Assembly (NCBI GenBank): GCA_963761175.1
Contig: CAVXFZ010000021.1
Span: 198,622-262,621, forward strand
Origin: an uncultured Actinomycetes bacterium
Lineage (GTDB): Bacteria > Actinomycetota > Acidimicrobiia > IMCC26256 > PALSA-610
Reading direction: 5' to 3'
Length of the DNA: 64,000 nucleotides
In this document: positions 1 through 64,000 of the stretch, in pieces
Layout: the number at the start of each line of letters is the position of its first letter
Position numbering within the stretch: position 1 is the stretch's first letter
Program-made: the position numbers and the translations under genes
Notes under the pieces: model-generated
The model's database searches: none
The model's input: the letters and a program-made list of their open reading frames with translations, nothing else
What the model was told of the DNA's origin: nothing

Positions 1-132
1 GCGTCATGGGATTGGTACGAGGGTGGCTACGAAGCGCGAGGCAACGACTTTCGAGCGGAGGTCACCCGTTTGATCGAGGACTCTCTTACCGAGCCCGCAC
101 CGGCCGGAACCGACACGAGGGGAACGCGCTGA
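1..132 (+). CDS. murD: UDP-N-acetylmuramoylalanine--D-glutamate ligase MurD, 3' end (partial, begins upstream of window)
   Basis: Frame 1 from the window edge reads ASWDWYEGGYEARGNDFRAEVTRLIEDSL...*, a typical MurD C-terminus. Stop TGA 130-132 overlaps the ftsW ATG (TGATG). Position upstream of ftsW as in dcw clusters. Confidence 0.7.
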   Translation, partial: ASWDWYEGGYEARGNDFRAEVTRLIEDSLTEPAPAGTDTRGTR

Positions 133-1325
133 TGGCGGTCGTTGCCGAGGCCATTCCGCAGCAACGCGGTCGCGACTTGCTCGCGGCAATTCGCGGGCGA
201 TTCGTGGCGAGCACCACGACTCTGTCGTGGGTGATCATCGCGCTCGTCGTGGTGCTGAACCTCGTGGGTCTCGTGATGATCCTGTCGGCGTCATCGGTCG
301 AAGCGCTCAACAGCTACGGATCCGCGTGGTACGTGTTCGAGCGGCAGTTCATCTGGGCCTTGATCGGCGCGGCCGCGTTCCTCGTCTCCGCGCGCGTCGA
401 CTACCGCGTCTGGCAGCGCCACTCACGACTGCTCCTCGCGCTTGCGTTCGTCGGTCTCGCGGTGGTCCTCGTTCCCGGGATCGGCCTCGAGGTCGACGGT
501 GCCCGCCGTTGGGTCGGAGTCGGTAGCGCGATCGGCTTCCAGCCCAGCGAGTTCGCCAAGGTGGCGTTGCTGATCTTCGCCGCCGACGTCTGCACGCGGC
601 GCGTCACCCGGATCGACGACGCGCGCGCGACGGTCGTTCCCGTCATCGGCGTGCTCGCGGTGTTCGCCACGCTCGTGATGAAGGAGCCCGACCTCGCGAC
701 GAGCATCGAGCTCGGGTTCATCGTGATCTCGGTGTTGATCGTCGCCGGCGTGCCGCGGCGCGTCCTCGGACGGGTGTTCGGCGGTGCTGCGCTGATCACG
801 CTCGTCCTCGCGTGGGCGGAGCCGTACCGGCGCCAGCGGATGCTGACGTTCTTGAATCCATGGCACGACACCAGTAACACCGGCTACCAGATCTCGCAGT
901 CGCTCATCGCGCTCGGCAGCGGTGGAGTCAGTGGCGTGGGCCTCGGCAACGGCCGGGCGAAGTGGCAGTTCCTGCCGGCCGCGCACACCGACTTCATCTT
1001 CGCCATCATCGGTGAGGAGCTCGGGCTCTTCGGCACGCTCATGATCGTCGGGCTCTTCGCGGTGTTCGCGGTGGTCGGGTACCGCGTCGCGATGCGCGCG
1101 CCCGACCGCTTCGGCTCGTTGCTCGCGGCCGGAGTCACGACGTGGGTGGTCGGTGCGGCCGCGCTCAACATCGGCATGGTCACGTCGGTGCTCCCCGTCT
1201 CGGGAGTGCCGCTGCCGTTCCTCTCGGCCGGAGGCTCCTCGCTCGTGATCCTCATGGTCGCGACCGGCATCCTCGTCAACGTCGCCGGCCGCTGTGAGCG
1301 GCGCAGCCCGGCTCGAACGACGTGA
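132..1325 (+). CDS. ftsW: SEDS-family cell division protein FtsW (peptidoglycan glycosyltransferase)
   Basis: ORF 6..1325, multi-TM, motifs GFQPSEFAKVALLIFAAD and SGVPLPFLSAGGSSL. Start placed at ATG 132 abutting the murD stop. dcw context. Confidence 0.9.
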   Translation: MAVVAEAIPQQRGRDLLAAIRGRFVASTTTLSWVIIALVVVLNLVGLVMILSASSVEALNSYGSAWYVFERQFIWALIGAAAFLVSARVDYRVWQRHSRLLLALAFVGLAVVLVPGIGLEVDGARRWVGVGSAIGFQPSEFAKVALLIFAADVCTRRVTRIDDARATVVPVIGVLAVFATLVMKEPDLATSIELGFIVISVLIVAGVPRRVLGRVFGGAALITLVLAWAEPYRRQRMLTFLNPWHDTSNTGYQISQSLIALGSGGVSGVGLGNGRAKWQFLPAAHTDFIFAIIGEELGLFGTLMIVGLFAVFAVVGYRVAMRAPDRFGSLLAAGVTTWVVGAAALNIGMVTSVLPVSGVPLPFLSAGGSSLVILMVATGILVNVAGRCERRSPARTT

Positions 1326-2428
1326 CCGCGGGCACCGGCGACGGAGCGCCGGTGTTCGCGCTGATCGGTGCGGGCGGCACCGGAGGCCACACCTACCCGG
1401 CGTTGGCGCTCGCCCGGGAGCTCGTCGCGCGCGGGCACGCGCCGAAGTCGATCCGATTCGTCGGCGGCAATCGCGGCCTCGAAGCGCGAGTCGTCCCCGC
1501 CGCCGGCTTCGCGATCGACCTGCTGCCGATCGGTCACGGCCTGCAGCGACGCTTCACGCTCGCCAACGCCAAGGTGCTCGCGGACGCGGCACGGGCCGGC
1601 TGGCACGCGTGGCGACTCGTGCGCCGGTATCGCCCTCGAGTCGTCGTCGGGTTCGGCGGGTACCCGTCGCTGCCGACGGTCGTCGCCGCTCGCCTGGCGC
1701 GTCTCCCGACCGTGATCCACGAGCAGGACGCGGCGCCCGGTCTCGCCAACCGCCTGTCGGTGCGTCTCGGCGCCGCGGCGGCCGTGTCCCTGCCCGACAC
1801 GCCCCTGCGCGGCGCGCGCCTGGTGGGCAATCCCGTCCGGCCCGAGATCGCGAGAGCGGCGCGTGCACCGGAGTCTCCGCCGTTGCTCGCGATCGTCGGT
1901 GGTTCGCTCGGTGCCGGCTCGCTCAATGCCGTCGGGCTCGAGCTCGCGGCCTGCTGGCGCGACCGTGACGATGTCGCGGTGCACCACGTCGCCGGAGTGC
2001 GCAATTTCGACGAGTGCGAACGGCGTCTGAAGGAGATCCGCCGGCCCGACGACCGCCTCTCGTACACACTCCACGCGTACGAAGATCACATCGACGAGCT
2101 TTACGCCCGCTGCGCGCTGGCCCTCTGCCGTTCGGGTTCGGGCGCAGTGGCGGAGCTCACGGCGATCGGTGTGCCGGCCGTGCTCGTGCCGCTTCCGGGC
2201 GCGCCCAGCGATCACCAGATGCGCAACGCGCGCACGCTCGAACGACACGGCGCGGCCATCGTCGTCGCCGACGCCGATTGCAACGCAAGAAGCCTCGATC
2301 CCATGCTCCGTTCTCTGCTGGCCGATCGCGCGCGACTCGACGAGATGAGCGCCGCCGGCCGAGCGATGGCGAGGCCCGACGCCGCCGCGCGTCTCGCCGA
2401 TCTCGTCGAGGAGCGGGCGAGTGGCTGA
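1322..2428 (+). CDS. murG: Undecaprenyl-PP-MurNAc-pentapeptide GlcNAc transferase MurG
   Basis: 368 aa, N-terminal GGTGGHTYPALALARELVARGH. GTGA overlap with the ftsW stop. dcw context. Confidence 0.95.
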   Translation: MTAGTGDGAPVFALIGAGGTGGHTYPALALARELVARGHAPKSIRFVGGNRGLEARVVPAAGFAIDLLPIGHGLQRRFTLANAKVLADAARAGWHAWRLVRRYRPRVVVGFGGYPSLPTVVAARLARLPTVIHEQDAAPGLANRLSVRLGAAAAVSLPDTPLRGARLVGNPVRPEIARAARAPESPPLLAIVGGSLGAGSLNAVGLELAACWRDRDDVAVHHVAGVRNFDECERRLKEIRRPDDRLSYTLHAYEDHIDELYARCALALCRSGSGAVAELTAIGVPAVLVPLPGAPSDHQMRNARTLERHGAAIVVADADCNARSLDPMLRSLLADRARLDEMSAAGRAMARPDAAARLADLVEERASG

Positions 2429-3827
2429 TGCACGCGAGCCCTTCGACCTCTCGGCGCGTCGCGTCGTGCACGTCGTCGCCGTCGGCGGCGCCGGCATGAG
2501 CGCGATCGCCCGCTATCTCGTCGGGCTCGGGCACGAAGTGTCGGGCTCCGACCAGCGCGACTCGAAGCTGTTGCACCAACTCGCCGCCGAAGGGATCACG
2601 ACCTTCGTCGGCCACGCCGCCCAGCAGATCCCTGCCGGCTGCGACGCCGTCGCCATCTCCACCGCGGTGCGCGAAACGAACCCCGAGGTGGTCGAGGCCC
2701 GCCGGCGAGGGATCCCGGTGCTGTCGCGTGCCGACATGCTGCGCTTGCTCGTCGCCACCTCTCCCCGCGCGATCGCCGTCTCGGGCACGCACGGCAAGAC
2801 GACCACGACGGGCATGGTCAGCACCGTGCTGCGGACCGCGGGATGGCATCCGAGCTTCATCGCCGGCGGTGTGGTGCAGGACCTCGGAACGAACGCGGCG
2901 CGCGACACGGGCGAGTGGATGGTCGTGGAGGCCGACGAGAGCGACGGGACGTTCCTCCGCCTGCCCCGTGACGCCGTCCTCGTGACCAACATCGAATCCG
3001 ACCATCTCGACCGGTGGGGAACCTTCCCGGCGCTCATCGCCGGGTTCGAGGAGTTCGTCGCCGCCGCGCCCGGCCCGCGCGTCGTCTGTGCCGACAACGC
3101 CGCCGCGGCGAGGCTCGCGGCGTCCGCCGGCGCGATCACCTACGGCTTCGATCCCGAAGCGAGTGTTCGTGCGAGCAACTACCGCCCGACGACGACCGGA
3201 TGCGCGTTCGATCTCGCGCGCGCCGGCGACACACTCGGTGTCGTCGACCTGCGCGTCCGCGGCCGGCACAACGCACTCAACGCGGCCGGGGCGGCGGCGC
3301 TCGCACTCGAGCTCGGCGTGCCGGTCGTCGACGTCATCGCCGGCCTCGCCGAGTTCCGCGGCATGGCCCGGCGCTTCCAGTACCGCAGTACGTGCAACGG
3401 CGCCGACTGCTACGACGACTACGCGCACACGGCCAGCGAGGTCGTCGCCACGCTCGCGTTGGCTCGCGAAGGCGGATGGCGCCGCGTGGTCGCGGTGTAC
3501 CAACCGCACCGTTACACGCGCATCGCGCGGCATCACCGCGAGTTCGGAGACGCGTTCGGAGACGCCGACGTCGTCATCGTCACCGGGCTCGACGGTGCAT
3601 CGGAAGATCCGATCCCTGGGGTGTCGGGGCGTCTCGTCGTCCACGCGATCCTCGACCGCCATCCGGCAACGCCGGTCGTGTACCTCCCCGAGTGGGACGC
3701 GTTGCGCGACATTCCGTGGCGTTTCGCTCGCCCCGGCGACGTGGTCGTCACGCTCGGCTGTGGCGACATCACGCGCGTGCACGACGACTGGATCGCCGAG
3801 GCCGGGCGCAGGGAGGCGGCCGCATGA
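2421..3827 (+). CDS. murC: UDP-N-acetylmuramate--L-alanine ligase MurC
   Basis: 468 aa, VGGAGMSAIARYLVGLGHEVSGSD and GTHGKTTTTGM (Mur ligase P-loop). 8-nt overlap with murG. Confidence 0.95.
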   Translation: MADAREPFDLSARRVVHVVAVGGAGMSAIARYLVGLGHEVSGSDQRDSKLLHQLAAEGITTFVGHAAQQIPAGCDAVAISTAVRETNPEVVEARRRGIPVLSRADMLRLLVATSPRAIAVSGTHGKTTTTGMVSTVLRTAGWHPSFIAGGVVQDLGTNAARDTGEWMVVEADESDGTFLRLPRDAVLVTNIESDHLDRWGTFPALIAGFEEFVAAAPGPRVVCADNAAAARLAASAGAITYGFDPEASVRASNYRPTTTGCAFDLARAGDTLGVVDLRVRGRHNALNAAGAAALALELGVPVVDVIAGLAEFRGMARRFQYRSTCNGADCYDDYAHTASEVVATLALAREGGWRRVVAVYQPHRYTRIARHHREFGDAFGDADVVIVTGLDGASEDPIPGVSGRLVVHAILDRHPATPVVYLPEWDALRDIPWRFARPGDVVVTLGCGDITRVHDDWIAEAGRREAAA

Positions 3828-4774
3828 GCGACGCCCTCGACTCCGTGGCAACCGAGCTCGCCGAGCGCCTGCCCGGGCGCGTCGAGCGCGCGGTCGCGAG
3901 CGGTCGCTACACGACCTACCGCGTCGGTGGTCCGTTCGCGGTGCTCGTGCACGCCGCCGACGATGCCGCGCTCGACGCGACGGCCTCGGTGCTCGGACGC
4001 GCGACGGTCCCGGTGCTCGTGCTCGGGCGCGGTTCGAATCTGCTCGTTGCCGATGCCGGCTTCGCAGGCGTCGCGCTCGTGCTCGGCCGCGGCTTCGAGG
4101 CGATTGCCGTCGACGCTCCGGGCGCCATCGTGCGGGCCGGGGGAGTGGCAGCCTTGCCGGTCCTCGCGCGTCAGGCCGCGGCGGCCGGCGTCGGCGGTCT
4201 CGAGTTCTACGTCGGCATCCCGGGCACGGTCGGCGGCGGCGTGCGGATGAATGCCGGGGGTCACGGCCGCGAGACGAAGGATGCGCTCGTCGATGCCGAC
4301 CTGTACGACCTCCGGTCCGGAACCCGCGAGACGCGAGCGGCCGACGCGTTCGACTTCGCCTACCGGCGCTCGAACGTGACCGAGACGACCGTCGTGACCG
4401 CGGCGCGCTTCGCCGGCGTACCCGACGATCCCGAGGTGTGCGGCGCGCGGATCGAAGAGATCGTGCGCTGGCGTCGCGAGCACCAGCCCGGAGGCGCCAA
4501 CGCGGGATCGGTCTTCTCGAACCCTGTGGGCGACAGCGCGGGCCGGCTGATCGACGCCGCCGGCCTGAAGGGCCTACGCGTCGGTGGCGCCACGGTCAGC
4601 GAGAAGCACGCCAACTTCATCGTGGCGGATGTGTCCGCGACCGCCGCCGACGTCCGGACCCTGCTCGATGCGGTCCGCCGTCGCGTCGCCGACACGACCG
4701 GCGTCGTGCTCCAACCCGAAGTCCGGCTCGTCGGTTTCGACGAGACCGCGTTCGCCGATTCCGGAGGTGCGTGA
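3824..4774 (+). CDS. murB: UDP-N-acetylenolpyruvoylglucosamine reductase MurB
   Basis: In-frame ATG 3824 inside ORF 3014..4774 (ATGA overlap with the murC stop). YTTYRVGGPFAVLV and VLGRGSNLLVAD FAD-binding motifs. The upstream part of the ORF is Arg-rich out-of-frame noise. Confidence 0.9.
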   Translation: MSDALDSVATELAERLPGRVERAVASGRYTTYRVGGPFAVLVHAADDAALDATASVLGRATVPVLVLGRGSNLLVADAGFAGVALVLGRGFEAIAVDAPGAIVRAGGVAALPVLARQAAAAGVGGLEFYVGIPGTVGGGVRMNAGGHGRETKDALVDADLYDLRSGTRETRAADAFDFAYRRSNVTETTVVTAARFAGVPDDPEVCGARIEEIVRWRREHQPGGANAGSVFSNPVGDSAGRLIDAAGLKGLRVGGATVSEKHANFIVADVSATAADVRTLLDAVRRRVADTTGVVLQPEVRLVGFDETAFADSGGA

Positions 4775-5754
4775 TGTGCCCCCCTGACGATCCCCGTCGC
4801 GGCACCACCGTCGAGGTGGTCGACCCCGAACGCGAGACCGACGACGCCGGCGCGCGGGTGGCGACCGCGCCGGATGTCGAGGTCGATATCGATCTCGGCG
4901 CTCTCGAACGCGGCGCTCTCGAACGCGCCGCTCTCGAACGCGCCGCTCTCGAACGCGCCGCGTCGGAGGTCCGGTCCGCGGCTCCTCCAGTCGACCCGCG
5001 GATCGAGGCGCGCCGGATCGCAGTGGAGCAGGAGCAGGGGCGCCAGCGTCTGCGGCTTCTCGTCCTGGCCCTCGGCGCATTCGTCGTGCTCGGTTCCCTG
5101 TGGCTGCTCGTGCAGTCGCCGTTGCTCGATGTCGACCGCGTCGTGGTCACCGGTGTGCCGTCGGGGAGGGTCGCGGCCGTCGCCGCCGCGAGCGGTGTGC
5201 ACCGGCACGATCCGATCCTGTTCGTGTCGAGCGGTTCGGTCGCCCGCCGGATCGAGCACGGGGTCCCGGGGATCGGATCGGTCGTCGTGACCCGGCAGTT
5301 CCCGGGCACGGTTCGTATCGCCGTGCACGAGCAGGGTGTCGCGTTGTACGTGCGCACGACGGCTGGTGTCGCGCTGGTCAGCCACGACGGTCGCGTGACC
5401 GGACACGCGGACACTCCGCCGGTGGGTGTGCCGGAGTTGATCGGCGCGGGGCGGCATCCGGTGGTCGGCCGTCACGTCGGCCCGGCCGGCGTCGCCGAGG
5501 TGATGGAGGAGTTGCCGCCCGCGTTGCGCGCGCGCGTCGGCGCGATCAACGTCGCGACGGCCGGCCACGTTCGGCTCTATCTCGTCGGCGCCGGCGAGGT
5601 GCGGCTCGGCGACCTCGAGGACGTCCACGACAAGGGCGCCGCGGCCGAAGCAGTCATCGAGAGCTTCCCGCCCGGTTGCCAGTGGGCCTACATCGATGTC
5701 GAGGCCCGCTCGGCACCCGTTGCCAAACCCGGTCCCGGCTGCGCGTCGTCGTAG
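4774..5754 (+). CDS. ftsQ: Cell division protein FtsQ (POTRA domain), with pentapeptide repeat in the N-terminal tail
   Basis: ATG 4774 overlaps the murB TGA (TGATG). Single TM (LRLLVLALGAFVVLGSLWLLV) followed by a POTRA-like LLDVDRVVVTGV... segment. Sits directly before ftsZ. Confidence 0.8.
   Translation: MCPPDDPRRGTTVEVVDPERETDDAGARVATAPDVEVDIDLGALERGALERAALERAALERAASEVRSAAPPVDPRIEARRIAVEQEQGRQRLRLLVLALGAFVVLGSLWLLVQSPLLDVDRVVVTGVPSGRVAAVAAASGVHRHDPILFVSSGSVARRIEHGVPGIGSVVVTRQFPGTVRIAVHEQGVALYVRTTAGVALVSHDGRVTGHADTPPVGVPELIGAGRHPVVGRHVGPAGVAEVMEELPPALRARVGAINVATAGHVRLYLVGAGEVRLGDLEDVHDKGAAAEAVIESFPPGCQWAYIDVEARSAPVAKPGPGCASS
4897..4956 (+). repeat. 4 x 15-bp perfect or near-perfect tandem repeat inside ftsQ encoding (G/A)ALER x4
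   Basis: ggcgctctcgaacgc / ggcgctctcgaacgc / gccgctctcgaacgc / gccgctctcgaacgc read directly. Translates to LERGALERAALERAALERAA. Confidence 0.9.
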
Positions 5755-5768
5755 CCGGGACCGCCGGC

Positions 5769-6013
5769 GGCGAGCGTTTGCGGTGGCGGTATCCGCCACC
5801 GCCGCGAGTGCGACGGGCAGGTGTGTGAGCCACAGGTGCGCGTGCGTTCCCATCCCGCGTGTGGAGCGGCGAGCGTTTGCGGTGGCGGTATCCGCCACCG
5901 CCGCGAGTGCGACCGGCAGGTGTGTGAGCCACAGGTGCGCGTGCGTTCCCATCCCGCGTGTGGAGCGGCGAGCGTTTGCGGTGGCGGTATCCGCCACCGC
6001 CGCGAGTGCGACC
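5769..6013. repeat. 99-bp tandem repeat, about 2.5 copies, each copy carrying the hairpin GCGGTGGCGG-TAT-CCGCCACCGC
   Basis: Copies start at 5769, 5868 and 5967 (period 99). They are identical except one C/G difference (gcgacGggcag vs gcgacCggcag). Located 15 bp after the ftsQ stop, in the ftsQ-ftsZ intergenic region. Confidence 0.9.
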
Positions 6014-6025
6014 AATGAGATCGCG

Positions 6026-6054
6026 TTGACCCGGCTGCCGCGCTCCGGTAGAGT
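6026..6054 (+). promoter_or_regulatory. Candidate sigma-A promoter for ftsZ: TTGACC-17 nt-TAGAGT
   Basis: -35 TTGACC 6026-6031, 17-nt spacer, -10 TAGAGT 6049-6054, 86 nt before ftsZ ATG 6141. The predicted 5'UTR contains the hairpin AGGTTGA(6070-6076)/TCAACCT(6085-6091). Confidence 0.4.
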
Positions 6055-6140
6055 CTCGACCCGCAGAACAGGTTGACATAAGTCTCAACCTGAAGTCAAG
6101 GTCGAGGGTCGCCCGCTCGCCTGAGACCGGAAGGGTCGCC

Positions 6141-7211
6141 ATGCTCGGGAATCCGCAGAACTACCTCGCGGTGATCAAGGTGGTGGGAGTCGGGGGCGGT
6201 GGCTGCAACGCGGTCAACCGCATGATCGACGCCGGGTTGAAGGGCGTCGAGTTCATCGCGGTGAACACCGATGCCCAGTCGTTGCTCCTGTCGGACGCCG
6301 ACGTGAAGCTCGACATCGGCCGCCAACTCACGCGCGGTCTCGGTGCGGGCTCCGACCCCGAGGTCGGCCAACAGGCCGCCGACGAGCACCGCGACGAGAT
6401 CGAAGAGGTGCTCAAGGGTTCCGACATGGTCTTCATCACCGCCGGCAAGGGCGGCGGTACCGGGACCGGCGGCGCCCCCGTCGTGGCCGAGATCGCGAAG
6501 AACCTCGGCGCGCTCACGATCGGTGTCGTCACCCGTCCCTTCGGGTTCGAGGGCCGGCGGCGCTCGGTCCAGGCGGAGTCGGGCATCCAGAAGCTGCGCG
6601 AGAAGGTCGACACGATCATCGTCATCCCGAACGAGCGCCTGCTCCAGGTGTCCGACGAGAAGACGTCGATGCTGAACGCGTTCAAGATGGCCGACGAGAT
6701 CCTCCTGCAAGGTGTGCAGGGCATCACGGACCTCATCACGACGCCCGGTCTCATCAACACCGACTTCGCCGACGTGAAGATGATCCTCACCAACGCGGGA
6801 TCTGCGCTCATGGGCGTCGGCTACGCGTCGGGCGACGGCCGCGCGGTGGCCGCGGCTCGGAGCGCGATCTCGAGCCCGCTGCTCGAGGCCAGCATCGACG
6901 GCGCGCGGGGCATCCTGCTCAACGTGAGCGGTCCCTCCGACCTCGGCCTCTTCGAGCTGAACGAGGCCGCCGAGATCGTCGCCCAGTCGGCGCACCCCGA
7001 CGCGAACATCATCTTCGGTGCGGTCATCGACGACTCGCTCGGCGACGAAGTGCGCATCACGGTGATCGCCGCCGGCTTCGATCGCTTCGAGGGTGAGCAC
7101 CGTCCCAGCCGTTCGACGAGCGAGCTCGGGCTGCGCGACGACGAGACGTTGGTCGGACCCGAGCTCAGCCTCGGCGACGACGACTTCGACGTGCCGGAGT
7201 TCCTGCGCTGA
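6141..7211 (+). CDS. ftsZ: Cell division GTPase FtsZ
   Basis: 356 aa, [14 protein letters not shown] and tubulin signature [23 protein letters not shown] 6129-6135. Confidence 0.97.
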
Positions 7212-7229
7212 CGCGATCCGCGCGCCGCG

Positions 7230-7267
7230 CGTTCATGTCGCCGCGTGGAACACGCGCGACATGAACG
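7230..7267 (+). promoter_or_regulatory. Strong stem-loop (12 bp + 1-nt bulge + 5 bp, GAA loop) between ftsZ and yggS, enclosing the yggS ATG
   Basis: 7230-7241 pairs with 7256-7267 and 7243-7247 pairs with 7251-7255. All are Watson-Crick pairs, checked base by base. The 3' arm contains ATG 7261-7263. Confidence 0.6.
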
Positions 7268-7935
7268 ATTCGGTCGCCGAGCGGCTCGCCGACGTTCGCG
7301 CGCGGATCGAGCGAGCGGCCCGCGACGCGAGCCGCGATCCGGCGTCGGTCGAGCTCGTCGTCGTCTCGAAGACGGTTGCCTCCGAACGCGTCCGCGACGC
7401 GCTCGCAGCCGGCGTCACGGATCTCGGCGAGAACCGCGCGCAGGAGCTCGTCGGAAAGGCGAGCGAGCTCGACGACGTCGTCCCACCGCCGCGCTGGCAC
7501 TTCATCGGCCGGCTCCAGCGCAACAAGGTGCGGATGCTCGCGCCGCGCGTCTCGCTGTGGCACTCGATCGATCGCGAGGAGCTCTGCGAACCGCTCGCTC
7601 GTCACGCTCCGGGCGCACGTGTGCTCGTGGAGGTGAACGTGTCGGGCGAAGCGCAGAAGGGTGGCTGCGCGCCGGCGGCCACCGCCGCCCTCGTGGATCG
7701 GCTCGCGGGATCCGGGCTCGCCGTCGAGGGGCTGATGACCGTGCCCGCCCTCGCCGACGACCCGCGCCCGGCGTTCGCCGCGCTGCGCGAGCTGGCGGCA
7801 CGCCTCGGCCTGCCCCGGCTCTCGATGGGAATGACGGGCGATTTCGAGGCCGCCATCGCCGAGGGCGCGACCATCGTGCGGATCGGTTCCGCGGTGTTCG
7901 GTCCGCGCCCGGAGGCGCCGGGTCTGCGACGATAG
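7261..7935 (+). CDS. yggS: PLP homeostasis protein YggS/YlmE family
   Basis: In-frame ATG 7261 in ORF 7093..7935. VELVVVSKTV (PLP lysine) and LGENRAQEL motifs. Conserved position after ftsZ. Confidence 0.9.
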   Translation: MNDSVAERLADVRARIERAARDASRDPASVELVVVSKTVASERVRDALAAGVTDLGENRAQELVGKASELDDVVPPPRWHFIGRLQRNKVRMLAPRVSLWHSIDREELCEPLARHAPGARVLVEVNVSGEAQKGGCAPAATAALVDRLAGSGLAVEGLMTVPALADDPRPAFAALRELAARLGLPRLSMGMTGDFEAAIAEGATIVRIGSAVFGPRPEAPGLRR

Positions 7936-7955
7936 GCTGGCGCAAGGAGGGTCGC

Positions 7956-8498
7956 ATGGCGTCATTCCGCAAGGCTCTGGAGTACCTCGGGCTCGTCGAC
8001 GCCGACGACGAGTACGCCGACGAGTACTACGACGAGGACGACGGCTACGTCGACGAGGAGCCGGCCCCCGTCGGGGCGCGCTCGCGGGCCCAGCAGGTTC
8101 ACGTACCGGCGCACGCGCCCGAACCGATCGGACCCGTGACCGTCGTACGCCCGATCCCCCGGGAGTCGACGCCGGTCGAGCCCGCACCGATGAGCCGCCC
8201 GGCGGTCGTGCGCACGCTCGGGGCCGCGAAGGTCCACGTCATGGACCCTGAGGGCTTCAACGACGCACAGGAAGTCGGCGACCGCCTGAAGTCCGGCCAG
8301 CCGGTGATCCTCAACCTCCAGGGCGTCGACCGCGATCTACAGCGCCGGCTCATCGACTTCGCGAGTGGCCTCTGCTACGCGCTCGGCGGGACCATGGCGA
8401 AGGCGGCCGAGCACGTGTTCCTGCTCACTCCGTCCGACGTCGAAGTGTCGCAGGAAGAGAAGGACCGATTGCAGGCCCGCGGCCTGTACCGGTCCTGA
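7956..8498 (+). CDS. sepF: Cell division protein SepF
   Basis: ATG 7956 preceded by AAGGAGG (7944-7950). MASFRKALEYLGLVD..., acidic linker, C-terminal VILNLQGVDRDLQRRLIDFASGLCYALGG core. Confidence 0.9.
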   Translation: MASFRKALEYLGLVDADDEYADEYYDEDDGYVDEEPAPVGARSRAQQVHVPAHAPEPIGPVTVVRPIPRESTPVEPAPMSRPAVVRTLGAAKVHVMDPEGFNDAQEVGDRLKSGQPVILNLQGVDRDLQRRLIDFASGLCYALGGTMAKAAEHVFLLTPSDVEVSQEEKDRLQARGLYRS

Positions 8499-8528
8499 TC
8501 AGAACCGCTCCCGGATCCAGGGGAACCC

Positions 8529-8774
8529 GTGCACATCCTGCACGTCTTGATCTTGGTGTACCTCGTCGTGCTCGCGCTGCGCGCGATCACGTCCTGGTTC
8601 CCGCCCCCACGTTCCGGGACCCCCTCCGCCCAGCTGCAGCAGGTGCTCCGCGACGCGACCGAGCCGCTCCTCATGCCGCTGCGGCGGGTCATTCCGCCTG
8701 CGGGAATGTTCGACCTTTCCTTCATGGTGCTGTTCTTCATCATGCTGATCCTCTACGGGCTCACCGGGCCGTAG
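8529..8774 (+). CDS. yggT: YggT family membrane protein
   Basis: 81 aa, two TM segments, ...LRAITSWFPP...LLMPLRRVIPPAGMFDLS. GTG start. Conserved position between sepF and divIVA. Confidence 0.8.
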   Translation: MHILHVLILVYLVVLALRAITSWFPPPRSGTPSAQLQQVLRDATEPLLMPLRRVIPPAGMFDLSFMVLFFIMLILYGLTGP

Positions 8775-8878
8775 CCGCTTCGCGACCTCGCGCGTGACGC
8801 GGTCGTATCGGCACGTCGAGCGGGCCGGGCAGAAGGTCACGCAGCGAGCGGAACCACCACCTGGCGCGCTGTAATCGT

Positions 8879-8884
8879 TACCAT
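8879..8884 (+). promoter_or_regulatory. Candidate -10 (TACCAT) for a leaderless divIVA transcript
   Basis: TACCAT, then 6 nt (gcaccc), then ATG 8891. No Shine-Dalgarno sequence. Same geometry as at apt, npdG and the AlkP gene. Confidence 0.35.
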
Positions 8885-8890
8885 GCACCC

Positions 8891-9891
8891 ATGGACGTGA
8901 CTCCGCGAGAACTTCGAGACATCGAGATCCGTGAGGCATTCCGCGGGTACAACCGTGACGAGGTCAACGACCTCCTCGAGCGCGCCGCGGCAACCATCGA
9001 GGCCCTCAGCGATCGGGCCCGGGCCCTCGGCGAACGCCTCACCACCCAGCAGCAGAGCGGTGGCGACACCGGCCGCGGTCGCGACACGGAAGACATGCTG
9101 CACCGCACGCTGCTTCTCGCGCAGCGCGCCGCCGACGAGGCGATCGCCGAAGCGCAGTCGAAGGCTCGCGAGCTCGTCGACGACGCCGAAGCACGTAGCC
9201 GCCGCATGATCGCGGAGGCGACGATCGAAGCGCGGCGCACGAGCGAGACCGAGCACCGTCGACTCGAGCAGGAGGTCAAGGATCTCCAGACGCGCCGCGA
9301 CCTCCTGCGCAACGACGTCGACGGCCTCGAGCACTACGAGTCGGACTACCGGTCGCGACTCGTCCGCGCGATCGAGAAGGACCTGCAGGCGATCAAGGAC
9401 CGGGGCGTGTCGACGCCCGGCCCGCGTCCGGAGTTGAGCGACGCGAGCTCGCCGAGCAACGGTTCGGACGACGTCGATCCGCGCACGATCGAGCTCGACG
9501 TGCGCGCCTACCTCGACGACAAGGCGCGCCCGCTCATCGGATCGGGTGGCGGGCCGGCGGGAGGCTCACCCGCGTCGACCGAGCCGGCCAGTTCGAGCGG
9601 GTCGCCCGCGTCTGAATCAGCCGTCGAAGCGAAGATCGCGACCGACACCGACACCGACGCCTCGACCGCCGACACCGCGTCCGCGTCCGCGTCCGGGACG
9701 ATCGATCTCTTCGGTGCGGAGCAAGCTGCCGCGCCAACGTCCTCACTCGACGACGATTCCTTCTTCGCCTCGCTGCGCGACGCGGTACGCGACGACGCGC
9801 CGCTCGGTCCGCGCGACGGTGACGACAGCGCGCTGTTCGATCAGGACAGCAAGGACGCGCCGTCGTTCCGCGAGACGTTCAAGCGCCGCCG

Positions 9892-9895
<4 letters not shown>
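8891..9895 (+). CDS. divIVA: DivIVA/Wag31-type polar growth and division protein
   Basis: 334 aa, N-terminal MDVTPRELRDIEIREAFRGYNRDEVNDLLERAA DivIVA domain, coiled coil, low-complexity S/T/D/A-rich tail. Confidence 0.9.
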
Positions 9896-13023
<3,128 letters not shown>

Positions 13024-13128
13024 TGGGTACGCGGACCCGCTTCCTTTCGACCGTGCTTCCCGCGGTAGCCTCGCTCATCCCCGCCATACAGCTGCCTCGC
13101 AGCTGCGTCGTTCGCAAGGAGCGTTGCG

Positions 13129-14625
13129 TTGTCTGCCGAGTCGCGTCATCCCGGCCGCTGGAGCGTGGCGCTCGCGGCCATCCTTTTCAGCGCGCTCGTC
13201 CCCTTCGTCACCGCGGCCCCCGCATCGGCCGCCGCACCGGCGCCACACGGCGACGACACGGTGCTCACCTTCGGCGCCGCAGGCTTCTACGGGTCGACCC
13301 ACGGTCGTCACCTCTCGGCGCCCATCGTCGGGATGGCGTCCACGCCGTCGGGCAAGGGCTACTGGCTCGCGGCCTCTGACGGTGGGGTGTTCTCCTTCGG
13401 CGACGCGACCTTCCACGGATCCGCGGGCGGCATCCATCTCAACCAGGCGATCATCGCGATCGTCGCGACTCCGGCCGGCAAGGGCTACTGGCTGGTCGGC
13501 TCCGACGGCGGCGTCTTCTCCTTCGGCGACGCGGCCTTCTACGGCTCGACGGGCTCGATGCACCTGAACGCACCGATCATCGGCATGACGGCGTCGCCTT
13601 CGGGTCACGGCTACTGGCTGATGGCACGCGACGGCGGCGTCTTCAGCTTCGGTGACGCGACGTTCCACGGTTCCACGGGCTCGATGCACCTGAACGCACC
13701 GATCGTGGGGATGGCCTCGACGGCGTCCGGTCATGGGTACTGGCTGGTGGCACGCGACGGCGGCATCTTCAGCTTCGGTGACGCGACGTTCCACGGTTCG
13801 ACCGGTTCGCTGCACCTTGCCGCGCCGATCGTCGGCATGGCGGCGACGGCGAGCGGGCACGGCTACTGGCTCGCGGCCCGCGACGGCGGCATCTTCAGCT
13901 TCGGCGTCGCGCCCTTCGAAGGCAGCGGTGCGGGTCACGTCTCGTCGATCGACCAGGTCGTGCAGATCACGTCGGTGCACACCGGGTACGGGTACCGGCT
14001 CCTCGTCCTGCCCCTGCCGTTCGACACGCCGCTGCTCTCACCCGGCGCGAGCGGTCCCGCGGTGGTCGCGCTGCAGCAGCACCTGCTCGCGCTCGGCTAC
14101 TGGCTCGACACCGCGAACGGCAACTACGGCCTGACGACGCAGCAGGCGGTCTACGCCTTCCAGAAGGTGGAGGGCCTGCCGCGGACCGGGATCGTCGACA
14201 TCCGCACGAGTCAGGCACTCGAGACCGCCCGACGCCCGGCCCCCCGTTCGACCGCGGGGTACGTCGCCGAGGTCGACCAGGAACACCAGGTCATCTTCAT
14301 CGAGCGCGACGGCGCCACGCTCTGGGTGATCAACACGTCGACCGGTTCGGGCATCCCCTACACGCTCGACGGCGTCCGGTACACGGCGCAGACGCCCAAC
14401 GGTCACTTCACGGTGATCAGCCAGATCAACGGGAACGACATCTCCCCGCTCGGGCAGCTGTGGCGGCCGAAGTTCTTCACCAGAACCGGCATCGCCTTCC
14501 ACGGATCGCCGTCGATCCCGCCGTATCCGGCGTCCCACGGCTGCGTGCGGATGACGAACGCGGCGATCGACTGGATCTGGGCGAGCAACACGATCCCGAT
14601 CGGGACCGCGGTCTGGGTCTACTGA
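13129..14625 (+). CDS. Secreted L,D-transpeptidase: signal peptide + six 42-aa repeats + PG-binding domain + YkuD catalytic domain
   Basis: TTG start with AAGGAG 7 nt upstream. Signal peptide ...TAAPASA|AAP. Repeats GYWL..DGG[VI]FSFGDA.F.GS. LALGYWLDTANGNYGLTTQQAVYAFQKVEGLPRTG (PG_binding_1-like). HGSPSIPPYPASHGCVRM (YkuD active site). Confidence 0.85.
   Translation: MSAESRHPGRWSVALAAILFSALVPFVTAAPASAAAPAPHGDDTVLTFGAAGFYGSTHGRHLSAPIVGMASTPSGKGYWLAASDGGVFSFGDATFHGSAGGIHLNQAIIAIVATPAGKGYWLVGSDGGVFSFGDAAFYGSTGSMHLNAPIIGMTASPSGHGYWLMARDGGVFSFGDATFHGSTGSMHLNAPIVGMASTASGHGYWLVARDGGIFSFGDATFHGSTGSLHLAAPIVGMAATASGHGYWLAARDGGIFSFGVAPFEGSGAGHVSSIDQVVQITSVHTGYGYRLLVLPLPFDTPLLSPGASGPAVVALQQHLLALGYWLDTANGNYGLTTQQAVYAFQKVEGLPRTGIVDIRTSQALETARRPAPRSTAGYVAEVDQEHQVIFIERDGATLWVINTSTGSGIPYTLDGVRYTAQTPNGHFTVISQINGNDISPLGQLWRPKFFTRTGIAFHGSPSIPPYPASHGCVRMTNAAIDWIWASNTIPIGTAVWVY
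13246..14008 (+). repeat. Coding tandem repeat, 126-bp (42-aa) period, about 6 units
   Basis: The Trp of GYWL recurs at aa 79, 121, 163, 205 and 247. DNA units starting 13555 and 13681 are nearly identical (tcgatgcacctgaacgcaccgatc...). Confidence 0.85.
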
Positions 14626-14806
14626 CGGCCGATGCGCCCGCCCGGCTCTCGGGTGCGGTGCGACGAGCTCTCGGCGGGCCGGGCCGTCGCGGCGCGCGCG
14701 CGGTCGGTGAGGTCGCGATCGCCCCGCGGTGATGAGTACAATCCGGCGCCCTGATCGGGCGGGACGCGGAGCCGGTCACCGCGGGCGCCGAGGGAAGGAT
14801 CGTTTC

Positions 14807-15730
14807 ATGGCCAAGGGAACGCGCACGGCTACGCCAAGCAGAGCCGGCTCGGCGCGCACGGCGGCGGCACCCGCCCGCGCGGCCCGGACCACGACGAAGC
14901 AGGCCGCGCCCAAGGCGGCGACCGCGGCCCGGCGGACGGCGAAGGTGCCCGTGAAGGGCGCGGCGAAGGCGAAGGTGAGCGCGAAGGTCGCCGCGAAGAA
15001 GGCGCACGCGAAGGCGCCGGCCAAGGCCGTGAGGAAGGTGGCGAAGGCTCCCGCGAAGGCCGCGGGGAAGTCGCCCGCGAAGGCGACGAAGAAGGTGGCG
15101 AAGGTTCCTGCGAAGGCCGCGTCGAAGGCGAAGGCGAAGGCGACGGGGAAGGCGACGAAGAAGGCGCCCGCGAAGGTCGCCTCGAAGGCGACCGCGAAAG
15201 CGACGGCAAAGCCGACCAAGGCGGCGGCAAAGGCGGCCAAGAAGGCGCCGGCCACGAAGCCGAAGGCGCCGAAAGGTCCGCCGGCGCTCGTTCCGAAGGC
15301 CGCGCCGACGCGCCCGGTGCTCTCGGAGGTGGTCGTGCGCAAGCACCGCACGCCCGCCGTCGCCGCGAGCACGCTCGAGCGGCTACGCGCGCAACTGATC
15401 GAGGAGCGAGACCATCACCTCCGCCAGGCCGACGACCTGCTCGCCGAGGCCGAGGCGCTCGCGACCGAGCGGGAACCCGGCGATACGCAGTTCGACGAGG
15501 AGTCGGGCGAAGGCGACACGTTGAGCGTCGAGCGCGAGCGTGACCTCGCGCTGTCGGCGAGCGCGCGCCAGACCGTCGACGACATCGCCAAGGCGCTCGC
15601 CCGCATGGACGACGGCAGCTACGGCTACTGCGAAATCTGCGGCGACCGGATCCCCGTCCCCCGGCTCGAGGCGATCCCGTGGGCCGATCAGTGCGTGAAG
15701 TGCAAGTCGCGTGGAGAGCGGCGCCGCTGA
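14807..15730 (+). CDS. Bipartite protein: N-terminal Lys/Ala/Pro-rich histone-H1-like tail + C-terminal DksA/TraR C4 zinc finger (DdbA-like)
   Basis: ATG 14807 with GGGAAGGA RBS. About 185 aa of AKKA/PAKA/KATKK repeats, a coiled-coil segment, then CEIC-x17-CVKC. Lies immediately upstream of lspA. Confidence 0.85.
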   Translation: MAKGTRTATPSRAGSARTAAAPARAARTTTKQAAPKAATAARRTAKVPVKGAAKAKVSAKVAAKKAHAKAPAKAVRKVAKAPAKAAGKSPAKATKKVAKVPAKAASKAKAKATGKATKKAPAKVASKATAKATAKPTKAAAKAAKKAPATKPKAPKGPPALVPKAAPTRPVLSEVVVRKHRTPAVAASTLERLRAQLIEERDHHLRQADDLLAEAEALATEREPGDTQFDEESGEGDTLSVERERDLALSASARQTVDDIAKALARMDDGSYGYCEICGDRIPVPRLEAIPWADQCVKCKSRGERRR

Positions 15731-16235
15731 GCCGGGTCCGCCGGCCGCCGCAGTGAGGGCGCGTCCGAGCCGACTCGCCGGCGCCGGGGCGGTCGTCGCG
15801 TGCATCGTGGCGGCCGACCAGGCGACCAAGTCGTACGCCGTTGCGCACTGGGAGACACACCCGAAGTCGCTCATCGGTTCGCACGTCGAATTGGTCGTGA
15901 CCCGCAACTCGGGCAGCGCGTTCAGTCGCTTCCAAGGGCTCACGCCGCTCCTCGCGCTCGGCGCGATCGTCATCACCGTCGTGCTCGTCCGCATCGCGCG
16001 CAGCACCAGCGATCGCGTCACGTTCGCGGCGCTCGTGGTGCTGCTCGGCGGCGCGCTCGGCAACCTCACCGACCGGCTCCTGCGATCGCCGGCCTTCTTC
16101 CGCGGCTACGTGGTCGACTTCGTGAAGGTCGGTTGGTGGCCCGTGTTCAACGTCGCCGACTCCTGTATCACGGTCGGCGCGATCCTCCTGCTCTGGCGGG
16201 CGTTCGCCGTTCCGAACGACGAGGCGTGCCGGTGA
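15711..16235 (+). CDS. lspA: Lipoprotein signal peptidase II
   Basis: TRNSGSAFS, GNLTDRL and VFNVADSCITVGA motifs. GTG 15711 overlaps the upstream gene by 20 nt. In-frame GTG 15753 is an equally plausible start. Confidence 0.9.
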   Translation: MESGAAEPGPPAAAVRARPSRLAGAGAVVACIVAADQATKSYAVAHWETHPKSLIGSHVELVVTRNSGSAFSRFQGLTPLLALGAIVITVVLVRIARSTSDRVTFAALVVLLGGALGNLTDRLLRSPAFFRGYVVDFVKVGWWPVFNVADSCITVGAILLLWRAFAVPNDEACR

Positions 16236-17212
16236 CGGACGGGCGCGGGAGCGGCGGCGAGGTCCCCGGCGGCGAGACCATCATCGTTCCCTCCGCCCTC
16301 GCGGGCGAGCGCGTCGATCGCGCCGTCGCGCTGCTCACCGGCTGGAGCCGGGCAGACGTACAGGTACTCGTCGAGGCGCACGAGGTGCTCGTCGACGGCG
16401 CGCCGGTCGCGAAGAGTCGGCGCCTCGAAGCCGGGGCTGTCGTCGAGCTCCTTGCGTCGCCGCGGCCCGACGCGCTCCCGGGCGCCGAATCGCTGCCGAT
16501 CGACGTCCGTTATGCCGATCCCGACATCGTCGTGGTGGCCAAGCCCGCGGGGCTCGTCGTGCACCCCGGCGCCGGAAACGAGCACGGAACGCTCGTGTCC
16601 GGCCTGCTCGCGCGCTTCCCCGAGATCGCGGCGGTGGGCGATCCCGCGCGACCGGGCATCGTGCACCGGCTCGACCGCGAGACGAGCGGCCTCCTCGTCG
16701 TGGCGCGTTCGCAGCGCGCGTACACGGCGCTCGTCGCGCAGCTCGCGGCGCGCTCCGTCGAGCGTCGCTACCAAGCGCTGGTGTGGGGCGTGCCCGACGC
16801 GCGCAACGGGGTGATCGACGCGCCGATCGGGCGATCCGAAGGTCGCCGCACGCGCATGGCAGTGCGCACCGGCGGCCGTCCGGCGCGCACCGCGTACACG
16901 GTGGAGCACACGTGGCGCGCACCACTCGTCGCCCAACTCGAATGCCGGCTCGAGACGGGACGCACGCACCAGATCCGCGTGCACCTCGCGGCGATCGGGC
17001 ATCCCGTCGTCGGCGACGGCACCTACCGCGGCCGGCGCGACGCGCTCACACTGGCGCGCCCGTTCCTCCACGCCGCGACCCTCGGCTTCGTCCACCCCGG
17101 CACCGGAGCCGCCGTGCACTTCGAGGAACCCTTGCCGGCCGACCTGGTCGCGGTGCTCGACACGCTCGGCCCGCCCGATCCGCCGCCCGCGCCGGGCCCG
17201 CCCCGTCGGTAG
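16232..17212 (+). CDS. rluD: RluA-family 23S rRNA pseudouridine synthase (RluD-like)
   Basis: GTG 16232 (GTGA overlap with the lspA stop) inside ORF 15800..17212. S4-like N-terminus and HRLDRETSGLLVVARS catalytic motif. Confidence 0.9.
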   Translation: MTDGRGSGGEVPGGETIIVPSALAGERVDRAVALLTGWSRADVQVLVEAHEVLVDGAPVAKSRRLEAGAVVELLASPRPDALPGAESLPIDVRYADPDIVVVAKPAGLVVHPGAGNEHGTLVSGLLARFPEIAAVGDPARPGIVHRLDRETSGLLVVARSQRAYTALVAQLAARSVERRYQALVWGVPDARNGVIDAPIGRSEGRRTRMAVRTGGRPARTAYTVEHTWRAPLVAQLECRLETGRTHQIRVHLAAIGHPVVGDGTYRGRRDALTLARPFLHAATLGFVHPGTGAAVHFEEPLPADLVAVLDTLGPPDPPPAPGPPRR

Positions 17213-17249
17213 CTCGCGCGCGCGTGCGGCGCGCGGCGACGGCGCGGGG

Positions 17250-17663
17250 TCAGCCCTGTTCGTGGCCGACGCGCGTGCGGCGCACGAGGTCGGCGAGGGT
17301 GAAACGGTCGAGCACCTTGCGGGTCTCCTCGGAGAGCTCGACCCACACCTCTTGCAGCACGCAGTGGCCCTCGCAGTGATCGTGGTCGGAGACGAGCGCC
17401 GGCTGCGGTCCTTCCACCGCCGCGACGATGTCGGCGAGCGTGATCTCGGCGGGCGTGCGGGCGAGCACGTAGCCGCCGCCGACGCCCCGCTTCGACCGCA
17501 CGAGCCCCGCGCCCTTCACCGAGAGCAGGATCTGCTCGAGATACGGCTGGGGGAGCCCGGTGCGCTCGGCGATCTCCTTCACGGAGGTCGGGCGCTCCTC
17601 GCCGTGGAGGGCCAACGACAGCAGCGCACGCGCCGCGTAGTCGCTGCGAGTCGAGACCTTCAC
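17250..17663 (-). CDS. Rrf2-family transcriptional regulator
   Basis: 137 aa, MKVSTRSDYAARALLSLA...SVKEIAERTGLPQPYLEQILLSVKGAGLVRSKRGVGGGY winged-helix signature. Confidence 0.9.
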   Translation of the reverse strand: MKVSTRSDYAARALLSLALHGEERPTSVKEIAERTGLPQPYLEQILLSVKGAGLVRSKRGVGGGYVLARTPAEITLADIVAAVEGPQPALVSDHDHCEGHCVLQEVWVELSEETRKVLDRFTLADLVRRTRVGHEQG

Positions 17664-17737
17664 GAGGGCGTTCCCGGCACCACCCCATCGTAACGGTCCG
17701 GTTCTCCAAACCGTTCGGGCCGGCGGTCCGGGCGGTT

Positions 17738-17743
17738 TAGCCT
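17738..17743 (+). promoter_or_regulatory. Candidate -10 (TAGCCT) for a leaderless transcript of the AlkP-family gene
   Basis: TAGCCT, then 6 nt (gcgggg), then ATG 17750. No SD. Confidence 0.35.
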
Positions 17744-17749
17744 GCGGGG

Positions 17750-18847
17750 ATGGCGATCGCGGTCCCCGTGCTCCCGCAGCTCGCCGGCGCCTCGGTCGCG
17801 GGGCTCGTGCCCGCGCTGGTCGGGGGCCGGCCGGCGCCGTGGCTGCCGGAAGCGGCGCGCGACGCGGCGAGCGTCGTGCTGCTCGTGCTCGACGGTCTCG
17901 GTGCCAACGAGATCGAGCGCCGGCCTTCCACCTTGCCGGTGCTCGCCGGCATGGGAGGAACGCGCATCACGACTGTCGTCCCGTCGACGACCGCGACCGC
18001 GCTGACGTCGATCGCGACCGGACTCGCGCCCGCGCAGCACGGTGTGCTCGGTTTCCGCATGCTCGTCGGCGACGACGTGCTCAACGTGCTGCGCTGGCAG
18101 ACCGACGGGCGCAAGCCGCCGGATCCGTTCACCGTGCAACGCCACGACGCGTTCCTCGGCCGCCCGGTGCCGGTCGTGACGCGCGGCGAGTTCCGCGATT
18201 CGGGGTTCTCGCAGGCTCACCTTCGCGGCGCGACGATCGTCGGTTGGCGCACGCCCTCGACGCTCGTCGAGCACTGCCGCCGGCTCGTTCTCGCGGGGGA
18301 GAAGTTCGTCTACGCCTACTACCCCGGCGTCGACGAGGTGGCGCACGAGTTCGGCCTGCTGGACGAGTACTACGCGCGTGAGCTCGGCGCGGTCGATGCG
18401 CTCGTGGGTGCCCTGCTCGATGCGCTCCCGGAGCGCGCGGTGCTACTCGTGACCGCCGATCACGGGCAGGTGCACCTCGAACCGGAATCGTGGGTCGAGA
18501 TCGACGACCTGCACCCGATGATCTCGGTGCAGGCCGGCGACGGCCGCTTCCGCTATCTGTACGCGAAGCATGGGATGGCCGGCGACCTCCTGGCCGCGGC
18601 GCACGAGCGCTTCGACGCGACGGCATGGGTCGTGAGTCGGCGCGAGCTCCTCGACGCCGGGTGGATCGGCCCGGGCGCGACGGGCACCGTGCCCGGTCGC
18701 ATCGGCGACGTCGTGCTCGCGGCGCGAGAACCGGTCGCCTTCGTCGATCCGGCGATGCCGCGCGAGCGGGGGCTGCGGTCCGCGCACGGCAGCCTCACGG
18801 CCGACGAGATGTGGGTGCCGCTGCGCTGCGCCCGGGGCCGGGCCTGA
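17750..18847 (+). CDS. Alkaline-phosphatase superfamily protein (nucleotide pyrophosphatase/phosphodiesterase-like)
   Basis: 365 aa, VLLVLDGLGANE...VVPSTTATALTSIATGLAPAQHG (metal-binding Asp and nucleophile Thr region), ...VTADHGQV. Confidence 0.75.
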   Translation: MAIAVPVLPQLAGASVAGLVPALVGGRPAPWLPEAARDAASVVLLVLDGLGANEIERRPSTLPVLAGMGGTRITTVVPSTTATALTSIATGLAPAQHGVLGFRMLVGDDVLNVLRWQTDGRKPPDPFTVQRHDAFLGRPVPVVTRGEFRDSGFSQAHLRGATIVGWRTPSTLVEHCRRLVLAGEKFVYAYYPGVDEVAHEFGLLDEYYARELGAVDALVGALLDALPERAVLLVTADHGQVHLEPESWVEIDDLHPMISVQAGDGRFRYLYAKHGMAGDLLAAAHERFDATAWVVSRRELLDAGWIGPGATGTVPGRIGDVVLAAREPVAFVDPAMPRERGLRSAHGSLTADEMWVPLRCARGRA

Positions 18848-18893
18848 CGGAGGGGGTGCCGGCGCGGCCGCGGCGCGGTATCGTCGGAGCCGG

Positions 18894-18948
18894 GAATCAC
18901 ACTCGTGTGATTCGTCCACAGCCTTCTCCACAGGGGTTGTGGAGAAGG
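18894..18948. promoter_or_regulatory. Two adjacent perfect palindromes upstream of dnaE (operator or RNA hairpins, function unknown)
   Basis: P1 is GAATCACAC-tc-GTGTGATTC (18894-18913). P2 is CCTTCTCCACA-ggggt-TGTGGAGAAGG (18922-18948). Both were verified base by base. The stretch is locally AT-richer than its surroundings. Confidence 0.5.
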
Positions 18949-19008
18949 TGCCGGCCGCACGAATCCCAGCCGCAGCCGCCGCCGTGAGAGGGCCAGGAGC
19001 CGCCCGCG

Positions 19009-22000
19009 ATGCCGAAGTCGTTCGTCCACCTGCACCTCCACACCGAGTACTCGATGCTCGACGGCGCGTCCCGGGTGGACGACGCGGTAGGTGCGGTGGT
19101 CGCCGACGGGCAGCCCGCGATCGGCATCACCGACCACGGCAACATGTACGGCGTCCTGGAGCTGTACCGCTCGGCTCGCGACGCGGGCATCACGCCGGTG
19201 CTCGGGATGGAGGCCTACTTCGTCGACGGCTCCCGTTACGAGCGCCCGAAGCGCTCCGAGCACGAGATCTACCACCTCACCCTGCTCGCGGAGACGAACG
19301 CCGGGTACCACAACCTCATCCAGCTGAGCAGCGCGGCGTATCTCGACGGCTACTACTACCGGCCCCGAACCGACTGGGAGCTGCTCGAGCGCCATCACGA
19401 GGGGCTCACCGCGTCGAGCGGTTGCCTCGGCGGGCTCGTGTGCCAGCACATCCTCGAGGGGCGCCACAGCGCCGCGCGCGACGCCGCGGCGCGCATGCAG
19501 GACATCTTCGGTCGCGACCACTTCTTCATCGAGGTCCAGGACCACGGCCTCGACGACGACGAGCGTGTGAGCAAGCCGCTGCTCGACATCGCGCACGAGA
19601 TCGGCGCGCCACTCCTCGCCACGAACGACAGCCACTACACGGAGGCGAAGCACGCGGAGGCACACGACGCGTTGCTGTGCGTGCAGACCGGCGCGCTGCA
19701 GAGCGACGCGAACCGCTTCCGCTTCGAGGGCCACGACTTCTACATCAAGAGCGCGGCCGAGATGCGCGACGTGTTCCGCGACCTGCCGGAGGCGTGCGAC
19801 AACACGCTGCTCGTCGCCGAGCGCTCGGACGTCGAGCTGTCGTTCGGGATGGACGTGCTCCCGGCGTTCCCGGTTCCCGAGGGCCACGACGAGAACTCGT
19901 ACCTGCGCGAGCTCGCGTTCGAAGGCGCCAAGGACCGCTACGGCCGGTCGCCGGCGTTGCACGTGCTCGAACGGCTCGAGTACGAGCTCGGCGTGATCAA
20001 GACGATGGGGTTCTCGGCCTACTTCCTCGTCGTCTGGGACCTCGTCCGGTACGCGAAGTCGCACGGCATCAGGGTGGGGCCCGGGCGGGGGAGCGCAGCG
20101 GGTTCTTGCGTCGCGTACTGCCTGCGCATCGTCGACATCGACCCGATCAAGTACGACCTGCTGTTCGAGCGGTTCCTCAACCCGGGCCGCAAGCAGATGC
20201 CCGACATCGACATGGACTTCGACTCGCGATACCGCGGCGACATGATCAAGTACGCGGCGCAGAAGTACGGAACCGATCGGGTCGCGCAGATCATCACGTT
20301 CTCCACGATCAAGGCGCGCGCCGCGGTACGCGACGCGGCGCGCGTGCTCGGATACCCGTACGGCCTCGGCGATCGGGTCGCGAAGCTCATGCCGCCGCTC
20401 GTCATGGGACGCGACACGCCGCTGCGCGCCTGCTTCGACGAAGACCCGAAGTACACCGACGGCTACAAGATGGCCGCGGAGTTGCGCGAGCTCTACGGCG
20501 CCGACCCCGACGTCAAGCGCGTCGTCGACGTCGCCCGCGGGCTCGAAGGCCTGCGCCGCCAGGACGGAATACACGCGGCCGCGGTCGTCATCACGCGCGA
20601 CCCGCTCACCGACTACCTGCCGATCCAGCGCAAGCCCGAGCCGGGAACGCCGATCGAGGAATCCCCGATCGTCACGCAGTACGAGATGCACGGGGTCGAG
20701 GAGCTCGGACTCCTCAAGATGGACTTCCTCGGGCTGCGCAACCTCGACGTGATGGAGGTCACCCTCGACCTCATCGCGCGTTCCACCGGGGAGCGCGTCG
20801 ACATCGACGCCTTGCCGCTCGACAACGCGAAGACGTTCGACCTCCTGCGCAGCGGCGAGACGATCGGGGTGTTCCAGCTCGAAGGCGGGCCGATGCGCGC
20901 GCTCATTCGCTCGCTCGCGCCCACGTCGTTCGAAGACGTCGCCGCCCTCGTCGCGCTCTACCGGCCGGGCCCGATGGGCACGAACATGCACACCGACTAC
21001 GCGGCCCGCAAGAACGGGCGCCAGGCGGTGAAGTACTACCACCCCGATGTCGAGGAGATCCTGGCTCCCACCTACGGGTTGATGATCTACCAAGAGCAGC
21101 TCATGCGCGTCGCGCAGCGGCTCGCGGGGTACAGCCTCGGTGAGGCCGACACGCTGCGCAAGGCCGCCGCGAAGAAGAAGCGCGACCTCATGGCGAAGGA
21201 GCGCTCGAAGTTCGTCGACAGCGTCGAGAAGCAGGGTTACGGCCGCGAGTTCGGGTCGGAGATCTTCGACATCATCGAGCCGTTCGCCGACTACTCGTTC
21301 CCGAAGGCGCACGCGTTCGGTTACGGCCTGATCGCGTACCAGACCGCCTACCTGAAGGCGAACTACCCGGTCCAGTACCTGGCCGCGCTCCTCACGAGCG
21401 TGAAGTCGAACCAGGACAAGGCGGCCGTCTACCTGAACGAGTGCCGCCTCCTCGACATCCCGGTGCTCGTCCCCGACGTCAACGAGTCGGAGAGCGACTT
21501 CGGCGTCCGCCTGGCCCGCGAAGAAGGTGAAGCCGAGCGCGGGGCGTCCACGAGCGCGGGTGCGATCCGGTTCGGGCTCTCCGCGGTGCGCAACGTCGGC
21601 GAAGGCGTCGCGGAGTTCATCCTGAAGGCGCGCGGCGACGGTGGTCCGTTCTCCGACTTCTACGACTTCTGCGAGCGCGTCGATCCGCTCGCCCTCAACA
21701 AGCGCACGATCGAATCGCTCGTGAAAGCGGGCGCCTTCGACTCGCTCGGGCACCCGCGCCAGGGCCTGCTGCTCGTCCTCGAGCAGATCGTCGACCGCGT
21801 CCTGCGCCGCCGGCGCGAGCGCGACCAGGGCACGCTGTCGTTCTTCGACCTCGACCCCGATGTCGGCGGGCTCGAAGCCGGCTTCGACGAGCGCGAGCCG
21901 ATCCCCGACACGGAGTTCGACAAGGCGCAGCGGCTCGCGTTCGAGAAGGAGATGCTCGGGCTGTACGTCTCCGACCACCCGCTGCTTGGTGCGCGCCGCG

Positions 22001-22542
22001 TGCTGCAACGCCACGCCGACTGCACGATCGCGGAGGTGCGCGAGCTCGACGACGGCTCGATGCGCACGGTCGCGGGCATCGTCACGGGGCTCGCCCGCAA
22101 GTACACGAAGCGCGGCGACCTCATGGCGACGTTCGTGCTCGAGGACCTCGGTGCCGCGATCGAGGTGATGGTGTTCCCGAAGACGATGCAGAACTACGGC
22201 GAGCTCCTCGCCTCCGACGCGATCATCACGGTGAAGGGTCGCGTCGACGCGCGCGAGGACACTCCGAAGCTGATCGCGATGGAGGTGACGCGGCCGGAGA
22301 TCGTGCTCGACGCCGGTCCTTCGGTGCGGCTCCGTGTACGGGCCGCGACGCTGAGCACCGAGCGGGTCGAGCAGTTGCACGAGATCCTGCGCGCACACCC
22401 GGGCGACAGCCCGTTCTTCGTGCACCTCGTCGGTCCCGACAAGGAGACCGTGCTGCGCCTCGGCGACGACTACTGCTGCGACGCCCGCACCGACCTCTTC
22501 GCCGAGCTCCGTGTCGCCTTCGGCCCCGACTGCATCGCCTGA
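19009..22542 (+). CDS. dnaE: DNA polymerase III alpha subunit
   Basis: 1177 aa, PHP domain FVHLHLHTEYSMLDGA, polymerase core and OB fold. The 1290-aa antisense ORF is a GC artefact. Confidence 0.97.
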   Translation: MPKSFVHLHLHTEYSMLDGASRVDDAVGAVVADGQPAIGITDHGNMYGVLELYRSARDAGITPVLGMEAYFVDGSRYERPKRSEHEIYHLTLLAETNAGYHNLIQLSSAAYLDGYYYRPRTDWELLERHHEGLTASSGCLGGLVCQHILEGRHSAARDAAARMQDIFGRDHFFIEVQDHGLDDDERVSKPLLDIAHEIGAPLLATNDSHYTEAKHAEAHDALLCVQTGALQSDANRFRFEGHDFYIKSAAEMRDVFRDLPEACDNTLLVAERSDVELSFGMDVLPAFPVPEGHDENSYLRELAFEGAKDRYGRSPALHVLERLEYELGVIKTMGFSAYFLVVWDLVRYAKSHGIRVGPGRGSAAGSCVAYCLRIVDIDPIKYDLLFERFLNPGRKQMPDIDMDFDSRYRGDMIKYAAQKYGTDRVAQIITFSTIKARAAVRDAARVLGYPYGLGDRVAKLMPPLVMGRDTPLRACFDEDPKYTDGYKMAAELRELYGADPDVKRVVDVARGLEGLRRQDGIHAAAVVITRDPLTDYLPIQRKPEPGTPIEESPIVTQYEMHGVEELGLLKMDFLGLRNLDVMEVTLDLIARSTGERVDIDALPLDNAKTFDLLRSGETIGVFQLEGGPMRALIRSLAPTSFEDVAALVALYRPGPMGTNMHTDYAARKNGRQAVKYYHPDVEEILAPTYGLMIYQEQLMRVAQRLAGYSLGEADTLRKAAAKKKRDLMAKERSKFVDSVEKQGYGREFGSEIFDIIEPFADYSFPKAHAFGYGLIAYQTAYLKANYPVQYLAALLTSVKSNQDKAAVYLNECRLLDIPVLVPDVNESESDFGVRLAREEGEAERGASTSAGAIRFGLSAVRNVGEGVAEFILKARGDGGPFSDFYDFCERVDPLALNKRTIESLVKAGAFDSLGHPRQGLLLVLEQIVDRVLRRRRERDQGTLSFFDLDPDVGGLEAGFDEREPIPDTEFDKAQRLAFEKEMLGLYVSDHPLLGARRVLQRHADCTIAEVRELDDGSMRTVAGIVTGLARKYTKRGDLMATFVLEDLGAAIEVMVFPKTMQNYGELLASDAIITVKGRVDAREDTPKLIAMEVTRPEIVLDAGPSVRLRVRAATLSTERVEQLHEILRAHPGDSPFFVHLVGPDKETVLRLGDDYCCDARTDLFAELRVAFGPDCIA

Positions 22543-22550
22543 GTGACTCG

Positions 22551-23412
22551 TCAGCTCTTGGAGATGATCTCGTCGGCGAAGCGGCCGAGGTTGGTGCGCA
22601 GGCTGTCGATGTCGAAGCCGAGCGGCGGGATCGTGTAGCGGGCCACGCCGAGGTCGGCGGCGCGCTTCACCGAGTCGAGGTCGAGGCCGCCGCCGCTCGT
22701 GATCTCGATCGCGTCGGCGGCGCGCCCGGCGTCATTCGCCGACCGCGCGCATCGTGTCGAGCAGCGCCTCGAGCTCGTTCCCCGGGCCGCGACCAGGGAA
22801 GAAGCCGTCGCCGATGCGGCCGGCGCGGCGCGCCGCCGCGTCCGAGTGGCCACCGATGTGGATCGGGACGCGCTCGCCGTTCGCGGGCTTCGGGTACGAG
22901 TTGAGCTCGGCGAAGTTCGTGAACTCACCCGAGTACGCGGTGCTGGGCTCGCGCCACAGCTTCCTCAAGACGTCGACGTACTCGTCGGTGCGCGCGCCGC
23001 GCCGCTCGAACGGGACGCCGAGCGCGTCGAACTCCTCACGAAGCCAGCCGACGCCGACGCCGAGGTCGACCCGACCACGCGACAGCCGGTCGAGCGTCGC
23101 GACCTCCTTGGCGAGCACGAGCGGGTTGCGCTGCGGGAGGATCAGGATCCCGGTGCCGAGGCGGATGGCCGTCGTCTCGGCCGCGACGTACGCGAGCCAG
23201 ATCAACGGGTCGGTGATCGCCACCCGCTCGCCGCCCGGCATCTTGCCGTCGGCCGAGTACGGATACGGCGAGGCGTAGCCGCTCGGCACGACGACGTGCT
23301 CGACGGTCCACAGCGACTCGAACCCGAGCTGCTCACAGAGCTGCGCGAGCGGGACCGCGAGCTCGGGATCGCCGAGCGGACCGGCGTTGGCGAACGCAAG
23401 ACCGAACTTCAT
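22551..23412 (-). pseudogene. F420-dependent LLM-class (luciferase-like) oxidoreductase, frame broken near 22735-22750
   Basis: N-terminal part is ORF 22732..23412 (MKFGLAFANAG...IHIGGHSDAAARRAGRIGDGFFPG). The C-terminal part continues in ORF 22551..22928 (...NDAGRAADAIEITSGG...RFADEIISKS). Total length 862 nt (3n+1). The break lies in gcgcgcggtcggcg. Confidence 0.8.
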
Positions 23413-23711
23413 GGCGCGAGAACCTAGCGAGCGCGCGTGCGGCGCGCACCCGCCCGATCAGCGCGATCACCCCGATCACATGGAGACGCTCCGACCAGTG
23501 GTGGCCGGAGCGTCTCGTCGTTCTGGGTCGATCGCGCCCGGGGGCGCGTCCGGAGCCGTCAGCTTCGCGGCCACAGCCGCGGCGTCGGTCGGAGGCTCGT
23601 GCGCGTCACGCGACGGCGACCGACCCGGAATCTCTCCGGTGGACTCTCCTCGCTCATGCGCACCTCCTGAGGTTCGCCGACGCCAACGGTACGCCTCGGC
23701 GGCGCCGCGCG

Positions 23712-24749
23712 CTACGGGTCGACCGCGACGGCGCTGTGTGTCTTGGCGTCGACCAGCACGCGGGCACCGAGCGGCTGGTGCAGCGTGACCGTGACGTGGC
23801 GCTGGTAGCCGACGTCGATACAGCCGACGATGGTGTCGCCCGACGTGGTCGTCTCGGCGACCGGCGGCGCGACCGCCTCGACCGAGACGGCGACCGCAGC
23901 CGACGACTCGGCAACGTGCGCCGTGTACCGCGCTCCGCACGGCCCGGTGTCGGCCTTCGGGCCGGCGAACGTGAGGTCGACGGTGCGCGACCCGCGGCCG
24001 TGTGCGCGCCGAGCTGGGCGCCGGGGGCGTTCCCGTTCGGGCTCGGGAACATCGCGGCGGGCGCGACCGCGAGCACGGCCACGGGATGCTCGACGTCGTG
24101 GAACGAGAACCGCCACGCCGGCAACGTGCGCCAGCCCCGATCGGTGAGGAACGAGCCGGTGCCGAGCTGCACGTCGGTCGTCTGCAGCACGATGGAAGCG
24201 CGGCCCGTGCCCTCGGCGCGGAGGTTGGCGAACGCGTCGGCTCGCGCCGATGATCGGGAGGCCATCGACGGTCGGCGGTCCGGCCGGGAACGAGGTCGGC
24301 GTGCTCAGGGCACCGGCGTCGAACGCCTCCTTCTCCGCGTCGGCGATCCGGATATCGGGATTCGTGAACCCGTTCGCCGGCCCGTCGGTGTCCCCACCGA
24401 GCAGCACGATCGGCCGCGGCTGCGCGGCGACGGGGAAGTGCGACCACGCCGAGAGCGCGGCGCGCGTCGCCGGGTCGGAGGGCGTCACGAGCGTCGTCGT
24501 CGTGGCCTCGGCGGTCGTCGACGGCGGCGTGAACCCGGTCGCGGGGGTGGAGCGGTGCGGTGCGTTCGAGCCGACCGCGAACGCGATGCCGGTGATGCCG
24601 GCGGCGACGAGCGCGGCGACCAGCATTGCCCGGACCGGGCGGCGCCGGCGCGGCGATGCGAAGCCGACCGCGCGGTCTGCTGCGTACTCGACGCGGTTCG
24701 CCACCTCGTGCAACGAGGCGCGGATCCGCTCCTCGACATCGACCGTCAT
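23712..24749 (-). pseudogene. Putative membrane-anchored anti-sigma factor, coding frame changes twice (about 24240-24255 and 23985-24010)
   Basis: ATG 24749 with GGAAGGAG RBS, directly after the ECF sigma. One TM (AMLVAALVAAGITGIAFAV). GC3 shows that the middle section (ADAFANLRAEGTG...NAPGAQLG) is coded in the frame of ORF 23654..24265 and both flanks in the frame of ORF 23712..24749. Confidence 0.5.
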
Positions 24750-25233
24750 GTGCGATCTCCTTCCGGAGGTGATCGAGCGCGCGCGACGCGAGCGACTTCA
24801 CCGTGCCCGGCGCACAGCCGATCACCTCACTGATCTCGAGCTCGCTGAGCCCCTCGTAGTAGCGGAGCACGACGACCGTGCGCTGCCGCACTGGCAGCCT
24901 CGCGACCGCGTCGAACAACTCGTTCGCGTCGCCGCTCACGAGGTCGCGTGTGGCGACGAGCCGATGCGCGTCCGAGATACGGCGCTCGCGCCGGCGCCGC
25001 CGACCCGCGAGTCGCACGACGCTCACGCGTAGGTACGCGCGGGGGCTGTCGACCGTGTCGAAGTGGCGGAAGAGCCCGGTGAAGGCGTCCTGTACGAGAT
25101 CCTCGGCCGCGCCGCGGTCGGCGGTCAGCAGGTAGGAGAGCCGGGCGAGCCACGGCGCGACCTCGCGGTAGCAGGCCTCGAAGCCCTGCTTAGCGGGCAG
25201 GGCCCCAACCGACGACGTCGGTTCTCGGTTCAC
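24746..25233 (-). pseudogene. ECF-type RNA polymerase sigma-70 factor (3' end uncertain: no in-frame stop)
   Basis: GTG 25233. Region 2 AEDLVQDAFTGLFRHF. Region 4 LPVRQRTVVVLRYYEGLSELEISEVIGCAPGTVKSLASRALDHLRKE. The frame stays open to 23476. A TGA at 24746-24748 (ATGA overlap with the anti-sigma start) is reached only after a frame change. Confidence 0.75.
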
Positions 25234-25243
25234 AACCACTCTG

Positions 25244-25268
25244 AGACGCGACCTCGCCGTTCGGTTCC
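25244..25268 (-). promoter_or_regulatory. Candidate ECF-type autoregulatory promoter GGAAC-N15-CGTCT
   Basis: The minus strand reads GGAACCGAACGGCGAGGTCGCGTCTCAGAGTGGTTGTG, i.e. GGAAC / CGTCT elements 10 nt upstream of the sigma GTG. Confidence 0.35.
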
Positions 25269-25299
25269 ACCAGGAGGCGGGCCGGCTCTGAAGTGCACC

Positions 25300-25305
25300 T
25301 ATATT
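25300..25305 (+). promoter_or_regulatory. Candidate -10 (TATATT) for a leaderless F420-reductase transcript
   Basis: TATATT, then 6 nt (gcaccg), then ATG 25312. Flanked by the short inverted repeat GTGCA...TGCAC. Confidence 0.35.
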
Positions 25306-25311
25306 GCACCG

Positions 25312-25962
25312 ATGCGCATCGGCATTCTGGGGGCCACGGGTCCGGCCGGCCGGGGCCTCGCCGCCCGGCTGGCGAGCGTCGGCCACGAAGTGCTCTTCGG
25401 CTCCCGGGAGGTCGAGCGGGCCAAGCAGGCGGTCGACGAACTGCGCGCCGAGTGGGGCGACCGGGTCTCCGCCCTCATCCCCTGCGACAACGCGTGGGCG
25501 TGCGACGCTCCGGTCGTGATCCTCGCCGTGCACGCCGACTCGGCGCTGAGCACGGTGAAGCAGCACGCGGCGCGCCTGCACGGAAAGGTCGTCGTCTCGA
25601 TGGCGAATCACCTCGTGCGCAACGGCAACGAGTTCAACGCCGTGCTGCCTCCGCACGGCTCGATCGCCGCGGAGATCCAGGCGCTGCTGTGGGACTCCAA
25701 GGTTTGCACCGCGTTCCATCTCGTGCCGGCGGCCGAGTTCGGTGAGCTCGACCACGACATGGAGAGCGACGTGGTGGTCCTCGGCGACGACGACGACGCT
25801 CGCGAGACGCTCATGGAGATCACGCGCAGCATTCCGAACCTGCGGCCGCTCGACGGCGGCTCGCTCCAGAACGCGGTGGGAATGGAAACCTTTGCCGCGG
25901 TGCTGCTCACGATCAACGTCCGGCACAAGGGCCGTGCCAGCCTGCGGCTCACGGGAGTCTGA
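25312..25962 (+). CDS. npdG: NADPH-dependent F420 reductase (NpdG/Fno family)
   Basis: In-frame ATG 25312 in ORF 25063..25962. MRIGILGATGPAGRGLAARLA Rossmann motif. About 216 aa, as expected for the family. Confidence 0.85.
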   Translation: MRIGILGATGPAGRGLAARLASVGHEVLFGSREVERAKQAVDELRAEWGDRVSALIPCDNAWACDAPVVILAVHADSALSTVKQHAARLHGKVVVSMANHLVRNGNEFNAVLPPHGSIAAEIQALLWDSKVCTAFHLVPAAEFGELDHDMESDVVVLGDDDDARETLMEITRSIPNLRPLDGGSLQNAVGMETFAAVLLTINVRHKGRASLRLTGV

Positions 25963-25966
25963 ACGC

Positions 25967-27157
25967 GTGCAGCTCTACGACACCGCGACCCGAGCGGTCG
26001 TGCCGTTCGACCCACCGAAGACCGTGCGCATGTACGTCTGCGGCATCACTCCGTACGACTCGACCCATCTCGGGCACGCGGCCACCTACCTCACCTACGA
26101 CCTGCTCGTCCGCCGGCTCGAGGATCTCGGCCACGACGTGCACATGGTCCGCAACATCACCGACGTCGACGACTCGATCCTCCCCAAGGCCCGTGAGCTC
26201 GGCATCCCGTATCTCGAGCTCGCCGACGCCGAGATGGCCCGGTTCCACTCCGACATGGACGCCCTCGAGATGCGCCCGCCGCAAGCGGAGCCCCGCGCGA
26301 CCGAAGCGATCCCGGCGATCATCGAGCTCGTCGGCCGGCTGCTCGAGTCCGGCAATGCGTACCTCACCCACGGCACTGCCTACTTCGACGTGTCGTCGTT
26401 CGAACACTTCGGCCAGCTCTCCCATTATCCGGAAGACCGCATGGTGCGGTTGGCCCGGGCGCGGGGCGGCAACCCCGACGACCCGCACCGGCGGGCGCCC
26501 CTCGACTTCGTGCTCTGGCAGCCGTCGCTCCCCGACGAACCCGCGTGGCGCGCCCCCTTCGGTGTCGGCCGCCCCGGCTGGCACATCGAGTGCTCCGCGA
26601 TGGCGATGGCCGAGCACGGCCCCACGGTCGACCTGCACGGCGGCGGCACCGACCTGATCTTCCCGCATCACGAATGCGAGATCGCGCAGAGTGAGTCGCT
26701 CACCGGCAAGCCCTTCGTCCGGCACTGGATGCACTCGGCGATGGTGAACTACGAGGGCGAGAAGATGTCGAAGTCGCTCGGCAACCTCGTCTTCGTGAGC
26801 GATCTGCTCAAGCAGGCCGACGCGCGCGCCGTGCGGCTCGCGCTCATGCACCATCACTACCGCTCGGGCTTCGAGTGGTACGACGCCGAGATCGACGAAG
26901 GCGGCGCGCTGTTGCACCGCCTGCTCGCCGCGGCGGCATCGCCCGACGGTCCCGATCCGCGGCCGTTCGCGCAGCGGGTGCGCGACGCGCTCGACCACGA
27001 TCTCGACGCGCCCACCGCCCTCGAGGCGCTCGACGACCTCGCGAGCGCAATTCTCTCCGGAGGCCACGACCCGACCGCCCCGGCGGTGCTGCGGGAGCTC
27101 GGTGCGCTCGTGGGCGTGGATCTCGAGCGCCAAATCGGCATCGGGAAGCCCGTCTGA
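25967..27157 (+). CDS. mshC: Cysteine:1D-myo-inosityl 2-amino-2-deoxy-alpha-D-glucopyranoside ligase (mycothiol biosynthesis)
   Basis: GTG 25967 in ORF 25742..27157. YVCGITPYDSTHLGHAATY, GRPGWHIECSAMA, KMSKSLGN. About 396 aa and lacking the CysRS anticodon domain. Close to the remembered mycobacterial MshC pattern, including the C-terminal ...ALEALDDL...GVDL. Confidence 0.9.
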   Translation: MQLYDTATRAVVPFDPPKTVRMYVCGITPYDSTHLGHAATYLTYDLLVRRLEDLGHDVHMVRNITDVDDSILPKARELGIPYLELADAEMARFHSDMDALEMRPPQAEPRATEAIPAIIELVGRLLESGNAYLTHGTAYFDVSSFEHFGQLSHYPEDRMVRLARARGGNPDDPHRRAPLDFVLWQPSLPDEPAWRAPFGVGRPGWHIECSAMAMAEHGPTVDLHGGGTDLIFPHHECEIAQSESLTGKPFVRHWMHSAMVNYEGEKMSKSLGNLVFVSDLLKQADARAVRLALMHHHYRSGFEWYDAEIDEGGALLHRLLAAAASPDGPDPRPFAQRVRDALDHDLDAPTALEALDDLASAILSGGHDPTAPAVLRELGALVGVDLERQIGIGKPV

Positions 27158-27175
27158 CGGTGTAGAAACGACCCG

Positions 27176-29167
27176 ATGAGCGGCTCCATTGCGATCACGC
27201 TTCCCGACGGTTCGCGCCAGGAGCACGCCTCCGGCACCACCGCGGGTCAGATCGCGGCCGGGATCGGGAAACGGCTCGCGAAGGCCGCGGTGGCGGCCAA
27301 GCTCGACGGCGAGTGGATCGATCTCGAACGGCCGCTCACCCACGACGGCGCGCTCGAGATCGTCACCGCGGATTCGCCCAACGGCCGTGAAGTCCTGCGC
27401 CACTCGACCTCCCACGTGCTCGCCCAGGCGGTCACCGACCTCTACCCGGGTGCGAAGTATGCGATCGGCCCGGCGATCGCCGACGGCTTCTACTACGACT
27501 TCGAGCTCCCCGACGACGGCCGCTTCAGCGACCAGGATCTCGACCGCATCACGAAGCGCATGCGCGAGATCGTCCGTGCCGACGAGCGCTTCGTGCGCGA
27601 CGAGGTCGATTACGAGGCCGGGCTCGACGTCTTCGTCGACCAGCCGTACAAGCGGGAGATCATCGCCAAGGTACGAACGGGTGAGGCTGACGCCGAGGAC
27701 GCGGAAGAGGCCGGCGCCGGCGGCGGCGTCTCGCTCTACCGGAACGTCGACGGCACCGGCGCGGTCGTGTTCACGGACCTGTGCCGCGGGCCGCACGTGC
27801 CGTCGACCGGCAAGCTCGGTGCCTTCAAGCTCACCAAGGTCGCGGGCGCGTACTGGCGCGGCGACGAGAAGCGCCCGATGCTCCAGCGGATCTACGGCAC
27901 CGCGTGGGAGTCCGATGCCGCGCTCGCCGAGCATCTCCACCGGCTCGAGGAGGCCGAGCGCCGCGACCACCGCAAGCTCGGCGCCGAGCTCGACCTGTTC
28001 TCCTTCCCCGACGAGATCGGATCCGGTCTCGCGGTGTTCCACCCGAAGGGTGGAACGATCCGGCGGCTCATGGAGGACTACTCGCGTCAGCGCCACGAGG
28101 CCGCCGACTACCTGTTCGTGAACTCACCGCACATCACGAAGTCGGAGCTGTTCGAGATCTCGGGCCATCTCGACTGGTTCGCGGAGGGCATGTTCCCGCC
28201 GATGGAGCTCGACGGCGGAGCGCAGTACTACCTGAAGCCGATGAACTGCCCGTTCCACATCCTCATCTACCGGAGTCGCACACGTTCCTACCGCGAGCTG
28301 CCGTTGCGCCTCTTCGAGTTCGGCAGCGTGTACCGGTACGAGAAGTCGGGTGTGGTGCACGGCCTCACGCGCGTGCGCGGCATGACGCAAGACGACGCGC
28401 ACATCTTCACCACGCGCGAGCAGATGACCGAGGAACTGCAGTCGCTCCTGCACTTCGTCCTCGACCTCCTGCGCGACTTCGGGCTCTCCGACTTCTACCT
28501 CGAGCTGTCGACGAAGCCGGAGGGCAAGGCGGTCGGAACCGACGCCGAGTGGGACGAAGCGACGGACGCGTTGCGCACCGCGGCAGAGCCGATGGGGCTC
28601 GATCTCGTGCTCGACGAGGGCGGCGGCGCGTTCTACGGCCCGAAGATCTCGGTGCAGGCGCGCGACGCGATCGGGCGCACCTGGCAGCTGTCGACGATCC
28701 AGCTCGACTTCCAGCTCCCGCAGCGCTTCGATCTGCACTACATCGCGGCCGACAACGAGCGGAAGCGCCCGATCATGATCCACCGCGCGCTGTTCGGGTC
28801 GATCGAGCGCTTCTTCGGCGTGCTCGTCGAGCACTATGCCGGCGCGTTCCCCGTGTGGCTCGCGCCGGTGCAGGCGGCCGTGCTTCCCGTCGCGGATCGC
28901 CACGACCCGTACGCGTTCCGCATCGTCGATCGCCTGAAGTCCGAGGGCTACCGCGCCGAGATGGTCGACGGCGCGAGTGGCGGCCTCGGCAAGCGCATCG
29001 CGCGCGCGAAGCGCGAGAAGGTTCCGTACGTGCTCGTCGTCGGTGACACCGACGGCGAAGCCGGAACGGTCGGCGTGAACGCGCGTGGGAGCGACTCGCC
29101 CGAGCGCGACGTGCCGATCGACACGTTCATCGAGCGCCTCGCCCTCGACATCGAGGAACGCCATTGA
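27176..29167 (+). CDS. thrS: Threonine--tRNA ligase
   Basis: 663 aa, N-terminal TGS domain, second additional domain, class II core ([17 protein letters not shown]...). Confidence 0.97.
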
Positions 29168-29673
29168 GCCTGGAACGGCTCTGGGCCGGGTGGCGCTCCC
29201 GGTATGTCTCCGAGGTCGCCGGCAAGCCCGGCATCGAGTGCTTCCTCTGCGCGATGGCGGAGCTCCCGGCCGCCACCGCGTGCTCGCCCGAGACGCTGGT
29301 GCTCGAACGGACGGAGCTGACGGCCACGATCATGAACCTCTTCCCGTACGGTTCGGGACACCTGCTCGTCGCGCCGCTCCGGCACGAGGCCGAGCTCGAA
29401 GACCTCACGGACGTGGAGGCGACGGAGGTGATGGCCGCGACCCGGCGCGCGGTGCGGGCGATCAAGGCCGCGTACGCGCCCGACGGCGTGAACGTCGGCC
29501 TGAATCTCGGCGCCGCGGCTGGCGCCGGGGTCCCCGGACACCTGCACGTACACGCGCTCCCGCGATGGAACGGCGACACGAACTTCATGACGTCGGTGGC
29601 GGAGCTGCGGGTGATCCCCGAGGCGCTCGAAATCGGCTGGGCCAAACTGCGGGCGGTGTGGCCGGCCCGGTAG
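29164..29673 (+). CDS. HIT-family nucleotide phosphorylase/transferase (Ap4A phosphorylase-like, Rv2613c-type position)
   Basis: 169 aa, histidine triad [18 protein letters not shown] overlap with the thrS stop. Conserved thrS-HIT pairing in Actinobacteria. Confidence 0.85.
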
Positions 29674-29684
29674 CGTCGTCCACT

Positions 29685-30236
29685 GTGCCCGAATCCGACG
29701 AGTCACGCGACGACGGCGCGGCCGATGCCGCCGAGAACGACGGTGCCGAGCACCGTGACGCCCTGCCCGCCGACCTCGACGTCACCGAGTACGTCGGTCC
29801 CTACCAGTTCCCCGACATCCGCCGCCGGCGCATCGCGGGGACGATGTACGCGGTCGTCGCCGCCGGTTGCGCTGCGGGCTACGCGGCGAGTGAGAACGGT
29901 GGGCTGCTCGCGGCCGCGATCGTCATCGGCCTCGTCGCGGTGTACCACTTCGCCGCGGCGTGGCCGCTGAAGGTCGACCAGACCGACGCGCTGGCGATCG
30001 CGAGCCGCACCGTCGGCTTTCCGGTCGGCCACGCGTCCGCGCAGCTCGCGTGGCGCGGTCTGCGCAGCCGGCCCGCGTGGCGCATCCTGCTCTACAGCGC
30101 CGACGAGCCACCCAGCGTGCGCGGTCTCGTGGAGCTCGACGCGGTCGACGGGCACCTGCTCGGCGAGTACACCGAGGCCAACCCGGAGGACTGGTCGGAG
30201 TTCGGGGTAATCGGAGGCGGGAAGGAAGGCGCATGA
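29685..30236 (+). CDS. Hypothetical membrane protein (acidic N-terminus, two TM helices)
   Basis: GTG 29685 in ORF 29085..30236. High GC3. TM segments IAGTMYAVVAAGCAAGYAA and LLAAAIVIGLVAVYHFAAA. No family recognised. Confidence 0.6.
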   Translation: MPESDESRDDGAADAAENDGAEHRDALPADLDVTEYVGPYQFPDIRRRRIAGTMYAVVAAGCAAGYAASENGGLLAAAIVIGLVAVYHFAAAWPLKVDQTDALAIASRTVGFPVGHASAQLAWRGLRSRPAWRILLYSADEPPSVRGLVELDAVDGHLLGEYTEANPEDWSEFGVIGGGKEGA

Positions 30237-30631
30237 AGCAGCTCTGGGCCGAGTTCAAGGCCTTCATCATGCGGGGCAACGTCATCGATCTTGCGATCGC
30301 AGTCGTGATCGGCGCCGCCTTCAAGGCGATCGTCGACTCACTCGTGACCGACATCATCACCCCGCTCATCGGGACCCTGATCGGCAAGGAGAGCTTCACG
30401 AAGCTCACGTTCAAGCTCGGAAAAGGCGTCATCGCCTACGGCAAGTTCATCACGGCGATCGTGAACTTCGTGATCATCGCGGCCGCCGTCTTCATCATGA
30501 TCAAGACCTTCGAGCAGCTGCGGCGGTTGCGCGGCAACGACGCACCCGACCCCGAAGTGGAGCCGGCACCGAACGACGAGGTCGTGTTGCTCACCCAGAT
30601 CCGCGACCTGCTGCAAGAACGCGCGCAGTAG
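30233..30631 (+). CDS. mscL: Large-conductance mechanosensitive channel MscL
   Basis: ATG 30233 (ATGA overlap). MKQLWAEFKAFIMRGNVIDLAIAVVIGAAFKAIVDSLV signature. 132 aa. Confidence 0.92.
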   Translation: MKQLWAEFKAFIMRGNVIDLAIAVVIGAAFKAIVDSLVTDIITPLIGTLIGKESFTKLTFKLGKGVIAYGKFITAIVNFVIIAAAVFIMIKTFEQLRRLRGNDAPDPEVEPAPNDEVVLLTQIRDLLQERAQ

Positions 30632-30639
30632 CGCGCGCG

Positions 30640-32664
30640 TCAGGCGCGCGCGAGCTCGGCGGCCGCGGCGCGCACCTTCTCGACGAGGTGCGAGGGCACC
30701 GGGTCGTAGTGCGAGTGCTCGACGATGTAGCGCCCGCGGCCGCCGGTCATCGAGCGCAGGTCGATCGAATAGCGCAGGATCTCCGATGTCGGCACCGTTG
30801 CGCTGATCTCGACCTCGCCGTGGCCGACCGACGCGCTGCCCTGGATCCGGCCGCGCTTGGAGTTGAGGTCGCCCATCACGTCGCCCTGGCTCGCCTCCGG
30901 CACCGTGACCGTCAGGAGGCTGACGGGCTCGAGCAGGATCGGCCCCGCTTTCGCCATCGCCTCCTGGAACCCGAGTGAGCCGGCCATCCTGAAGCTCATC
31001 TCGGAGCTGTCGACGGGGTGCGACTTGCCGTCGTAGACGGTCGCCTTCACGTCGACGACGGGGAAGCCGAAGTGGCCGCCGCGCTCCATCGTCTCGGCGA
31101 CGCCCTTCTCCACCGCAGGGATGAACTGGCGGGGGATCGCGCCGCCGACGACCTCGTCGGCGAACTGGAACCCGGCGCCGCGCTCCTGGGGCTCGAGGCG
31201 CAGCCAGGCCACACCGAACTGACCGTGGCCGCCGGTCTGCTTCTTGTACTTCCCCTCGGCCTCGGCGGTCTGGGTGATCGTCTCGCGGTACGGGACCTTC
31301 ACCTCTTCGGTGTCGACCTCCACCCCGAACTTGCGCGCCAGCTTCTCGAGCGCGATCGACACGTGCGTCTCGCCCATGCCCCACAGCAGTGTCTGGTGCG
31401 TCTCGGCGTTGCGCTCGAGCCGCAGCGCGGGATCTTCGTCCTGGAGGCGGTGCAGGGCATTTGCCAGCTTGTCCTCGTCACCCTTCGAATGCGCCTTGAT
31501 CGCGACGGCGAGCACGGGCTGGAGCGCTTCGATCGGTTCGACCTCCACCTCGGCACCCTTGGCCGCGAGTACGTCGCCGGTCGAGGTGTCGCTCAGCTTC
31601 GCGACCGTGGCGATGTCTCCGGCCTCGACCGAGTTGACCGTCTCCTGTTCCTTCCCGCGTATCACGAACAGCTGGTGCAGCCGCTCGTCGGCGCGCGTGC
31701 GCGTGTTGCTCAACACGTCGTCGGTCTTCAGCGAGCCCTGCACGACCTTGAACAGGTTCACGCGCCCGACGTAAGGGTCGACGATCGTCTTGAACACGAG
31801 CGCCGCCGCGGGGCCGTCGCTCGCCGCGGGCGCCGGTGCTTCGTCGACCAGGAAGCGCACGAGCCGGTCGAGGCCGACGAGCTTCGTCGCGCTCCCGCAC
31901 AGCACGGGGAAGACGCTCGCCTGCGCGATACCGCTCGCGAGCGCGGCCGCGAGCTCCGACGTCTCGATCTTCTCCTCGCCGAGGTAGCGCTCCATGAGAT
32001 CGTCGTCGCCGACGACGATTCCCTCGACGAGCGCGTCGTGCACGGAGTGTTCCTCGCCTTCCATTTCAGGCGGGATCGCACCGTCGCTTCCGGCCGCGGA
32101 GCCGTCGGTGTAGGTGACCGCGATGTCGGTGAGGAGCTCGACGACGCCGCGCAGCGCGGTCTCCTCACCGATCGGGAGCTGCAAGGGCGCGACACCGGCG
32201 CCGAAGCGCTCTTTCAACATGTCGAGCGTGCGCGCGAACGACGCGCGCTCGCGGTCGAGCTTGTTGACGAAGATCGCGCGCGGGAGGTTGCGTGCCTCGG
32301 CCATCTTCCATGCGACCTCGGTCTGCACCTCGACGCCTTCGACCGCGGAGACGACGAACAGCGCGAGGTCAGCGGCTTGCAGCGCGGCCGCGACGTCACC
32401 AACGAAGTCGGCGTAGCCCGGCGTGTCGATCACGTTGACCTTGACGCCGTCGTGCTCGAACGGTGCGAGCGCCAGTGACACCGAGATCCCGCGCCGCTGC
32501 TCCTCGGGATCGAAGTCGCACACGGTGTTGTGGTCCTCGACCCGGCCGAGGCGGGGGACCGTCCCGGTGGCGAAGAGCAGCGCCTCCGCCAGCGAGGTCT
32601 TCCCGGAACCCCCGTGACCGACGAGGGCGATGTTTCGAAGTTGCGAGGTCGGGAACGTTTTCAC
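30640..32664 (-). CDS. Elongation factor G-like GTPase (EF-G paralogue)
   Basis: GTG 32664 preceded by a GGGGGG RBS. NIALVGHGGSGKTSLAEALL (G1), DTPGYADF (G3), five EF-G-like domains. The longer ORF start at 32742 is less likely. Confidence 0.9.
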   Translation of the reverse strand: MKTFPTSQLRNIALVGHGGSGKTSLAEALLFATGTVPRLGRVEDHNTVCDFDPEEQRRGISVSLALAPFEHDGVKVNVIDTPGYADFVGDVAAALQAADLALFVVSAVEGVEVQTEVAWKMAEARNLPRAIFVNKLDRERASFARTLDMLKERFGAGVAPLQLPIGEETALRGVVELLTDIAVTYTDGSAAGSDGAIPPEMEGEEHSVHDALVEGIVVGDDDLMERYLGEEKIETSELAAALASGIAQASVFPVLCGSATKLVGLDRLVRFLVDEAPAPAASDGPAAALVFKTIVDPYVGRVNLFKVVQGSLKTDDVLSNTRTRADERLHQLFVIRGKEQETVNSVEAGDIATVAKLSDTSTGDVLAAKGAEVEVEPIEALQPVLAVAIKAHSKGDEDKLANALHRLQDEDPALRLERNAETHQTLLWGMGETHVSIALEKLARKFGVEVDTEEVKVPYRETITQTAEAEGKYKKQTGGHGQFGVAWLRLEPQERGAGFQFADEVVGGAIPRQFIPAVEKGVAETMERGGHFGFPVVDVKATVYDGKSHPVDSSEMSFRMAGSLGFQEAMAKAGPILLEPVSLLTVTVPEASQGDVMGDLNSKRGRIQGSASVGHGEVEISATVPTSEILRYSIDLRSMTGGRGRYIVEHSHYDPVPSHLVEKVRAAAAELARA

Positions 32665-32807
32665 AAGCCCCCCTGGATGCGGGTCGCGACCAGGTGATTG
32701 TACGGATCCGAACCCCGCTCGGCAGCCGCACTCCGCAATCAAAACTTCACTCTCCGCGTTGACGTGCCGATGCTCGCGACGGGCGGCCGGGCGAATGGGG
32801 GAACACC

Positions 32808-34482
32808 GTGCGAGCGCGCAATCCTTGGCAACGTCGTCTCCTGGCCGTCGCGCTGACGGCCTCGATGCTGGCTCTCGTGCCGGCCCTGGCCCACCAACGG
32901 GGGGTGACGGTCCACGCGGCGGTGAGCGACCCGGGGGTGGGGAGCCAGCAGCCGAGCATCGTGTGGGAACCGGCGGCCCAGATGAACGCCGACCTCGACG
33001 CGATGGTCGCGGCCGGCATGACGTGGGTGCGCGCGGATTTCTACTGGGGTTCGATCGAACCGACCCGTGACCACTTCGTGTTCAACGCGACGGACAACTT
33101 CGTGCGCGCCGCCGCAGTCGCGGGGACTGCATGTGCTCGCGATGCCCGACTACACGCCTTCGTGGGCCCGCTCGGGCGGGACCGACAAGTACCCGCCGAA
33201 GAACCCGTCGGACTATGCCGCGTTCGTGAAGGTGCTCGCGCAGCGTTACGCGCCGATGGGCGTGCACGCGTGGGAGATCTGGAACGAACCGAACAACAAG
33301 ATGTTCTGGGCGCCGCGGGCCGACGCGGTCGCGTACACCGCGTTGCTGAAGCAGGCGTACACCGCCATCAAGAGCGCCGACGCGTCGGCGACCGTCGTGA
33401 GCGGCGGTCTGTCCCCTGCGAGCGACAGCGGCGGCAACATCTCGCCGCTCACGTTCACCGCGTCGATGTACGCGCACGGCGCGCACGGCAGCTTCGACGC
33501 GCTGGGCCTGCATCCGTACTCGTACCCGTACGCGCCGATGTACGTGGGCAGTTGGAACACCTTCTACCGCACGCCCGACCTGCACGCGCTCATGGCGCAG
33601 AACGGCGACAGCGCGAAGACGGTGTGGGCCACGGAGATCGGCTTCCCGACCGGATCCGGCTCGGGCGCGGTGAGTCAGCAGGCGCAGGCCGGTGACATCG
33701 TCGCCGCGATCGAGCAGTGGAGGAGCTGGTGGTTCCACGGGCCGATCATCTTCTACACGCTGCGCGACAAGGGCTCGAGTCAGAACGATGTCGATCAGAA
33801 CATGGGCCTGGAGAACCGCACCGGCGGGCCCAAGCCGTCGTACGTCGCGGTGCGCCAATTGCTGCTCGCACCGCAGGACGTGCGGGCGACGTCGACGAGC
33901 GGCGGCGCGAGCGTGACCTGGACCCCACCGGCGTGGGATGCGGGCAAGCCGATCACGCAATACAAGGTGGTCGCGAAGAACGGTGCGACCGCGATGGTTC
34001 GCGGCGACGCCCGCGCCGCCGACGTCGCGATCGGCAGCGGAGTGTCGACGAACTTCGTCGTCGTCCCGGTGCACGGGAGTGTCGACGGCATCGCGTCGTT
34101 GCCGTCGAACACGGTGGTCGCCGGGGCTCCCGCGACGCCGAGTGTCGAGCCCGGCATCGGCGTCGTCACGAAGCCGGCGACGGGCACGGTCACGATGCAG
34201 ATCCCGGTGAGCCTCAGCGCGCCCAGCACGGCCACGGTCACGGTGGGCTACCAGACGGCGTCGTACCCGCCGTCGGTGAACGCGCGGCCGGGCATCGACT
34301 ACGTCCTCACGCGGGGCACGCTGCGATTCAGCCCGGGCCAGACGCGCGCGTCGATCCCCGTGACGGTGAACGCCCGCCGCCGGACCCGGCCCAACGACGT
34401 CTTCTTCGTGCTGTTCGACCCGCCGACGAACGCGAACCTCGGCGGGTTCTACGGCATCGGGGTCGGGGTGATCGGGGGCTGA
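32808..34482 (+). pseudogene. Secreted clan GH-A glycoside hydrolase (GH5-like) + FN3-like + Calx-beta domain, frame broken near 33105-33122
   Basis: Signal peptide MRARNPWQRRLLAVALTASMLALVPALA. The N-terminal part is in ORF 32808..33695 up to DNFVRAA, continuing in ORF 33067..34482 (QSRGLHVLAMPDY...). WEIWNEPN (acid/base) and WATEIGFP (nucleophile). Calx-beta-like GIDYVLTRGTLRFSPGQTRASIPV. Length 1675 nt (3n+1). Confidence 0.8.
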
Positions 34483-34662
34483 GCGGCCTGTCCCGACCGC
34501 CGCGGCCGGCTCCCGTCCCGCCTGCGGAACCGCGCCCTGTCGGCGGGCCGGTTCCCCGGGCGGGAGGGACCCGGGTGGTAACCTGCTCGCGAACGCGAGC
34601 GCGCGGTCTCCGCCGGCCCAGCTGTCGGTGTGCGGGTCAGTGCGAAGGGGAAGAACCGCCGG

Positions 34663-35415
34663 ATGCTCGATCGACGGTGGCGGGCGGGAGTCGAACAGGG
34701 ACTGCAACCGGTCGGTGACCGGCTACGCCGCCTCGGCGTCACCCCCGACGCCCTCACCGTGTTCGGCCTCCTCGCCTCGTTCGCGACGGCGGTGCTCATC
34801 GGCTCCGGGCACCTGCTCTGGGGTGTCGTCGGCATTGCCGTGAGCGGCCTCGGCGACCTTCTCGACGGCAGCCTCGCCCGCAAGACCGGCCAGGCGACGG
34901 CGCGCGGCGCGTTCTTCGACTCCGTGGCCGACCGCGTCTCCGACGTCGCGCTCCTCGGCGGCGTCGCCTGGTTCCTCGCGTCGGACCATCCGCACCTCGC
35001 GGTGCTCGCCATGGCCGTCGCCGGCTTGTCGATGGTGATCTCCTACGAGCGCGCGAAGGCCGAATCGCTCGGGCTACAGGCGCGCGGCGGCCTGATGGAG
35101 CGGGCCGAGCGCTTCGTGTTCCTCGGCATCGGCTGCGCGTTCGACATCCTCGTGCCGGTGTTGTGGATCATGCTCGTCCTCACGGCCTTCACCGCGGCGC
35201 AGCGTTTCGTGATCGTCTGGCGCCAGGCCGATCGTCCGGTTCGCCCGCCGCGTGCCGTCCGCGAACCGCGGCGTGCGCGCCGGCCCTTCGCCTCGCCCCG
35301 TCTCGACCCTTCGGATGCCGCGTCCCCGCGACTGCGTTCGTGGTGGGACACCCGCCGCCCGCGCGACGGCTCCCGTCTCGGTCACCGGGCGTCGCGCCGC
35401 CGCTCGCGTCCCTGA
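34663..35415 (+). CDS. pgsA: CDP-alcohol phosphatidyltransferase (phosphatidylinositol-phosphate synthase PgsA1-like)
   Basis: DLLDGSLARKTGQATARGAFFDSVADRVSD matches D-G-x2-A-R-x8-G-x3-D-x3-D. ATG 34663 (ORF opens at 34630). Arg-rich C-terminal tail retains fairly high GC3. Confidence 0.85.
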   Translation: MLDRRWRAGVEQGLQPVGDRLRRLGVTPDALTVFGLLASFATAVLIGSGHLLWGVVGIAVSGLGDLLDGSLARKTGQATARGAFFDSVADRVSDVALLGGVAWFLASDHPHLAVLAMAVAGLSMVISYERAKAESLGLQARGGLMERAERFVFLGIGCAFDILVPVLWIMLVLTAFTAAQRFVIVWRQADRPVRPPRAVREPRRARRPFASPRLDPSDAASPRLRSWWDTRRPRDGSRLGHRASRRRSRP

Positions 35416-35418
35416 GCC

Positions 35419-36321
35419 TTGACCGAACCGGCCGGCCGGGCGACCTACCTCGCCTACCGGGCCGCCGCGCTCACCGCGCAGGTCGTGCCCCCGGTGCTCG
35501 GCCGTCCGCTCGCGACGACGGTCGGCCGCGCGTCACAGTTCGCGCTCCGGGGGCGTCGCACGCTCTCGGCGCGACACCTGGCGCGCGCCAGTGGTGGAGA
35601 TCTCCGAGGGCCGGCGCTGCGGCACGCCGTCGGCGGGGCGTTCGGCTCGTACGCGCGGTACTGGTTCGAGATGTTCCGGCTGCCCCATGACGCGGGGCGC
35701 GACATCGAGGCGCACATCCACGTCGACGGCTACGAGCACGTCGAAGCCGGCCTCGTGAACGGGAACGGGGTGATCCTCGCGCTCCCGCATCTCGGCGGCT
35801 GGGAGTACGCGGGGGCGTGGGTCGCGCAGGTGAAGCACCGGCGCCTCGTGGTCGTCGTCGAGCCGGTCGAGCCGCCCGAGCTCTTCGAGTGGTTCGTGCG
35901 CGTGCGCGCGGCGATGGGCATGGAGGTCGTCGCGCTCGGCCCCGAGGCCGCAGGTGTCGTACTGCGCGCGCTCCGCGACAACGCGTTGTTGGCGCTCGTG
36001 AGCGACCGTGACCTGCGTGGGGACGGCGTGGAGGTGGAATTCTTCGGCGAGCGCACCACACTGCCGGCGGGCCCGGCCACACTCGCGCTCCGCGCCGGAG
36101 CCACGATCGTTCCGGTGGCCGTGTATTTCGAGCCCGGCGGCGGCCATCATGGCGTGGTGCGCGCCCCGCTCGACACGACCCGACGCGGCTCGCTGCGCGA
36201 GGACGTCGCCCGCATCACGCAGGACCTCGCGCGCGAGTTCGAGACGCTGATCTCCGCGGCGCCCGAGCAGTGGCATCTCATGCAGCCGAACTGGCCGAGC
36301 GATCAGCGGGTCGGCGCGTGA
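35419..36321 (+). CDS. LpxL/HtrB-family lipid acyltransferase (PIM acyltransferase PatA-like)
   Basis: 300 aa, YWFEMFRLP and LPHLGGWEYAGAW motifs. Conserved pgsA-acyltransferase-pimA order. Confidence 0.85.
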   Translation: MTEPAGRATYLAYRAAALTAQVVPPVLGRPLATTVGRASQFALRGRRTLSARHLARASGGDLRGPALRHAVGGAFGSYARYWFEMFRLPHDAGRDIEAHIHVDGYEHVEAGLVNGNGVILALPHLGGWEYAGAWVAQVKHRRLVVVVEPVEPPELFEWFVRVRAAMGMEVVALGPEAAGVVLRALRDNALLALVSDRDLRGDGVEVEFFGERTTLPAGPATLALRAGATIVPVAVYFEPGGGHHGVVRAPLDTTRRGSLREDVARITQDLAREFETLISAAPEQWHLMQPNWPSDQRVGA

Positions 36322-37400
36322 TGCGCGTGCTGATGGTGTGCCCGTACTCGCTCACGCGCCCGGGCGGCGTGCAGGCCCAGGCGCTGGGTCTCACGCGCGA
36401 GCTGCGCGGCCTCGGTGTCGACGTGCGGCTCATCGGGCCGTGCGACGGACCACCGCCGGGGCCGGGCATCATCTCCGTCGGTGAGAGTCGGCACTGGGAG
36501 AGCAACGGCTCGCTCGCGCCGATCGCGACCGGAAAGGTCGTCGCGCGCCGGACCCTCGATCTCGTCGAACGCATCGAGCCCGACGTCGTGCACCTGCACG
36601 AGCCGATCGTGCCCGGCGCGACGCTCGCCCTCCTCGTCGACCACGACGGTCCGACCATCGGGACGTTCCACATCGCCGGCGACGTCGGCCGCGACTGGGC
36701 GATGCCGGCGTTGCGCACCCGGCTCGAGCGGCTGAGCGCGCGGGTCGCGGTGTCGGAGGCGGCGCGCGCGACCGCGGTCGGCTCCTACGGACCGAGTGAG
36801 TTCCACGTGCTGTGGAACGGCGTGGAGGTCGAGCGGTTCGCGACCGCCGAACCGTGGCCGACGCGGCGGCCGGCGGTGCTCTTCGTCGGGCGCCACGAGC
36901 CGCGCAAGGGCCTGAGCGTGCTGCTCGACGCCTGGACGGGGATCGATCGTGACGCAGTGCTTTGGGTCGCGGGGGCGGGACCGCAGACCGACGAGCTCAC
37001 GAAGCGCGGTGTGCCCGGAGTCGAATGGCTGGGCTCGGTCACCGACGAGGAGCGCAACCGGCGACTGCGCGCCGCGACGGTGTTCTGCGCGCCTGCGGTA
37101 CGCAGCGAGTCGTTCGGAGTCGTGCTGCTCGAGGCGATGAGCGCAGGTGCCGCGATCGTCGCGTCGAAGATCGACGGCTACGCGAACGTCGCACGCGACG
37201 GCCGCGAAGCGCTGCTCGCACCGCCCGACGACCCCGCCGCGCTGCGCGCCGCGCTGCGTCTCGCCCTCGACGACCGCGTCTGGCGCTCCCGGCTCGTCGC
37301 CGCCGGACGGGAGCGGGCCGACGAGCTGTCGATGCGCCGGCTCGCCGGGGAATACGCCGACCTGTACGAAGAAGCCGTGAAGGGGAGCGGCGGCCTCTAG
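36321..37400 (+). CDS. pimA: GT4 glycosyltransferase, phosphatidylinositol alpha-mannosyltransferase PimA-like
   Basis: MRVLMVCPYSLTRPGGVQAQALGL..., ESFGVVLLEAMSAG (E-x7-E). ATG 36321 overlaps the upstream TGA. GTG 36318 is also possible. Confidence 0.85.
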   Translation: MRVLMVCPYSLTRPGGVQAQALGLTRELRGLGVDVRLIGPCDGPPPGPGIISVGESRHWESNGSLAPIATGKVVARRTLDLVERIEPDVVHLHEPIVPGATLALLVDHDGPTIGTFHIAGDVGRDWAMPALRTRLERLSARVAVSEAARATAVGSYGPSEFHVLWNGVEVERFATAEPWPTRRPAVLFVGRHEPRKGLSVLLDAWTGIDRDAVLWVAGAGPQTDELTKRGVPGVEWLGSVTDEERNRRLRAATVFCAPAVRSESFGVVLLEAMSAGAAIVASKIDGYANVARDGREALLAPPDDPAALRAALRLALDDRVWRSRLVAAGRERADELSMRRLAGEYADLYEEAVKGSGGL

Positions 37401-37431
37401 ACTTTCCAAGCCCCCGAGAAAGGGATCCATC

Positions 37432-37986
37432 GTGCTCGCAGGGATCATCATCGCCGTCATCGTCGTTCTGCTGCTGCTGTTCTTCGTCGCGCAGTACAAC
37501 GGCCTGGTCCGGTTGCGGAACCGCTGTGACAACTCCTGGTCGCAGATCGACGTGCAGCTCAAGCGCCGCCACGACCTCATCCCGAACCTGCTGGAGACGG
37601 TCAAGGGCTACGCGGCCCACGAGAAGTCGACGTTCGAAGAGGTCACGCAAGCCCGGAACGCCGCCGTGAGCGCGCAGGGCCCGCAGCAGTCGGCCCAGGC
37701 CGAGAACGTGCTGAGCGGGGCGCTGCGCCAGCTCTTCGCGCTGGCCGAGAACTACCCGGACCTGAAGGCGAACCAGAACTTCCTGGCGCTCCAAGAGGAG
37801 CTCACCTCGACCGAGGACCGCATCTCCTACGCCCGGCAGTTCTACAACGACAGCGTGCTGAAGTACGACAACAAGCTCGAGACGTTCCCGTCGAACACGA
37901 TCGCGGGCATGTTCAGCTTCAAGCCGCGCGAGTACTTCGAGGCGCAGGAGCCCGGCGACCGCGACGTGCCGAAGGTCCAGTTCTAG
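37432..37986 (+). CDS. lemA: LemA family membrane protein
   Basis: 184 aa, N-terminal TM then QYNGLVRLRNRCDNSWSQIDVQLKRRHDLIPNLLETVKGYAAHE, the LemA signature. Confidence 0.9.
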   Translation: MLAGIIIAVIVVLLLLFFVAQYNGLVRLRNRCDNSWSQIDVQLKRRHDLIPNLLETVKGYAAHEKSTFEEVTQARNAAVSAQGPQQSAQAENVLSGALRQLFALAENYPDLKANQNFLALQEELTSTEDRISYARQFYNDSVLKYDNKLETFPSNTIAGMFSFKPREYFEAQEPGDRDVPKVQF

Positions 37987-38031
37987 CGGTCCCGTCCCCC
38001 CGCTCCGCCGCTCTCCGTCTCGAGGTCGTCC

Positions 38032-38937
38032 GTGTACGAACAGATCGCCGCGAACAAGCGGCGCACGGTCCTGATGATCGTGCTGTTCGCGTTGCTCGTC
38101 TTCGCCGTCGTCGCCGTCATCAACTTCTTGACGAGCTTCGGTCTCATCGGCTTCGTCGTCGCGGCAGTCATCGCGATCGGCAGCTCGTTCGCGTCGTATT
38201 ACAACTCCGACAAGATCGCGCTCGCGATGAGCCGCGCCAAGCCCGCCGACGCGCACACCTACGCTCGGTACCACAACCTCGTCGAAGGACTCTGCATCGC
38301 CGCGGGGCTGCCCAAGCCGCGCCTGTACGTGATCGACGATCCGGCGCCGAACGCGTTCGCGACCGGGCGGAACCCGAACCACGCCGCGATCGCCGTCACG
38401 ACCGGGCTGCTCGAGAAGATGAACCGAGTCGAGCTCGAAGGCGTGCTGGCGCACGAGCTGAGCCACGTGAAGAACTACGACACGCTGGTGATGACGCTCG
38501 CGGTCACGATGGTCGGAATTGTCGTGTTGCTGTCCGACTTCTTCCTTCGTTTCATGTTCTGGGGTGGGCGTAGCAACCGGCGCGACAGCAACGACGCCGG
38601 ACCGCTCGGCGCGATCCTCGCGATCTTCGGCGTCCTGCTGCTCGCGCTCGCGCCGATCATCGCCCGGCTCATGCAGCTCGCGATCAGTCGCCGGCGCGAG
38701 TACCAGGCCGACGCATCGGGGGTGCTGCTCACGCGGTACCCGCCCGGCCTCATCTCCGCGCTGGAGAAGCTCAAGGGTGACCACACCGTGATCCACACCG
38801 CGTCGAAGGCGACCGCACACCTCTGGATCGAGAGCCCCCTGGACGAGGAGTCCGGCGGGGCGGAGTCGCGCATCAACCACCTCTTCGAGACCCACCCGCC
38901 GCTCGACGACCGCATCCGCGTGCTCAGGACGATGTGA
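38032..38937 (+). CDS. htpX: M48-family zinc metalloprotease HtpX homologue
   Basis: 301 aa, multi-TM, HELSHV zinc motif, ...REYQADASG. Confidence 0.9.
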   Translation: MYEQIAANKRRTVLMIVLFALLVFAVVAVINFLTSFGLIGFVVAAVIAIGSSFASYYNSDKIALAMSRAKPADAHTYARYHNLVEGLCIAAGLPKPRLYVIDDPAPNAFATGRNPNHAAIAVTTGLLEKMNRVELEGVLAHELSHVKNYDTLVMTLAVTMVGIVVLLSDFFLRFMFWGGRSNRRDSNDAGPLGAILAIFGVLLLALAPIIARLMQLAISRRREYQADASGVLLTRYPPGLISALEKLKGDHTVIHTASKATAHLWIESPLDEESGGAESRINHLFETHPPLDDRIRVLRTM

Positions 38938-40023
38938 TGCGCGCGCTGTGGGAGCGCGTGCGGGGTTGGAGCGCTCGAACCTGGATCATCGTCGGGGTCG
39001 TCGTCGCGATCGTGGTCGCCGCGACCGCTGTGTTCGCGCTGACGCGTGGCGGGAGCTCGAGCGCGGCGTCCACGTCGACGTCCGCCGCGAACTCGACGTC
39101 GCCCACCGCGCCGGGAGTGACGACGACCACCGCGAAGAAGCTCCCGGGCGTCGTCGCGCCGCTCACCGGGGTACGCGACCCGAGCGGCGGCGCCGCACAC
39201 CGGCCCGCGCTGACGATCAAGATCGAGAACACGCCGATGGCGCGGCCACAGATCGGGCTCGAACAGGCCGACGACGTCTACGAGGAGGTCGTCGAGAGCG
39301 GGATCACCCGCCTGCTCGCGATCTTCCAGTCGCACGTCCCCGACGTCGCCGGCCCGGTTCGCTCGGTGCGCAAGACCGACCAGAGCGTCGTGACGCCGAT
39401 CGGCGGCATCTTCGTGTACTCGGGCGGCGCGCCGTACGCGGTGTCGAGCATCAAGTCCGCGCCGGTCACGCTCGTCGACGAGACGCGTGCCGGCGGCGCG
39501 ATGTTCCGCGACCACTCGCGCACCGCACCGCACAATCTCTTCGGCCGGCCCGCGCAGCTGTTCGCGATCGGCGCGCAGCCCGTGCCGCCACCCCCGCTCT
39601 TCTCGTACCGCAGCGCCCACGCGGCCGTCGGTGGCCCCGGGGTCACGAGCGTGCACGTCGGCTTCAAGGCGGGCTTCGCGGTCGACTACGCGTGGAACCC
39701 GACCGCGGCAGGCATGGGAGCGCTCGATCTTCGGTCACACCGACGTCAGCGCGGCCGGCGTCCAGCAGGCGCCGAAGAACGTCGTCGTGATGTTCGTGAA
39801 CTACATCGGCGGGGCCGGAGTCGAGCGTTCGGAGGCGAACCTCGTCGGCCAGGGCGACGCGATCGTGTTCACCGGGGGGCGCCAGGTGATGGCGCGCTGG
39901 ATCCGCCCCGACCGCGCCCGACCGGCGCGCTTCGAGGATCTGCAGGGTCGCCACATCGGCCTCGCGCCGGGCCAGACGTGGGTCGAGCTCGCACCGATCG
40001 GCACCTCGGTCACCGCCTCCTGA
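38934..40023 (+). pseudogene. DUF3048-like secreted/anchored protein, frame broken near 39705-39720
   Basis: N-terminal TM, S/T-rich linker, PALTIKIENTPMARPQIGLEQADDVYEEVVESGITRLLAIF. Continues in ORF 39487..40023 (WERSIFGHTDVSAAGVQQAPKNVVVMFVNY...). Length 1090 nt (3n+1). Confidence 0.7.
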
Positions 40024-40101
40024 CCGGCCCGGAGGGCGGGATGGGCGGCCGGTAGCATGGGGTGTTCCCCGATCGAGGCCCCCCGAGAAGGACGTGATCT
40101 G

Positions 40102-40989
40102 ATGGGCGACGAGCGCACGACCGGTACCGTCCGGGTCAAGCGCGGCCTGGCCGAGATGCTGCGCGGTGGCGTGATCATGGATGTCGTCACGCCCGAGCAG
40201 GCGAAGATCGCCGAAGACGCCGGCGCCACCGCCGTGATGGCTCTCGAGCGGGTTCCGGCCGACATCCGCCGCGACGGCGGCGTCGCCCGGATGAGCGACC
40301 CCGCGATGATCGAAGGCATCAAGGCCGCCGTCACGGTCCCGGTGATGGCGAAGTGCCGGATCGGGCACTTCGCGGAGGCCCAGGTGCTCGAGGCGCTCGG
40401 TGTCGACTACGTCGACGAGTCCGAGGTCCTCACCCCGGCCGACGAGGCGTACCACGTCGACAAGTGGAGCTTCACCGCTCCATTCGTCTGCGGTGCGACG
40501 AACCTCGGCGAGGCGCTGCGCCGCATCTCCGAGGGTGCCGCGCTCATCCGGTCCAAGGGCGAGGCGGGCACCGGCAACATCGTCGAGGCGGTGCGGCACC
40601 TGCGCTCCATCCTCGGCGACATCCGGCGGCTCACCCAGGCGTCGCCCGAGGAGCGCTACGGCTGGGCGAAGGAGCTGCGCGCGCCGATCGACCTCGTCAT
40701 CGAGGTGGCCGAGCGCGGCGAGCTCCCCGTTCCCCTCTTCTGCGCCGGTGGCATCGCGACCCCCGCCGACGCCGCGCTCGTGATGCAACTCGGCGCGCAG
40801 GCGGTGTTCGTGGGCAGCGGCATCTTCAAGTCGTCGGATCCGGCCGTGCGTGCCAAGGCGATCGTCGAGGCGACCACTCACTACACCGACGCGTCGATCG
40901 TCGCGAAGGTGTCGCGGGGGCTCGGCGAGGCGATGCGCGGCGAGGAGATCGCCGGCCTCGACGTGAAGCTCGCCGAGCGCGGCTGGTGA
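40102..40989 (+). CDS. pdxS: Pyridoxal 5'-phosphate synthase lyase subunit PdxS
   Basis: ATG 40102 with [29 protein letters not shown], ...[32 protein letters not shown]. Confidence 0.95.
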
Positions 40990-41011
40990 GTGCGACGCGT
41001 GGGAGCCGTTC

Positions 41012-41578
41012 GTGAAGGTCGGCGTCCTGGCGCTTCAGGGCGCGTTCCGTGAGCACGCGGAGGCGTTCGACGCGCTCGGGGCCGACGTCGAGCTGGTCCG
41101 GCGCCCCGAACACCTGGCCGGCGTCGACGCGCTGGTGTTGCCCGGTGGCGAGTCGACGACGATCGACAAGCTGCTCGACACGTCGGAGCTGCGCGCGCCG
41201 CTGCGCGATCTCGTCGCGTCGGGGTGCCCGACGCTCGCAACGTGCGCGGGGCTGATCGTGATCGCGGCCGAGGTGAGCGACGGCCGACCCGATCAGCGCC
41301 CCCTGGGCCTGCTCGACTGCACGGTGCGGCGCAACGGCTACGGCCGCCAGGTCGACTCCTTCGAGGCCGACCTCTCCGTCGCCGGGATGGCGGGCGGTAC
41401 GTTCCACGGCGTGTTCATCCGGGCTCCCGTCGTCGATCGCACCGGGCCCGGTATCGAGGTGCTGGCGACCCACGATGGTCACCCGGTGCTCGTGCGCCAG
41501 GGTCGCATCTGGGCGAGCACCTTCCACCCCGAGCTCTCCGGCGACCTTCGCGTCCACGAGCGCTTCATGCAGGAATAG
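41012..41578 (+). CDS. pdxT: Pyridoxal 5'-phosphate synthase glutaminase subunit PdxT
   Basis: 188 aa, VGVLALQGAFREH, ...TCAGLIV..., FHPELSGD. Confidence 0.93.
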   Translation: MKVGVLALQGAFREHAEAFDALGADVELVRRPEHLAGVDALVLPGGESTTIDKLLDTSELRAPLRDLVASGCPTLATCAGLIVIAAEVSDGRPDQRPLGLLDCTVRRNGYGRQVDSFEADLSVAGMAGGTFHGVFIRAPVVDRTGPGIEVLATHDGHPVLVRQGRIWASTFHPELSGDLRVHERFMQE

Positions 41579-41592
41579 AGGAAACTGGGGTC

Positions 41593-42345
41593 ATGTCAGG
41601 GCATTCCAAGTGGCACTCGATCAAACACAAGAAGGGCGCGGCCGACGCGGCGCGCGGCAAGTTGTTCGCGGTACTCATCCGCCAGATCGAGGTGGCGGCG
41701 CGCGCCGGCGGCGGTGATCCGGAGACGAACGCGACGCTGCGCACGATGGTGCAGAAGGCGCGCGACAACTCGGTGCCGGTCGACACGATCACGCGGGCGA
41801 TCCGGCGCGGCACCGGTGAGGAAGAGGGTGTCGTCTACGAGTCGGTCAACTACGAGGGGTACGCACCCCACGGCGTCGCCGTGTTCGTGCAGGCGCTCAC
41901 CGACAACCGCAACCGCACCGGCGCCGAGATCAAGAACCTCTTCACGCGTAACGGCGGGTCGTTCGCCGAGCCCGGCGCGGTCGGTTGGCAGTTCGAGCGG
42001 CGCGGGGAGGTCAACGTCGACAAGAGTGCGATCGGCGAGGACGACCTCATGCTCGTCGCGGCCGATGCCGGCGCCGACGACGTCGTCGACATCGGCGACA
42101 CCTGGCAGGTGACGACACCTCCGACCGAGCTGCACGCGGTCCGCACTGCGATCGAGGCCGCCGGGATCCCCGTGCGCGACAGCGACCTCACGATGGTGCC
42201 GACCACCTCGGTCGAGCTCGCGGAGGAATCGGCGGCGAAGTCGGTGCTGCGCCTCGTCGACGCGCTCGAGGAGCACGACGACGTCGAGGCCGTCTACGCC
42301 AACTTCGACATCCCCGAGTCAGTCCTCGCCGCGGTCGAAGCGTGA
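41593..42345 (+). CDS. yebC: YebC/PmpR family DNA-binding transcriptional regulator
   Basis: MSGHSKWHSIKHKKGAADAARGKLF signature. 250 aa. Conserved position before ruvC in Actinobacteria (here separated from it by the bcp/cox insertion). Confidence 0.95.
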   Translation: MSGHSKWHSIKHKKGAADAARGKLFAVLIRQIEVAARAGGGDPETNATLRTMVQKARDNSVPVDTITRAIRRGTGEEEGVVYESVNYEGYAPHGVAVFVQALTDNRNRTGAEIKNLFTRNGGSFAEPGAVGWQFERRGEVNVDKSAIGEDDLMLVAADAGADDVVDIGDTWQVTTPPTELHAVRTAIEAAGIPVRDSDLTMVPTTSVELAEESAAKSVLRLVDALEEHDDVEAVYANFDIPESVLAAVEA

Positions 42346-42500
42346 GCGAGCGTCGCGAGGTGGGTATCCCGCCGAGCAGCGAGCGGGGCCCGAGCGGCCC
42401 GGCGCCTCGGCGCCGAGAGCGGGAAGCGTGAGCGAGCGTCGCGAGGTGGGTATCCCATCGAGCAGCGAGCGGGGCCCGAGCGGCCCGAGCAGCGAGCGGG
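42338..42500. repeat. Intergenic direct repeat: 63-bp unit x2 (86-bp period) plus a third partial copy
   Basis: aagcgtgagcgagcgtcgcgaggtgggtatccc[gc/at]cgagcagcgagcggggcccgagcggccc occurs at 42338-42400 and 42424-42486 (2 mismatches). cgagcagcgagcggggc occurs again at about 42484-42500. The unit begins in the last codons of yebC and ends just before the bcp GTG. Confidence 0.8.
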
Positions 42501-42504
42501 GCTC

Positions 42505-42965
42505 GTGAGCGCCGAGGTCGGGCAGCCGGCTCCCGACTTCACCCTGGCGGGGATCGCGAAGGGGGAGCGGAGCGACTACACGCTGTCGGAGTACCGCGGC
42601 GCCAACGTGGTGCTGGCCTTCTACCCCGGCGACGACACGCCGGGATGCACCCGCCAGATGTGCTCGTACCGCGACGAGTTCTCGGTGTTCGAGGGCCTCG
42701 AGGCGGTCCTGCTCGGGATCTCCCCCCAAGACGTCGACAGCCACGAGCGCTGGGCCCAGAAACGGAGCCTGCCCTTCCCGCTGCTCGCCGACGTCGACCG
42801 CGCGGTCGCGCGGTCGTACGGGGTGACGGCGCCGCTCATCGGGATCCGACGCTCCGTGTTCGTCGTCGACGGTGCCGGCGTGATCCGCCACAAGGACATG
42901 AAGCTGATCGGCGCGACGTTCGAGCGCGCGCGTCGAAGCTCGCGGGGATCCTCGAGCAACTCTGA
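42505..42965 (+). pseudogene. bcp: Thiol peroxidase Bcp/PrxQ (peroxiredoxin), frame broken near 42922-42936
   Basis: GQPAPDFTL...VVLAFYPGDDTPGCTRQMC (CxxxxC). The natural-looking C-terminus ...SKLAGILEQL* lies in the frame of ORF 42645..42965. The break is inside gagcgcgcgcgtcg. Length 461 nt (3n+2). Confidence 0.8.
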
Positions 42966-43045
42966 CCCGCGCGTTGCGAGTGGTGGCAGACCCGGTGCGC
43001 GTGCGCGAGGCTTCCGGCCGTCGTTCGTAGGGGGGAGCACCAGCT

Positions 43046-43519
43046 ATGCGGATCGCCATGTCGGTCAACGGTCGCAGCGAAGAGCACGACGTCGAGCCCC
43101 GAACGCTCCTCGTGCAGTACGTACGGGAGGACTGCGGGCTCACGGGGACCAAGGTCGGGTGCGACACGTCGTCCTGTGGCGCGTGCACGGTGCTCGTCGA
43201 CGGCGAGTCGGTGAAGAGCTGCACGATGTTCGCGGCCCAGGCCGACGGCGCGGCCGTCACGACCATCGAGGGTCTCGCGGGTGCCGACGGCACGCTCCAT
43301 CCGGTGCAGCAGGCCTTTCACGAGAACCACGGTCTGCAGTGCGGCTTCTGCACCGCGGGGATGGTGATGGCAACCGTGTCACTCCTCGAGGAGCACCCGG
43401 TGCTCACCGAGCGCGAGGTGCGCGAAGGCCTCGAGGGCAACCTCTGCCGCTGCACCGGCTACCACAACATCGTGAAGTCCGTGCTCGCCGCGGCCGAGAC
43501 CGCAAGGGCAGCGCGGTGA
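43046..43519 (+). CDS. coxS: [2Fe-2S] small subunit of an aerobic-type CO dehydrogenase / xanthine dehydrogenase-family enzyme
   Basis: 157 aa, [48 protein letters not shown]. Confidence 0.9.
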
Positions 43520-45884
43520 CCGCGGTCATCGGGACCCGTCTGCTCCGCAAGGAGGACCCGGCGCTCCTCACCGGCGAAGCCCGCTTCACCGACGACCTCG
43601 TGCTCCCGGGCGCGCTGCACCTGCGACTGGTGCGCTCTCCCGTCGCGCACGCGCGCATCGTCTCGATCGACGCGACCGCGGCACGCGGCGGCCGCGGGCG
43701 TCGTCGGCGTGTTCACCGGCGCCGACCTCCAGGGCGACTTCGCGGCCCCGTTGCCCTGCGCGTGGCCGGTGACCGAAGACATGCAGCACCCCGACCACTG
43801 GCCGCTTGCCCTCGACGAAGTGCGCTACGTCGGCGACGGCGTGGTCGCGGTGGTGGCGGAGACGCGCGAGGCGGCGCGTGATGCGGCCGAGCAGGTCGTC
43901 GTGGAGTACGACGACCTCCCGGTGATCGGCGACCTCGAGGACGCGCTGACCGATCGCAACCTCGTGCACGCGGATCTCGGCACGAATCGCACGTACACGT
44001 GGGAGCTGATTCCCGACCCCGCGGCGGTCGACGCCGCGTTCGCGGCCGCGGTGCACACGGTGAAGGAGCGCTACGTCCAGCAGCGGCTCATCGCGATGGC
44101 GATGGAACCGCGCAGCGTCGCGGCGGTGCCGGAGCCGTTCGGTGGCGAGCTGACGCTCTACTCCGCGACCCAGGTTCCGCACTTCCTGAAGATCTTCATG
44201 GCGATCGTCACCGGCACGCCGGAGCAGCGGATCCGGGTCATCGCACCGGCCGTCGGCGGCGGGTTCGGGTCGAAGCTCAACATCTACGCGGAGGAGGCGC
44301 TCTGCGTCGCGCTGGCGAAGCGCCTCGCCCGTCCCGTGCGCTGGAACGAGGAACGCAGCGAGGGCGCGCAGACGACCGTGCAGGGTCGCGGCATGATCCA
44401 AGACATCGAGCTCGCGGCCGACGCCGACGGTCGCATCACGGCGGTCCGCGTGCACCTGCTCGCCGACATGGGCGCGTACCTGCAGCTCGTGACGCCGGGC
44501 ATCCCGCTCCTCGGCGCGTTCCTCTACCACGGGGTGTACGACGCTCCCGCGTACTCGTTCAGCTGCACGTCGGTCTTCACGAATCGCATGCCCACCGACG
44601 CGTACCGGGGTGCGGGCCGGCCGGAAGCGACCTTCGCGATCGAGCGCGCCGTCGACGCGCTCGCCACGAAGATCGGGATCGATCCGGCCGCAGCTGCGGC
44701 GGCGCAACTACATCCGCAAGGAGCAATTCCCCTACAGCAGCCCGGCCGGACTCGTGTTCGACTCCGGCGACTACCACACCGCGCTCGACCGGGCGCTCGA
44801 TCACGTCGGGTACGACGCGCTGCGCGCCGACCAGGCGGCCCGGCGCGCGGCGGGAGCGAAGACGCACCTCGGCGTCGGGATCTCCACCTACGTCGAGATG
44901 TGCGGGCTCGCGCCGAGCAAGGTGCTCGCGTCGCTGCGCTACGTCGGCGGCGGTTGGGAGGCGGCGACGGTGCGCATGCTCCCGACCGGAAAGGTGCAGG
45001 TCGTCACGGGCACCACCCCGCACGGCCAGGCGCACGAGACGTCGTGGTCGATGATCGTCGCCGATCAGCTCGGCGTTCCCGTCGACGACATCGAGGTGCT
45101 CTGGGGCGACACGTCGGTCGCGCCGCACGGCCTCGACACCTACGGTTCGCGCTCGCTCGCGGTCGGAGGCACCGCGGTGCACATCGCGGCCGAACGCGTC
45201 CTCGACAAGGCGCGCGCGATCGCCGCGCATCAGCTCGAGGCCGCCGAGGCCGACCTCGAGTTCGCCGGCGGTGAGTTCTCCGTGCGTGGCACGCCCGCGA
45301 AGTCGATGCCGATCGGCGCCATCGCGTTCGAGGCGTTCACCGCGCACGACCTCCCCGACGGCATGGAACCCGGGCTCGAGGCGCAGGTGTTCTGGGACCC
45401 GCCGAACTTCGTATTCCCCTTCGGGGTGCACATCGCGGTCGTCGAGATCGACGAGGAGACCGGCTTCGTCGACCTCGTGCGCTACGTCGCCGTCGACGAC
45501 TGCGGGAACCAGATCAACCCGCTCGTCGTCGAGGGGCAGATCCACGGCGGGATCGTGCAGGGGGTCGCGCAGGCGTTGTGGGAGGACGCCGTCTACGACG
45601 ACGACGGCCAGCTGCTCACGTCGTCACTCCTCGACTACCTCGTGCCGTCCGCCGCCGAGCTGCCGAGCTTCGAGCTCGACCACACCGTGACACCCAGCCC
45701 CACGAACCCGCTCGGCGTCAAGGGGATCGGCGAGGCGGGCACGATCGCGTCGACGCCCGCGGTGATCAACGCCGTCGTCGACGCCCTCTCGCACCTCGGC
45801 GTCACCGACATCAAGATGCCCGCCACTCCCGAACGGGTGTGGACGGCGATCCAGGAATCAGCCACGAAGGGAAGCGCCCGATGA
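43516..45884 (+). pseudogene. coxL: Molybdopterin large subunit, CoxL-like (form II motif AYRGAGR), frame broken twice (about 43675-43700 and 44685-44700)
   Basis: GTG 43516 (GTGA overlap with coxS). Segments read in three successive frames: [24 protein letters not shown]..., then ...GVVGVFTGADLQGDF...PTDAYRGAGRPEATFAIERA..., then ...LRRRNYIRKEQFPY...GVKGIGEAGTIASTPAVINAV. Length 2369 nt (3n+2). Confidence 0.85.
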
Positions 45885-46702
45885 TCCCGGCAGGGTTCGA
45901 GTACGTGCGAGCCGAGTCCGCCGACGAGGCGGTCGCGCTCGTCGCCGAGCACGGTGACGACGCGAAGTTCCTCGCGGGCGGCATGTCGCTGATCCCGTTG
46001 ATGAAGCTGCGGCTCGCGACGCCGACGGTGCTCGTCGATGTCGGTCGCCTGCGCGACCTCTCCTACGTGCGCAGCGACGGCAGCACCGTCGCGATCGGCG
46101 CGCTCACGCGGCACCGCGATCTCGAGACGAGCGCGGAGCTCGGCGCGAAGTGTGGCGTCCTCCAGGCTGTCGCCGCGCAAGTAGGCGACAACCAGGTCCG
46201 CCACCGCGGCACGATCGGTGGCTCGGTGGCGCACGGCGATCCCGCGTCGGATCTGCCCGCGGCGCTCCTCGCGCTCGACGCGTCGTTCGTCGTTCGCGGT
46301 GGAAAGGGCGAGCGCACCATCGCCGCGGGCGACTTCTTCCAGGGCTTTCTCGAGACCGCGCTCGCGGCCGACGAGTTGCTCGTCGAGATCCGCGTCCCGG
46401 TGACGGGGAGCAACGGGTTCTCGTACCAGAAGTTCAACCGCCGGGCCCAGGACTGGGCGATCGTCGGTGCGCTGTGCGCCACGACACCTGCGGGCCGGCA
46501 CGTGAGCCTCGTGAACATGGGTTCGACACCGGTGCGCGCGTCGGCGGTCGAGACCGCGCTGGCCGGTGGTGCTTCGGCGGCGGACGCAGCCGCGCACGCC
46601 GACGAGGGCACCGAACCGCCGGCCGACCTCAACGCGTCGGTCGAGTACCGGCGCCATCTCGCGCGCGTGCTCGTGCGGCGCGCGATCGAAGCGGCCGGGT
46701 GA
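45881..46702 (+). CDS. coxM: FAD-binding medium subunit (CoxM-like)
   Basis: ATG 45881 (ATGA overlap). FLAGGMSLIPLMKLR and GTIGGSVAHGDPASDLPAALLALDA motifs. 273 aa. Confidence 0.9.
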   Translation: MIPAGFEYVRAESADEAVALVAEHGDDAKFLAGGMSLIPLMKLRLATPTVLVDVGRLRDLSYVRSDGSTVAIGALTRHRDLETSAELGAKCGVLQAVAAQVGDNQVRHRGTIGGSVAHGDPASDLPAALLALDASFVVRGGKGERTIAAGDFFQGFLETALAADELLVEIRVPVTGSNGFSYQKFNRRAQDWAIVGALCATTPAGRHVSLVNMGSTPVRASAVETALAGGASAADAAAHADEGTEPPADLNASVEYRRHLARVLVRRAIEAAG

Positions 46703-46712
46703 CGCGGGCGTC

Positions 46713-47339
46713 GTGATCGCCGCGGCGTTGCTCGCGGCGGGCCGGGGGAGCCGCTTCGGCACGAACCCGAAGCTGACGGAGATGATCGCGGGCCGGCCGG
46801 TGGTCTGCTGGGCGCTCGCGGCGGCGCGGGCTTCGGGTCTCGCGCCCGTCGTCCTCGTGACCGGGCGCGAAGGCGACGCGGTCGCCGCCGCGGCCGCGGG
46901 CGCGGGCGCGACGGCGGTGCCGAGCGACGTACGCGTCGTGCGCAACCCGCGCTGGGCGGAAGGGATCGCGTCGAGCCTGCAGGCCGCGATCGGCGCGCTG
47001 GCGCGGGTCGACGGCGTCGACGCGGTCGTCGTCGGCCTGGGCGACCAGCCGGCGGTCGGCTCGGAGGCGTACCGGCGCGTGGCCGCCGCGTACGATGCCG
47101 GAGCGCACCTGGCGGTCGCGACCTACGGCGGCGAGCGGGCCAACCCCGTCCTCGTCGCCCGCGACCACTGGGACGAAGCTTTCGGGCTCGAGGGCGACGA
47201 GGGAGCGCGGGCGCTGATGCGGCGTCACCCTGTCGTGGAGGTGCCGTGCGACGGCACCGGCGAGCCCACCGACGTCGACACACCCGAAGACCTCGCCGCC
47301 CTGGAGGCACGATGGAGATCACCGACCGGTTCCACGTGA
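46713..47339 (+). CDS. MobA/MocA-like nucleotidyltransferase (molybdenum cofactor cytidylyltransferase-like)
   Basis: GTG 46713. LLAAGRGSRFG nucleotide-binding motif, ...GLGDQP..., DVDTPEDL. Overlaps coxG by 28 nt. Confidence 0.75.
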   Translation: MIAAALLAAGRGSRFGTNPKLTEMIAGRPVVCWALAAARASGLAPVVLVTGREGDAVAAAAAGAGATAVPSDVRVVRNPRWAEGIASSLQAAIGALARVDGVDAVVVGLGDQPAVGSEAYRRVAAAYDAGAHLAVATYGGERANPVLVARDHWDEAFGLEGDEGARALMRRHPVVEVPCDGTGEPTDVDTPEDLAALEARWRSPTGST

Positions 47340-48013
47340 GTACGCCGCTCGAGGAGACGTGGCACGCCCTCCTCGACATCGAGCGCATCGCGCCGTGCCT
47401 TCCGGGCGCGCAGCTGCAGGAGATCGACGGCGACGAGTACCGCGGTGTCGTGAAGGTGAAGGTCGGTCCGATCACCGCGCAGTACAAGGGTGCCGCGCAT
47501 CTCACCGAGGTCGACGAGGCCGCGCGGCGCATCGTGATCGACGCGTCCGGTCGCGACACGCGCGGCCAGGGGAACGCGAGCGCCAAGATCCTCGTGACGA
47601 TGGAGGGCGACGCGGCGGGGACCGACGTGTCGGTGCACACGGATCTCGCGATCACCGGGAAGGTCGCGCAGTTCGGACGGGGTGTCCTCGCCGACGTCTC
47701 CGCGAAGCTGCTCGGCCAGTTCGTCGAGCGGCTCGAAGCCGACGTCCTGAGCGGCGGTGCGCCTGCCGTCGCCGCCCCGGCGCCGGCGCCGAGTGCCGCG
47801 TCCGTGACGCCCAACGGTGCGAACGGATCGAGCGGGACGACCGCGACCGCGGCTGCCACCGCGGCCGGCCCGCGCCGGGTCGAGGGTCCGGAGGCCGAAC
47901 CCGTCGACCTCCTCGCCGCCGCCGGGGCCCCGGTCGGGCGGCGGCTCGTGCCCGTCGTGGTCGGCGCCGTCGTCGCCTTCCTCCTGTTCCGCTGGCTGCG
48001 CGGTCGGCGCTGA
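47312..48013 (+). CDS. coxG: SRPBCC-fold CoxG-like protein with A/P/T-rich linker and C-terminal TM anchor
   Basis: ATG 47312 with CTGGAGG RBS. MEITDRFHVSTPLEETWHALLDIERIAPCLPGAQL... is the CoxG family pattern. C-terminal LVPVVVGAVVAFLLF helix. Confidence 0.8.
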   Translation: MEITDRFHVSTPLEETWHALLDIERIAPCLPGAQLQEIDGDEYRGVVKVKVGPITAQYKGAAHLTEVDEAARRIVIDASGRDTRGQGNASAKILVTMEGDAAGTDVSVHTDLAITGKVAQFGRGVLADVSAKLLGQFVERLEADVLSGGAPAVAAPAPAPSAASVTPNGANGSSGTTATAAATAAGPRRVEGPEAEPVDLLAAAGAPVGRRLVPVVVGAVVAFLLFRWLRGRR

Positions 48014-48046
48014 GTGAACCTCGCGCCGCCGTTCTGATGGTCCGTC

Positions 48047-48063
48047 CGGACCGCTGCGGTCCG
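48047..48063 (+). terminator. Candidate factor-independent hairpin after coxG (no U-tract)
   Basis: CGGACCG-ctg-CGGTCCG, 7-bp GC-rich stem, 34 nt after the coxG stop. An alternative pairing exists with GGTCCG 48039-48044. Confidence 0.3.
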
Positions 48064-48117
48064 CTCACCCCATGAGAACGCGCGGTGCGGATCCGCCGGG
48101 GCGGGCGGCGTGACCTC

Positions 48118-48123
48118 TAGGAT
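48118..48123 (+). promoter_or_regulatory. Candidate -10 (TAGGAT) of the ruvCAB promoter
   Basis: TAGGAT abuts the LexA box. GTG 48131 lies 7 nt downstream, giving a leaderless geometry. Confidence 0.4.
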
Positions 48124-48138
48124 CGAACCCGTGTTCGA
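48123..48138. promoter_or_regulatory. LexA operator (SOS box) TCGAACccgtGTTCGA
   Basis: Perfect match to the mycobacterial/actinobacterial consensus TCGAAC-N4-GTTCGA, read directly. ruvC is a classical SOS-regulated gene in Mycobacterium. Confidence 0.8.
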
Positions 48139-48700
48139 CCGGGTGGTCCTCGGCATCGACCCCGGCCTCTCGCGCTGCGGCTACGGCGCAGTGGCGCGAG
48201 ACGGCTCGTGCTTCTCGGCGCGGGCGTACGGCGTGCTGCGCACCGAGCCCCACGATCCGTTGCCGACGCGCCTGGCCGCGCTCGAGACCGACCTCGAGGC
48301 GCTCGTCGCCGAGCTCGCGCCCGGCGCCGTCGCGGTGGAACGGGTGTTGTTCCAGGTGAACGCGCGCACTGCGATCTCGGTCGGGCAGGCGAGTGGTCTC
48401 GCGCTCGCGGTCGCGGCCCGGGCCGGGATCCCCGTCGTGCAGTACAGCCCCAACGAGGTGAAGCTCGCGGTGACCGGCGACGGCGCGGCCGACAAGGTCG
48501 CGGTCCAGATGATGGTCACCCGCCTCCTCGACCTGCCGCGTGCGCCGCAACCTCCCGACGCGGCCGACGCGCTCGCGCTCGCGCTCTGCCACGCATGGCG
48601 CGACCGGCTGGAGCGCGACCTGCCGATCGCGCCCGAAGGTGCCGGACCGTCGCGTCTGCAGGACGCGATCACGCGGGCACTGGCCCGCGACGGGCGATGA
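48131..48700 (+). CDS. ruvC: Holliday junction resolvase RuvC
   Basis: VVLGIDPGLSRCGYGAV catalytic N-terminus. The ORF opens at 48110, but GTG 48131 (or 48143) fits the -10/LexA-box geometry better. Confidence 0.9.
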   Translation: MFDRVVLGIDPGLSRCGYGAVARDGSCFSARAYGVLRTEPHDPLPTRLAALETDLEALVAELAPGAVAVERVLFQVNARTAISVGQASGLALAVAARAGIPVVQYSPNEVKLAVTGDGAADKVAVQMMVTRLLDLPRAPQPPDAADALALALCHAWRDRLERDLPIAPEGAGPSRLQDAITRALARDGR

Positions 48701-49284
48701 TCGGCTCGATCCGTGGCACGGTGCTCGAACGAACGGGCGCGGGCGAGGTGCTCGTCGAGGTCGGCGGCGTGGGATACCGCGCCTCCGTGCCCATCGGCGC
48801 GCTCGCGAAGCTGACGCCCGGTGAGCCGGCCTTCCTCTTCACCCATCTCCACGTGCGCGAGGACGCCATGGTGCTGTTCGGCTTCCCCACGCGTGACGAG
48901 CGCGACACCTTCGCCGCGCTGATCGGCGCGACCGGGGTGGGGCCGAAGCTCGCGCTCGCGATGTTGAGCGTCCACTCTCCGAACGCGTTGCGCGCCGCGC
49001 TCGCGCACGACGACCTCGAAGCGCTGTGCCTGGTACCGGGAGTCGGGAAGCGCACCGCGCAGCGGCTGCTCGTCGACCTGAAAGCCCGCCTCGAGGTTCC
49101 TGACCTCGACCTCGGCGCGCACGCCGAGGCACCCAGCGCGCGCGCCGAGGTGCGCGAGGCGCTCGCCGGCCTCGGCTACGGACCCGACGACGTGCGCGAG
49201 GTCCTCGCGGGCCTCGACGACGACGCACCGGTCGAGGCCCTGCTGCGCAGCGCGCTGCGGCAACTGAGGCCGAGCCGTGCGTGA
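48697..49284 (+). CDS. ruvA: Holliday junction DNA helicase subunit RuvA
   Basis: ATG 48697 (ATGA overlap). [14 protein letters not shown]...VGYRASVP... and HhH motifs [20 protein letters not shown]. Confidence 0.93.
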
Positions 49285-50318
49285 CGAGCTGCTCGAGCCC
49301 GCGGCCACGCCGTTGGAGGCGGCCGAGGAGACGACGCTGCGGCCGCGGCACCTCGGCGACTTCGTCGGCCAGGCCGCGTTGAAGGAGCACCTCGAGATCA
49401 TGCTCGGCGCCGCGCGCGCCCGCGGGCAGGCCGTCGACCACCTCCTGCTCGCCGGTCCGCCGGGCCTCGGCAAGACGTCGCTCGCCGGCATCGTCGCGAT
49501 GGAGATGGGCGCGCGGCTGCAGCCGACCTCGGGCCCGGCCCTCGAACGCGCGGGCGACCTCGCCGCGATCCTCACGAACCTCGACGACGGCGACGTGCTC
49601 TTCATCGACGAGGTGCACCGGCTGCCGCGCGTGGTCGAAGAGGTCCTCTACCCCGCGATGGAGGACTTCCAGCTCGACGTCGTGATCGGCAAGGGCCCGA
49701 CGGCGCGCTCGATCCGGCTCGACCTCCCGCGCTTCACCCTCGTCGGTGCGACCACGCGCACCGGCCTCATCACGGGACCGTTGCGCGATCGCTTCGGCTT
49801 CGTCGCGCGCCTCGACTACTACGAGCCCTCCGACCTCGCGACGATCCTGAACCGCTCGGCCACGATCCTCGGCGTCCCCCTCGAAGACGAGGGCGCACGC
49901 GAGATCGCGTCGCGTTCCGCGTGGCACCCCGCGGATCGCAAACCGGTTGCTGCGACGCGTACGGGACTACGCCGAGGTGCGCGGCGACGGCACCGTGAAC
50001 GCAACGACGGCGCGCGCCGCGCTCGAGCTCTTCGAGGTCGACGACCTCGGCCTCGACAAGATCGACCGCGCCATCGTGCACGCACTCTGCCGGACGTTTG
50101 CAGGCCAACCGGTCGGCCTCTCGACGCTCGCGATCGCGGTGGGGGAGCAACCTGAGACGGTCGAAGACGTGTACGAGCCGTTCCTCCTCCAGTGCGGGCT
50201 GCTCCGGCGCACGCCGCGGGGGCGCATCGCCACCGACGCGGCGTTCGCGCATCTCGGGTTGCCCGCGGCGCTTCCCGACGGGGAGACTCCCGCGCTGTTC
50301 GAGCCCGACGATTCCTGA
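49277..50318 (+). pseudogene. ruvB: Holliday junction ATP-dependent DNA helicase RuvB, frame broken near 49915-49922
   Basis: Walker [15 protein letters not shown], Walker [11 protein letters not shown]. After ...AREIASRS the conserved [20 protein letters not shown]... continues in the frame of ORF 49947..50318. Length 1042 nt (3n+1), consistent with one extra base in cgttccgcgtgg. Confidence 0.9.
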
Positions 50319-50329
50319 AGGGGTCCACG

Positions 50330-51046
50330 ATGGCCGAGGCGCCTCCCGTCACCGAGGAACGCGTCGGGAACGTGCTCGTCGCGACGATCGCGCACGGCAA
50401 GGCGAACGCGCTCTCGCACGCGGCACTCGACGCGCTCGGCGCGGCGCTCGACACGGTCGAGCGCAGCGGCGCCGAGGGCCCCGGGGCGTTGCTCGTCACC
50501 GGCACGCCGGGGATGCTCTCGGGCGGCTTCGACCTGGCCGTGATGCGCGCCGGTCCCGCGGAAGCCGGCGCCCTCGTCACCGACGGTGGGGAGCTCATGA
50601 CGCGTTGCTACGCCTCGCCGGTGCCGGTCCTCGTCGCCTGCACGGGCCACGCGATCGCGGCGGGCGCGCTGTTGCTGCTCGGAGCGGACTGGCGCGTCGG
50701 CGCGCGTGGTGCGTTCCGCATCGGTCTGATCGAGACCCAGCTCGGGATGGTGCTGCCGCAGTGGGCGGCCGAGCTCGCCGCGGAGCGGCTGAGCCGCCGC
50801 CATCTCCAGTCTGCGACCGTCGGTGCTCGCGTCTACGACCCCGACGGCGCCGCCGACGCGGGCTTCCTCGACGTCGTCGTCGAGCCCGACGCGGTGCGAG
50901 CCGCGGCGCTGGAAGAGGCGGAGCGGCTCGCGGCGATGCCGCGCGCCGCGTACGAGGGGCAGGTGCAGATGAATCGCGGCGATCGGATCAACCGGTTGCG
51001 CGAGGCCGTCGCCGCCGACCGTGGGCGGCTCTTTCAGACGTCCTGA
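50330..51046 (+). CDS. Crotonase/enoyl-CoA hydratase superfamily protein
   Basis: ATG 50330 with GAAGGGG RBS. ...IAHGKANALSHAALDAL...LLVTGTPGMLSGGFDL...ACTGHAIAAGALLLL oxyanion-hole pattern. Confidence 0.8.
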   Translation: MAEAPPVTEERVGNVLVATIAHGKANALSHAALDALGAALDTVERSGAEGPGALLVTGTPGMLSGGFDLAVMRAGPAEAGALVTDGGELMTRCYASPVPVLVACTGHAIAAGALLLLGADWRVGARGAFRIGLIETQLGMVLPQWAAELAAERLSRRHLQSATVGARVYDPDGAADAGFLDVVVEPDAVRAAALEEAERLAAMPRAAYEGQVQMNRGDRINRLREAVAADRGRLFQTS

Positions 51047-51146
51047 CCGGCACCGGCCCGGGACACCCGCCGGCGGGGCGGCTCCGCTAGGCTCGATTCG
51101 CTCTGCCCCAGTCCCCCATGCTCCGAGCGCGGGTGGTGTGCACGCC

Positions 51147-51451
51147 GTGGCATACGTCTACTTCGCCTTCATCATCGTCGCCTGCGCGATGGTGTTCATC
51201 GTGCTGCCGCGTCGGCGACTGCGCGCGATCGAGGCGTTGCAGTCACAACTGCAGGAAGGCGACGAGATCATGACGAGCGGCGGGCTGTACGGCCGGATCA
51301 CGCGGCTCGGAAGCGACGATCTCGACCTCGAGATCGCGCCAGGCACCGTGGTGCGGTTCGCGCGTGTGGCGCGGTCGGCCGGCGGCTCGGCGCCTCATCC
51401 GACGGGCCGCGGCACTCCGATCCTTCACCGGCCGACGAGAAGACCGACTGA
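51147..51451 (+). pseudogene. yajC: Preprotein translocase subunit YajC, frame broken near 51360-51376
   Basis: TM helix YVYFAFIIVACAMVFIVLPRRR, then GDEIMTSGGLYGRITRLGSDDLDLEIAPGTVVRFAR. A plausible tail ...GRRLGASSDGPRHSDPSPADEKTD* ending 7 nt before secD is in another frame. Length 305 nt (3n+2). GTG 51138 is an alternative start. Confidence 0.7.
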
Positions 51452-51457
51452 ACCACC

Positions 51458-53176
51458 GTGCGTCGTCAGCTCTGGCTCCTCATCGTCACGGTTGTGCTGG
51501 TCGTCGCCGCGTTCGCGGCGACGTTGCTCGGCAGCAGCCGCCCGCAGCTCGGTCTCGACCTCCAGGGCGGGATCTCGGTCGTGCTCTTCCCGGTGAAGGG
51601 CTCCGACCTCTCGACCCTCGACACCGCGCGGCAGATCATCTCCAACCGCGTCGACGCGATCGGGGTCGCGGAGCCGGAGGTGAACGTGCAGGGCAGCACG
51701 ATCGTCATCAACCTCCCCGGCGCGAAGAACCGCTCGCAGGCCCTCGCGCTCGTCGGCCGCACCGCCGAGCTCCAGTTCCGCGAGGTGCAGCAGTTCGTGC
51801 CGTACAGCGCGGTCGTCGGCGCGACCACCACCACAGCCAAGGGCGCGACGACGACCGCGAGTGGCGCGACCACGACGGCCGCGAGTGGCGCGACCACGAC
51901 GACCGCGACCGCGACGACCACGACGGCCAAGGGCGCGACGACCACGAAGAAGGGCGCGCTCGGTTTGCGCCTGAACCTGCAACCGATCTCCGCGACTCGC
52001 CCGCTCGCCGCCAGCGCGACCACCACGACCCCACCGCTCACTGCCGCGCCGGTGGTGGGCGCAACGACCACCACGGTCGCCGGCGCGACGACCACGACCG
52101 CCAAGGGCGCGACCACGACGGCGGCGCCCGCCACCACGACCACGACGCTCAAGCCGGGGTCGACGTGCAAGTCGCTGCTGACGCCGTCGGCGCAGATCAA
52201 GACGAACGAATCCGTGGTGCTGCCGTACAAGGCGTCGAAGGCGAGCGATCCGCAGGCGGGCTGCTACTTCCTCGGGCCGACGCTGCTCACCGGCCGGGAG
52301 ATCGGTAGCGCGGACGCGCGCTACGACCTCAGCCAGGGCGGTTGGTACGTGACCGTGCACTTCAAGAACAACGACTTCGCCGACAAGATCGGCGGCCCGG
52401 AAGTCGGCAAGCAGGTCGCGATCGTGCTCGACGGCGTCGTGCAGTCGGCGCCGCAGATCAACGCGGGCATCACCGGGAAAGACGTCCAGATCACCGGGTC
52501 CTTCTCGTCGAAGGAGGCCCACGATCTCGCGTTGGTGCTCCGCTACGGCGCCCTGCCGATCCAGTTCGACCAGAAGCAGCAGACCGTCGAGAACGTCTCG
52601 CCCGAGCTCGGCAAGGACCAACTCCGCGCGGGTCTCGCCGCCGGTCTCATCGGAATCGGGCTCGTCGCCCTCTACATGATCCTCTTCTACCGGTTGCTCG
52701 GCCTCGTCGTCTGGGTCGGCCTCATCCTCACCGCCATGATCTTCTTCAGCCTCGTCACCTATCTCGGCCACGCGCAGAACCTGACGCTGACCCTCGCGGG
52801 GGTGACGGGGATCATCGTCTCCGTCGGTGTCACCGTCGACAGCTATGTGGTCTATTTCGAACGGCTCAAGGACGAGGTGCGGATGGGGAAGACCATCCGC
52901 TCGTCGCTCGACTCCGGCTTCCGCCGCGCGTTCCGCACGATCGTCGCCGCCGACCTCGTCTCGCTGATCGGCGCGATCGTCCTCTACCTGCTCGCGGTCG
53001 GTTCGGTACGCGGCTTCGCGTACTTCCTCGGGATCTCGACGGCGCTCGACCTCGTACTCGCGTACTGCTTCATGCACCCGATGGTGTGGCTGCTCTCACG
53101 GCGCCCGACCCTGGTGCGGATGAAGGGCATCGGGATCGCCAGTGGTCTCGACGTGGTGCGGGAGATGTCGCGATGA
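51458..53176 (+). CDS. secD: Protein translocase subunit SecD (with Thr/Ala-rich insertion)
   Basis: 572 aa, LGLDLQGGISVVL, ...NRVDAIGVAEPEV..., C-terminal six-TM RND-like domain. Confidence 0.93.
   Translation: MRRQLWLLIVTVVLVVAAFAATLLGSSRPQLGLDLQGGISVVLFPVKGSDLSTLDTARQIISNRVDAIGVAEPEVNVQGSTIVINLPGAKNRSQALALVGRTAELQFREVQQFVPYSAVVGATTTTAKGATTTASGATTTAASGATTTTATATTTTAKGATTTKKGALGLRLNLQPISATRPLAASATTTTPPLTAAPVVGATTTTVAGATTTTAKGATTTAAPATTTTTLKPGSTCKSLLTPSAQIKTNESVVLPYKASKASDPQAGCYFLGPTLLTGREIGSADARYDLSQGGWYVTVHFKNNDFADKIGGPEVGKQVAIVLDGVVQSAPQINAGITGKDVQITGSFSSKEAHDLALVLRYGALPIQFDQKQQTVENVSPELGKDQLRAGLAAGLIGIGLVALYMILFYRLLGLVVWVGLILTAMIFFSLVTYLGHAQNLTLTLAGVTGIIVSVGVTVDSYVVYFERLKDEVRMGKTIRSSLDSGFRRAFRTIVAADLVSLIGAIVLYLLAVGSVRGFAYFLGISTALDLVLAYCFMHPMVWLLSRRPTLVRMKGIGIASGLDVVREMSR
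51818..52156 (+). repeat. Low-complexity coding repeat GATTT(T)A(K/S) inside secD
   Basis: GATTTTAK GATTTAS GATTTAAS GATTTTATATTTTAK GATTTKK ... GATTTTVA GATTTTAK GATTTAAPATTTTT, read from the ORF translation (aa 121-233). Confidence 0.7.
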
Positions 53177-54609
53177 CCTCGACGTCTGCTCCGCCCAGCG
53201 GCGACAGTGCGCTGCACGCCGACGGCATCCCCGGTGTCGACCGCCGGCACCACTTCTCCGACTTCTACCACGAGCACACGAACTTCCAGTTCGTGAAGCA
53301 CTCGCGGCGCTACCTGATCATGGGCGTCGCGGTCGTGGTGCTGAGCATCGGCGGGATGATCTTCCGCGGCCTGAACCTCGGGATCGACTTCAAGGGCGGA
53401 ATCTCGTGGGAGGTGAAGGCGGTCAACAAGACGCCGACGGTCGGCGGTGTCCGCGACGCGCTGCGCCCGATCGGCCAGTCGGGAGCGAAAGTCACGATCC
53501 TGAGCGCGGCGTCGGGGAGCAAGAGCATCCGCGTGCAGGCGAAGCTGCTCCACGACCCGCTCACGGACGCGCAGGACGCGTTCGCCACCGCGGTGAAGAA
53601 GGAACCGGCGAACGTGACCGTCACGGTCAGCGGGAGCAAGGCCACCTTCTCCACGACGGGCGTGACGAAGCCTGATGCGGCGAAGATCGAGGCCGCGGTG
53701 CGCGCGGCCGGGGTCACCGGTACCGCGAAGATCTCGGGTTCCTCGGTCACGTTCAACATTGCGAAGCTGCCGCCCAGCCCGCAGGACGAGGTCACGAACG
53801 CGCTCGCGAAATACGCGAACGCGAAGACCACCGAGGTGTCGATCAACACCGTCGGGCCGACGTGGGGCTCCGAGGTGAGCCGAAAGGCGCTCGAGGCGCT
53901 GATTGTCTTCTTCATCGTTCTCGCGATCTACCTCGCCATCCGCTTCGAGTTCAAGATGTCGGTCGCCGCGATCGTCTGCGTGCTGCACGACATCGCGTTC
54001 ACCGTCGGCGTATACGCGCTCGTGGGCTTCGCGGTCACTCCTGCCACCGTCACCGCGTTCCTCACCATCCTCGGTTTCTCGCTCTACGACACCGTCGTCG
54101 TGTTCGACAAGATCCGCGAGAACACGAGCTCGGTCGGCGCGATGGGTCGCGCCACCTACGGAGAGATGGCGAACCGTTCGCTGAACCAGGTGCTGATGCG
54201 GTCGCTCTCCACGTCGTTCGTCGCGCTGATGCCGGTGATCTCGCTCCTGGTCGTCGGCTCGTTCATCCTCGGCGCGACGACGCTCGAGGATTTCGCGCTC
54301 GCGCTGCTCGCCGGCCTCTTCGTCGGCACCTATTCGTCCGTGTTCGTCGCGACCCCGATCCTCGTGTGGTGGAAGGAACGGGAGCCGCAGTACCGCGCGT
54401 TGAAGGTGCGTCGGGCCACGCGGTCGGCCGCGGAAGCTCCGACCCGCGCCCCCCTCGCCCGCGTCGGTGCGGTCGCACCGGTGGGCACCGGTGCGGACAA
54501 CGACGGAGACGACGAGCCGCCGCCGCGGCGTGAGCTGGGCGTTCCCGGGCCGCCCGCAGTGCCGCGCCAGCCGCGACCCCGCCAGCAGCGGGGCCGCAAG
54601 CGGAAGTAG
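53173..54609 (+). CDS. secF: Protein translocase subunit SecF (with long basic/Pro-rich C-terminal tail)
   Basis: ATG 53173 (ATGA overlap with secD). LNLGIDFKGGISWEV, six TM segments, ...TYSSVFVATPILVWW. Confidence 0.92.
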   Translation: MTSTSAPPSGDSALHADGIPGVDRRHHFSDFYHEHTNFQFVKHSRRYLIMGVAVVVLSIGGMIFRGLNLGIDFKGGISWEVKAVNKTPTVGGVRDALRPIGQSGAKVTILSAASGSKSIRVQAKLLHDPLTDAQDAFATAVKKEPANVTVTVSGSKATFSTTGVTKPDAAKIEAAVRAAGVTGTAKISGSSVTFNIAKLPPSPQDEVTNALAKYANAKTTEVSINTVGPTWGSEVSRKALEALIVFFIVLAIYLAIRFEFKMSVAAIVCVLHDIAFTVGVYALVGFAVTPATVTAFLTILGFSLYDTVVVFDKIRENTSSVGAMGRATYGEMANRSLNQVLMRSLSTSFVALMPVISLLVVGSFILGATTLEDFALALLAGLFVGTYSSVFVATPILVWWKEREPQYRALKVRRATRSAAEAPTRAPLARVGAVAPVGTGADNDGDDEPPPRRELGVPGPPAVPRQPRPRQQRGRKRK

Positions 54610-54676
54610 GCCCGCGTCCCGCGACGTGACCGTGCGGAGCGCGAGCCAGAAGGAATAGCCGCGTTGGCTCCGCTTG

Positions 54677-54682
54677 TACCAT
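54677..54682 (+). promoter_or_regulatory. Candidate -10 (TACCAT) for a leaderless apt transcript
   Basis: TACCAT, then 6 nt (gaaggc), then ATG 54689. Same hexamer and spacing as upstream of divIVA. Confidence 0.35.
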
Positions 54683-54688
54683 GAAGGC

Positions 54689-55219
54689 ATGGACGTCGGG
54701 TGGTTGAAGGCGCACGTACGCGACATTCCCGACTATCCGCGATCGGGTGTCGTGTTCAAGGACATCACGCCGTTGCTCGCGGCGCCCGACGCGTTCGCGG
54801 CCGTCGTCGACGCCGTCGCCGCGCCGTTCGCGGGGATGCAGATCGACAAGGTCCTCGGCATCGAGGCGCGGGGGTTCGTGTTCGCGGCGCCGGTCGCCTA
54901 TCACCACGCGGCGGGCTTCGTGCCGGTACGCAAGGCCGGAAAGCTGCCTTGGAAGATCGAGCGTGAGGAGTACGAGCTCGAGTACGGCACGGATCTCCTC
55001 GAGATCCATCACGACGCGATCGTGCCGGGGGAGCGGGTGCTGATCGTCGACGACGTGCTCGCCACCGGTGGCACTGCGGCGGCGACGCTGCGGCTGGCCG
55101 AGCGTCTCGGCGGCGAGGTCGTCGGGCTCGCGTTCTTCATCGAGCTCGGATTCCTCCACGGCCGCGAGCGCCTCCCCGAAGACTCCGTTCACGCCGTCGT
55201 CACCTACGAGACGCCATGA
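54689..55219 (+). CDS. apt: Adenine phosphoribosyltransferase
   Basis: DYPRSGVVFKDITPLL, PRPP motif VLIVDDVLATGGT. The ORF opens at TTG 54674, but ATG 54689 is preferred because of the -10 geometry. Confidence 0.9.
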   Translation: MDVGWLKAHVRDIPDYPRSGVVFKDITPLLAAPDAFAAVVDAVAAPFAGMQIDKVLGIEARGFVFAAPVAYHHAAGFVPVRKAGKLPWKIEREEYELEYGTDLLEIHHDAIVPGERVLIVDDVLATGGTAAATLRLAERLGGEVVGLAFFIELGFLHGRERLPEDSVHAVVTYETP

Positions 55220-55247
55220 CGCTCCCCGCCGCCCAGCGAGTGCGACC

Positions 55248-57437
55248 ATGAAAACAGCCTTGCGCCGCCATCATCAGGAGCTCGACTCGGTGCTGCGGCC
55301 GCTCGTGGAGCGCTACCAAGCTCGGCACCCGAAGGCCGAGACGGCCCTCATCGAGCACGCCTACGAGGTCGCGCGCGACGCGCACAGCGATCAGGTGCGG
55401 CGCTCGGGCGACGCGTACATCACCCATCCCGTGGGCGTCGCCCTCGTGCTCGCCGATCTCGGCCTCGACGACGTCACCATCGCGGCGGCGCTGCTGCACG
55501 ACGCGGTGGAGGACACGCCGGTCAGCCTCGACGACCTCACGACCGAGTTCGGCCCGGATGTCGCCGGCATCGTCGACGGCGTCACGAAGTTGGAGCGCAT
55601 CCAATTCGACTCGAAGGAGGCGCAGCAGGCGGCGACGATGCGCAAGATGCTCGTCGCGATGGCGAAGGACATCCGCGTCCTCGTGATCAAGCTTGCCGAC
55701 CGCCTCCACAACATGCGCACGATCGCGTCGTTGCCGGAGGCGAAGCAGGAACGCATCGCGCAGGAGACGATCGACATCTATGCCCCGCTCGCGCACCGGC
55801 TCGGCATCGGCGACGTGAAGTGGCAGCTCGAAGACCTCGCCTTCGCGGTGCTGTACCCGAAGCGGTACGCGGAGATCGAGCAGATGGTGAGCCAGCGCGA
55901 TCCGGCGCGGGAGGAACAGCTCGACGACGTCATCGACGCCGTGCGCACGCGCCTCGCGGAGCTGCACGTCGACGCGGAGGTCAATGGCCGGCCGAAGCAT
56001 TACTGGTCGATCTACGAGAAGATGATCGTGCGGGGCAAGGAGTTCGACGAGATCCACGACCTGCTCGGCATCCGCGTGATCGTCGACTCGGTGAAGGACT
56101 GCTACGGCGCGCTCGGTTCGATCCATGCGCTCTGGCGTCCGGTGCAGGGTCGGTTCAAGGACTACATCGCGATGCCGAAGTTCAACCTCTACCAGTCGTT
56201 GCACACGACGGTGGTGGGGCCGGGCGGCAAGCCGGTCGAGTTCCAGATCCGCACGCGGGAGATGCACAGCCGGGCCGAGTACGGCGTCGCCGCGCACTGG
56301 GGCTACAAGGAGCAGCGTTCGCCGACCGAAGACCTCGCGTGGCTCCAGCGGCTCGTCGACTGGCAGCAGGAGACGAGCGACCCGGCCGAGTTCATGGCCA
56401 GCCTGAAGATCGACCTCGACCAGGACGAGGTCTACGTCTTCACACCGAAGGGCCAAGTGGTCACGCTGGCGAGCGGCGCGACGACGATCGACTTCGCGTA
56501 CGCGATCCACACCGAGATCGGCCATCGCTGCATCGGTGCGCGCGTCAACGGCCGGCTCGTCCCCCTCGACTCGACGCTGCAGTCGGGTGACTCGTGTGAG
56601 ATCTTCACGAGCAAGGTCACCGGCGCGGGCCCGAGCCGCGACTGGCTCCAGTTCGCGCAGACGCCCCGCGCCCGGGCGAAGATCCGCCAGTGGTTCTCGC
56701 GGGAGCGCCGCACCGACGCGATCGAGACCGGTCGCGACGATCTCGTGAAGGCGCTGCGCCGCGAGGGCCTGCCGGTCCAGAAGCTCCAGGGCTCGGCGAT
56801 GCTGCGCGACGTCGCCGAGAAGATGAACTACACGGACCTCGAATCGCTGCACGCCGCGATCGGGGAGAGCCACGTCTCCGCGAAGGCCGTCGCCCAGCGG
56901 GTGCAGCGCGAGCTGCGCGGCGGGGAGGAGCAGCTTCCCGTCACCGCGACTCGCCGCTCACGCACCCGGGGCCGCCGCAGCGGCGTCGGTGTGCACGTCG
57001 AGGGCCTCGACGACATCCTCGTGCGGCTCTCGCGCTGCTGCACCCCCGTTCCCGGCGACGAGATCATGGGCTTCGTCACCCGCGGCCGCGGCGTCTCCGT
57101 GCACCGCACCGACTGCGCCAACGGCGCCAGCCTCCGCACCCAGGTCGACCGGGTCATCGACGTCGAATGGGACCACGACGCCCCGAGCGCGTACGTCGTC
57201 GCGATCGACGTCGAGGCGCTCGACCGTTCCAAGCTGCTGCGCGACGTCGCCGACGTGCTCTCCGAGCACCACGTCAACATCCTCTCCTGCACCTCGCAGA
57301 CCCAGTCCGACCGCGTCGCCCGGCTGCGCTTCGAGTTCGAGCTCGCCGACCCCGGCCACCTCGACTCCCTGCTCGCGGCCGTGAAGCGGGTCGACTCGGT
57401 CTACGACGCCTCCCGCGTCCTGCCCGGCCGCAACTAG
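55248..57437 (+). CDS. rel: Bifunctional (p)ppGpp synthetase/hydrolase Rel (RelA/SpoT family)
   Basis: ATG 55248 in ORF 55068..57437. HD domain HPVGVA...LLHDAVEDT. Synthetase YQSLHTTVVGP. TGS (VYVFTPKGQVVTL) and ACT-like C-terminus. Confidence 0.95.
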   Translation: MKTALRRHHQELDSVLRPLVERYQARHPKAETALIEHAYEVARDAHSDQVRRSGDAYITHPVGVALVLADLGLDDVTIAAALLHDAVEDTPVSLDDLTTEFGPDVAGIVDGVTKLERIQFDSKEAQQAATMRKMLVAMAKDIRVLVIKLADRLHNMRTIASLPEAKQERIAQETIDIYAPLAHRLGIGDVKWQLEDLAFAVLYPKRYAEIEQMVSQRDPAREEQLDDVIDAVRTRLAELHVDAEVNGRPKHYWSIYEKMIVRGKEFDEIHDLLGIRVIVDSVKDCYGALGSIHALWRPVQGRFKDYIAMPKFNLYQSLHTTVVGPGGKPVEFQIRTREMHSRAEYGVAAHWGYKEQRSPTEDLAWLQRLVDWQQETSDPAEFMASLKIDLDQDEVYVFTPKGQVVTLASGATTIDFAYAIHTEIGHRCIGARVNGRLVPLDSTLQSGDSCEIFTSKVTGAGPSRDWLQFAQTPRARAKIRQWFSRERRTDAIETGRDDLVKALRREGLPVQKLQGSAMLRDVAEKMNYTDLESLHAAIGESHVSAKAVAQRVQRELRGGEEQLPVTATRRSRTRGRRSGVGVHVEGLDDILVRLSRCCTPVPGDEIMGFVTRGRGVSVHRTDCANGASLRTQVDRVIDVEWDHDAPSAYVVAIDVEALDRSKLLRDVADVLSEHHVNILSCTSQTQSDRVARLRFEFELADPGHLDSLLAAVKRVDSVYDASRVLPGRN

Positions 57438-57560
57438 CGCGTCCTCCGCTCCTTTCGCTCGCTCGGCGGCGAGTCTCTCGCCGGGCCCGCGGTCCAGCCT
57501 CAAGTCCCTTGTCCCCGGCGGTCGATACGGGATCGGGGGACAGAGAGGACCACGCGGCGC

Positions 57561-58886
57561 GTGCGGGATGACCGACAGATCCGAATCGGGTCCCGATCGG
57601 GAGACCGGTCGGGTTCGGTCGCGCTCGGATCCGAAGCCGGACTGACCCTGCTCGAGCTCGTGGTCGCGCTCAGCGTCTTCGTCGTGATGGTCCTCGGCGT
57701 CGCCGCCACCATCGACTCGGGCCTCAACCTCACCCGGAACAACCGGCAGCGGTCGGTCGCCGCCAACCTGGCCAGCCAGGAGATGGACACCGTCCGCCAG
57801 ACCGACTTCACCGCGCTCACCGCCCGCACCGTGACCGAGGTCGTCGACGGATCCACGTACACGATCAATCGCTCGCTCACCTGGGTGTCGAAGAGCGCGA
57901 CCAGTGGACCGTGCAACGGCGTCACGAGCGACCCGCAGATGCTGCGGGTACGCGTCACCGTCACGTGGGCGACGATGCACGGCCTCGAGCCGGTGCGTTC
58001 CGACACGCAACTCACGCCGCCCGTCGGCGCGTACAGCGCCGACTCCGGTCACATCGCGGTCACCGTGTTGGACCGCGACGGCGGGGGTGCCTTCGGGACG
58101 TCGGTGCAGATCACCGGACCCGCGACGCAGAGCCAGCCGACCAACGACGACGGCTGCGCCTTCTTCGCGTTCCTCACTCCCGGCACCTACACGGTCTCGT
58201 TGAACTCGGTCGGTTACGTCGACCGCCAGAGCACGCAGAACCCGAGCCAGACGGTCGGGGTCACCGTCGGCAACGTCAGCAGCGTTCAGTTCGACTACGA
58301 CCAGGCCGCGTCCCTCGACCTCGCGCTCACGCCCGACGCCGGCGGCGCGGTTCCGAGCGACGTGCCGATCACGCTCGGCAACACGTCGTTCCTGCCGATC
58401 GGTGTGAAGACATACGCCGGCACCGGTGCGACTCGCACGATCGGGAGCCTCTTTCCGTCGGGTGACGGGTACACCGCGTGGGCGGGCTCGTGCGCCGACG
58501 CCGACCCCGAGGGTCAGATCGTGAGCGGCGGCGGCGCGTACTGGCCCGACGCCCAGCGCGCTCCCGCGTTCGAGACGACGCCGGGCGGGGCGACGACGGG
58601 ATCGGTCGCGCTGAAGTCGGCGTCGATCTCGGTCCTCGCCGGTGGCCTGACGCCGGTCTCCGGCGCGACGGTGATCGCGACCCACGCAGCCGACCAGTCG
58701 TGCGCGGCAGGGGAGACCTACACGCTCGGGACGACCGACGCGGGTGGCCTGCTCACCGCGGCGCTGCCGTACGGGACCTGGACGATCTCGGTGCAGTCGC
58801 AGCTCGCCCTCTCGGGCACGTGGCCGAATCTCGTGCTCGACCCCAACGACACCACCACGCCCGCGCTCGAGGTCGACACCCAATGA
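57561..58886 (+). CDS. Pseudopilin-like protein: prepilin-type N-terminal signal + two carboxypeptidase-regulatory-like Ig domains
   Basis: ...GSEAG|LTLLELVVALSVFVVMVLG (Gly-1, Glu+5, hydrophobic helix) after a 27-aa leader. VTVLDRDGGGAFGTSVQITG...GCAFFAFLTPGTYTVSL and a second similar module near the C-terminus. Confidence 0.7.
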   Translation: MRDDRQIRIGSRSGDRSGSVALGSEAGLTLLELVVALSVFVVMVLGVAATIDSGLNLTRNNRQRSVAANLASQEMDTVRQTDFTALTARTVTEVVDGSTYTINRSLTWVSKSATSGPCNGVTSDPQMLRVRVTVTWATMHGLEPVRSDTQLTPPVGAYSADSGHIAVTVLDRDGGGAFGTSVQITGPATQSQPTNDDGCAFFAFLTPGTYTVSLNSVGYVDRQSTQNPSQTVGVTVGNVSSVQFDYDQAASLDLALTPDAGGAVPSDVPITLGNTSFLPIGVKTYAGTGATRTIGSLFPSGDGYTAWAGSCADADPEGQIVSGGGAYWPDAQRAPAFETTPGGATTGSVALKSASISVLAGGLTPVSGATVIATHAADQSCAAGETYTLGTTDAGGLLTAALPYGTWTISVQSQLALSGTWPNLVLDPNDTTTPALEVDTQ

Positions 58887-59536
58887 GGCAGCTGCGGCTT
58901 CTCCGGGCGCGGCGCGGCGAGCGGGGCTCGTCACTGCTCGAGCTGATGACCACGATCTTCCTGCTCACGGTCGTGATGGGCGCGGTGATGGTCGGAGTGT
59001 TCTCGGCTCAGAACGCGATCAGCGGGCAGCAGTTGCGGCTCGAGAACCTCGATCAAGCCCGCACGCTGATGTCGGCGCTCACGAAAGACGTCCGCACCGC
59101 GGTGCGGCTCACGGCGTCGTCGTCTCCCTTCACGGTCGCCGACAAGAACCACGCGGTCTTCTACGCGAACCTCGACACGACGGGCGCGCCGCGCAAAGTC
59201 GACCTCTCGATCGACGCGCAGAGCCGGCTCATCGAGTCGGTGTGGACCGCCGATGCCGGCACGACGGCACCGAACTACACGTACACCGGCGCGCCAACCG
59301 TAAGGCTCGTCGGTCGGTACGTGAACAACTCGGCCACGAACCCGCTCTTCACGTACCTCGACTCCGACGGCAACCAACTGCCGAACACACCACTGGGCTC
59401 GTCTGACCGGCTCGCCGTGAAGGCCGTAGAGATCCGACTCATCGTGAAGAAGACGACGAACGCGTACCTCAACGACACGACGCTCGTGAACCAGGTTCGC
59501 CTGCCGAACCTCGACTACAACGCGGTGGCCGGATGA
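58883..59536 (+). CDS. Pseudopilin-like protein (PilW/GspJ-like size class)
   Basis: ATGA overlap. MRQLRLLRARRGERG|SSLLELMTTIFLLTVVMGAVMVG (Gly-1, Glu+5). 217 aa. Confidence 0.7.
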   Translation: MRQLRLLRARRGERGSSLLELMTTIFLLTVVMGAVMVGVFSAQNAISGQQLRLENLDQARTLMSALTKDVRTAVRLTASSSPFTVADKNHAVFYANLDTTGAPRKVDLSIDAQSRLIESVWTADAGTTAPNYTYTGAPTVRLVGRYVNNSATNPLFTYLDSDGNQLPNTPLGSSDRLAVKAVEIRLIVKKTTNAYLNDTTLVNQVRLPNLDYNAVAG

Positions 59537-61200
59537 AGCTTCGCAAGCACGACGAGAGCGGGTTCGCGCTCGCGACGGTGATGATCGTGTCCCTCGTGCT
59601 GAGCATGCTCGCCCTCGCCACGCTCGATTACGGCATCGGCTCGCAGAACATCAGCCACCACGACCAGAACTGGAACGCCGCGCTCGCCGCCGCGGAGGCG
59701 GGGATCGACGACTACGTGTTCCGCCTCAACGACAACGGCAACTACTGGCAGTACAACGCGACCAACCCGCCGCCCGACGGGAACCAGGCGTTCACGAAGT
59801 ACGTCCAGGTGTCGGGCAGCAAGACGACGTCGAAGTTCCGCTACGACGTCGACACGTCGAAGCTCGCGACGAACGGCACGATCGCGATCAGCTCGACCGG
59901 GCGAGTCGGCAACGCGGCCCGGACGGTGCGTGCGTCGCTGCGCCGTCGCAGCTTCCTGGACTATCTCTACTTCACCGACTACGAGACGGTCGATCCGGCC
60001 CTGTACACCGGATCACCGTTCACGCCCGCGCAGGCGCAGACGTACTGCGCGCTGCACTACTACGGCGGATTCGGCAACCAGCGCGACGAGCCGAGCCGCT
60101 CCGACTTCAACTTCGACAGCGATTCCAACGGCAAGTACTGCGCCGACATCGTCTTCGTCGCTGCCGACAAGATCAACGGCCCGATGCACACGAACGACGC
60201 GTTCATGGTGTGCGGCACGCCCGAGTTCCTCGGCGACACGTCGACCAGCTGGACGGGTTCGGGTGGCGTGCGTTACCGCGACGGCTGCCCGACGAGCCAC
60301 CCGGTGTTCGCCAACCCCGGCGACCCCGTGTACGCGACACCGCTGACGATGCCCCCGAGCAACTCGTCGATCAAGGCGTCGACCGACTCCGGAACCGGCG
60401 GTTGCCTCTACACCGGCCCGACACGCATCAAGCTCCTCGCGAACGGGCAGATGACCGTGAACAGCCCGTTCTCGAAGCAGACGAACAACGCGGCCTGTCC
60501 GAAGAACGGGACCGCGCCCCTGCCGACCGACGGCGTGATCTACGTCCAGAACGTGCCTTCGACGAGCAGCGATCCCAACTACGCGAACGGCTGCCCGTAC
60601 AGCGTGAACGGCCGCAGCCACCCGCTCGGCATGCCGATCTCGAACGACAAGAACACCTACGGCTGCCGTAACGGCGACGTCTTCATCGAGGGATCGCTCA
60701 ACGGACAGCTCACGGTCGCGGCGGAGAACAACATCGAGATCACGTGGAACCTGCAGTACAACAGCGGCGTCTCCGGCACCGATCTGCTCGGCCTGATCGC
60801 GAACAACTTCATCGAGGTGTACCACCCGGTGAGGTGCTCGAGCGGCACGTCGTCGGGCTGCAACCTCAACGCCAACTTCCCGAACGAGACGCCCCGCAAC
60901 GCTACATTCAGCTCGCCGACCATCCAGGCCGCGATGCTGTCGCTCAGCCACTCGATCCGCGTGCAGGAGTGGGCGGTCGGGGCGCCGCTCGGCACGTTGC
61001 ACGTCAACGGTGTGATCGCGCAGCGCTACCGCGGGCCGGTAGGCACGAACAGCGGCGGCACGATCGTGTCGGGATTCGTGAAGGATTACAACTACGACCT
61101 CCGGCTGAAATACCTGTCGCCGCCGAAGTTCCTCGACCCGGTCGCTTCGCAGTGGGGCATCGTCACCTGGGCGGAGATCACGGTCCCGAACGGTTACTGA
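59533..61200 (+). CDS. Large pseudopilin-like protein with PilX-N-like N-terminus and about 500-aa uncharacterised C-terminal domain
   Basis: ATGA overlap. MKLRKHDESG|FALATVMIVSLVLSMLALA (no Glu+5, as in GspK/PilX-type minor pilins), then ALAAAEAGIDDY. Several Cys pairs. No family recognised for the remainder. Confidence 0.7.
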   Translation: MKLRKHDESGFALATVMIVSLVLSMLALATLDYGIGSQNISHHDQNWNAALAAAEAGIDDYVFRLNDNGNYWQYNATNPPPDGNQAFTKYVQVSGSKTTSKFRYDVDTSKLATNGTIAISSTGRVGNAARTVRASLRRRSFLDYLYFTDYETVDPALYTGSPFTPAQAQTYCALHYYGGFGNQRDEPSRSDFNFDSDSNGKYCADIVFVAADKINGPMHTNDAFMVCGTPEFLGDTSTSWTGSGGVRYRDGCPTSHPVFANPGDPVYATPLTMPPSNSSIKASTDSGTGGCLYTGPTRIKLLANGQMTVNSPFSKQTNNAACPKNGTAPLPTDGVIYVQNVPSTSSDPNYANGCPYSVNGRSHPLGMPISNDKNTYGCRNGDVFIEGSLNGQLTVAAENNIEITWNLQYNSGVSGTDLLGLIANNFIEVYHPVRCSSGTSSGCNLNANFPNETPRNATFSSPTIQAAMLSLSHSIRVQEWAVGAPLGTLHVNGVIAQRYRGPVGTNSGGTIVSGFVKDYNYDLRLKYLSPPKFLDPVASQWGIVTWAEITVPNGY

Positions 61201-61282
61201 GACCTCGATCCGGGCGGGCCGCGGGCCGCGGGCCGGGATCGCGCGCCGCCCAAACGATCACCGGTCCGGCGGGGCGCGCCGG

Positions 61283-61288
61283 TAGCAT
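61283..61288 (+). promoter_or_regulatory. Candidate -10 (TAGCAT) for a (near-)leaderless hisS transcript
   Basis: TAGCAT, then 8 nt, then ATG 61297. No SD. Confidence 0.3.
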
Positions 61289-61296
61289 CGACCCCC

Positions 61297-62580
61297 ATGT
61301 CCGAGTCCGGAGGGGTCTTCCGCGCGCCCTACGGCACGCACGATGTCCTCGCGCCCGAGTCCGACCGCTGGCAGGCGCTCGTCGCCCGCTTCGCGGACCG
61401 GGCCCGGCGCTTCGGCTACGGGCTGGTGGTGACGCCGATCTTCGAGCACGCGGAGGTGTTCCACCGGGTCGGTGAGCAGACCGACGTCGTCAGCAAGGAG
61501 ATGTACGAGTTCTCCGACCGGGGCGGGCGGCGACTCGCGCTGCGGCCGGAGGGCACCGCGTCGGTGGTGCGGGCGTTCGTGCAGCACCACCCGCCGGTGC
61601 CGTGGAAGTGCTGGTACCTCGCGCCGAACTTCCGGGCCGAACGGCCGCAGAAGGGCCGGTACCGCCAGCACTACCAGCTCGGGGCGGAGGTGCTCGGGGT
61701 CGACGACCCCGACGTCGACGTCGAGATGATCAGTCTGCTCGCGGGCTTCCTGCGCGACGACCTCGGGCTCTCGGGGCTGCGGCTGCTGCTGAACTCGATG
61801 GGCGACGCGGAAAGCCGCGCCCGGCACCGAGACGTGCTGCTCGCGTACTTCGCCGAGCACGCCCACCTGCTCGGCGACGACATGGCGCGCGCCGAGCTCA
61901 ACCCGCTGCGCATCCTCGATTCGAAGCGCCCCGACTGGCAGGCGATGCTCGACGCCGCCCCGCAGCTGGGCCATCACCTGAGCGACGAGTCGGCCGAGCA
62001 CTTCGCGCGAGTGCAGGCAGGCCTCGGGGCGCTCGGAATTCCGTACGAGATCGCGCCGCGGCTCGTACGCGGCTTCGACTACTACACGCGCACCACGTTC
62101 GAGGTTCAGAGCGACGCGATCGACGCGGCCCAGAACGCGCTCGGCGGCGGTGGACGCTACGACCGGCTCGCGCAAGACATGGGCGGGCCGCCGACGCCGT
62201 CGATCGGCTTCGGCGCCGGCATCGAGCGCATCCTGCTCGCGTGCGACGCCGACGGCGCGCTGCCCGCGCCGGCGCGGCGGGTCGACGTGTTCGTCGTCGA
62301 CATGCTGGGCAACGAGGATGCCGCCGTCCTGCTGCAGGAACTGCGCAGCCGCGGGCTCGCGGCCGATCGCGCCTACGGGGGACGCTCGGTGAAGAAGCAG
62401 TGGGCCGCAGCCGACAAGTCGGGCGCAGCCTTCGGCGTGATGCTCGCACCGAAGGAGGCCGCGGCTGGGCGGGTCGGCGTGAAGGACCTCGTGTCGGGCG
62501 AGCAGGTAGAGATCGAACGCAGCGAGGTCGCGGGCTGGCTGCTCGCGCGACCCATGGGATCGGAGCACGAGTCCAGATGA
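61297..62580 (+). CDS. hisS: Histidine--tRNA ligase
   Basis: 427 aa, class II motifs ...RLALRPEGTASVVRAF..., YYTRTTFEV, GGGRYDRL, GFGAGIERI. Confidence 0.95.
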   Translation: MSESGGVFRAPYGTHDVLAPESDRWQALVARFADRARRFGYGLVVTPIFEHAEVFHRVGEQTDVVSKEMYEFSDRGGRRLALRPEGTASVVRAFVQHHPPVPWKCWYLAPNFRAERPQKGRYRQHYQLGAEVLGVDDPDVDVEMISLLAGFLRDDLGLSGLRLLLNSMGDAESRARHRDVLLAYFAEHAHLLGDDMARAELNPLRILDSKRPDWQAMLDAAPQLGHHLSDESAEHFARVQAGLGALGIPYEIAPRLVRGFDYYTRTTFEVQSDAIDAAQNALGGGGRYDRLAQDMGGPPTPSIGFGAGIERILLACDADGALPAPARRVDVFVVDMLGNEDAAVLLQELRSRGLAADRAYGGRSVKKQWAAADKSGAAFGVMLAPKEAAAGRVGVKDLVSGEQVEIERSEVAGWLLARPMGSEHESR

Positions 62581-64000
62581 TGCGTACGCACCGCGCCGGC
62601 GACCTCCGGCTCGCGGACGAGGGGAGTGAAGTCACACTCTGCGGCTGGGTCGCGCACCGTCGCGACCACGGCGGTGTGATCTTCCTCGACGTGCGCGACG
62701 TCGCGGGCATCGTGCAGGTGGTCGTCGACCCGGCCGTCGAGGGATGCGAGGCGGCCCGCCGCGTGCGCGCGGAGTGGGTGCTGCGGATCGAGGGTGCCGT
62801 CCGCGCGCGGCCGTCCGGAACTGCGAACGCCGACATGGTCACGGGCGAGGTCGAGGTCGCGGCGAGCGCGGTGTCGGTGCTCTCGGAATCGGAGCCGATC
62901 CCGTTCCCGCTCGACGACCGCACCGACGTCGACGAGGTGCTTCGGCTCCGCTACCGCTATCTCGATCTGCGCCGCGCGCCGATGCAGCGCAACCTGCGTA
63001 CGCGCGCCGCGGTGAACGCGGGCATACGCGCCGCGATGGACGCCGAAGGGTTCGTGGAGATCGAGACGCCGATGCTCATCGCGTCGACGCCTGAGGGTTC
63101 GCGCGACTTCGTGGTGCCGTCGCGCCTGCAACCGGGCTCGTTCTACGCCCTACCGCAGAGCCCTCAGCTCTTCAAGCAGCTGCTCATGGTCGGCGGCTTC
63201 GACCGCTACTACCAGATCGCCCGCTGCATGCGCGACGAAGACCTGCGCGCCGACCGGCAGTTCGAGTTCGTCCAGCTCGACGCGGAGATGAGCTTCGCCG
63301 AGCAGGACGACGTGCTCGCAGTGATCTCACGCGCAGTGCTCGCGGCCGCGGAAGCGGTGCGCGGCGAGGCCCCCCCACCGGTCGAGCGGATGACGTGGCT
63401 CGAATCGATGGAGCAGTACGGCACCGACAAGCCCGACCTCCGATTCGCGATGACGCTCGTCGACCTCGCCGAGGTCTTCGCGGCGACGGAGTTCCGCGCG
63501 TTCGCCGGCGCGGAGTGCGTGAAGGGTATCTGTGTCGCGGGCGGCGGCGACGCGGGGCGGTCGCGTCTCGACGCGCTCGTCGATCGGGCGAAGGAGCTCG
63601 GCGCGGCCGGTCTGGTGTGGATGCGGGTGAACGCGGAAGGCCGGCTCGAGTCGCCGGTGGTGAAGTTCCTCTCGGAGGCCGAGCAGCTCGGCCTCGGCGA
63701 CGCGCTCGGCGCGCGCCCCGGCGACCTGTTGCTCATCGCGGCGGGGCCGCGCGCGACGACACGCGCCGTGCTCGGCCAGATCCGCCTCGACCTCGGGCGC
63801 CCGCCGGTCGGCGACGGGCCGCTGCGGTTCGTGTGGGTCGTCGACTTCCCGCTCTTCGAGGGGCTCGGCGACGACGGCCGGCCGACCCCTGCCCACCACC
63901 CGTTCACGATGCCGCATCCCGACGACCTCGACCGGCTCGAATCGGATCCGCTGTCGGTGCGGTCGCAGTCGTACGACTTGGTGGTGAACGGATGGGAGCT
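62577..64000 (+). CDS. aspS: Aspartate--tRNA ligase, 5' part (continues beyond window)
   Basis: ATG 62577 (ATGA overlap with the hisS stop). My own translation gives [25 protein letters not shown]..., [39 protein letters not shown]. Absent from the ORF track because it has no stop in the window. Confidence 0.93.

Follow-up and report, generated by a model that had tools for sequence, protein, structure and literature searches.

Between ftsQ and ftsZ of an uncultured Acidimicrobiia lineage lies a tandem array in which a perfect palindrome recurs every 99 bp, directly upstream of a promoter for ftsZ. This arrangement raises two questions: what kind of element is the array, and does it take part in the control of ftsZ? 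An original prediction, made from the DNA alone, had placed the array in the main control region of ftsZ and had suggested, among other readings, a REP-like array or a terminator array. We have examined the array within the 64-kb stretch of DNA that surrounds it (the window), and we have compared the locus with those of related genomes.

Architecture of the array and its hairpins

The array occupies window positions 5767-6013. TRF reports a period of 99 bp, 2.5 copies, 99% matches, 0 indels and a score of 487, which makes this by far the top-scoring non-coding repeat of the 64-kb window, and a second repeat search agrees. The prediction of 2.5 copies of a 99-bp unit that differ by one substitution thus describes a real feature of the assembled sequence. 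Its units had been placed at 5769, 5868 and 5967; the right edge at 6013 is correct, and the true left edge is two bases earlier, a difference of phase only. The array, to which no strand is assigned, is organized as H-S-H-S-H, where H is a 49-nt segment with a hairpin and S is a segment of 50 nt: H1 at 5767-5815, S1 at 5816-5865, H2 at 5866-5914, S2 at 5915-5964 and H3 at 5965-6013, for a total of 247 bp. The sole difference between copies is G5815 versus C5914, with C at 6013 in the partial third copy. Copies this close to identity point to recent expansion, in support of the original reading.

The genes on both sides are those that had been named, as database protein matches bear out. ftsQ (4774-5754, + strand) encodes 326 aa, and the identical database protein carries POTRA_1 and FtsQ_DivIB_C domains; the next-best FtsQ in the databases is 62% identical. 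ftsZ (6141-7211, + strand) encodes a 356-aa protein that is 84-90% identical to the best Acidimicrobiia FtsZ proteins, which come from MAGs, and its ATG is preceded by a ribosome-binding site, GGAAGGG, at 6128-6134. Related contigs keep the gene order murC-murB-ftsQ-ftsZ-ylmE-sepF-yggT. The ftsQ stop codon, TAG, is at 5752-5754, and 12 nt separate it from the start of the array. A further 12 nt separate the end of the array from the promoter TTGACC-17-TAGAGT (6026-6054), and 127 nt separate it from the ftsZ ATG at 6141. The elements that flank the array had therefore been identified correctly, and the gaps, given earlier as 15 and 13 bp, measure 12 nt on each side. The GC content of the array (0.72-0.74) equals the genome background, and that of the conserved promoter region is 0.59-0.61. 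An array at background composition fits endogenous, unconstrained sequence.

The palindrome is a 23-mer, GCGGTGGCGG-TAT-CCGCCACCGC, which forms a perfect 10-bp stem with a 3-nt loop and occurs once in each H segment, three times in the array. The three copies are at 5780-5802, 5879-5901 and 5978-6000 (no strand assigned), with centres at about -270, -171 and -72 from the predicted transcription start site (TSS) of ftsZ. The hairpin that had been predicted for each unit is confirmed at 5780, 5879 and 5978. As RNA, the 23-mer folds with -20.4 kcal/mol alone and with -28.9 kcal/mol when its flanks are included. The motifs of a weaker CCACA...TGTGG pairing, also predicted, are present (5831-5835 and 5860-5864) but are not used in the MFE fold. 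Compared with dinucleotide shuffles, the whole 99-nt unit has no extra stability on the + strand (z = -0.66); on the - strand, z = -2.3. Since the unit is no more stable than its + strand shuffles, the 23-nt hairpin alone stands out structurally. A fourth strong stem-loop (5729-5766, + strand) spans the ftsQ stop codon. It has a 14-bp stem of about -30 kcal/mol with arms at 5730-5743 and 5750-5763, and its 3' arm occupies the 12 nt that separate the ftsQ stop from the array; this stem-loop is not conserved in the relative L082. A search of Rfam at a permissive E-value returned noise only, the best match overlapping the array, to Mcr7, scoring 14.5 bits where the gathering threshold is 380.

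The other tandem repeats of the window that we noted lie in reading frames. The only other near-perfect one is about 800 bp from the array, in the part of ftsQ that encodes the cytoplasmic N-terminal tail (4899-4961): an in-frame 15-bp repeat of 4.2 copies and 97% identity that encodes ALERG/ALERA four times. Independent in-frame repeats are found in the FtsQ N-terminal tails of other lineages, with units of 24 bp (3.2 copies), 9 bp (7.3 copies) and 21 bp (2.2 copies); the loci concerned are L082 3015-3090, L083/L084 1546-1611 and L085 1544-1589. At 13318-13917, a diverged 126/252-bp repeat (76-78% identity, 4.7 and 2.4 copies) lies in a GC3-biased ORF (13069-14625) that presumably encodes a repeat-domain protein. 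Dense GCGAAGGCG-type repeats with periods of 12-57 bp fill 14926-15252 of the ORF at 14711-15730; translated in the frame of that ORF, they would give an Ala/Lys-rich low-complexity tail. The ORF at 51452-53176 contains, at 51818-52127, repeats of 21-48 bp (ACGACGACCGCGAG..., up to 89% identity) that look like a coding low-complexity repeat.

The ftsQ-ftsZ spacer in related genomes

We aligned the 386-bp intergenic region to the ftsZ loci of 80 GTDB Acidimicrobiia and to 7 loci of the closest clade, in which FtsQ is 53-62% identical. Across these loci, homology in the intergenic region is limited to window positions ~6024-6119, and the 99-nt unit never aligns in any of them. The C-terminus of FtsQ, PVAKPGPGCASS, is homologous to that of relatives, PVALPAPGATCNP, each followed by its stop; the stop codon is therefore ancestral. 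Among the 21 relatives with a recognizable promoter, 20 have the ftsZ -35 element at -51 to +47 nt from the ftsQ stop and one has it at +152, although the offsets of -50 and -27 at loci L081 and L088, which would put the promoter inside ftsQ, should be treated with caution. In this genome the -35 element is at +271 nt. Because 271 - 247 leaves 24 nt, it is the entire array, beyond mere extra copies, that has been inserted into a normally very short spacer. These alignments indicate that the array is a young, lineage-specific insertion, absent from every relative examined. At the two loci that call for caution, the called ftsQ genes (L081 3001-4131 and L088 1501-2499) continue through the ftsZ -35 and -10 elements and end in C-termini that are non-homologous to other FtsQ proteins, which likely reflects a frameshift, an assembly error or a lost stop codon.

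What relatives do share is the promoter that sets the 3' limit of the array, together with the sequence downstream of it. TTGACC-17-TAGAGT (6026-6054, + strand) is a promoter of sigma-70/SigA type that lies outside the array. The TTG of its -35 element and the TA..GT of its -10 element are invariant across 18 Acidimicrobiia loci, and this conservation supports its earlier assignment as the ftsZ promoter. The alignment shows a TTGAC-N17-TAnAGT promoter and then CAGGTTGACATAAC...CAACCTCAAGTnGAGGTCGAGGGT; in this genome the latter block, CAGGTTGACATAAG...CAACCTGAAGTCAAGGTCGAGGGTC (6069-6110, + strand), contains an FtsR-type box. FtsR (Cg1631/Rv1828) is a MerR-type regulator whose operator, a 25-bp imperfect inverted repeat upstream of ftsZ, has been defined experimentally in the ftsZ promoter of C. 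glutamicum (PMC6683498). Of the 25 positions of that operator, AACCCTAAAGTAAAGGTTGAGGGTA, window positions 6086-6110 match 19. No other site on either strand of the window scores as high, the runner-up reaching 16 of 25, and the box is kept in the alignment of the 18 loci. The conservation suggests that FtsR control of ftsZ, here predicted from sequence, extends to Acidimicrobiia. A search of the six frames of the window for a KIRFLE-type motif found no FtsR gene.

The likeness to the FtsR operator (a 25-bp box upstream of ftsZ, conserved in Acidimicrobiia) is a property of the flanking module only. The array palindrome, in contrast, shares nothing with the motif, and the array lies upstream of the module and outside it. 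The earlier description of this region as the main ftsZ control region thus holds for the region, with its conserved promoter followed by an FtsR-type box, but not for the array as part of that conserved module. Within the conserved leader, we rejected a candidate RNA hairpin, GGTTGA-N8-TCAACC: it shows no consistent covariation in the alignment, and we therefore read it as a pair of DNA-level half-sites and not as RNA structure. A nearly invariant AGGTTGACATAA block, also within the 6026-6110 module, contains a perfect TTGACA.

Tandem repeats of other kinds occupy the same slot in other Acidimicrobiia. At locus L007, a 67-nt unit that carries a GC stem of its own is present in 2.2 copies of 97% identity (2632-2776); this repeat begins 10 nt past the ftsQ stop and ends within the ftsZ -35 element, at the junction of TCCGCACGTTG and ACC. 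In L023 (2822-2882) and L035 (2803-2863), a 20-nt unit in three copies triplicates the -35 element TTGACC itself, and in L086 (2488-2510), 3.8 copies of CCACGA follow the ftsQ stop directly. The units of the 99-nt array, L007, L023/L035 and L086 are unrelated to one another. The presence of unrelated repeats at this position makes the slot look permissive and prone to slippage. As evidence of enrichment, the roughly two to three independent cases are too few to exceed what is seen in intergenic DNA generally. Two further loci have tandem repeats of about 89% identity directly 3' of the ftsZ stop: L019 4103-4162 (23 nt, 2.6 copies) and L031 4109-4177 (22 nt, 2.9 copies).

Alternative accounts of the array

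We favor the view that the array is a real, young, non-coding and near-neutral minisatellite of the VNTR type, specific to this lineage, and we consider this account probable. Intergenic minisatellites built on a palindromic core are well known as a kind of object; for this particular sequence no relatives were detected.

One alternative is that the array belongs to a dispersed element of low copy number (MIRU-, REP/BIME- or MITE-like), which is clustered here and has its other copies outside the window. The MIRU-VNTR loci of Mycobacterium (mycobacterial interspersed repetitive units; Supply et al., 1997, as reviewed in PMC3184786) are close to it in layout. Like MIRUs, which have units of 40-100 bp, the 99-bp unit is tandem, GC-rich and intergenic, contains internal inverted repeats in the form of a perfect palindrome, and lies between co-directional genes (ftsQ and ftsZ) of an operon-like cluster in an actinobacterium. 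Its site is empty in related species, and the near-identity of its copies implies variable copy number. The layout of the array is also suggestive. Since 247 bp is 2 x 99 + 49, either the H-S-H state predates the last expansion, so that H was present twice beforehand, or the array arrived already repeated. Yet MIRUs populate tens of loci per genome, whereas the remaining ~64 kb of the window holds no further copy of the array. The 23-mer is absent outside the array at up to 3 mismatches (chance expectation 0.01), blastn with a word size of 7 does not find the 99-nt unit elsewhere, and no dispersed repeat family is seen in the window. Some 40 copies in a ~4-Mb genome would leave 64 kb empty about half the time (P ~0.5), but at least 200 copies would do so with a probability of only ~0.04. 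The unit also differs from a MIRU in having no ORF that overlaps the flanking stop or start, the ftsQ stop being 12 nt upstream and out of frame with the open + frames, and in its host class, Acidimicrobiia.

Searches of larger collections were likewise empty. An exact 35-mer scan of GTDB genomes gave 0 matches, as did exact scans of JGI metagenomes for the 23-mer hairpin and for a 29-mer of S; a sensitive blastn search with the 271-bp region gave no match in plasmids or phages. We also translated the five open frames of the array as a chimeric query, aimed at spurious ORF calls over other copies of the array, those of this genome included, and found no match among 5.8 billion proteins at E<=10. 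A high-copy REP family is disfavored by the probability of ~0.04 given above, and the REP-like array of the original prediction loses ground accordingly, as no further copy appears in ~64 kb or in any collection searched. The resemblance to the REP/BIME and SMAG elements of Proteobacteria lies in GC-rich stem-loops just 3' of a stop codon, sometimes clustered, and the array hairpin is indeed a short GC-rich palindromic stem-loop (10-bp stem, 3-nt loop, -20.4 kcal/mol). However, REPs are 21-65 nt long and present in hundreds of copies, alternate in orientation within BIMEs and are linked to RAYT transposases; here three direct H copies sit within a 99-nt unit at one locus and at a constant spacing of 99 bp. 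A MITE is ruled out: the ends of the array, GCGGCGAGCG... and ...GAGTGCGACC, do not mirror one another as inverted repeats, and the flanks, GGGACCGCCG and CAATGAGATC, show no duplication, so that the array has neither terminal inverted repeats nor a target-site duplication. On balance, we regard a dispersed element as unlikely. A CRISPR array was rejected as well, as both "spacers" (5816-5865 and 5915-5964) are identical and the context is the dcw cluster.

The array could instead be a selected insulator or attenuator, in which four hairpins cut mur-ftsQ read-through, ftsZ dosage is set by the FtsR-controlled promoter, and copy number tunes the leak. This reading is invited by the position of the array, right in the gap that separates the ftsQ stop from the ftsZ -35 element, by its four very stable stems within 270 nt, and by the independent hairpin-containing repeat that L007 bears in the same slot. 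Termination is where the reading meets difficulty. In common with intrinsic terminators, including the U-less "I-shaped" and hairpin-cluster types proposed for GC-rich genomes, the array offers a stable 10-bp GC stem with a 3-nt loop on the 3' side of a stop codon, and its hairpins follow one another in a series; the GC-rich hairpin expected of an intrinsic terminator is there. A U-rich tract of 7-9 nt after the stem is absent at every array hairpin, however, the downstream sequence being CGCGAGTGCGAC (CGCGAGUG... immediately after the stem), and a consensus terminator scan of 5400-6400 returned 0 terminator-like sites. Recombinant mycobacterial RNAP does not terminate in vitro at hairpins without U-tracts, even with NusA and NusG (PMC3993855). 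A computational study, on the other hand, proposes that hairpin clusters near stop codons in GC-rich genomes can terminate transcription without U-tracts (PMC8355165), but the hairpins of those clusters are <15 nt apart and the array hairpins are 76 nt apart. The terminator array that had been suggested is therefore not one of canonical form. Moreover, the promoter abuts or overlaps the 3' end of ftsQ in most relatives, so insulation is no ancestral requirement. We think it unlikely, to a similar degree, that the array was selected for this purpose.

A related idea takes in the other repeats of the slot: the stretch from the ftsQ stop to the ftsZ -35 element would be a recurrent hot spot of independent arrays in Acidimicrobiia, retained because copy number tunes the mur-ftsQ read-through or the upstream promoter context that reaches ftsZ, in the manner of a contingency-like dosage dial. 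We hold this to be a long shot.

The palindrome could also be an operator. A 23-bp site with perfect 10+3+10 dyad symmetry might bind a dimeric regulator of the ftsZ promoter at about -72 in a class-I-like arrangement, with auxiliary sites at -171 and -270. The proximal site is indeed centred ~72 bp upstream of the predicted TSS, and actinobacterial ftsZ promoters are regulated by a palindrome-binding protein, FtsR (PMC6683498). We nevertheless judge an operator array very unlikely. The palindrome bears no relation to the FtsR motif, itself found separately at 6086-6110; it is missing from all relatives that retain the promoter; and the 64 kb contain no other site. A spacing of 99 bp corresponds to 9.4 helical turns, which would put the palindromes out of phase, and the identity of the three reflects a recent duplication and not conservation. 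Multiplication of the promoter itself was rejected for the 99-bp array, which contains no TANNNT -10 element on either strand; the sole TANNNT in 5755-6060 is the TAGAGT of the downstream promoter. That idea applies to L023 and L035.

Tandem repeats are classic sites of assembly error, and the sequence comes from the assembly of an uncultured organism whose relatives are all MAGs, so we considered whether the copy number, or the whole array, was made by the assembler. Several observations render this highly improbable. The substitution between copy 1 and copy 2 requires at least two distinct copies. Owing to that one substitution, no k-mer of at least 100 is repeated, so that graphs at k=127 or k=141 would be linear, or long reads would resolve the array. 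The contig that carries the array is 417 kb long, and comparable arrays are found at the same place in independent assemblies.

Finally, a small protein or a repeat-protein coding sequence can be dismissed almost entirely: the 99-bp period is divisible by 3 (33 codons) and five of the six reading frames are open through the array, as expected at 70% GC, but GC by codon position is flat in the array (0.64-0.78), unlike that of the real genes of the window (in ftsQ and ftsZ, GC3 is 0.85-0.92 and GC2 is 0.43-0.52), and the five open frames matched nothing in the protein search described above. The flat profile agrees with the earlier remark that no frame of the array looks protein-like.

Proposed origin and predicted effects of the array

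We return to the near-neutral minisatellite that we favor. In this account, the array sits in a short spacer free of constraint, with the ancestral ftsQ stop on one side and the deeply conserved ftsZ promoter/FtsR-box module on the other. It would have arisen by replication slippage or unequal recombination between H copies, probably aided by extrusion of the hairpin, and the same exchange between H copies would keep the array homogeneous. Its copy number probably varies.

The addition of stable stem-loops to ftsQ read-through RNA is, we infer, the only predictable effect of the array. RNA that reads through from mur-ftsQ would gain three stem-loops, each of -20 to -29 kcal/mol, together with the fourth across the ftsQ stop. 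REP and SMAG hairpins alter the stability of the mRNA upstream of them and act as 3'-end stabilizers in a manner that depends on copy number, as in SMAG monomers and dimers versus trimers (PMC3184786). By analogy with these elements, the stem-loops of the array may serve as pause sites for RNAP or as barriers to 3' exonucleases. They could in this way partly uncouple the ftsQ mRNA from ftsZ, which would be driven by its own conserved promoter.

Should the array be no more than a neutral VNTR, it would still have practical value: strains could be typed by it, and it would be a warning to those who assemble such genomes or predict CRISPR arrays and terminators in them. If it modulates read-through or promoter activity, it would constitute a natural copy-number dial on ftsZ dosage. 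The array also marks, by contrast, the constrained part of the ftsQ-ftsZ spacer, which is the promoter and its FtsR-type box. The conservation of this box predicts that the FtsR-ftsZ module, known from Corynebacterium and Mycobacterium, extends to a deep-branching and mostly uncultured class of actinobacteria.

Follow-up and report, generated by a model that had tools for sequence, protein, structure and literature searches.

A predicted PilV/PilW/PilX-like tip set of an actinobacterial type IVa pilus in the rel-hisS gap of an uncultured Acidimicrobiia bacterium

Why would three prepilin-like genes sit between rel and hisS in a stretch of DNA that carries none of the machinery for building a pilus? 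The stretch analysed here (64 kb; hereafter, the window) comes from an uncultured Acidimicrobiia bacterium, and an earlier note had read the three genes as an orphan and possibly undescribed minor-pilin operon. The trio is probably (at roughly 80%, judging from sequence, profiles and gene context) a core minor-pilin set, namely the PilV/PilW/PilX-like complex that primes and tips an actinobacterial type IVa pilus occurring across uncultured Actinomycetota. It appears orphaned because the lineage seems to have shifted it ~10 kb off the remaining pilus genes.

Three coupled prepilin-like genes and their surroundings

The features of the locus are as follows.

55248 (approximate start)-57437, + strand: rel, (p)ppGpp synthetase/hydrolase, an ORF forming the upstream flank
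57543-57549, + strand: GAGAGGA, predicted Shine-Dalgarno-like element read from the sequence, 11 nt 5′ of the g1 GTG
57561-58886, + strand: g1, GTG start, 441 aa; predicted PilV/GspI-like modular minor pilin with Ig-like CarboxypepD_reg module(s)
58883-59536, + strand: g2, ATG start, 217 aa; predicted small minor pilin
59533-61200, + strand: g3, ATG start, 555 aa; predicted PilX/GspK/ComZ-like capping pilin
61297-62580, + strand: hisS, the downstream flank, 96 nt 3′ of g3, identified as an ORF and by synteny
62580-64000, + strand: 5′ part of aspS, which exits the window at its end (tblastn with AspS of relative L003: 73% identity, 473 aa)

The coordinates and coupling described earlier are real: the genes overlap at g1/g2 and g2/g3 by 4-nt ATGA start/stop sequences, two in all. 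The three ORFs are intact, rel ends 123 nt before g1, and a scan of the rel-g1 gap and the whole trio found no terminator-like site on the + strand. The GC3 of the trio (0.89-0.94) matches that of the neighbouring genes. The hisS flank is syntenic with L002, L003, and 30 GTDB loci, and the L003 gene syntenic with the window rel contains the RelA/SpoT domain set.

All three products begin with a prepilin-type N-terminus, here written with a slash at the predicted cleavage site. In g1 (...GSEAG/LTLLELVVAL), Glu occupies position +5 and the hydrophobic segment after G27 is LTLLELVVALSVFVVMVLGVAA. The leader is indeed unusually long at 27 aa, since the GTG at 57561 is the sole in-frame ATG/GTG/TTG start 5′ of the motif. 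The g2 protein (...RGERG/SSLLELMTT) has a 15-aa leader and Glu+5, with SSLLELMTTIFLLTVVMGAVMVGV following G15, and g3 (MKLRKHDESG/FALATVMIV, then NWNAALAAAEAGIDDY) has a 10-aa leader and Thr at +5, with FALATVMIVSLVLSMLALA following G10. The motifs recur across homologues: Gly-1 and Glu+5 are invariant in g1 (77/77 sequences), Gly-1 is kept in about 80 homologues of g2 and Glu+5 in 63 of the 67 scored motifs, and g3 keeps Gly-1 in about 82 homologues, with T, A, or V but never E at +5 among 84 sequences. The trio thereby shows the features of class III signals, namely Gly-1, a hydrophobic α1N segment of ~20 residues, and Glu+5 save in the capping subunit. When the whole window was scanned in six frames with a regex for class-III-signal-like N-termini, the matches were g2, g3, and a single low-complexity run of Thr/Ala in SecD, with g1 caught by a slightly looser pattern, and nothing further; the signals of the trio are not due to chance.

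The pilus machinery is absent from the window, as had been claimed. When PilB, PilT, PilC, two pilins, PilD, PilM, PilN, and PilO encoded in the operon of a relative were searched against it by tblastn, the trio alone matched. Pfam assigned 30 other window ORFs, except two without a match, to housekeeping genes (murC, ftsZ, divIVA, ileS, lspA, dnaE, cysS, thrS, pdxST, cox, ruvCB, secD, then apt and rel). By tblastn, regex, and Pfam, the 64-kb window therefore lacks a type IVa pilus cluster (PilB, PilT, PilC, PilD, PilM/N/O, and major pilin).

Profile and structural evidence for a capped tip set

Profile searches, one of the checks suggested for this locus, gave an answer in two parts. The window proteins fall below the curated cut-offs for N_methyl (21.2 bits) and PilX_N (25.5 bits), whereas most of their family members match these profiles. 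For g1, N_methyl (PF07963) reaches 15.8 bits, and the NCBIfam profiles for PilV (TIGR02523, E 4e-6) and GspI (TIGR01707, E 1e-4, 22.6 bits vs 44.35) also remain below cut-off; 55/57 family members match N_methyl at E<=0.01 (best 4.5e-8). The g2 protein matches N_methyl at E 5.8e-4 (19.8 bits) and 42/54 of its family do so at E<=0.01 (best 4.9e-8), while the g2 family profile matches solely the α1N helices of solved type IV pilins (E 1e-3 to 2e-2). Residues 9-58 of g3 match PilX_N (PF14341) at E 0.0025 and 18.2 bits, and the motif is present in 44/59 family members (best E 1e-8). NCBIfam GspJ scores 13.5 bits on the window trio against a cut-off of 64.85. These pilin assignments are predictions, for which the family-level profile support is much stronger than that of the single window proteins.

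The accessory modules of g1 fared unevenly. A match to Pfam CarboxypepD_reg lies above cut-off in the window protein (E 4.4e-9, 2 stretches), and the domain is present in 54/57 family members. Of the two Ig-like modules proposed earlier, the second is only weakly supported, by the second CarboxypepD_reg stretch and a DUF4198 match at residues 364-412. Because the single-sequence structure model of g2 failed (pLDDT 44), g2 is taken as the PilW/GspJ counterpart by position, from gene order alone.

Structure prediction was more informative for g3. Its AF2 model (pLDDT 87.5, pTM 0.81) comprises a helix (9-67), four strands (101-153), a beta-rich insertion (~160-535), and a last strand (541-549), which corresponds to a predicted architecture of PilX_N helix, small pilin beta-sheet, ~380-residue solenoid-like insertion, and C-terminal return strand. 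The conserved residues include eight Cys, and >90 columns are invariant in an alignment of 59 sequences. In a Foldseek search of the PDB, the sole significant match of the model is ComZ (6QVI; E 1.7e-7, probability 1.0, TM 0.22), and no other beta-solenoid proteins are among the PDB matches. Neither phmmer nor the 59-sequence profile, run against all PDB sequences, finds sequence homology between g3 and ComZ. As modelled, g3 would have the ComZ-like tip-pilin fold (a pilin with an inserted beta-solenoid), the global TM-score of 0.22 notwithstanding. Its sequence also points to a PilX/GspK-type capping subunit, given the PilX_N motif (below cut-off in the window protein alone) and the absence of Glu5, both of which had been noticed before.

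ComZ of Thermus, a GspK-like pilin into which a beta-solenoid is inserted, binds the neighbouring minor pilin PilA2 and has been argued to be a tip pilin (PMC6561018). Like ComZ, encoded with PilA1-3 in Thermus thermophilus HB27, g3 is ~550 aa long with an N-terminal hydrophobic helix, has a large beta-rich solenoid set into the sheet of a GspK-like pilin domain, and is encoded next to small minor pilin genes. The two differ in that no sequence similarity is detectable and DNA binding is known for ComZ alone. Further, Thermus, a diderm, has a PilQ secretin, while the host of the window is presumed monoderm, and Ig-like modules are found in the partner g1 but not in PilA2.

This likeness raises the possibility of a DNA-uptake pilus, in which g3 would act as the DNA receptor at the tip, the role proposed for ComZ, with g1 and g2 as its PilA2-like partners. 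Such a role is a narrower version of the tip-complex explanation and not an alternative to it, and it seems unlikely on balance. In its favour, the g3 model has no significant structural match but ComZ, and ComZ binds DNA and is needed for transformation while being dispensable for piliation (PMC6561018). However, as g3-ComZ sequence similarity was not found, the DNA-contacting lysines of ComZ cannot be placed on g3. Cyanobacterial PilX of the same fold serves motility and competence pili alike (bioRxiv 10.64898/2026.02.12.705559), comEA and comEC were seen neither beside the trio nor in the operons viewed, and the Ig-like modules in g1 point more to adhesion.

The broader tip-complex reading draws on other systems as well. 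A cyanobacterial PilX with a beta-solenoid has been proposed to act as a tip plug (bioRxiv 10.64898/2026.02.12.705559). In these PilX1-3/HpsA-type proteins, as in g3, the solenoid interrupts the pilin fold before the C-terminal strand, and their sets resemble the trio in having no PilY1 and in the possibility of several minor-pilin sets per genome. They nevertheless belong to another phylum, g3 is likened to them by description, and the competence/motility split of sets is a cyanobacterial feature. PilB and PilC of Streptococcus sanguinis (PMC6916266) are, as predicted for the trio, monoderm type IVa minor pilins with bulky extra domains on a pilin module, and long leader peptides occur in both systems. 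There, however, the extra domains are vWA and lectin, as opposed to CarboxypepD_reg/Ig-like and beta-solenoid in the trio, and homology was not found.

The earlier suggestion of a V/W/X- or I/J/K-style tip complex is in keeping with the order of the genes, with their motifs, and with the ComZ/GspK-like fold modelled for g3. With FimU-PilV-PilW-PilX of Pseudomonas aeruginosa and GspH-I-J-K of type II secretion systems (T2SS), the trio shares (i) the V-W-X gene order, (ii) Glu5 in the first two subunits and its absence from the last, (iii) the PilX_N motif of g3 and the sub-threshold PilV and GspI matches of g1, and (iv) in the presumed ancestral operon, a place beside pilin genes and pilD. Canonical tip complexes have four subunits, whereas the trio comprises three genes, and neither a FimU/GspH-like adapter nor PilY1 was identified for it. 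It differs further in the size of g3, about three times that of proteobacterial PilX, in the modular g1 with its Ig-like domains, in the window proteins scoring below curated cut-offs, and in its detachment from the operon in the window lineage. Capping by a subunit without Glu5 has been described for such complexes (PMC10191384).

Genomic context in relatives

The family is sizeable, with 4,194 metagenomic clusters at 50% identity and 389 GTDB species loci, and it is not undescribed, since public pipelines already annotate proteins belonging to it as "PilX", "PulG", or [quoted passage not shown]. Context was surveyed in the best 80 species-representative loci of the 389 matched. Among these best 80, the trio lies inside a complete type IVa pil operon at 31, between rel and hisS at 30 (those of the window's own clade, L066 included), and elsewhere at 13, with neither machinery nor rel/hisS within 10 kb; the flanks of the remaining 6 are too short for classification. 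Conservation of the trio at the rel/hisS site is thus seen in relatives, and so, in essence, is one of the findings named in advance as refuting an undescribed operon, homologues within type IV pilus operons already annotated.

The in-operon order is aroE-pilB-pilT-pilC-pilins-g1-g2-g3-pilD-pilMNO-aroC, and the in-operon orthologous trios are 45-56% identical to that of the window. In L004/L040, aroE is followed by PilB (MshEN+T2SSE), PilT, PilC, two N_methyl pilins, and the trio (464, 224, and 542 aa; 50%, 47%, and 56% identity to window g1, g2, and g3), and then by PilD (A24_N_bact+Peptidase_A24), an HTH protein, PilM, PilN, PilO, and aroC. A PilD gene stands directly 3′ of the orthologous trio in L004 and 30 other loci. 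A Tad/Flp (type IVc) identity as TadE/TadF was considered and ruled out, since the associated ATPase carries an MshEN N-domain and occurs together with PilT and one two-domain PilC, an arrangement of type IVa.

The same operons bear on whether the trio could form a T2SS-like pseudopilus (GspI/J/K) that exports proteins instead of a surface pilus, which is extremely unlikely. It would accommodate the weak GspI match of g1 (TIGR01707, E 1e-4) and the resemblance of ComZ and other Thermus minor pilins to T2SS pseudopilins (PMC6561018). Yet the orthologue-bearing operons encode PilT, PilM/N/O, and tandem pilin genes, their tblastn and Pfam matches include no GspL/M or secretin, and the adjacent ATPase family bears the NCBI name "type IV-A pilus assembly ATPase PilB". 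Actinomycetota hosts are, moreover, presumed monoderm, without the outer membrane that a T2SS crosses.

A neighbour-joining tree of g3 puts the in-operon sequences at the base and gathers the rel-hisS and "elsewhere" copies into a single derived clade, with L006 as the sister of the window. L066, a member of the window's clade, has the order apt-rel-trio-hisS, and the N-terminus of its PilB (E 2e-36) begins 9.6 kb after g3, just past aroE. Three further relatives (L087, L088, and L089) show (hisS-)aspS-rarA-alaS-ruvX-yceG-aroE followed by pilB-pilT-pilC, running on into pilin genes and pilD in L087 and L088, and as far as pilM in L088; the trio is absent from the pil operon position of all three. 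The order 3′ of aspS in relatives is likewise rarA-alaS-ruvX-yceG-aroE-pilB..., and the rel-hisS gap and the aroE-aroC pil site belong to one conserved housekeeping block. Within the clade of the window, the trio was relocated ~10 kb upstream into the rel-hisS gap while the pil operon was kept between aroE and aroC. The predicted pilus machinery of the window genome most likely lies ~7-8 kb past the 3′ window end. The view of the trio as an orphan apart from its assembly machinery does not survive these comparisons, with orthologues in complete type IVa operons and the pil operon of L066 ~10 kb downstream of its trio.

A true orphan, left as a decaying relic or adopted by a Tad pilus or another secretion route after loss of the type IVa machinery, is very improbable. 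It would explain a 64-kb window without machinery and the 13 of the best 80 loci with neither machinery nor rel/hisS within 10 kb, but it sits poorly with three intact ORFs of high GC3 that keep their translational coupling, with the >90 invariant g3 columns across 59 sequences, and with pilB 9.6 kb downstream in same-clade L066. The trio-less pil operons of three relatives at that site would also call for a trio elsewhere in the genome.

Proposed assembly and wider meaning

Established type IV filament biology suggests how a relocated tip complex would work. Each of g1, g2, and g3 would enter the membrane via its hydrophobic α1N helix, be cut after its conserved Gly by PilD, the prepilin peptidase, and join the others through the N-terminal helices. 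With no Glu5 and a bulky beta-solenoid within its pilin fold, g3 would form the extreme end of the tip, serving as a cap, plug, or receptor, with g1 and g2 beneath. Primed by this complex, the major pilin would then be polymerised by PilB/PilC/PilMNO, with PilT retracting the fibre.

Type IVa pili of Actinomycetota are known from genome surveys alone, the actinobacterial type IV pili studied so far being all of the Tad type (PMC6916266). The trio family suggests that actinobacterial type IVa pili use a three-gene V/W/X-like tip set whose cap is a ComZ-like solenoid pilin and whose PilV-like subunit bears Ig-like modules. It would carry the idea that a solenoid PilX replaces PilY1 beyond Thermus and cyanobacteria, into a third phylum. 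For annotation of such MAGs, a pil operon without the trio is a reason to check the rel-hisS gap, and "orphan" calls made in a fixed window may be artefacts of where that window ends.

The trio may belong to an apt-rel-[trio]-hisS transcription unit, with pilus initiation uncoupled from the pil operon and tied to the stringent-response locus; no + strand terminator-like site was found between rel and g1 or within the trio. This coupling is quite improbable; if true, the number of pili would be set by rel-linked transcription under starvation, and extra trio copies would let one machine build pili of distinct function, each primed by its own set, in line with a recent proposal for cyanobacteria. 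Extra trio copies or several minor-pilin sets per genome do occur in some relatives.

Genes and pilin signatures of the trio

The three prepilin-type genes g1, g2 and g3 (the trio) occupy exactly the positions read in the earlier note, all on the + strand, with ATGA overlaps of 4 nt each at the g1/g2 and g2/g3 junctions.

Trio genes and their flanks in the window
about 55248-57437: rel, upstream flank of the trio
57561-58886, + strand: g1, GTG start, 441 aa
58883-59536, + strand: g2, 217 aa
59533-61200, + strand: g3, 555 aa
61297-62580: hisS, downstream flank of the trio

The prepilin N-termini were likewise read as before (a slash marks the end of the leader): ...GSEAG/LTLLELVVAL in g1, after a 27-aa leader; ...RGERG/SSLLELMTT in g2; and MKLRKHDESG/FALATVMIV, then NWNAALAAAEAGIDDY, in g3. 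The GTG at 57561 is the sole in-frame ATG/GTG/TTG start 5′ of the g1 prepilin motif. GC3 of the trio is 0.89-0.94, like that of neighboring genes; chance or mis-called ORFs are ruled out by GC3, conservation, coupling, and synteny. Rfam gave no match in the whole window or the rel-g1 spacer, and no sigma-70-like promoter was found within 57300-61400.

Profile matches of the window proteins on their own are weak. In g1, CarboxypepD_reg is above its cut-off (E 4.4e-9); N_methyl in g1 and g2 (15.8 and 19.8 bits versus a cut-off of 21.2) and PilX_N in g3 (18.2 bits versus 25.5) fall short of theirs; g1 also has a sub-threshold PilV match (TIGR02523, E 4e-6) and a GspI match (E 1e-4). The signal features do hold at the family level, among homologues taken out of the fetched relatives' loci. 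In g1 homologues, Gly-1 and Glu+5 occur in 77/77 sequences, N_methyl in 55/57, and CarboxypepD_reg in 54/57, while g2 homologues have Glu+5 in nearly all sequences and N_methyl in 42/54. Those of g3 keep Gly-1 with T, A, or V but never E at +5 and match PilX_N in 44/59, the signature of a cap lacking Glu5. As expected of exported proteins, cysteines are conserved in the family alignments, seven of them invariant and one nearly so in g3, with four kept in g1. Against the PDB, the single sequences of g1, g2, and g3 gave no meaningful match, and their family profiles matched only pilin α1N helices (for g2, only those of the solved type IV pilins geopilin, MshA, PilE1, and PilA) and one Ig-like adhesin domain. 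Some members already carry the names "Tfp pilus assembly protein PilX", "pseudopilin PulG", or [quoted passage not shown] in their sources.

Placement of the trio and of the pilus operon

At the relatives' locus L004/L040 (1.98-Mb contig), a trio 50% (g1), 47% (g2), and 56% (g3) identical to that of the window forms part of a full type IVa pilus operon. The order is yceG, aroE, a 288-aa gene, PilB (MshEN+T2SSE), PilT, PilC, two N_methyl pilins, g1, g2, g3, PilD (A24_N_bact+Peptidase_A24), a small HTH gene, PilM, PilN, PilO, and aroC. This context is decisive for the identity of the window trio, which most probably encodes the core minor pilins of a type IVa pilus, with the machinery genes at another place in the same genome (probability about 0.8). 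A T2SS-like pseudopilus, for which the GspI match of g1 could be cited, is highly improbable beside such an operon.

Further genes accompany the operon. The aroE-pilB slot holds a conserved 288-aa protein without a Pfam match at L004:1500-2366 and a PatA_N (PATAN, PF14332) protein in two further relatives' loci (L088:8836-9663, L089:8919-9881); the protein in this slot may regulate the pilus. The pilD-pilM interval of these actinobacterial operons has a conserved small HTH_17 (excisionase/MerR-like) gene (L004:12787-12993, L086:15968-16171, L087:20372-20555). At L004:16872-18221, a reverse transcriptase of a group II intron (RVT_1+GIIM) has inserted between the operon end and aroC.

The position between rel and hisS noted earlier is indeed kept in relatives, as counted over the best 80 of 389 species loci.

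Placement of the trio in the best 80 of 389 loci, with g3 identity to the window
Inside the pil operon: 31 loci, 45-56%
Between rel and hisS: 30 loci, 51-77%
Elsewhere: 13 loci, 48-67%
Flanks too short to classify: 6 loci, 60-65%

In a neighbor-joining tree of g3, in-operon sequences are basal, and copies at rel-hisS or "elsewhere" group together in a single derived clade in which the window is sister to the locus L006. Most simply, the trio left the operon once and was duplicated later. The order 3′ of the trio is hisS-aspS-rarA-alaS-ruvX-yceG-aroE, and in basal lineages the pil operon directly follows aroE. The locus L066 ("Acidimicrobiia bacterium KatS3mg009", 2.96-Mb contig of a frameshift-rich assembly) reads apt-rel-g1-g2-g3-hisS, with a PilB N-terminus (124 aa, 56% identity, E 2e-36) at the extreme end of the fetched stretch, so that pilB starts 9.6 kb 3′ of g3. 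Used as a query, this fragment retrieved only short frameshifted fragments, four of which led to the loci L086-L089. L087, reached via a close kin of the L066 fragment, reads hisS-aspS-rarA-alaS-ruvX-yceG-aroE-pilB-pilT-pilC-...-three pilin genes-pilD-HTH; L088 has the same block from aspS on, ending in pilin-pilD-pilM, and L089 has it as far as pilC. No trio was found in the fetched stretches of these three loci. A pil operon after aroE that lacks the trio, together with a trio at rel-hisS, argues that the operon stayed and only the trio moved, about 10 kb upstream. A query with the PilB of L004 gave at least 120 matches, all at least 70% identical and, among the matches listed, none on trio-homologue contigs; this list is saturated and hence uninformative rather than evidence of absence. 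Many long-read MAG contigs of the clade, including L002, L066, and L086-L089, have housekeeping genes (hisS, secD, rel, and pilB) broken into several frameshifted pieces, which makes calls of gene absence in these assemblies unreliable.

Within the window, tblastn with a relative's PilB, PilT, PilC, two pilins, PilD, PilM, PilN, and PilO matched only the trio, bearing out the earlier statement that the stretch lacks pilus machinery, and a six-frame regex scan of the 64 kb found no further prepilin-like N-terminus. Machinery next to the trio is absent from the window and present at the in-operon orthologues. The description of the trio as "orphan" does not survive: in the clade the pil operon lies about 10 kb 3′ of the trio, and the window ends inside aspS, roughly 7-8 kb before the expected pilB position. 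The trio looks orphan because of where the window ends; judged by this gene order, the window's own genome would carry the pil machinery, predicted to lie between aroE and aroC with pilB beginning about 8-9.5 kb 3′ of the hisS stop (near coordinate 71-72 kb), and a truly orphaned trio is very improbable.

A Pfam scan of 30 other window ORFs gave a housekeeping block (two ORFs without a match): murC, ftsZ, divIVA, ileS, an L,D-transpeptidase, lspA, dnaE, cysS, thrS, an EF-G paralogue, PIM-synthesis genes, pdxS/T, cox genes, ruvC/B, and secD. After these come apt and rel, then the trio, and finally hisS and the truncated aspS, of which the window has the 5′ part. The periplasmic part of SecD (51458-53176) contains, around 51839, a Thr/Ala-rich low-complexity insert (...TTTTAKGATTTASGATTTAASGATTTT...). 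A 471-aa ORF with a strong coding signal (33067-34482) has only sub-threshold GH5/GH39, fn3, and Calx-beta matches and may encode a secreted glycoside hydrolase-like protein.

Predicted structure of g3 and proposed role

The structure prediction proposed in the earlier note yielded a confident AlphaFold2 model of g3 (59-sequence alignment, mean pLDDT 87.5, pTM 0.81). Residues 9-67 form a long N-terminal helix and residues 101-153 a sheet of four strands; a β-rich insertion of about 380 residues then leads to the last strand (541-549). The sole significant Foldseek target among 350,542 PDB chains, and the only β-solenoid protein matched, is the Thermus thermophilus pilin ComZ (6QVI; E 1.7e-7, probability 1.0, global TM-score only 0.22). 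The model thus predicts a solenoid-in-pilin fold, without detectable sequence similarity to ComZ in searches of the PDB with the single sequence and the family profile. A single-sequence model of g2 was unusable (pLDDT 44). ComZ binds DNA and the neighboring minor pilin PilA2, and a pilus-tip position has been argued (PMC6561018). The same architecture is reported for all cyanobacterial PilX homologues, as a proposed tip plug replacing PilY1 (2026 preprint, bioRxiv 10.64898/2026.02.12.705559).

Pili are assembled starting at the tip, where core minor pilins form a complex capped by a subunit without Glu5, and ending at the base (PMC10191384). By established type IV filament biology, the trio would work like FimU/PilV/W/X, GspH/I/J/K, and, sequence homology of g3 to ComZ aside, ComZ/PilA1-3. 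PilD would cut off the three leaders; g1 (PilV/GspI-like, with Ig-like modules), g2 (by position the putative PilW/GspJ counterpart), and g3 (the cap) would bundle via their α1 helices. The complex would prime polymerization of the major pilin by PilB/PilC/PilMNO, and PilT would retract the fiber. The g3 solenoid and g1 Ig-like modules are the surfaces likely to make contact, either in adhesion or with DNA; a dedicated DNA-uptake role within the type IVa minor-pilin reading, as DNA binding by ComZ might suggest, is rather unlikely.

Actinobacterial type IVa pili have been predicted in genomic surveys and never studied, the studied pili being of the Tad type (PMC6916266, PMC6668835), and type IVa pil genes have already been noted in Acidimicrobiia MAGs (PMC12008989). 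The trio therefore belongs to a known kind, and its relocation beside rel is mildly unusual.

Family size and distribution

The g3 protein has more than 1,165 word-index matches; in a library of 1.84 billion proteins clustered at 50% identity, 4,194 clusters match it at E ≤ 1e-3. With one genome scanned per GTDB species, a relative is encoded at 389 loci, the best 80 of which are all from uncultured MAGs labeled Acidimicrobiia, "Actinomycetes", Actinomycetota, or Nanopelagicales. In some relatives, additional pairs of prepilin-like genes adjoin the trio in tandem (L024:4820-8000; L019 and L028 at about 11860-13500), and two MAGs have two full copies on different contigs (L028 and L031 in CAVVXW01; L018 and L027 in CAZXCB01), so several minor-pilin sets per genome are possible, as in cyanobacteria. 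It is unlikely that pilus priming is under rel-linked control, with separate trio sets serving different pili. Five loci (L013, L018, L023, L027, and L061) are titled as Bordetella parapertussis, Bifidobacteriaceae, or Burkholderiales MAGs yet have an Acidimicrobiia-type trio, with g3 51-65% identical to that of the window; these records are probably mislabeled or mis-binned.
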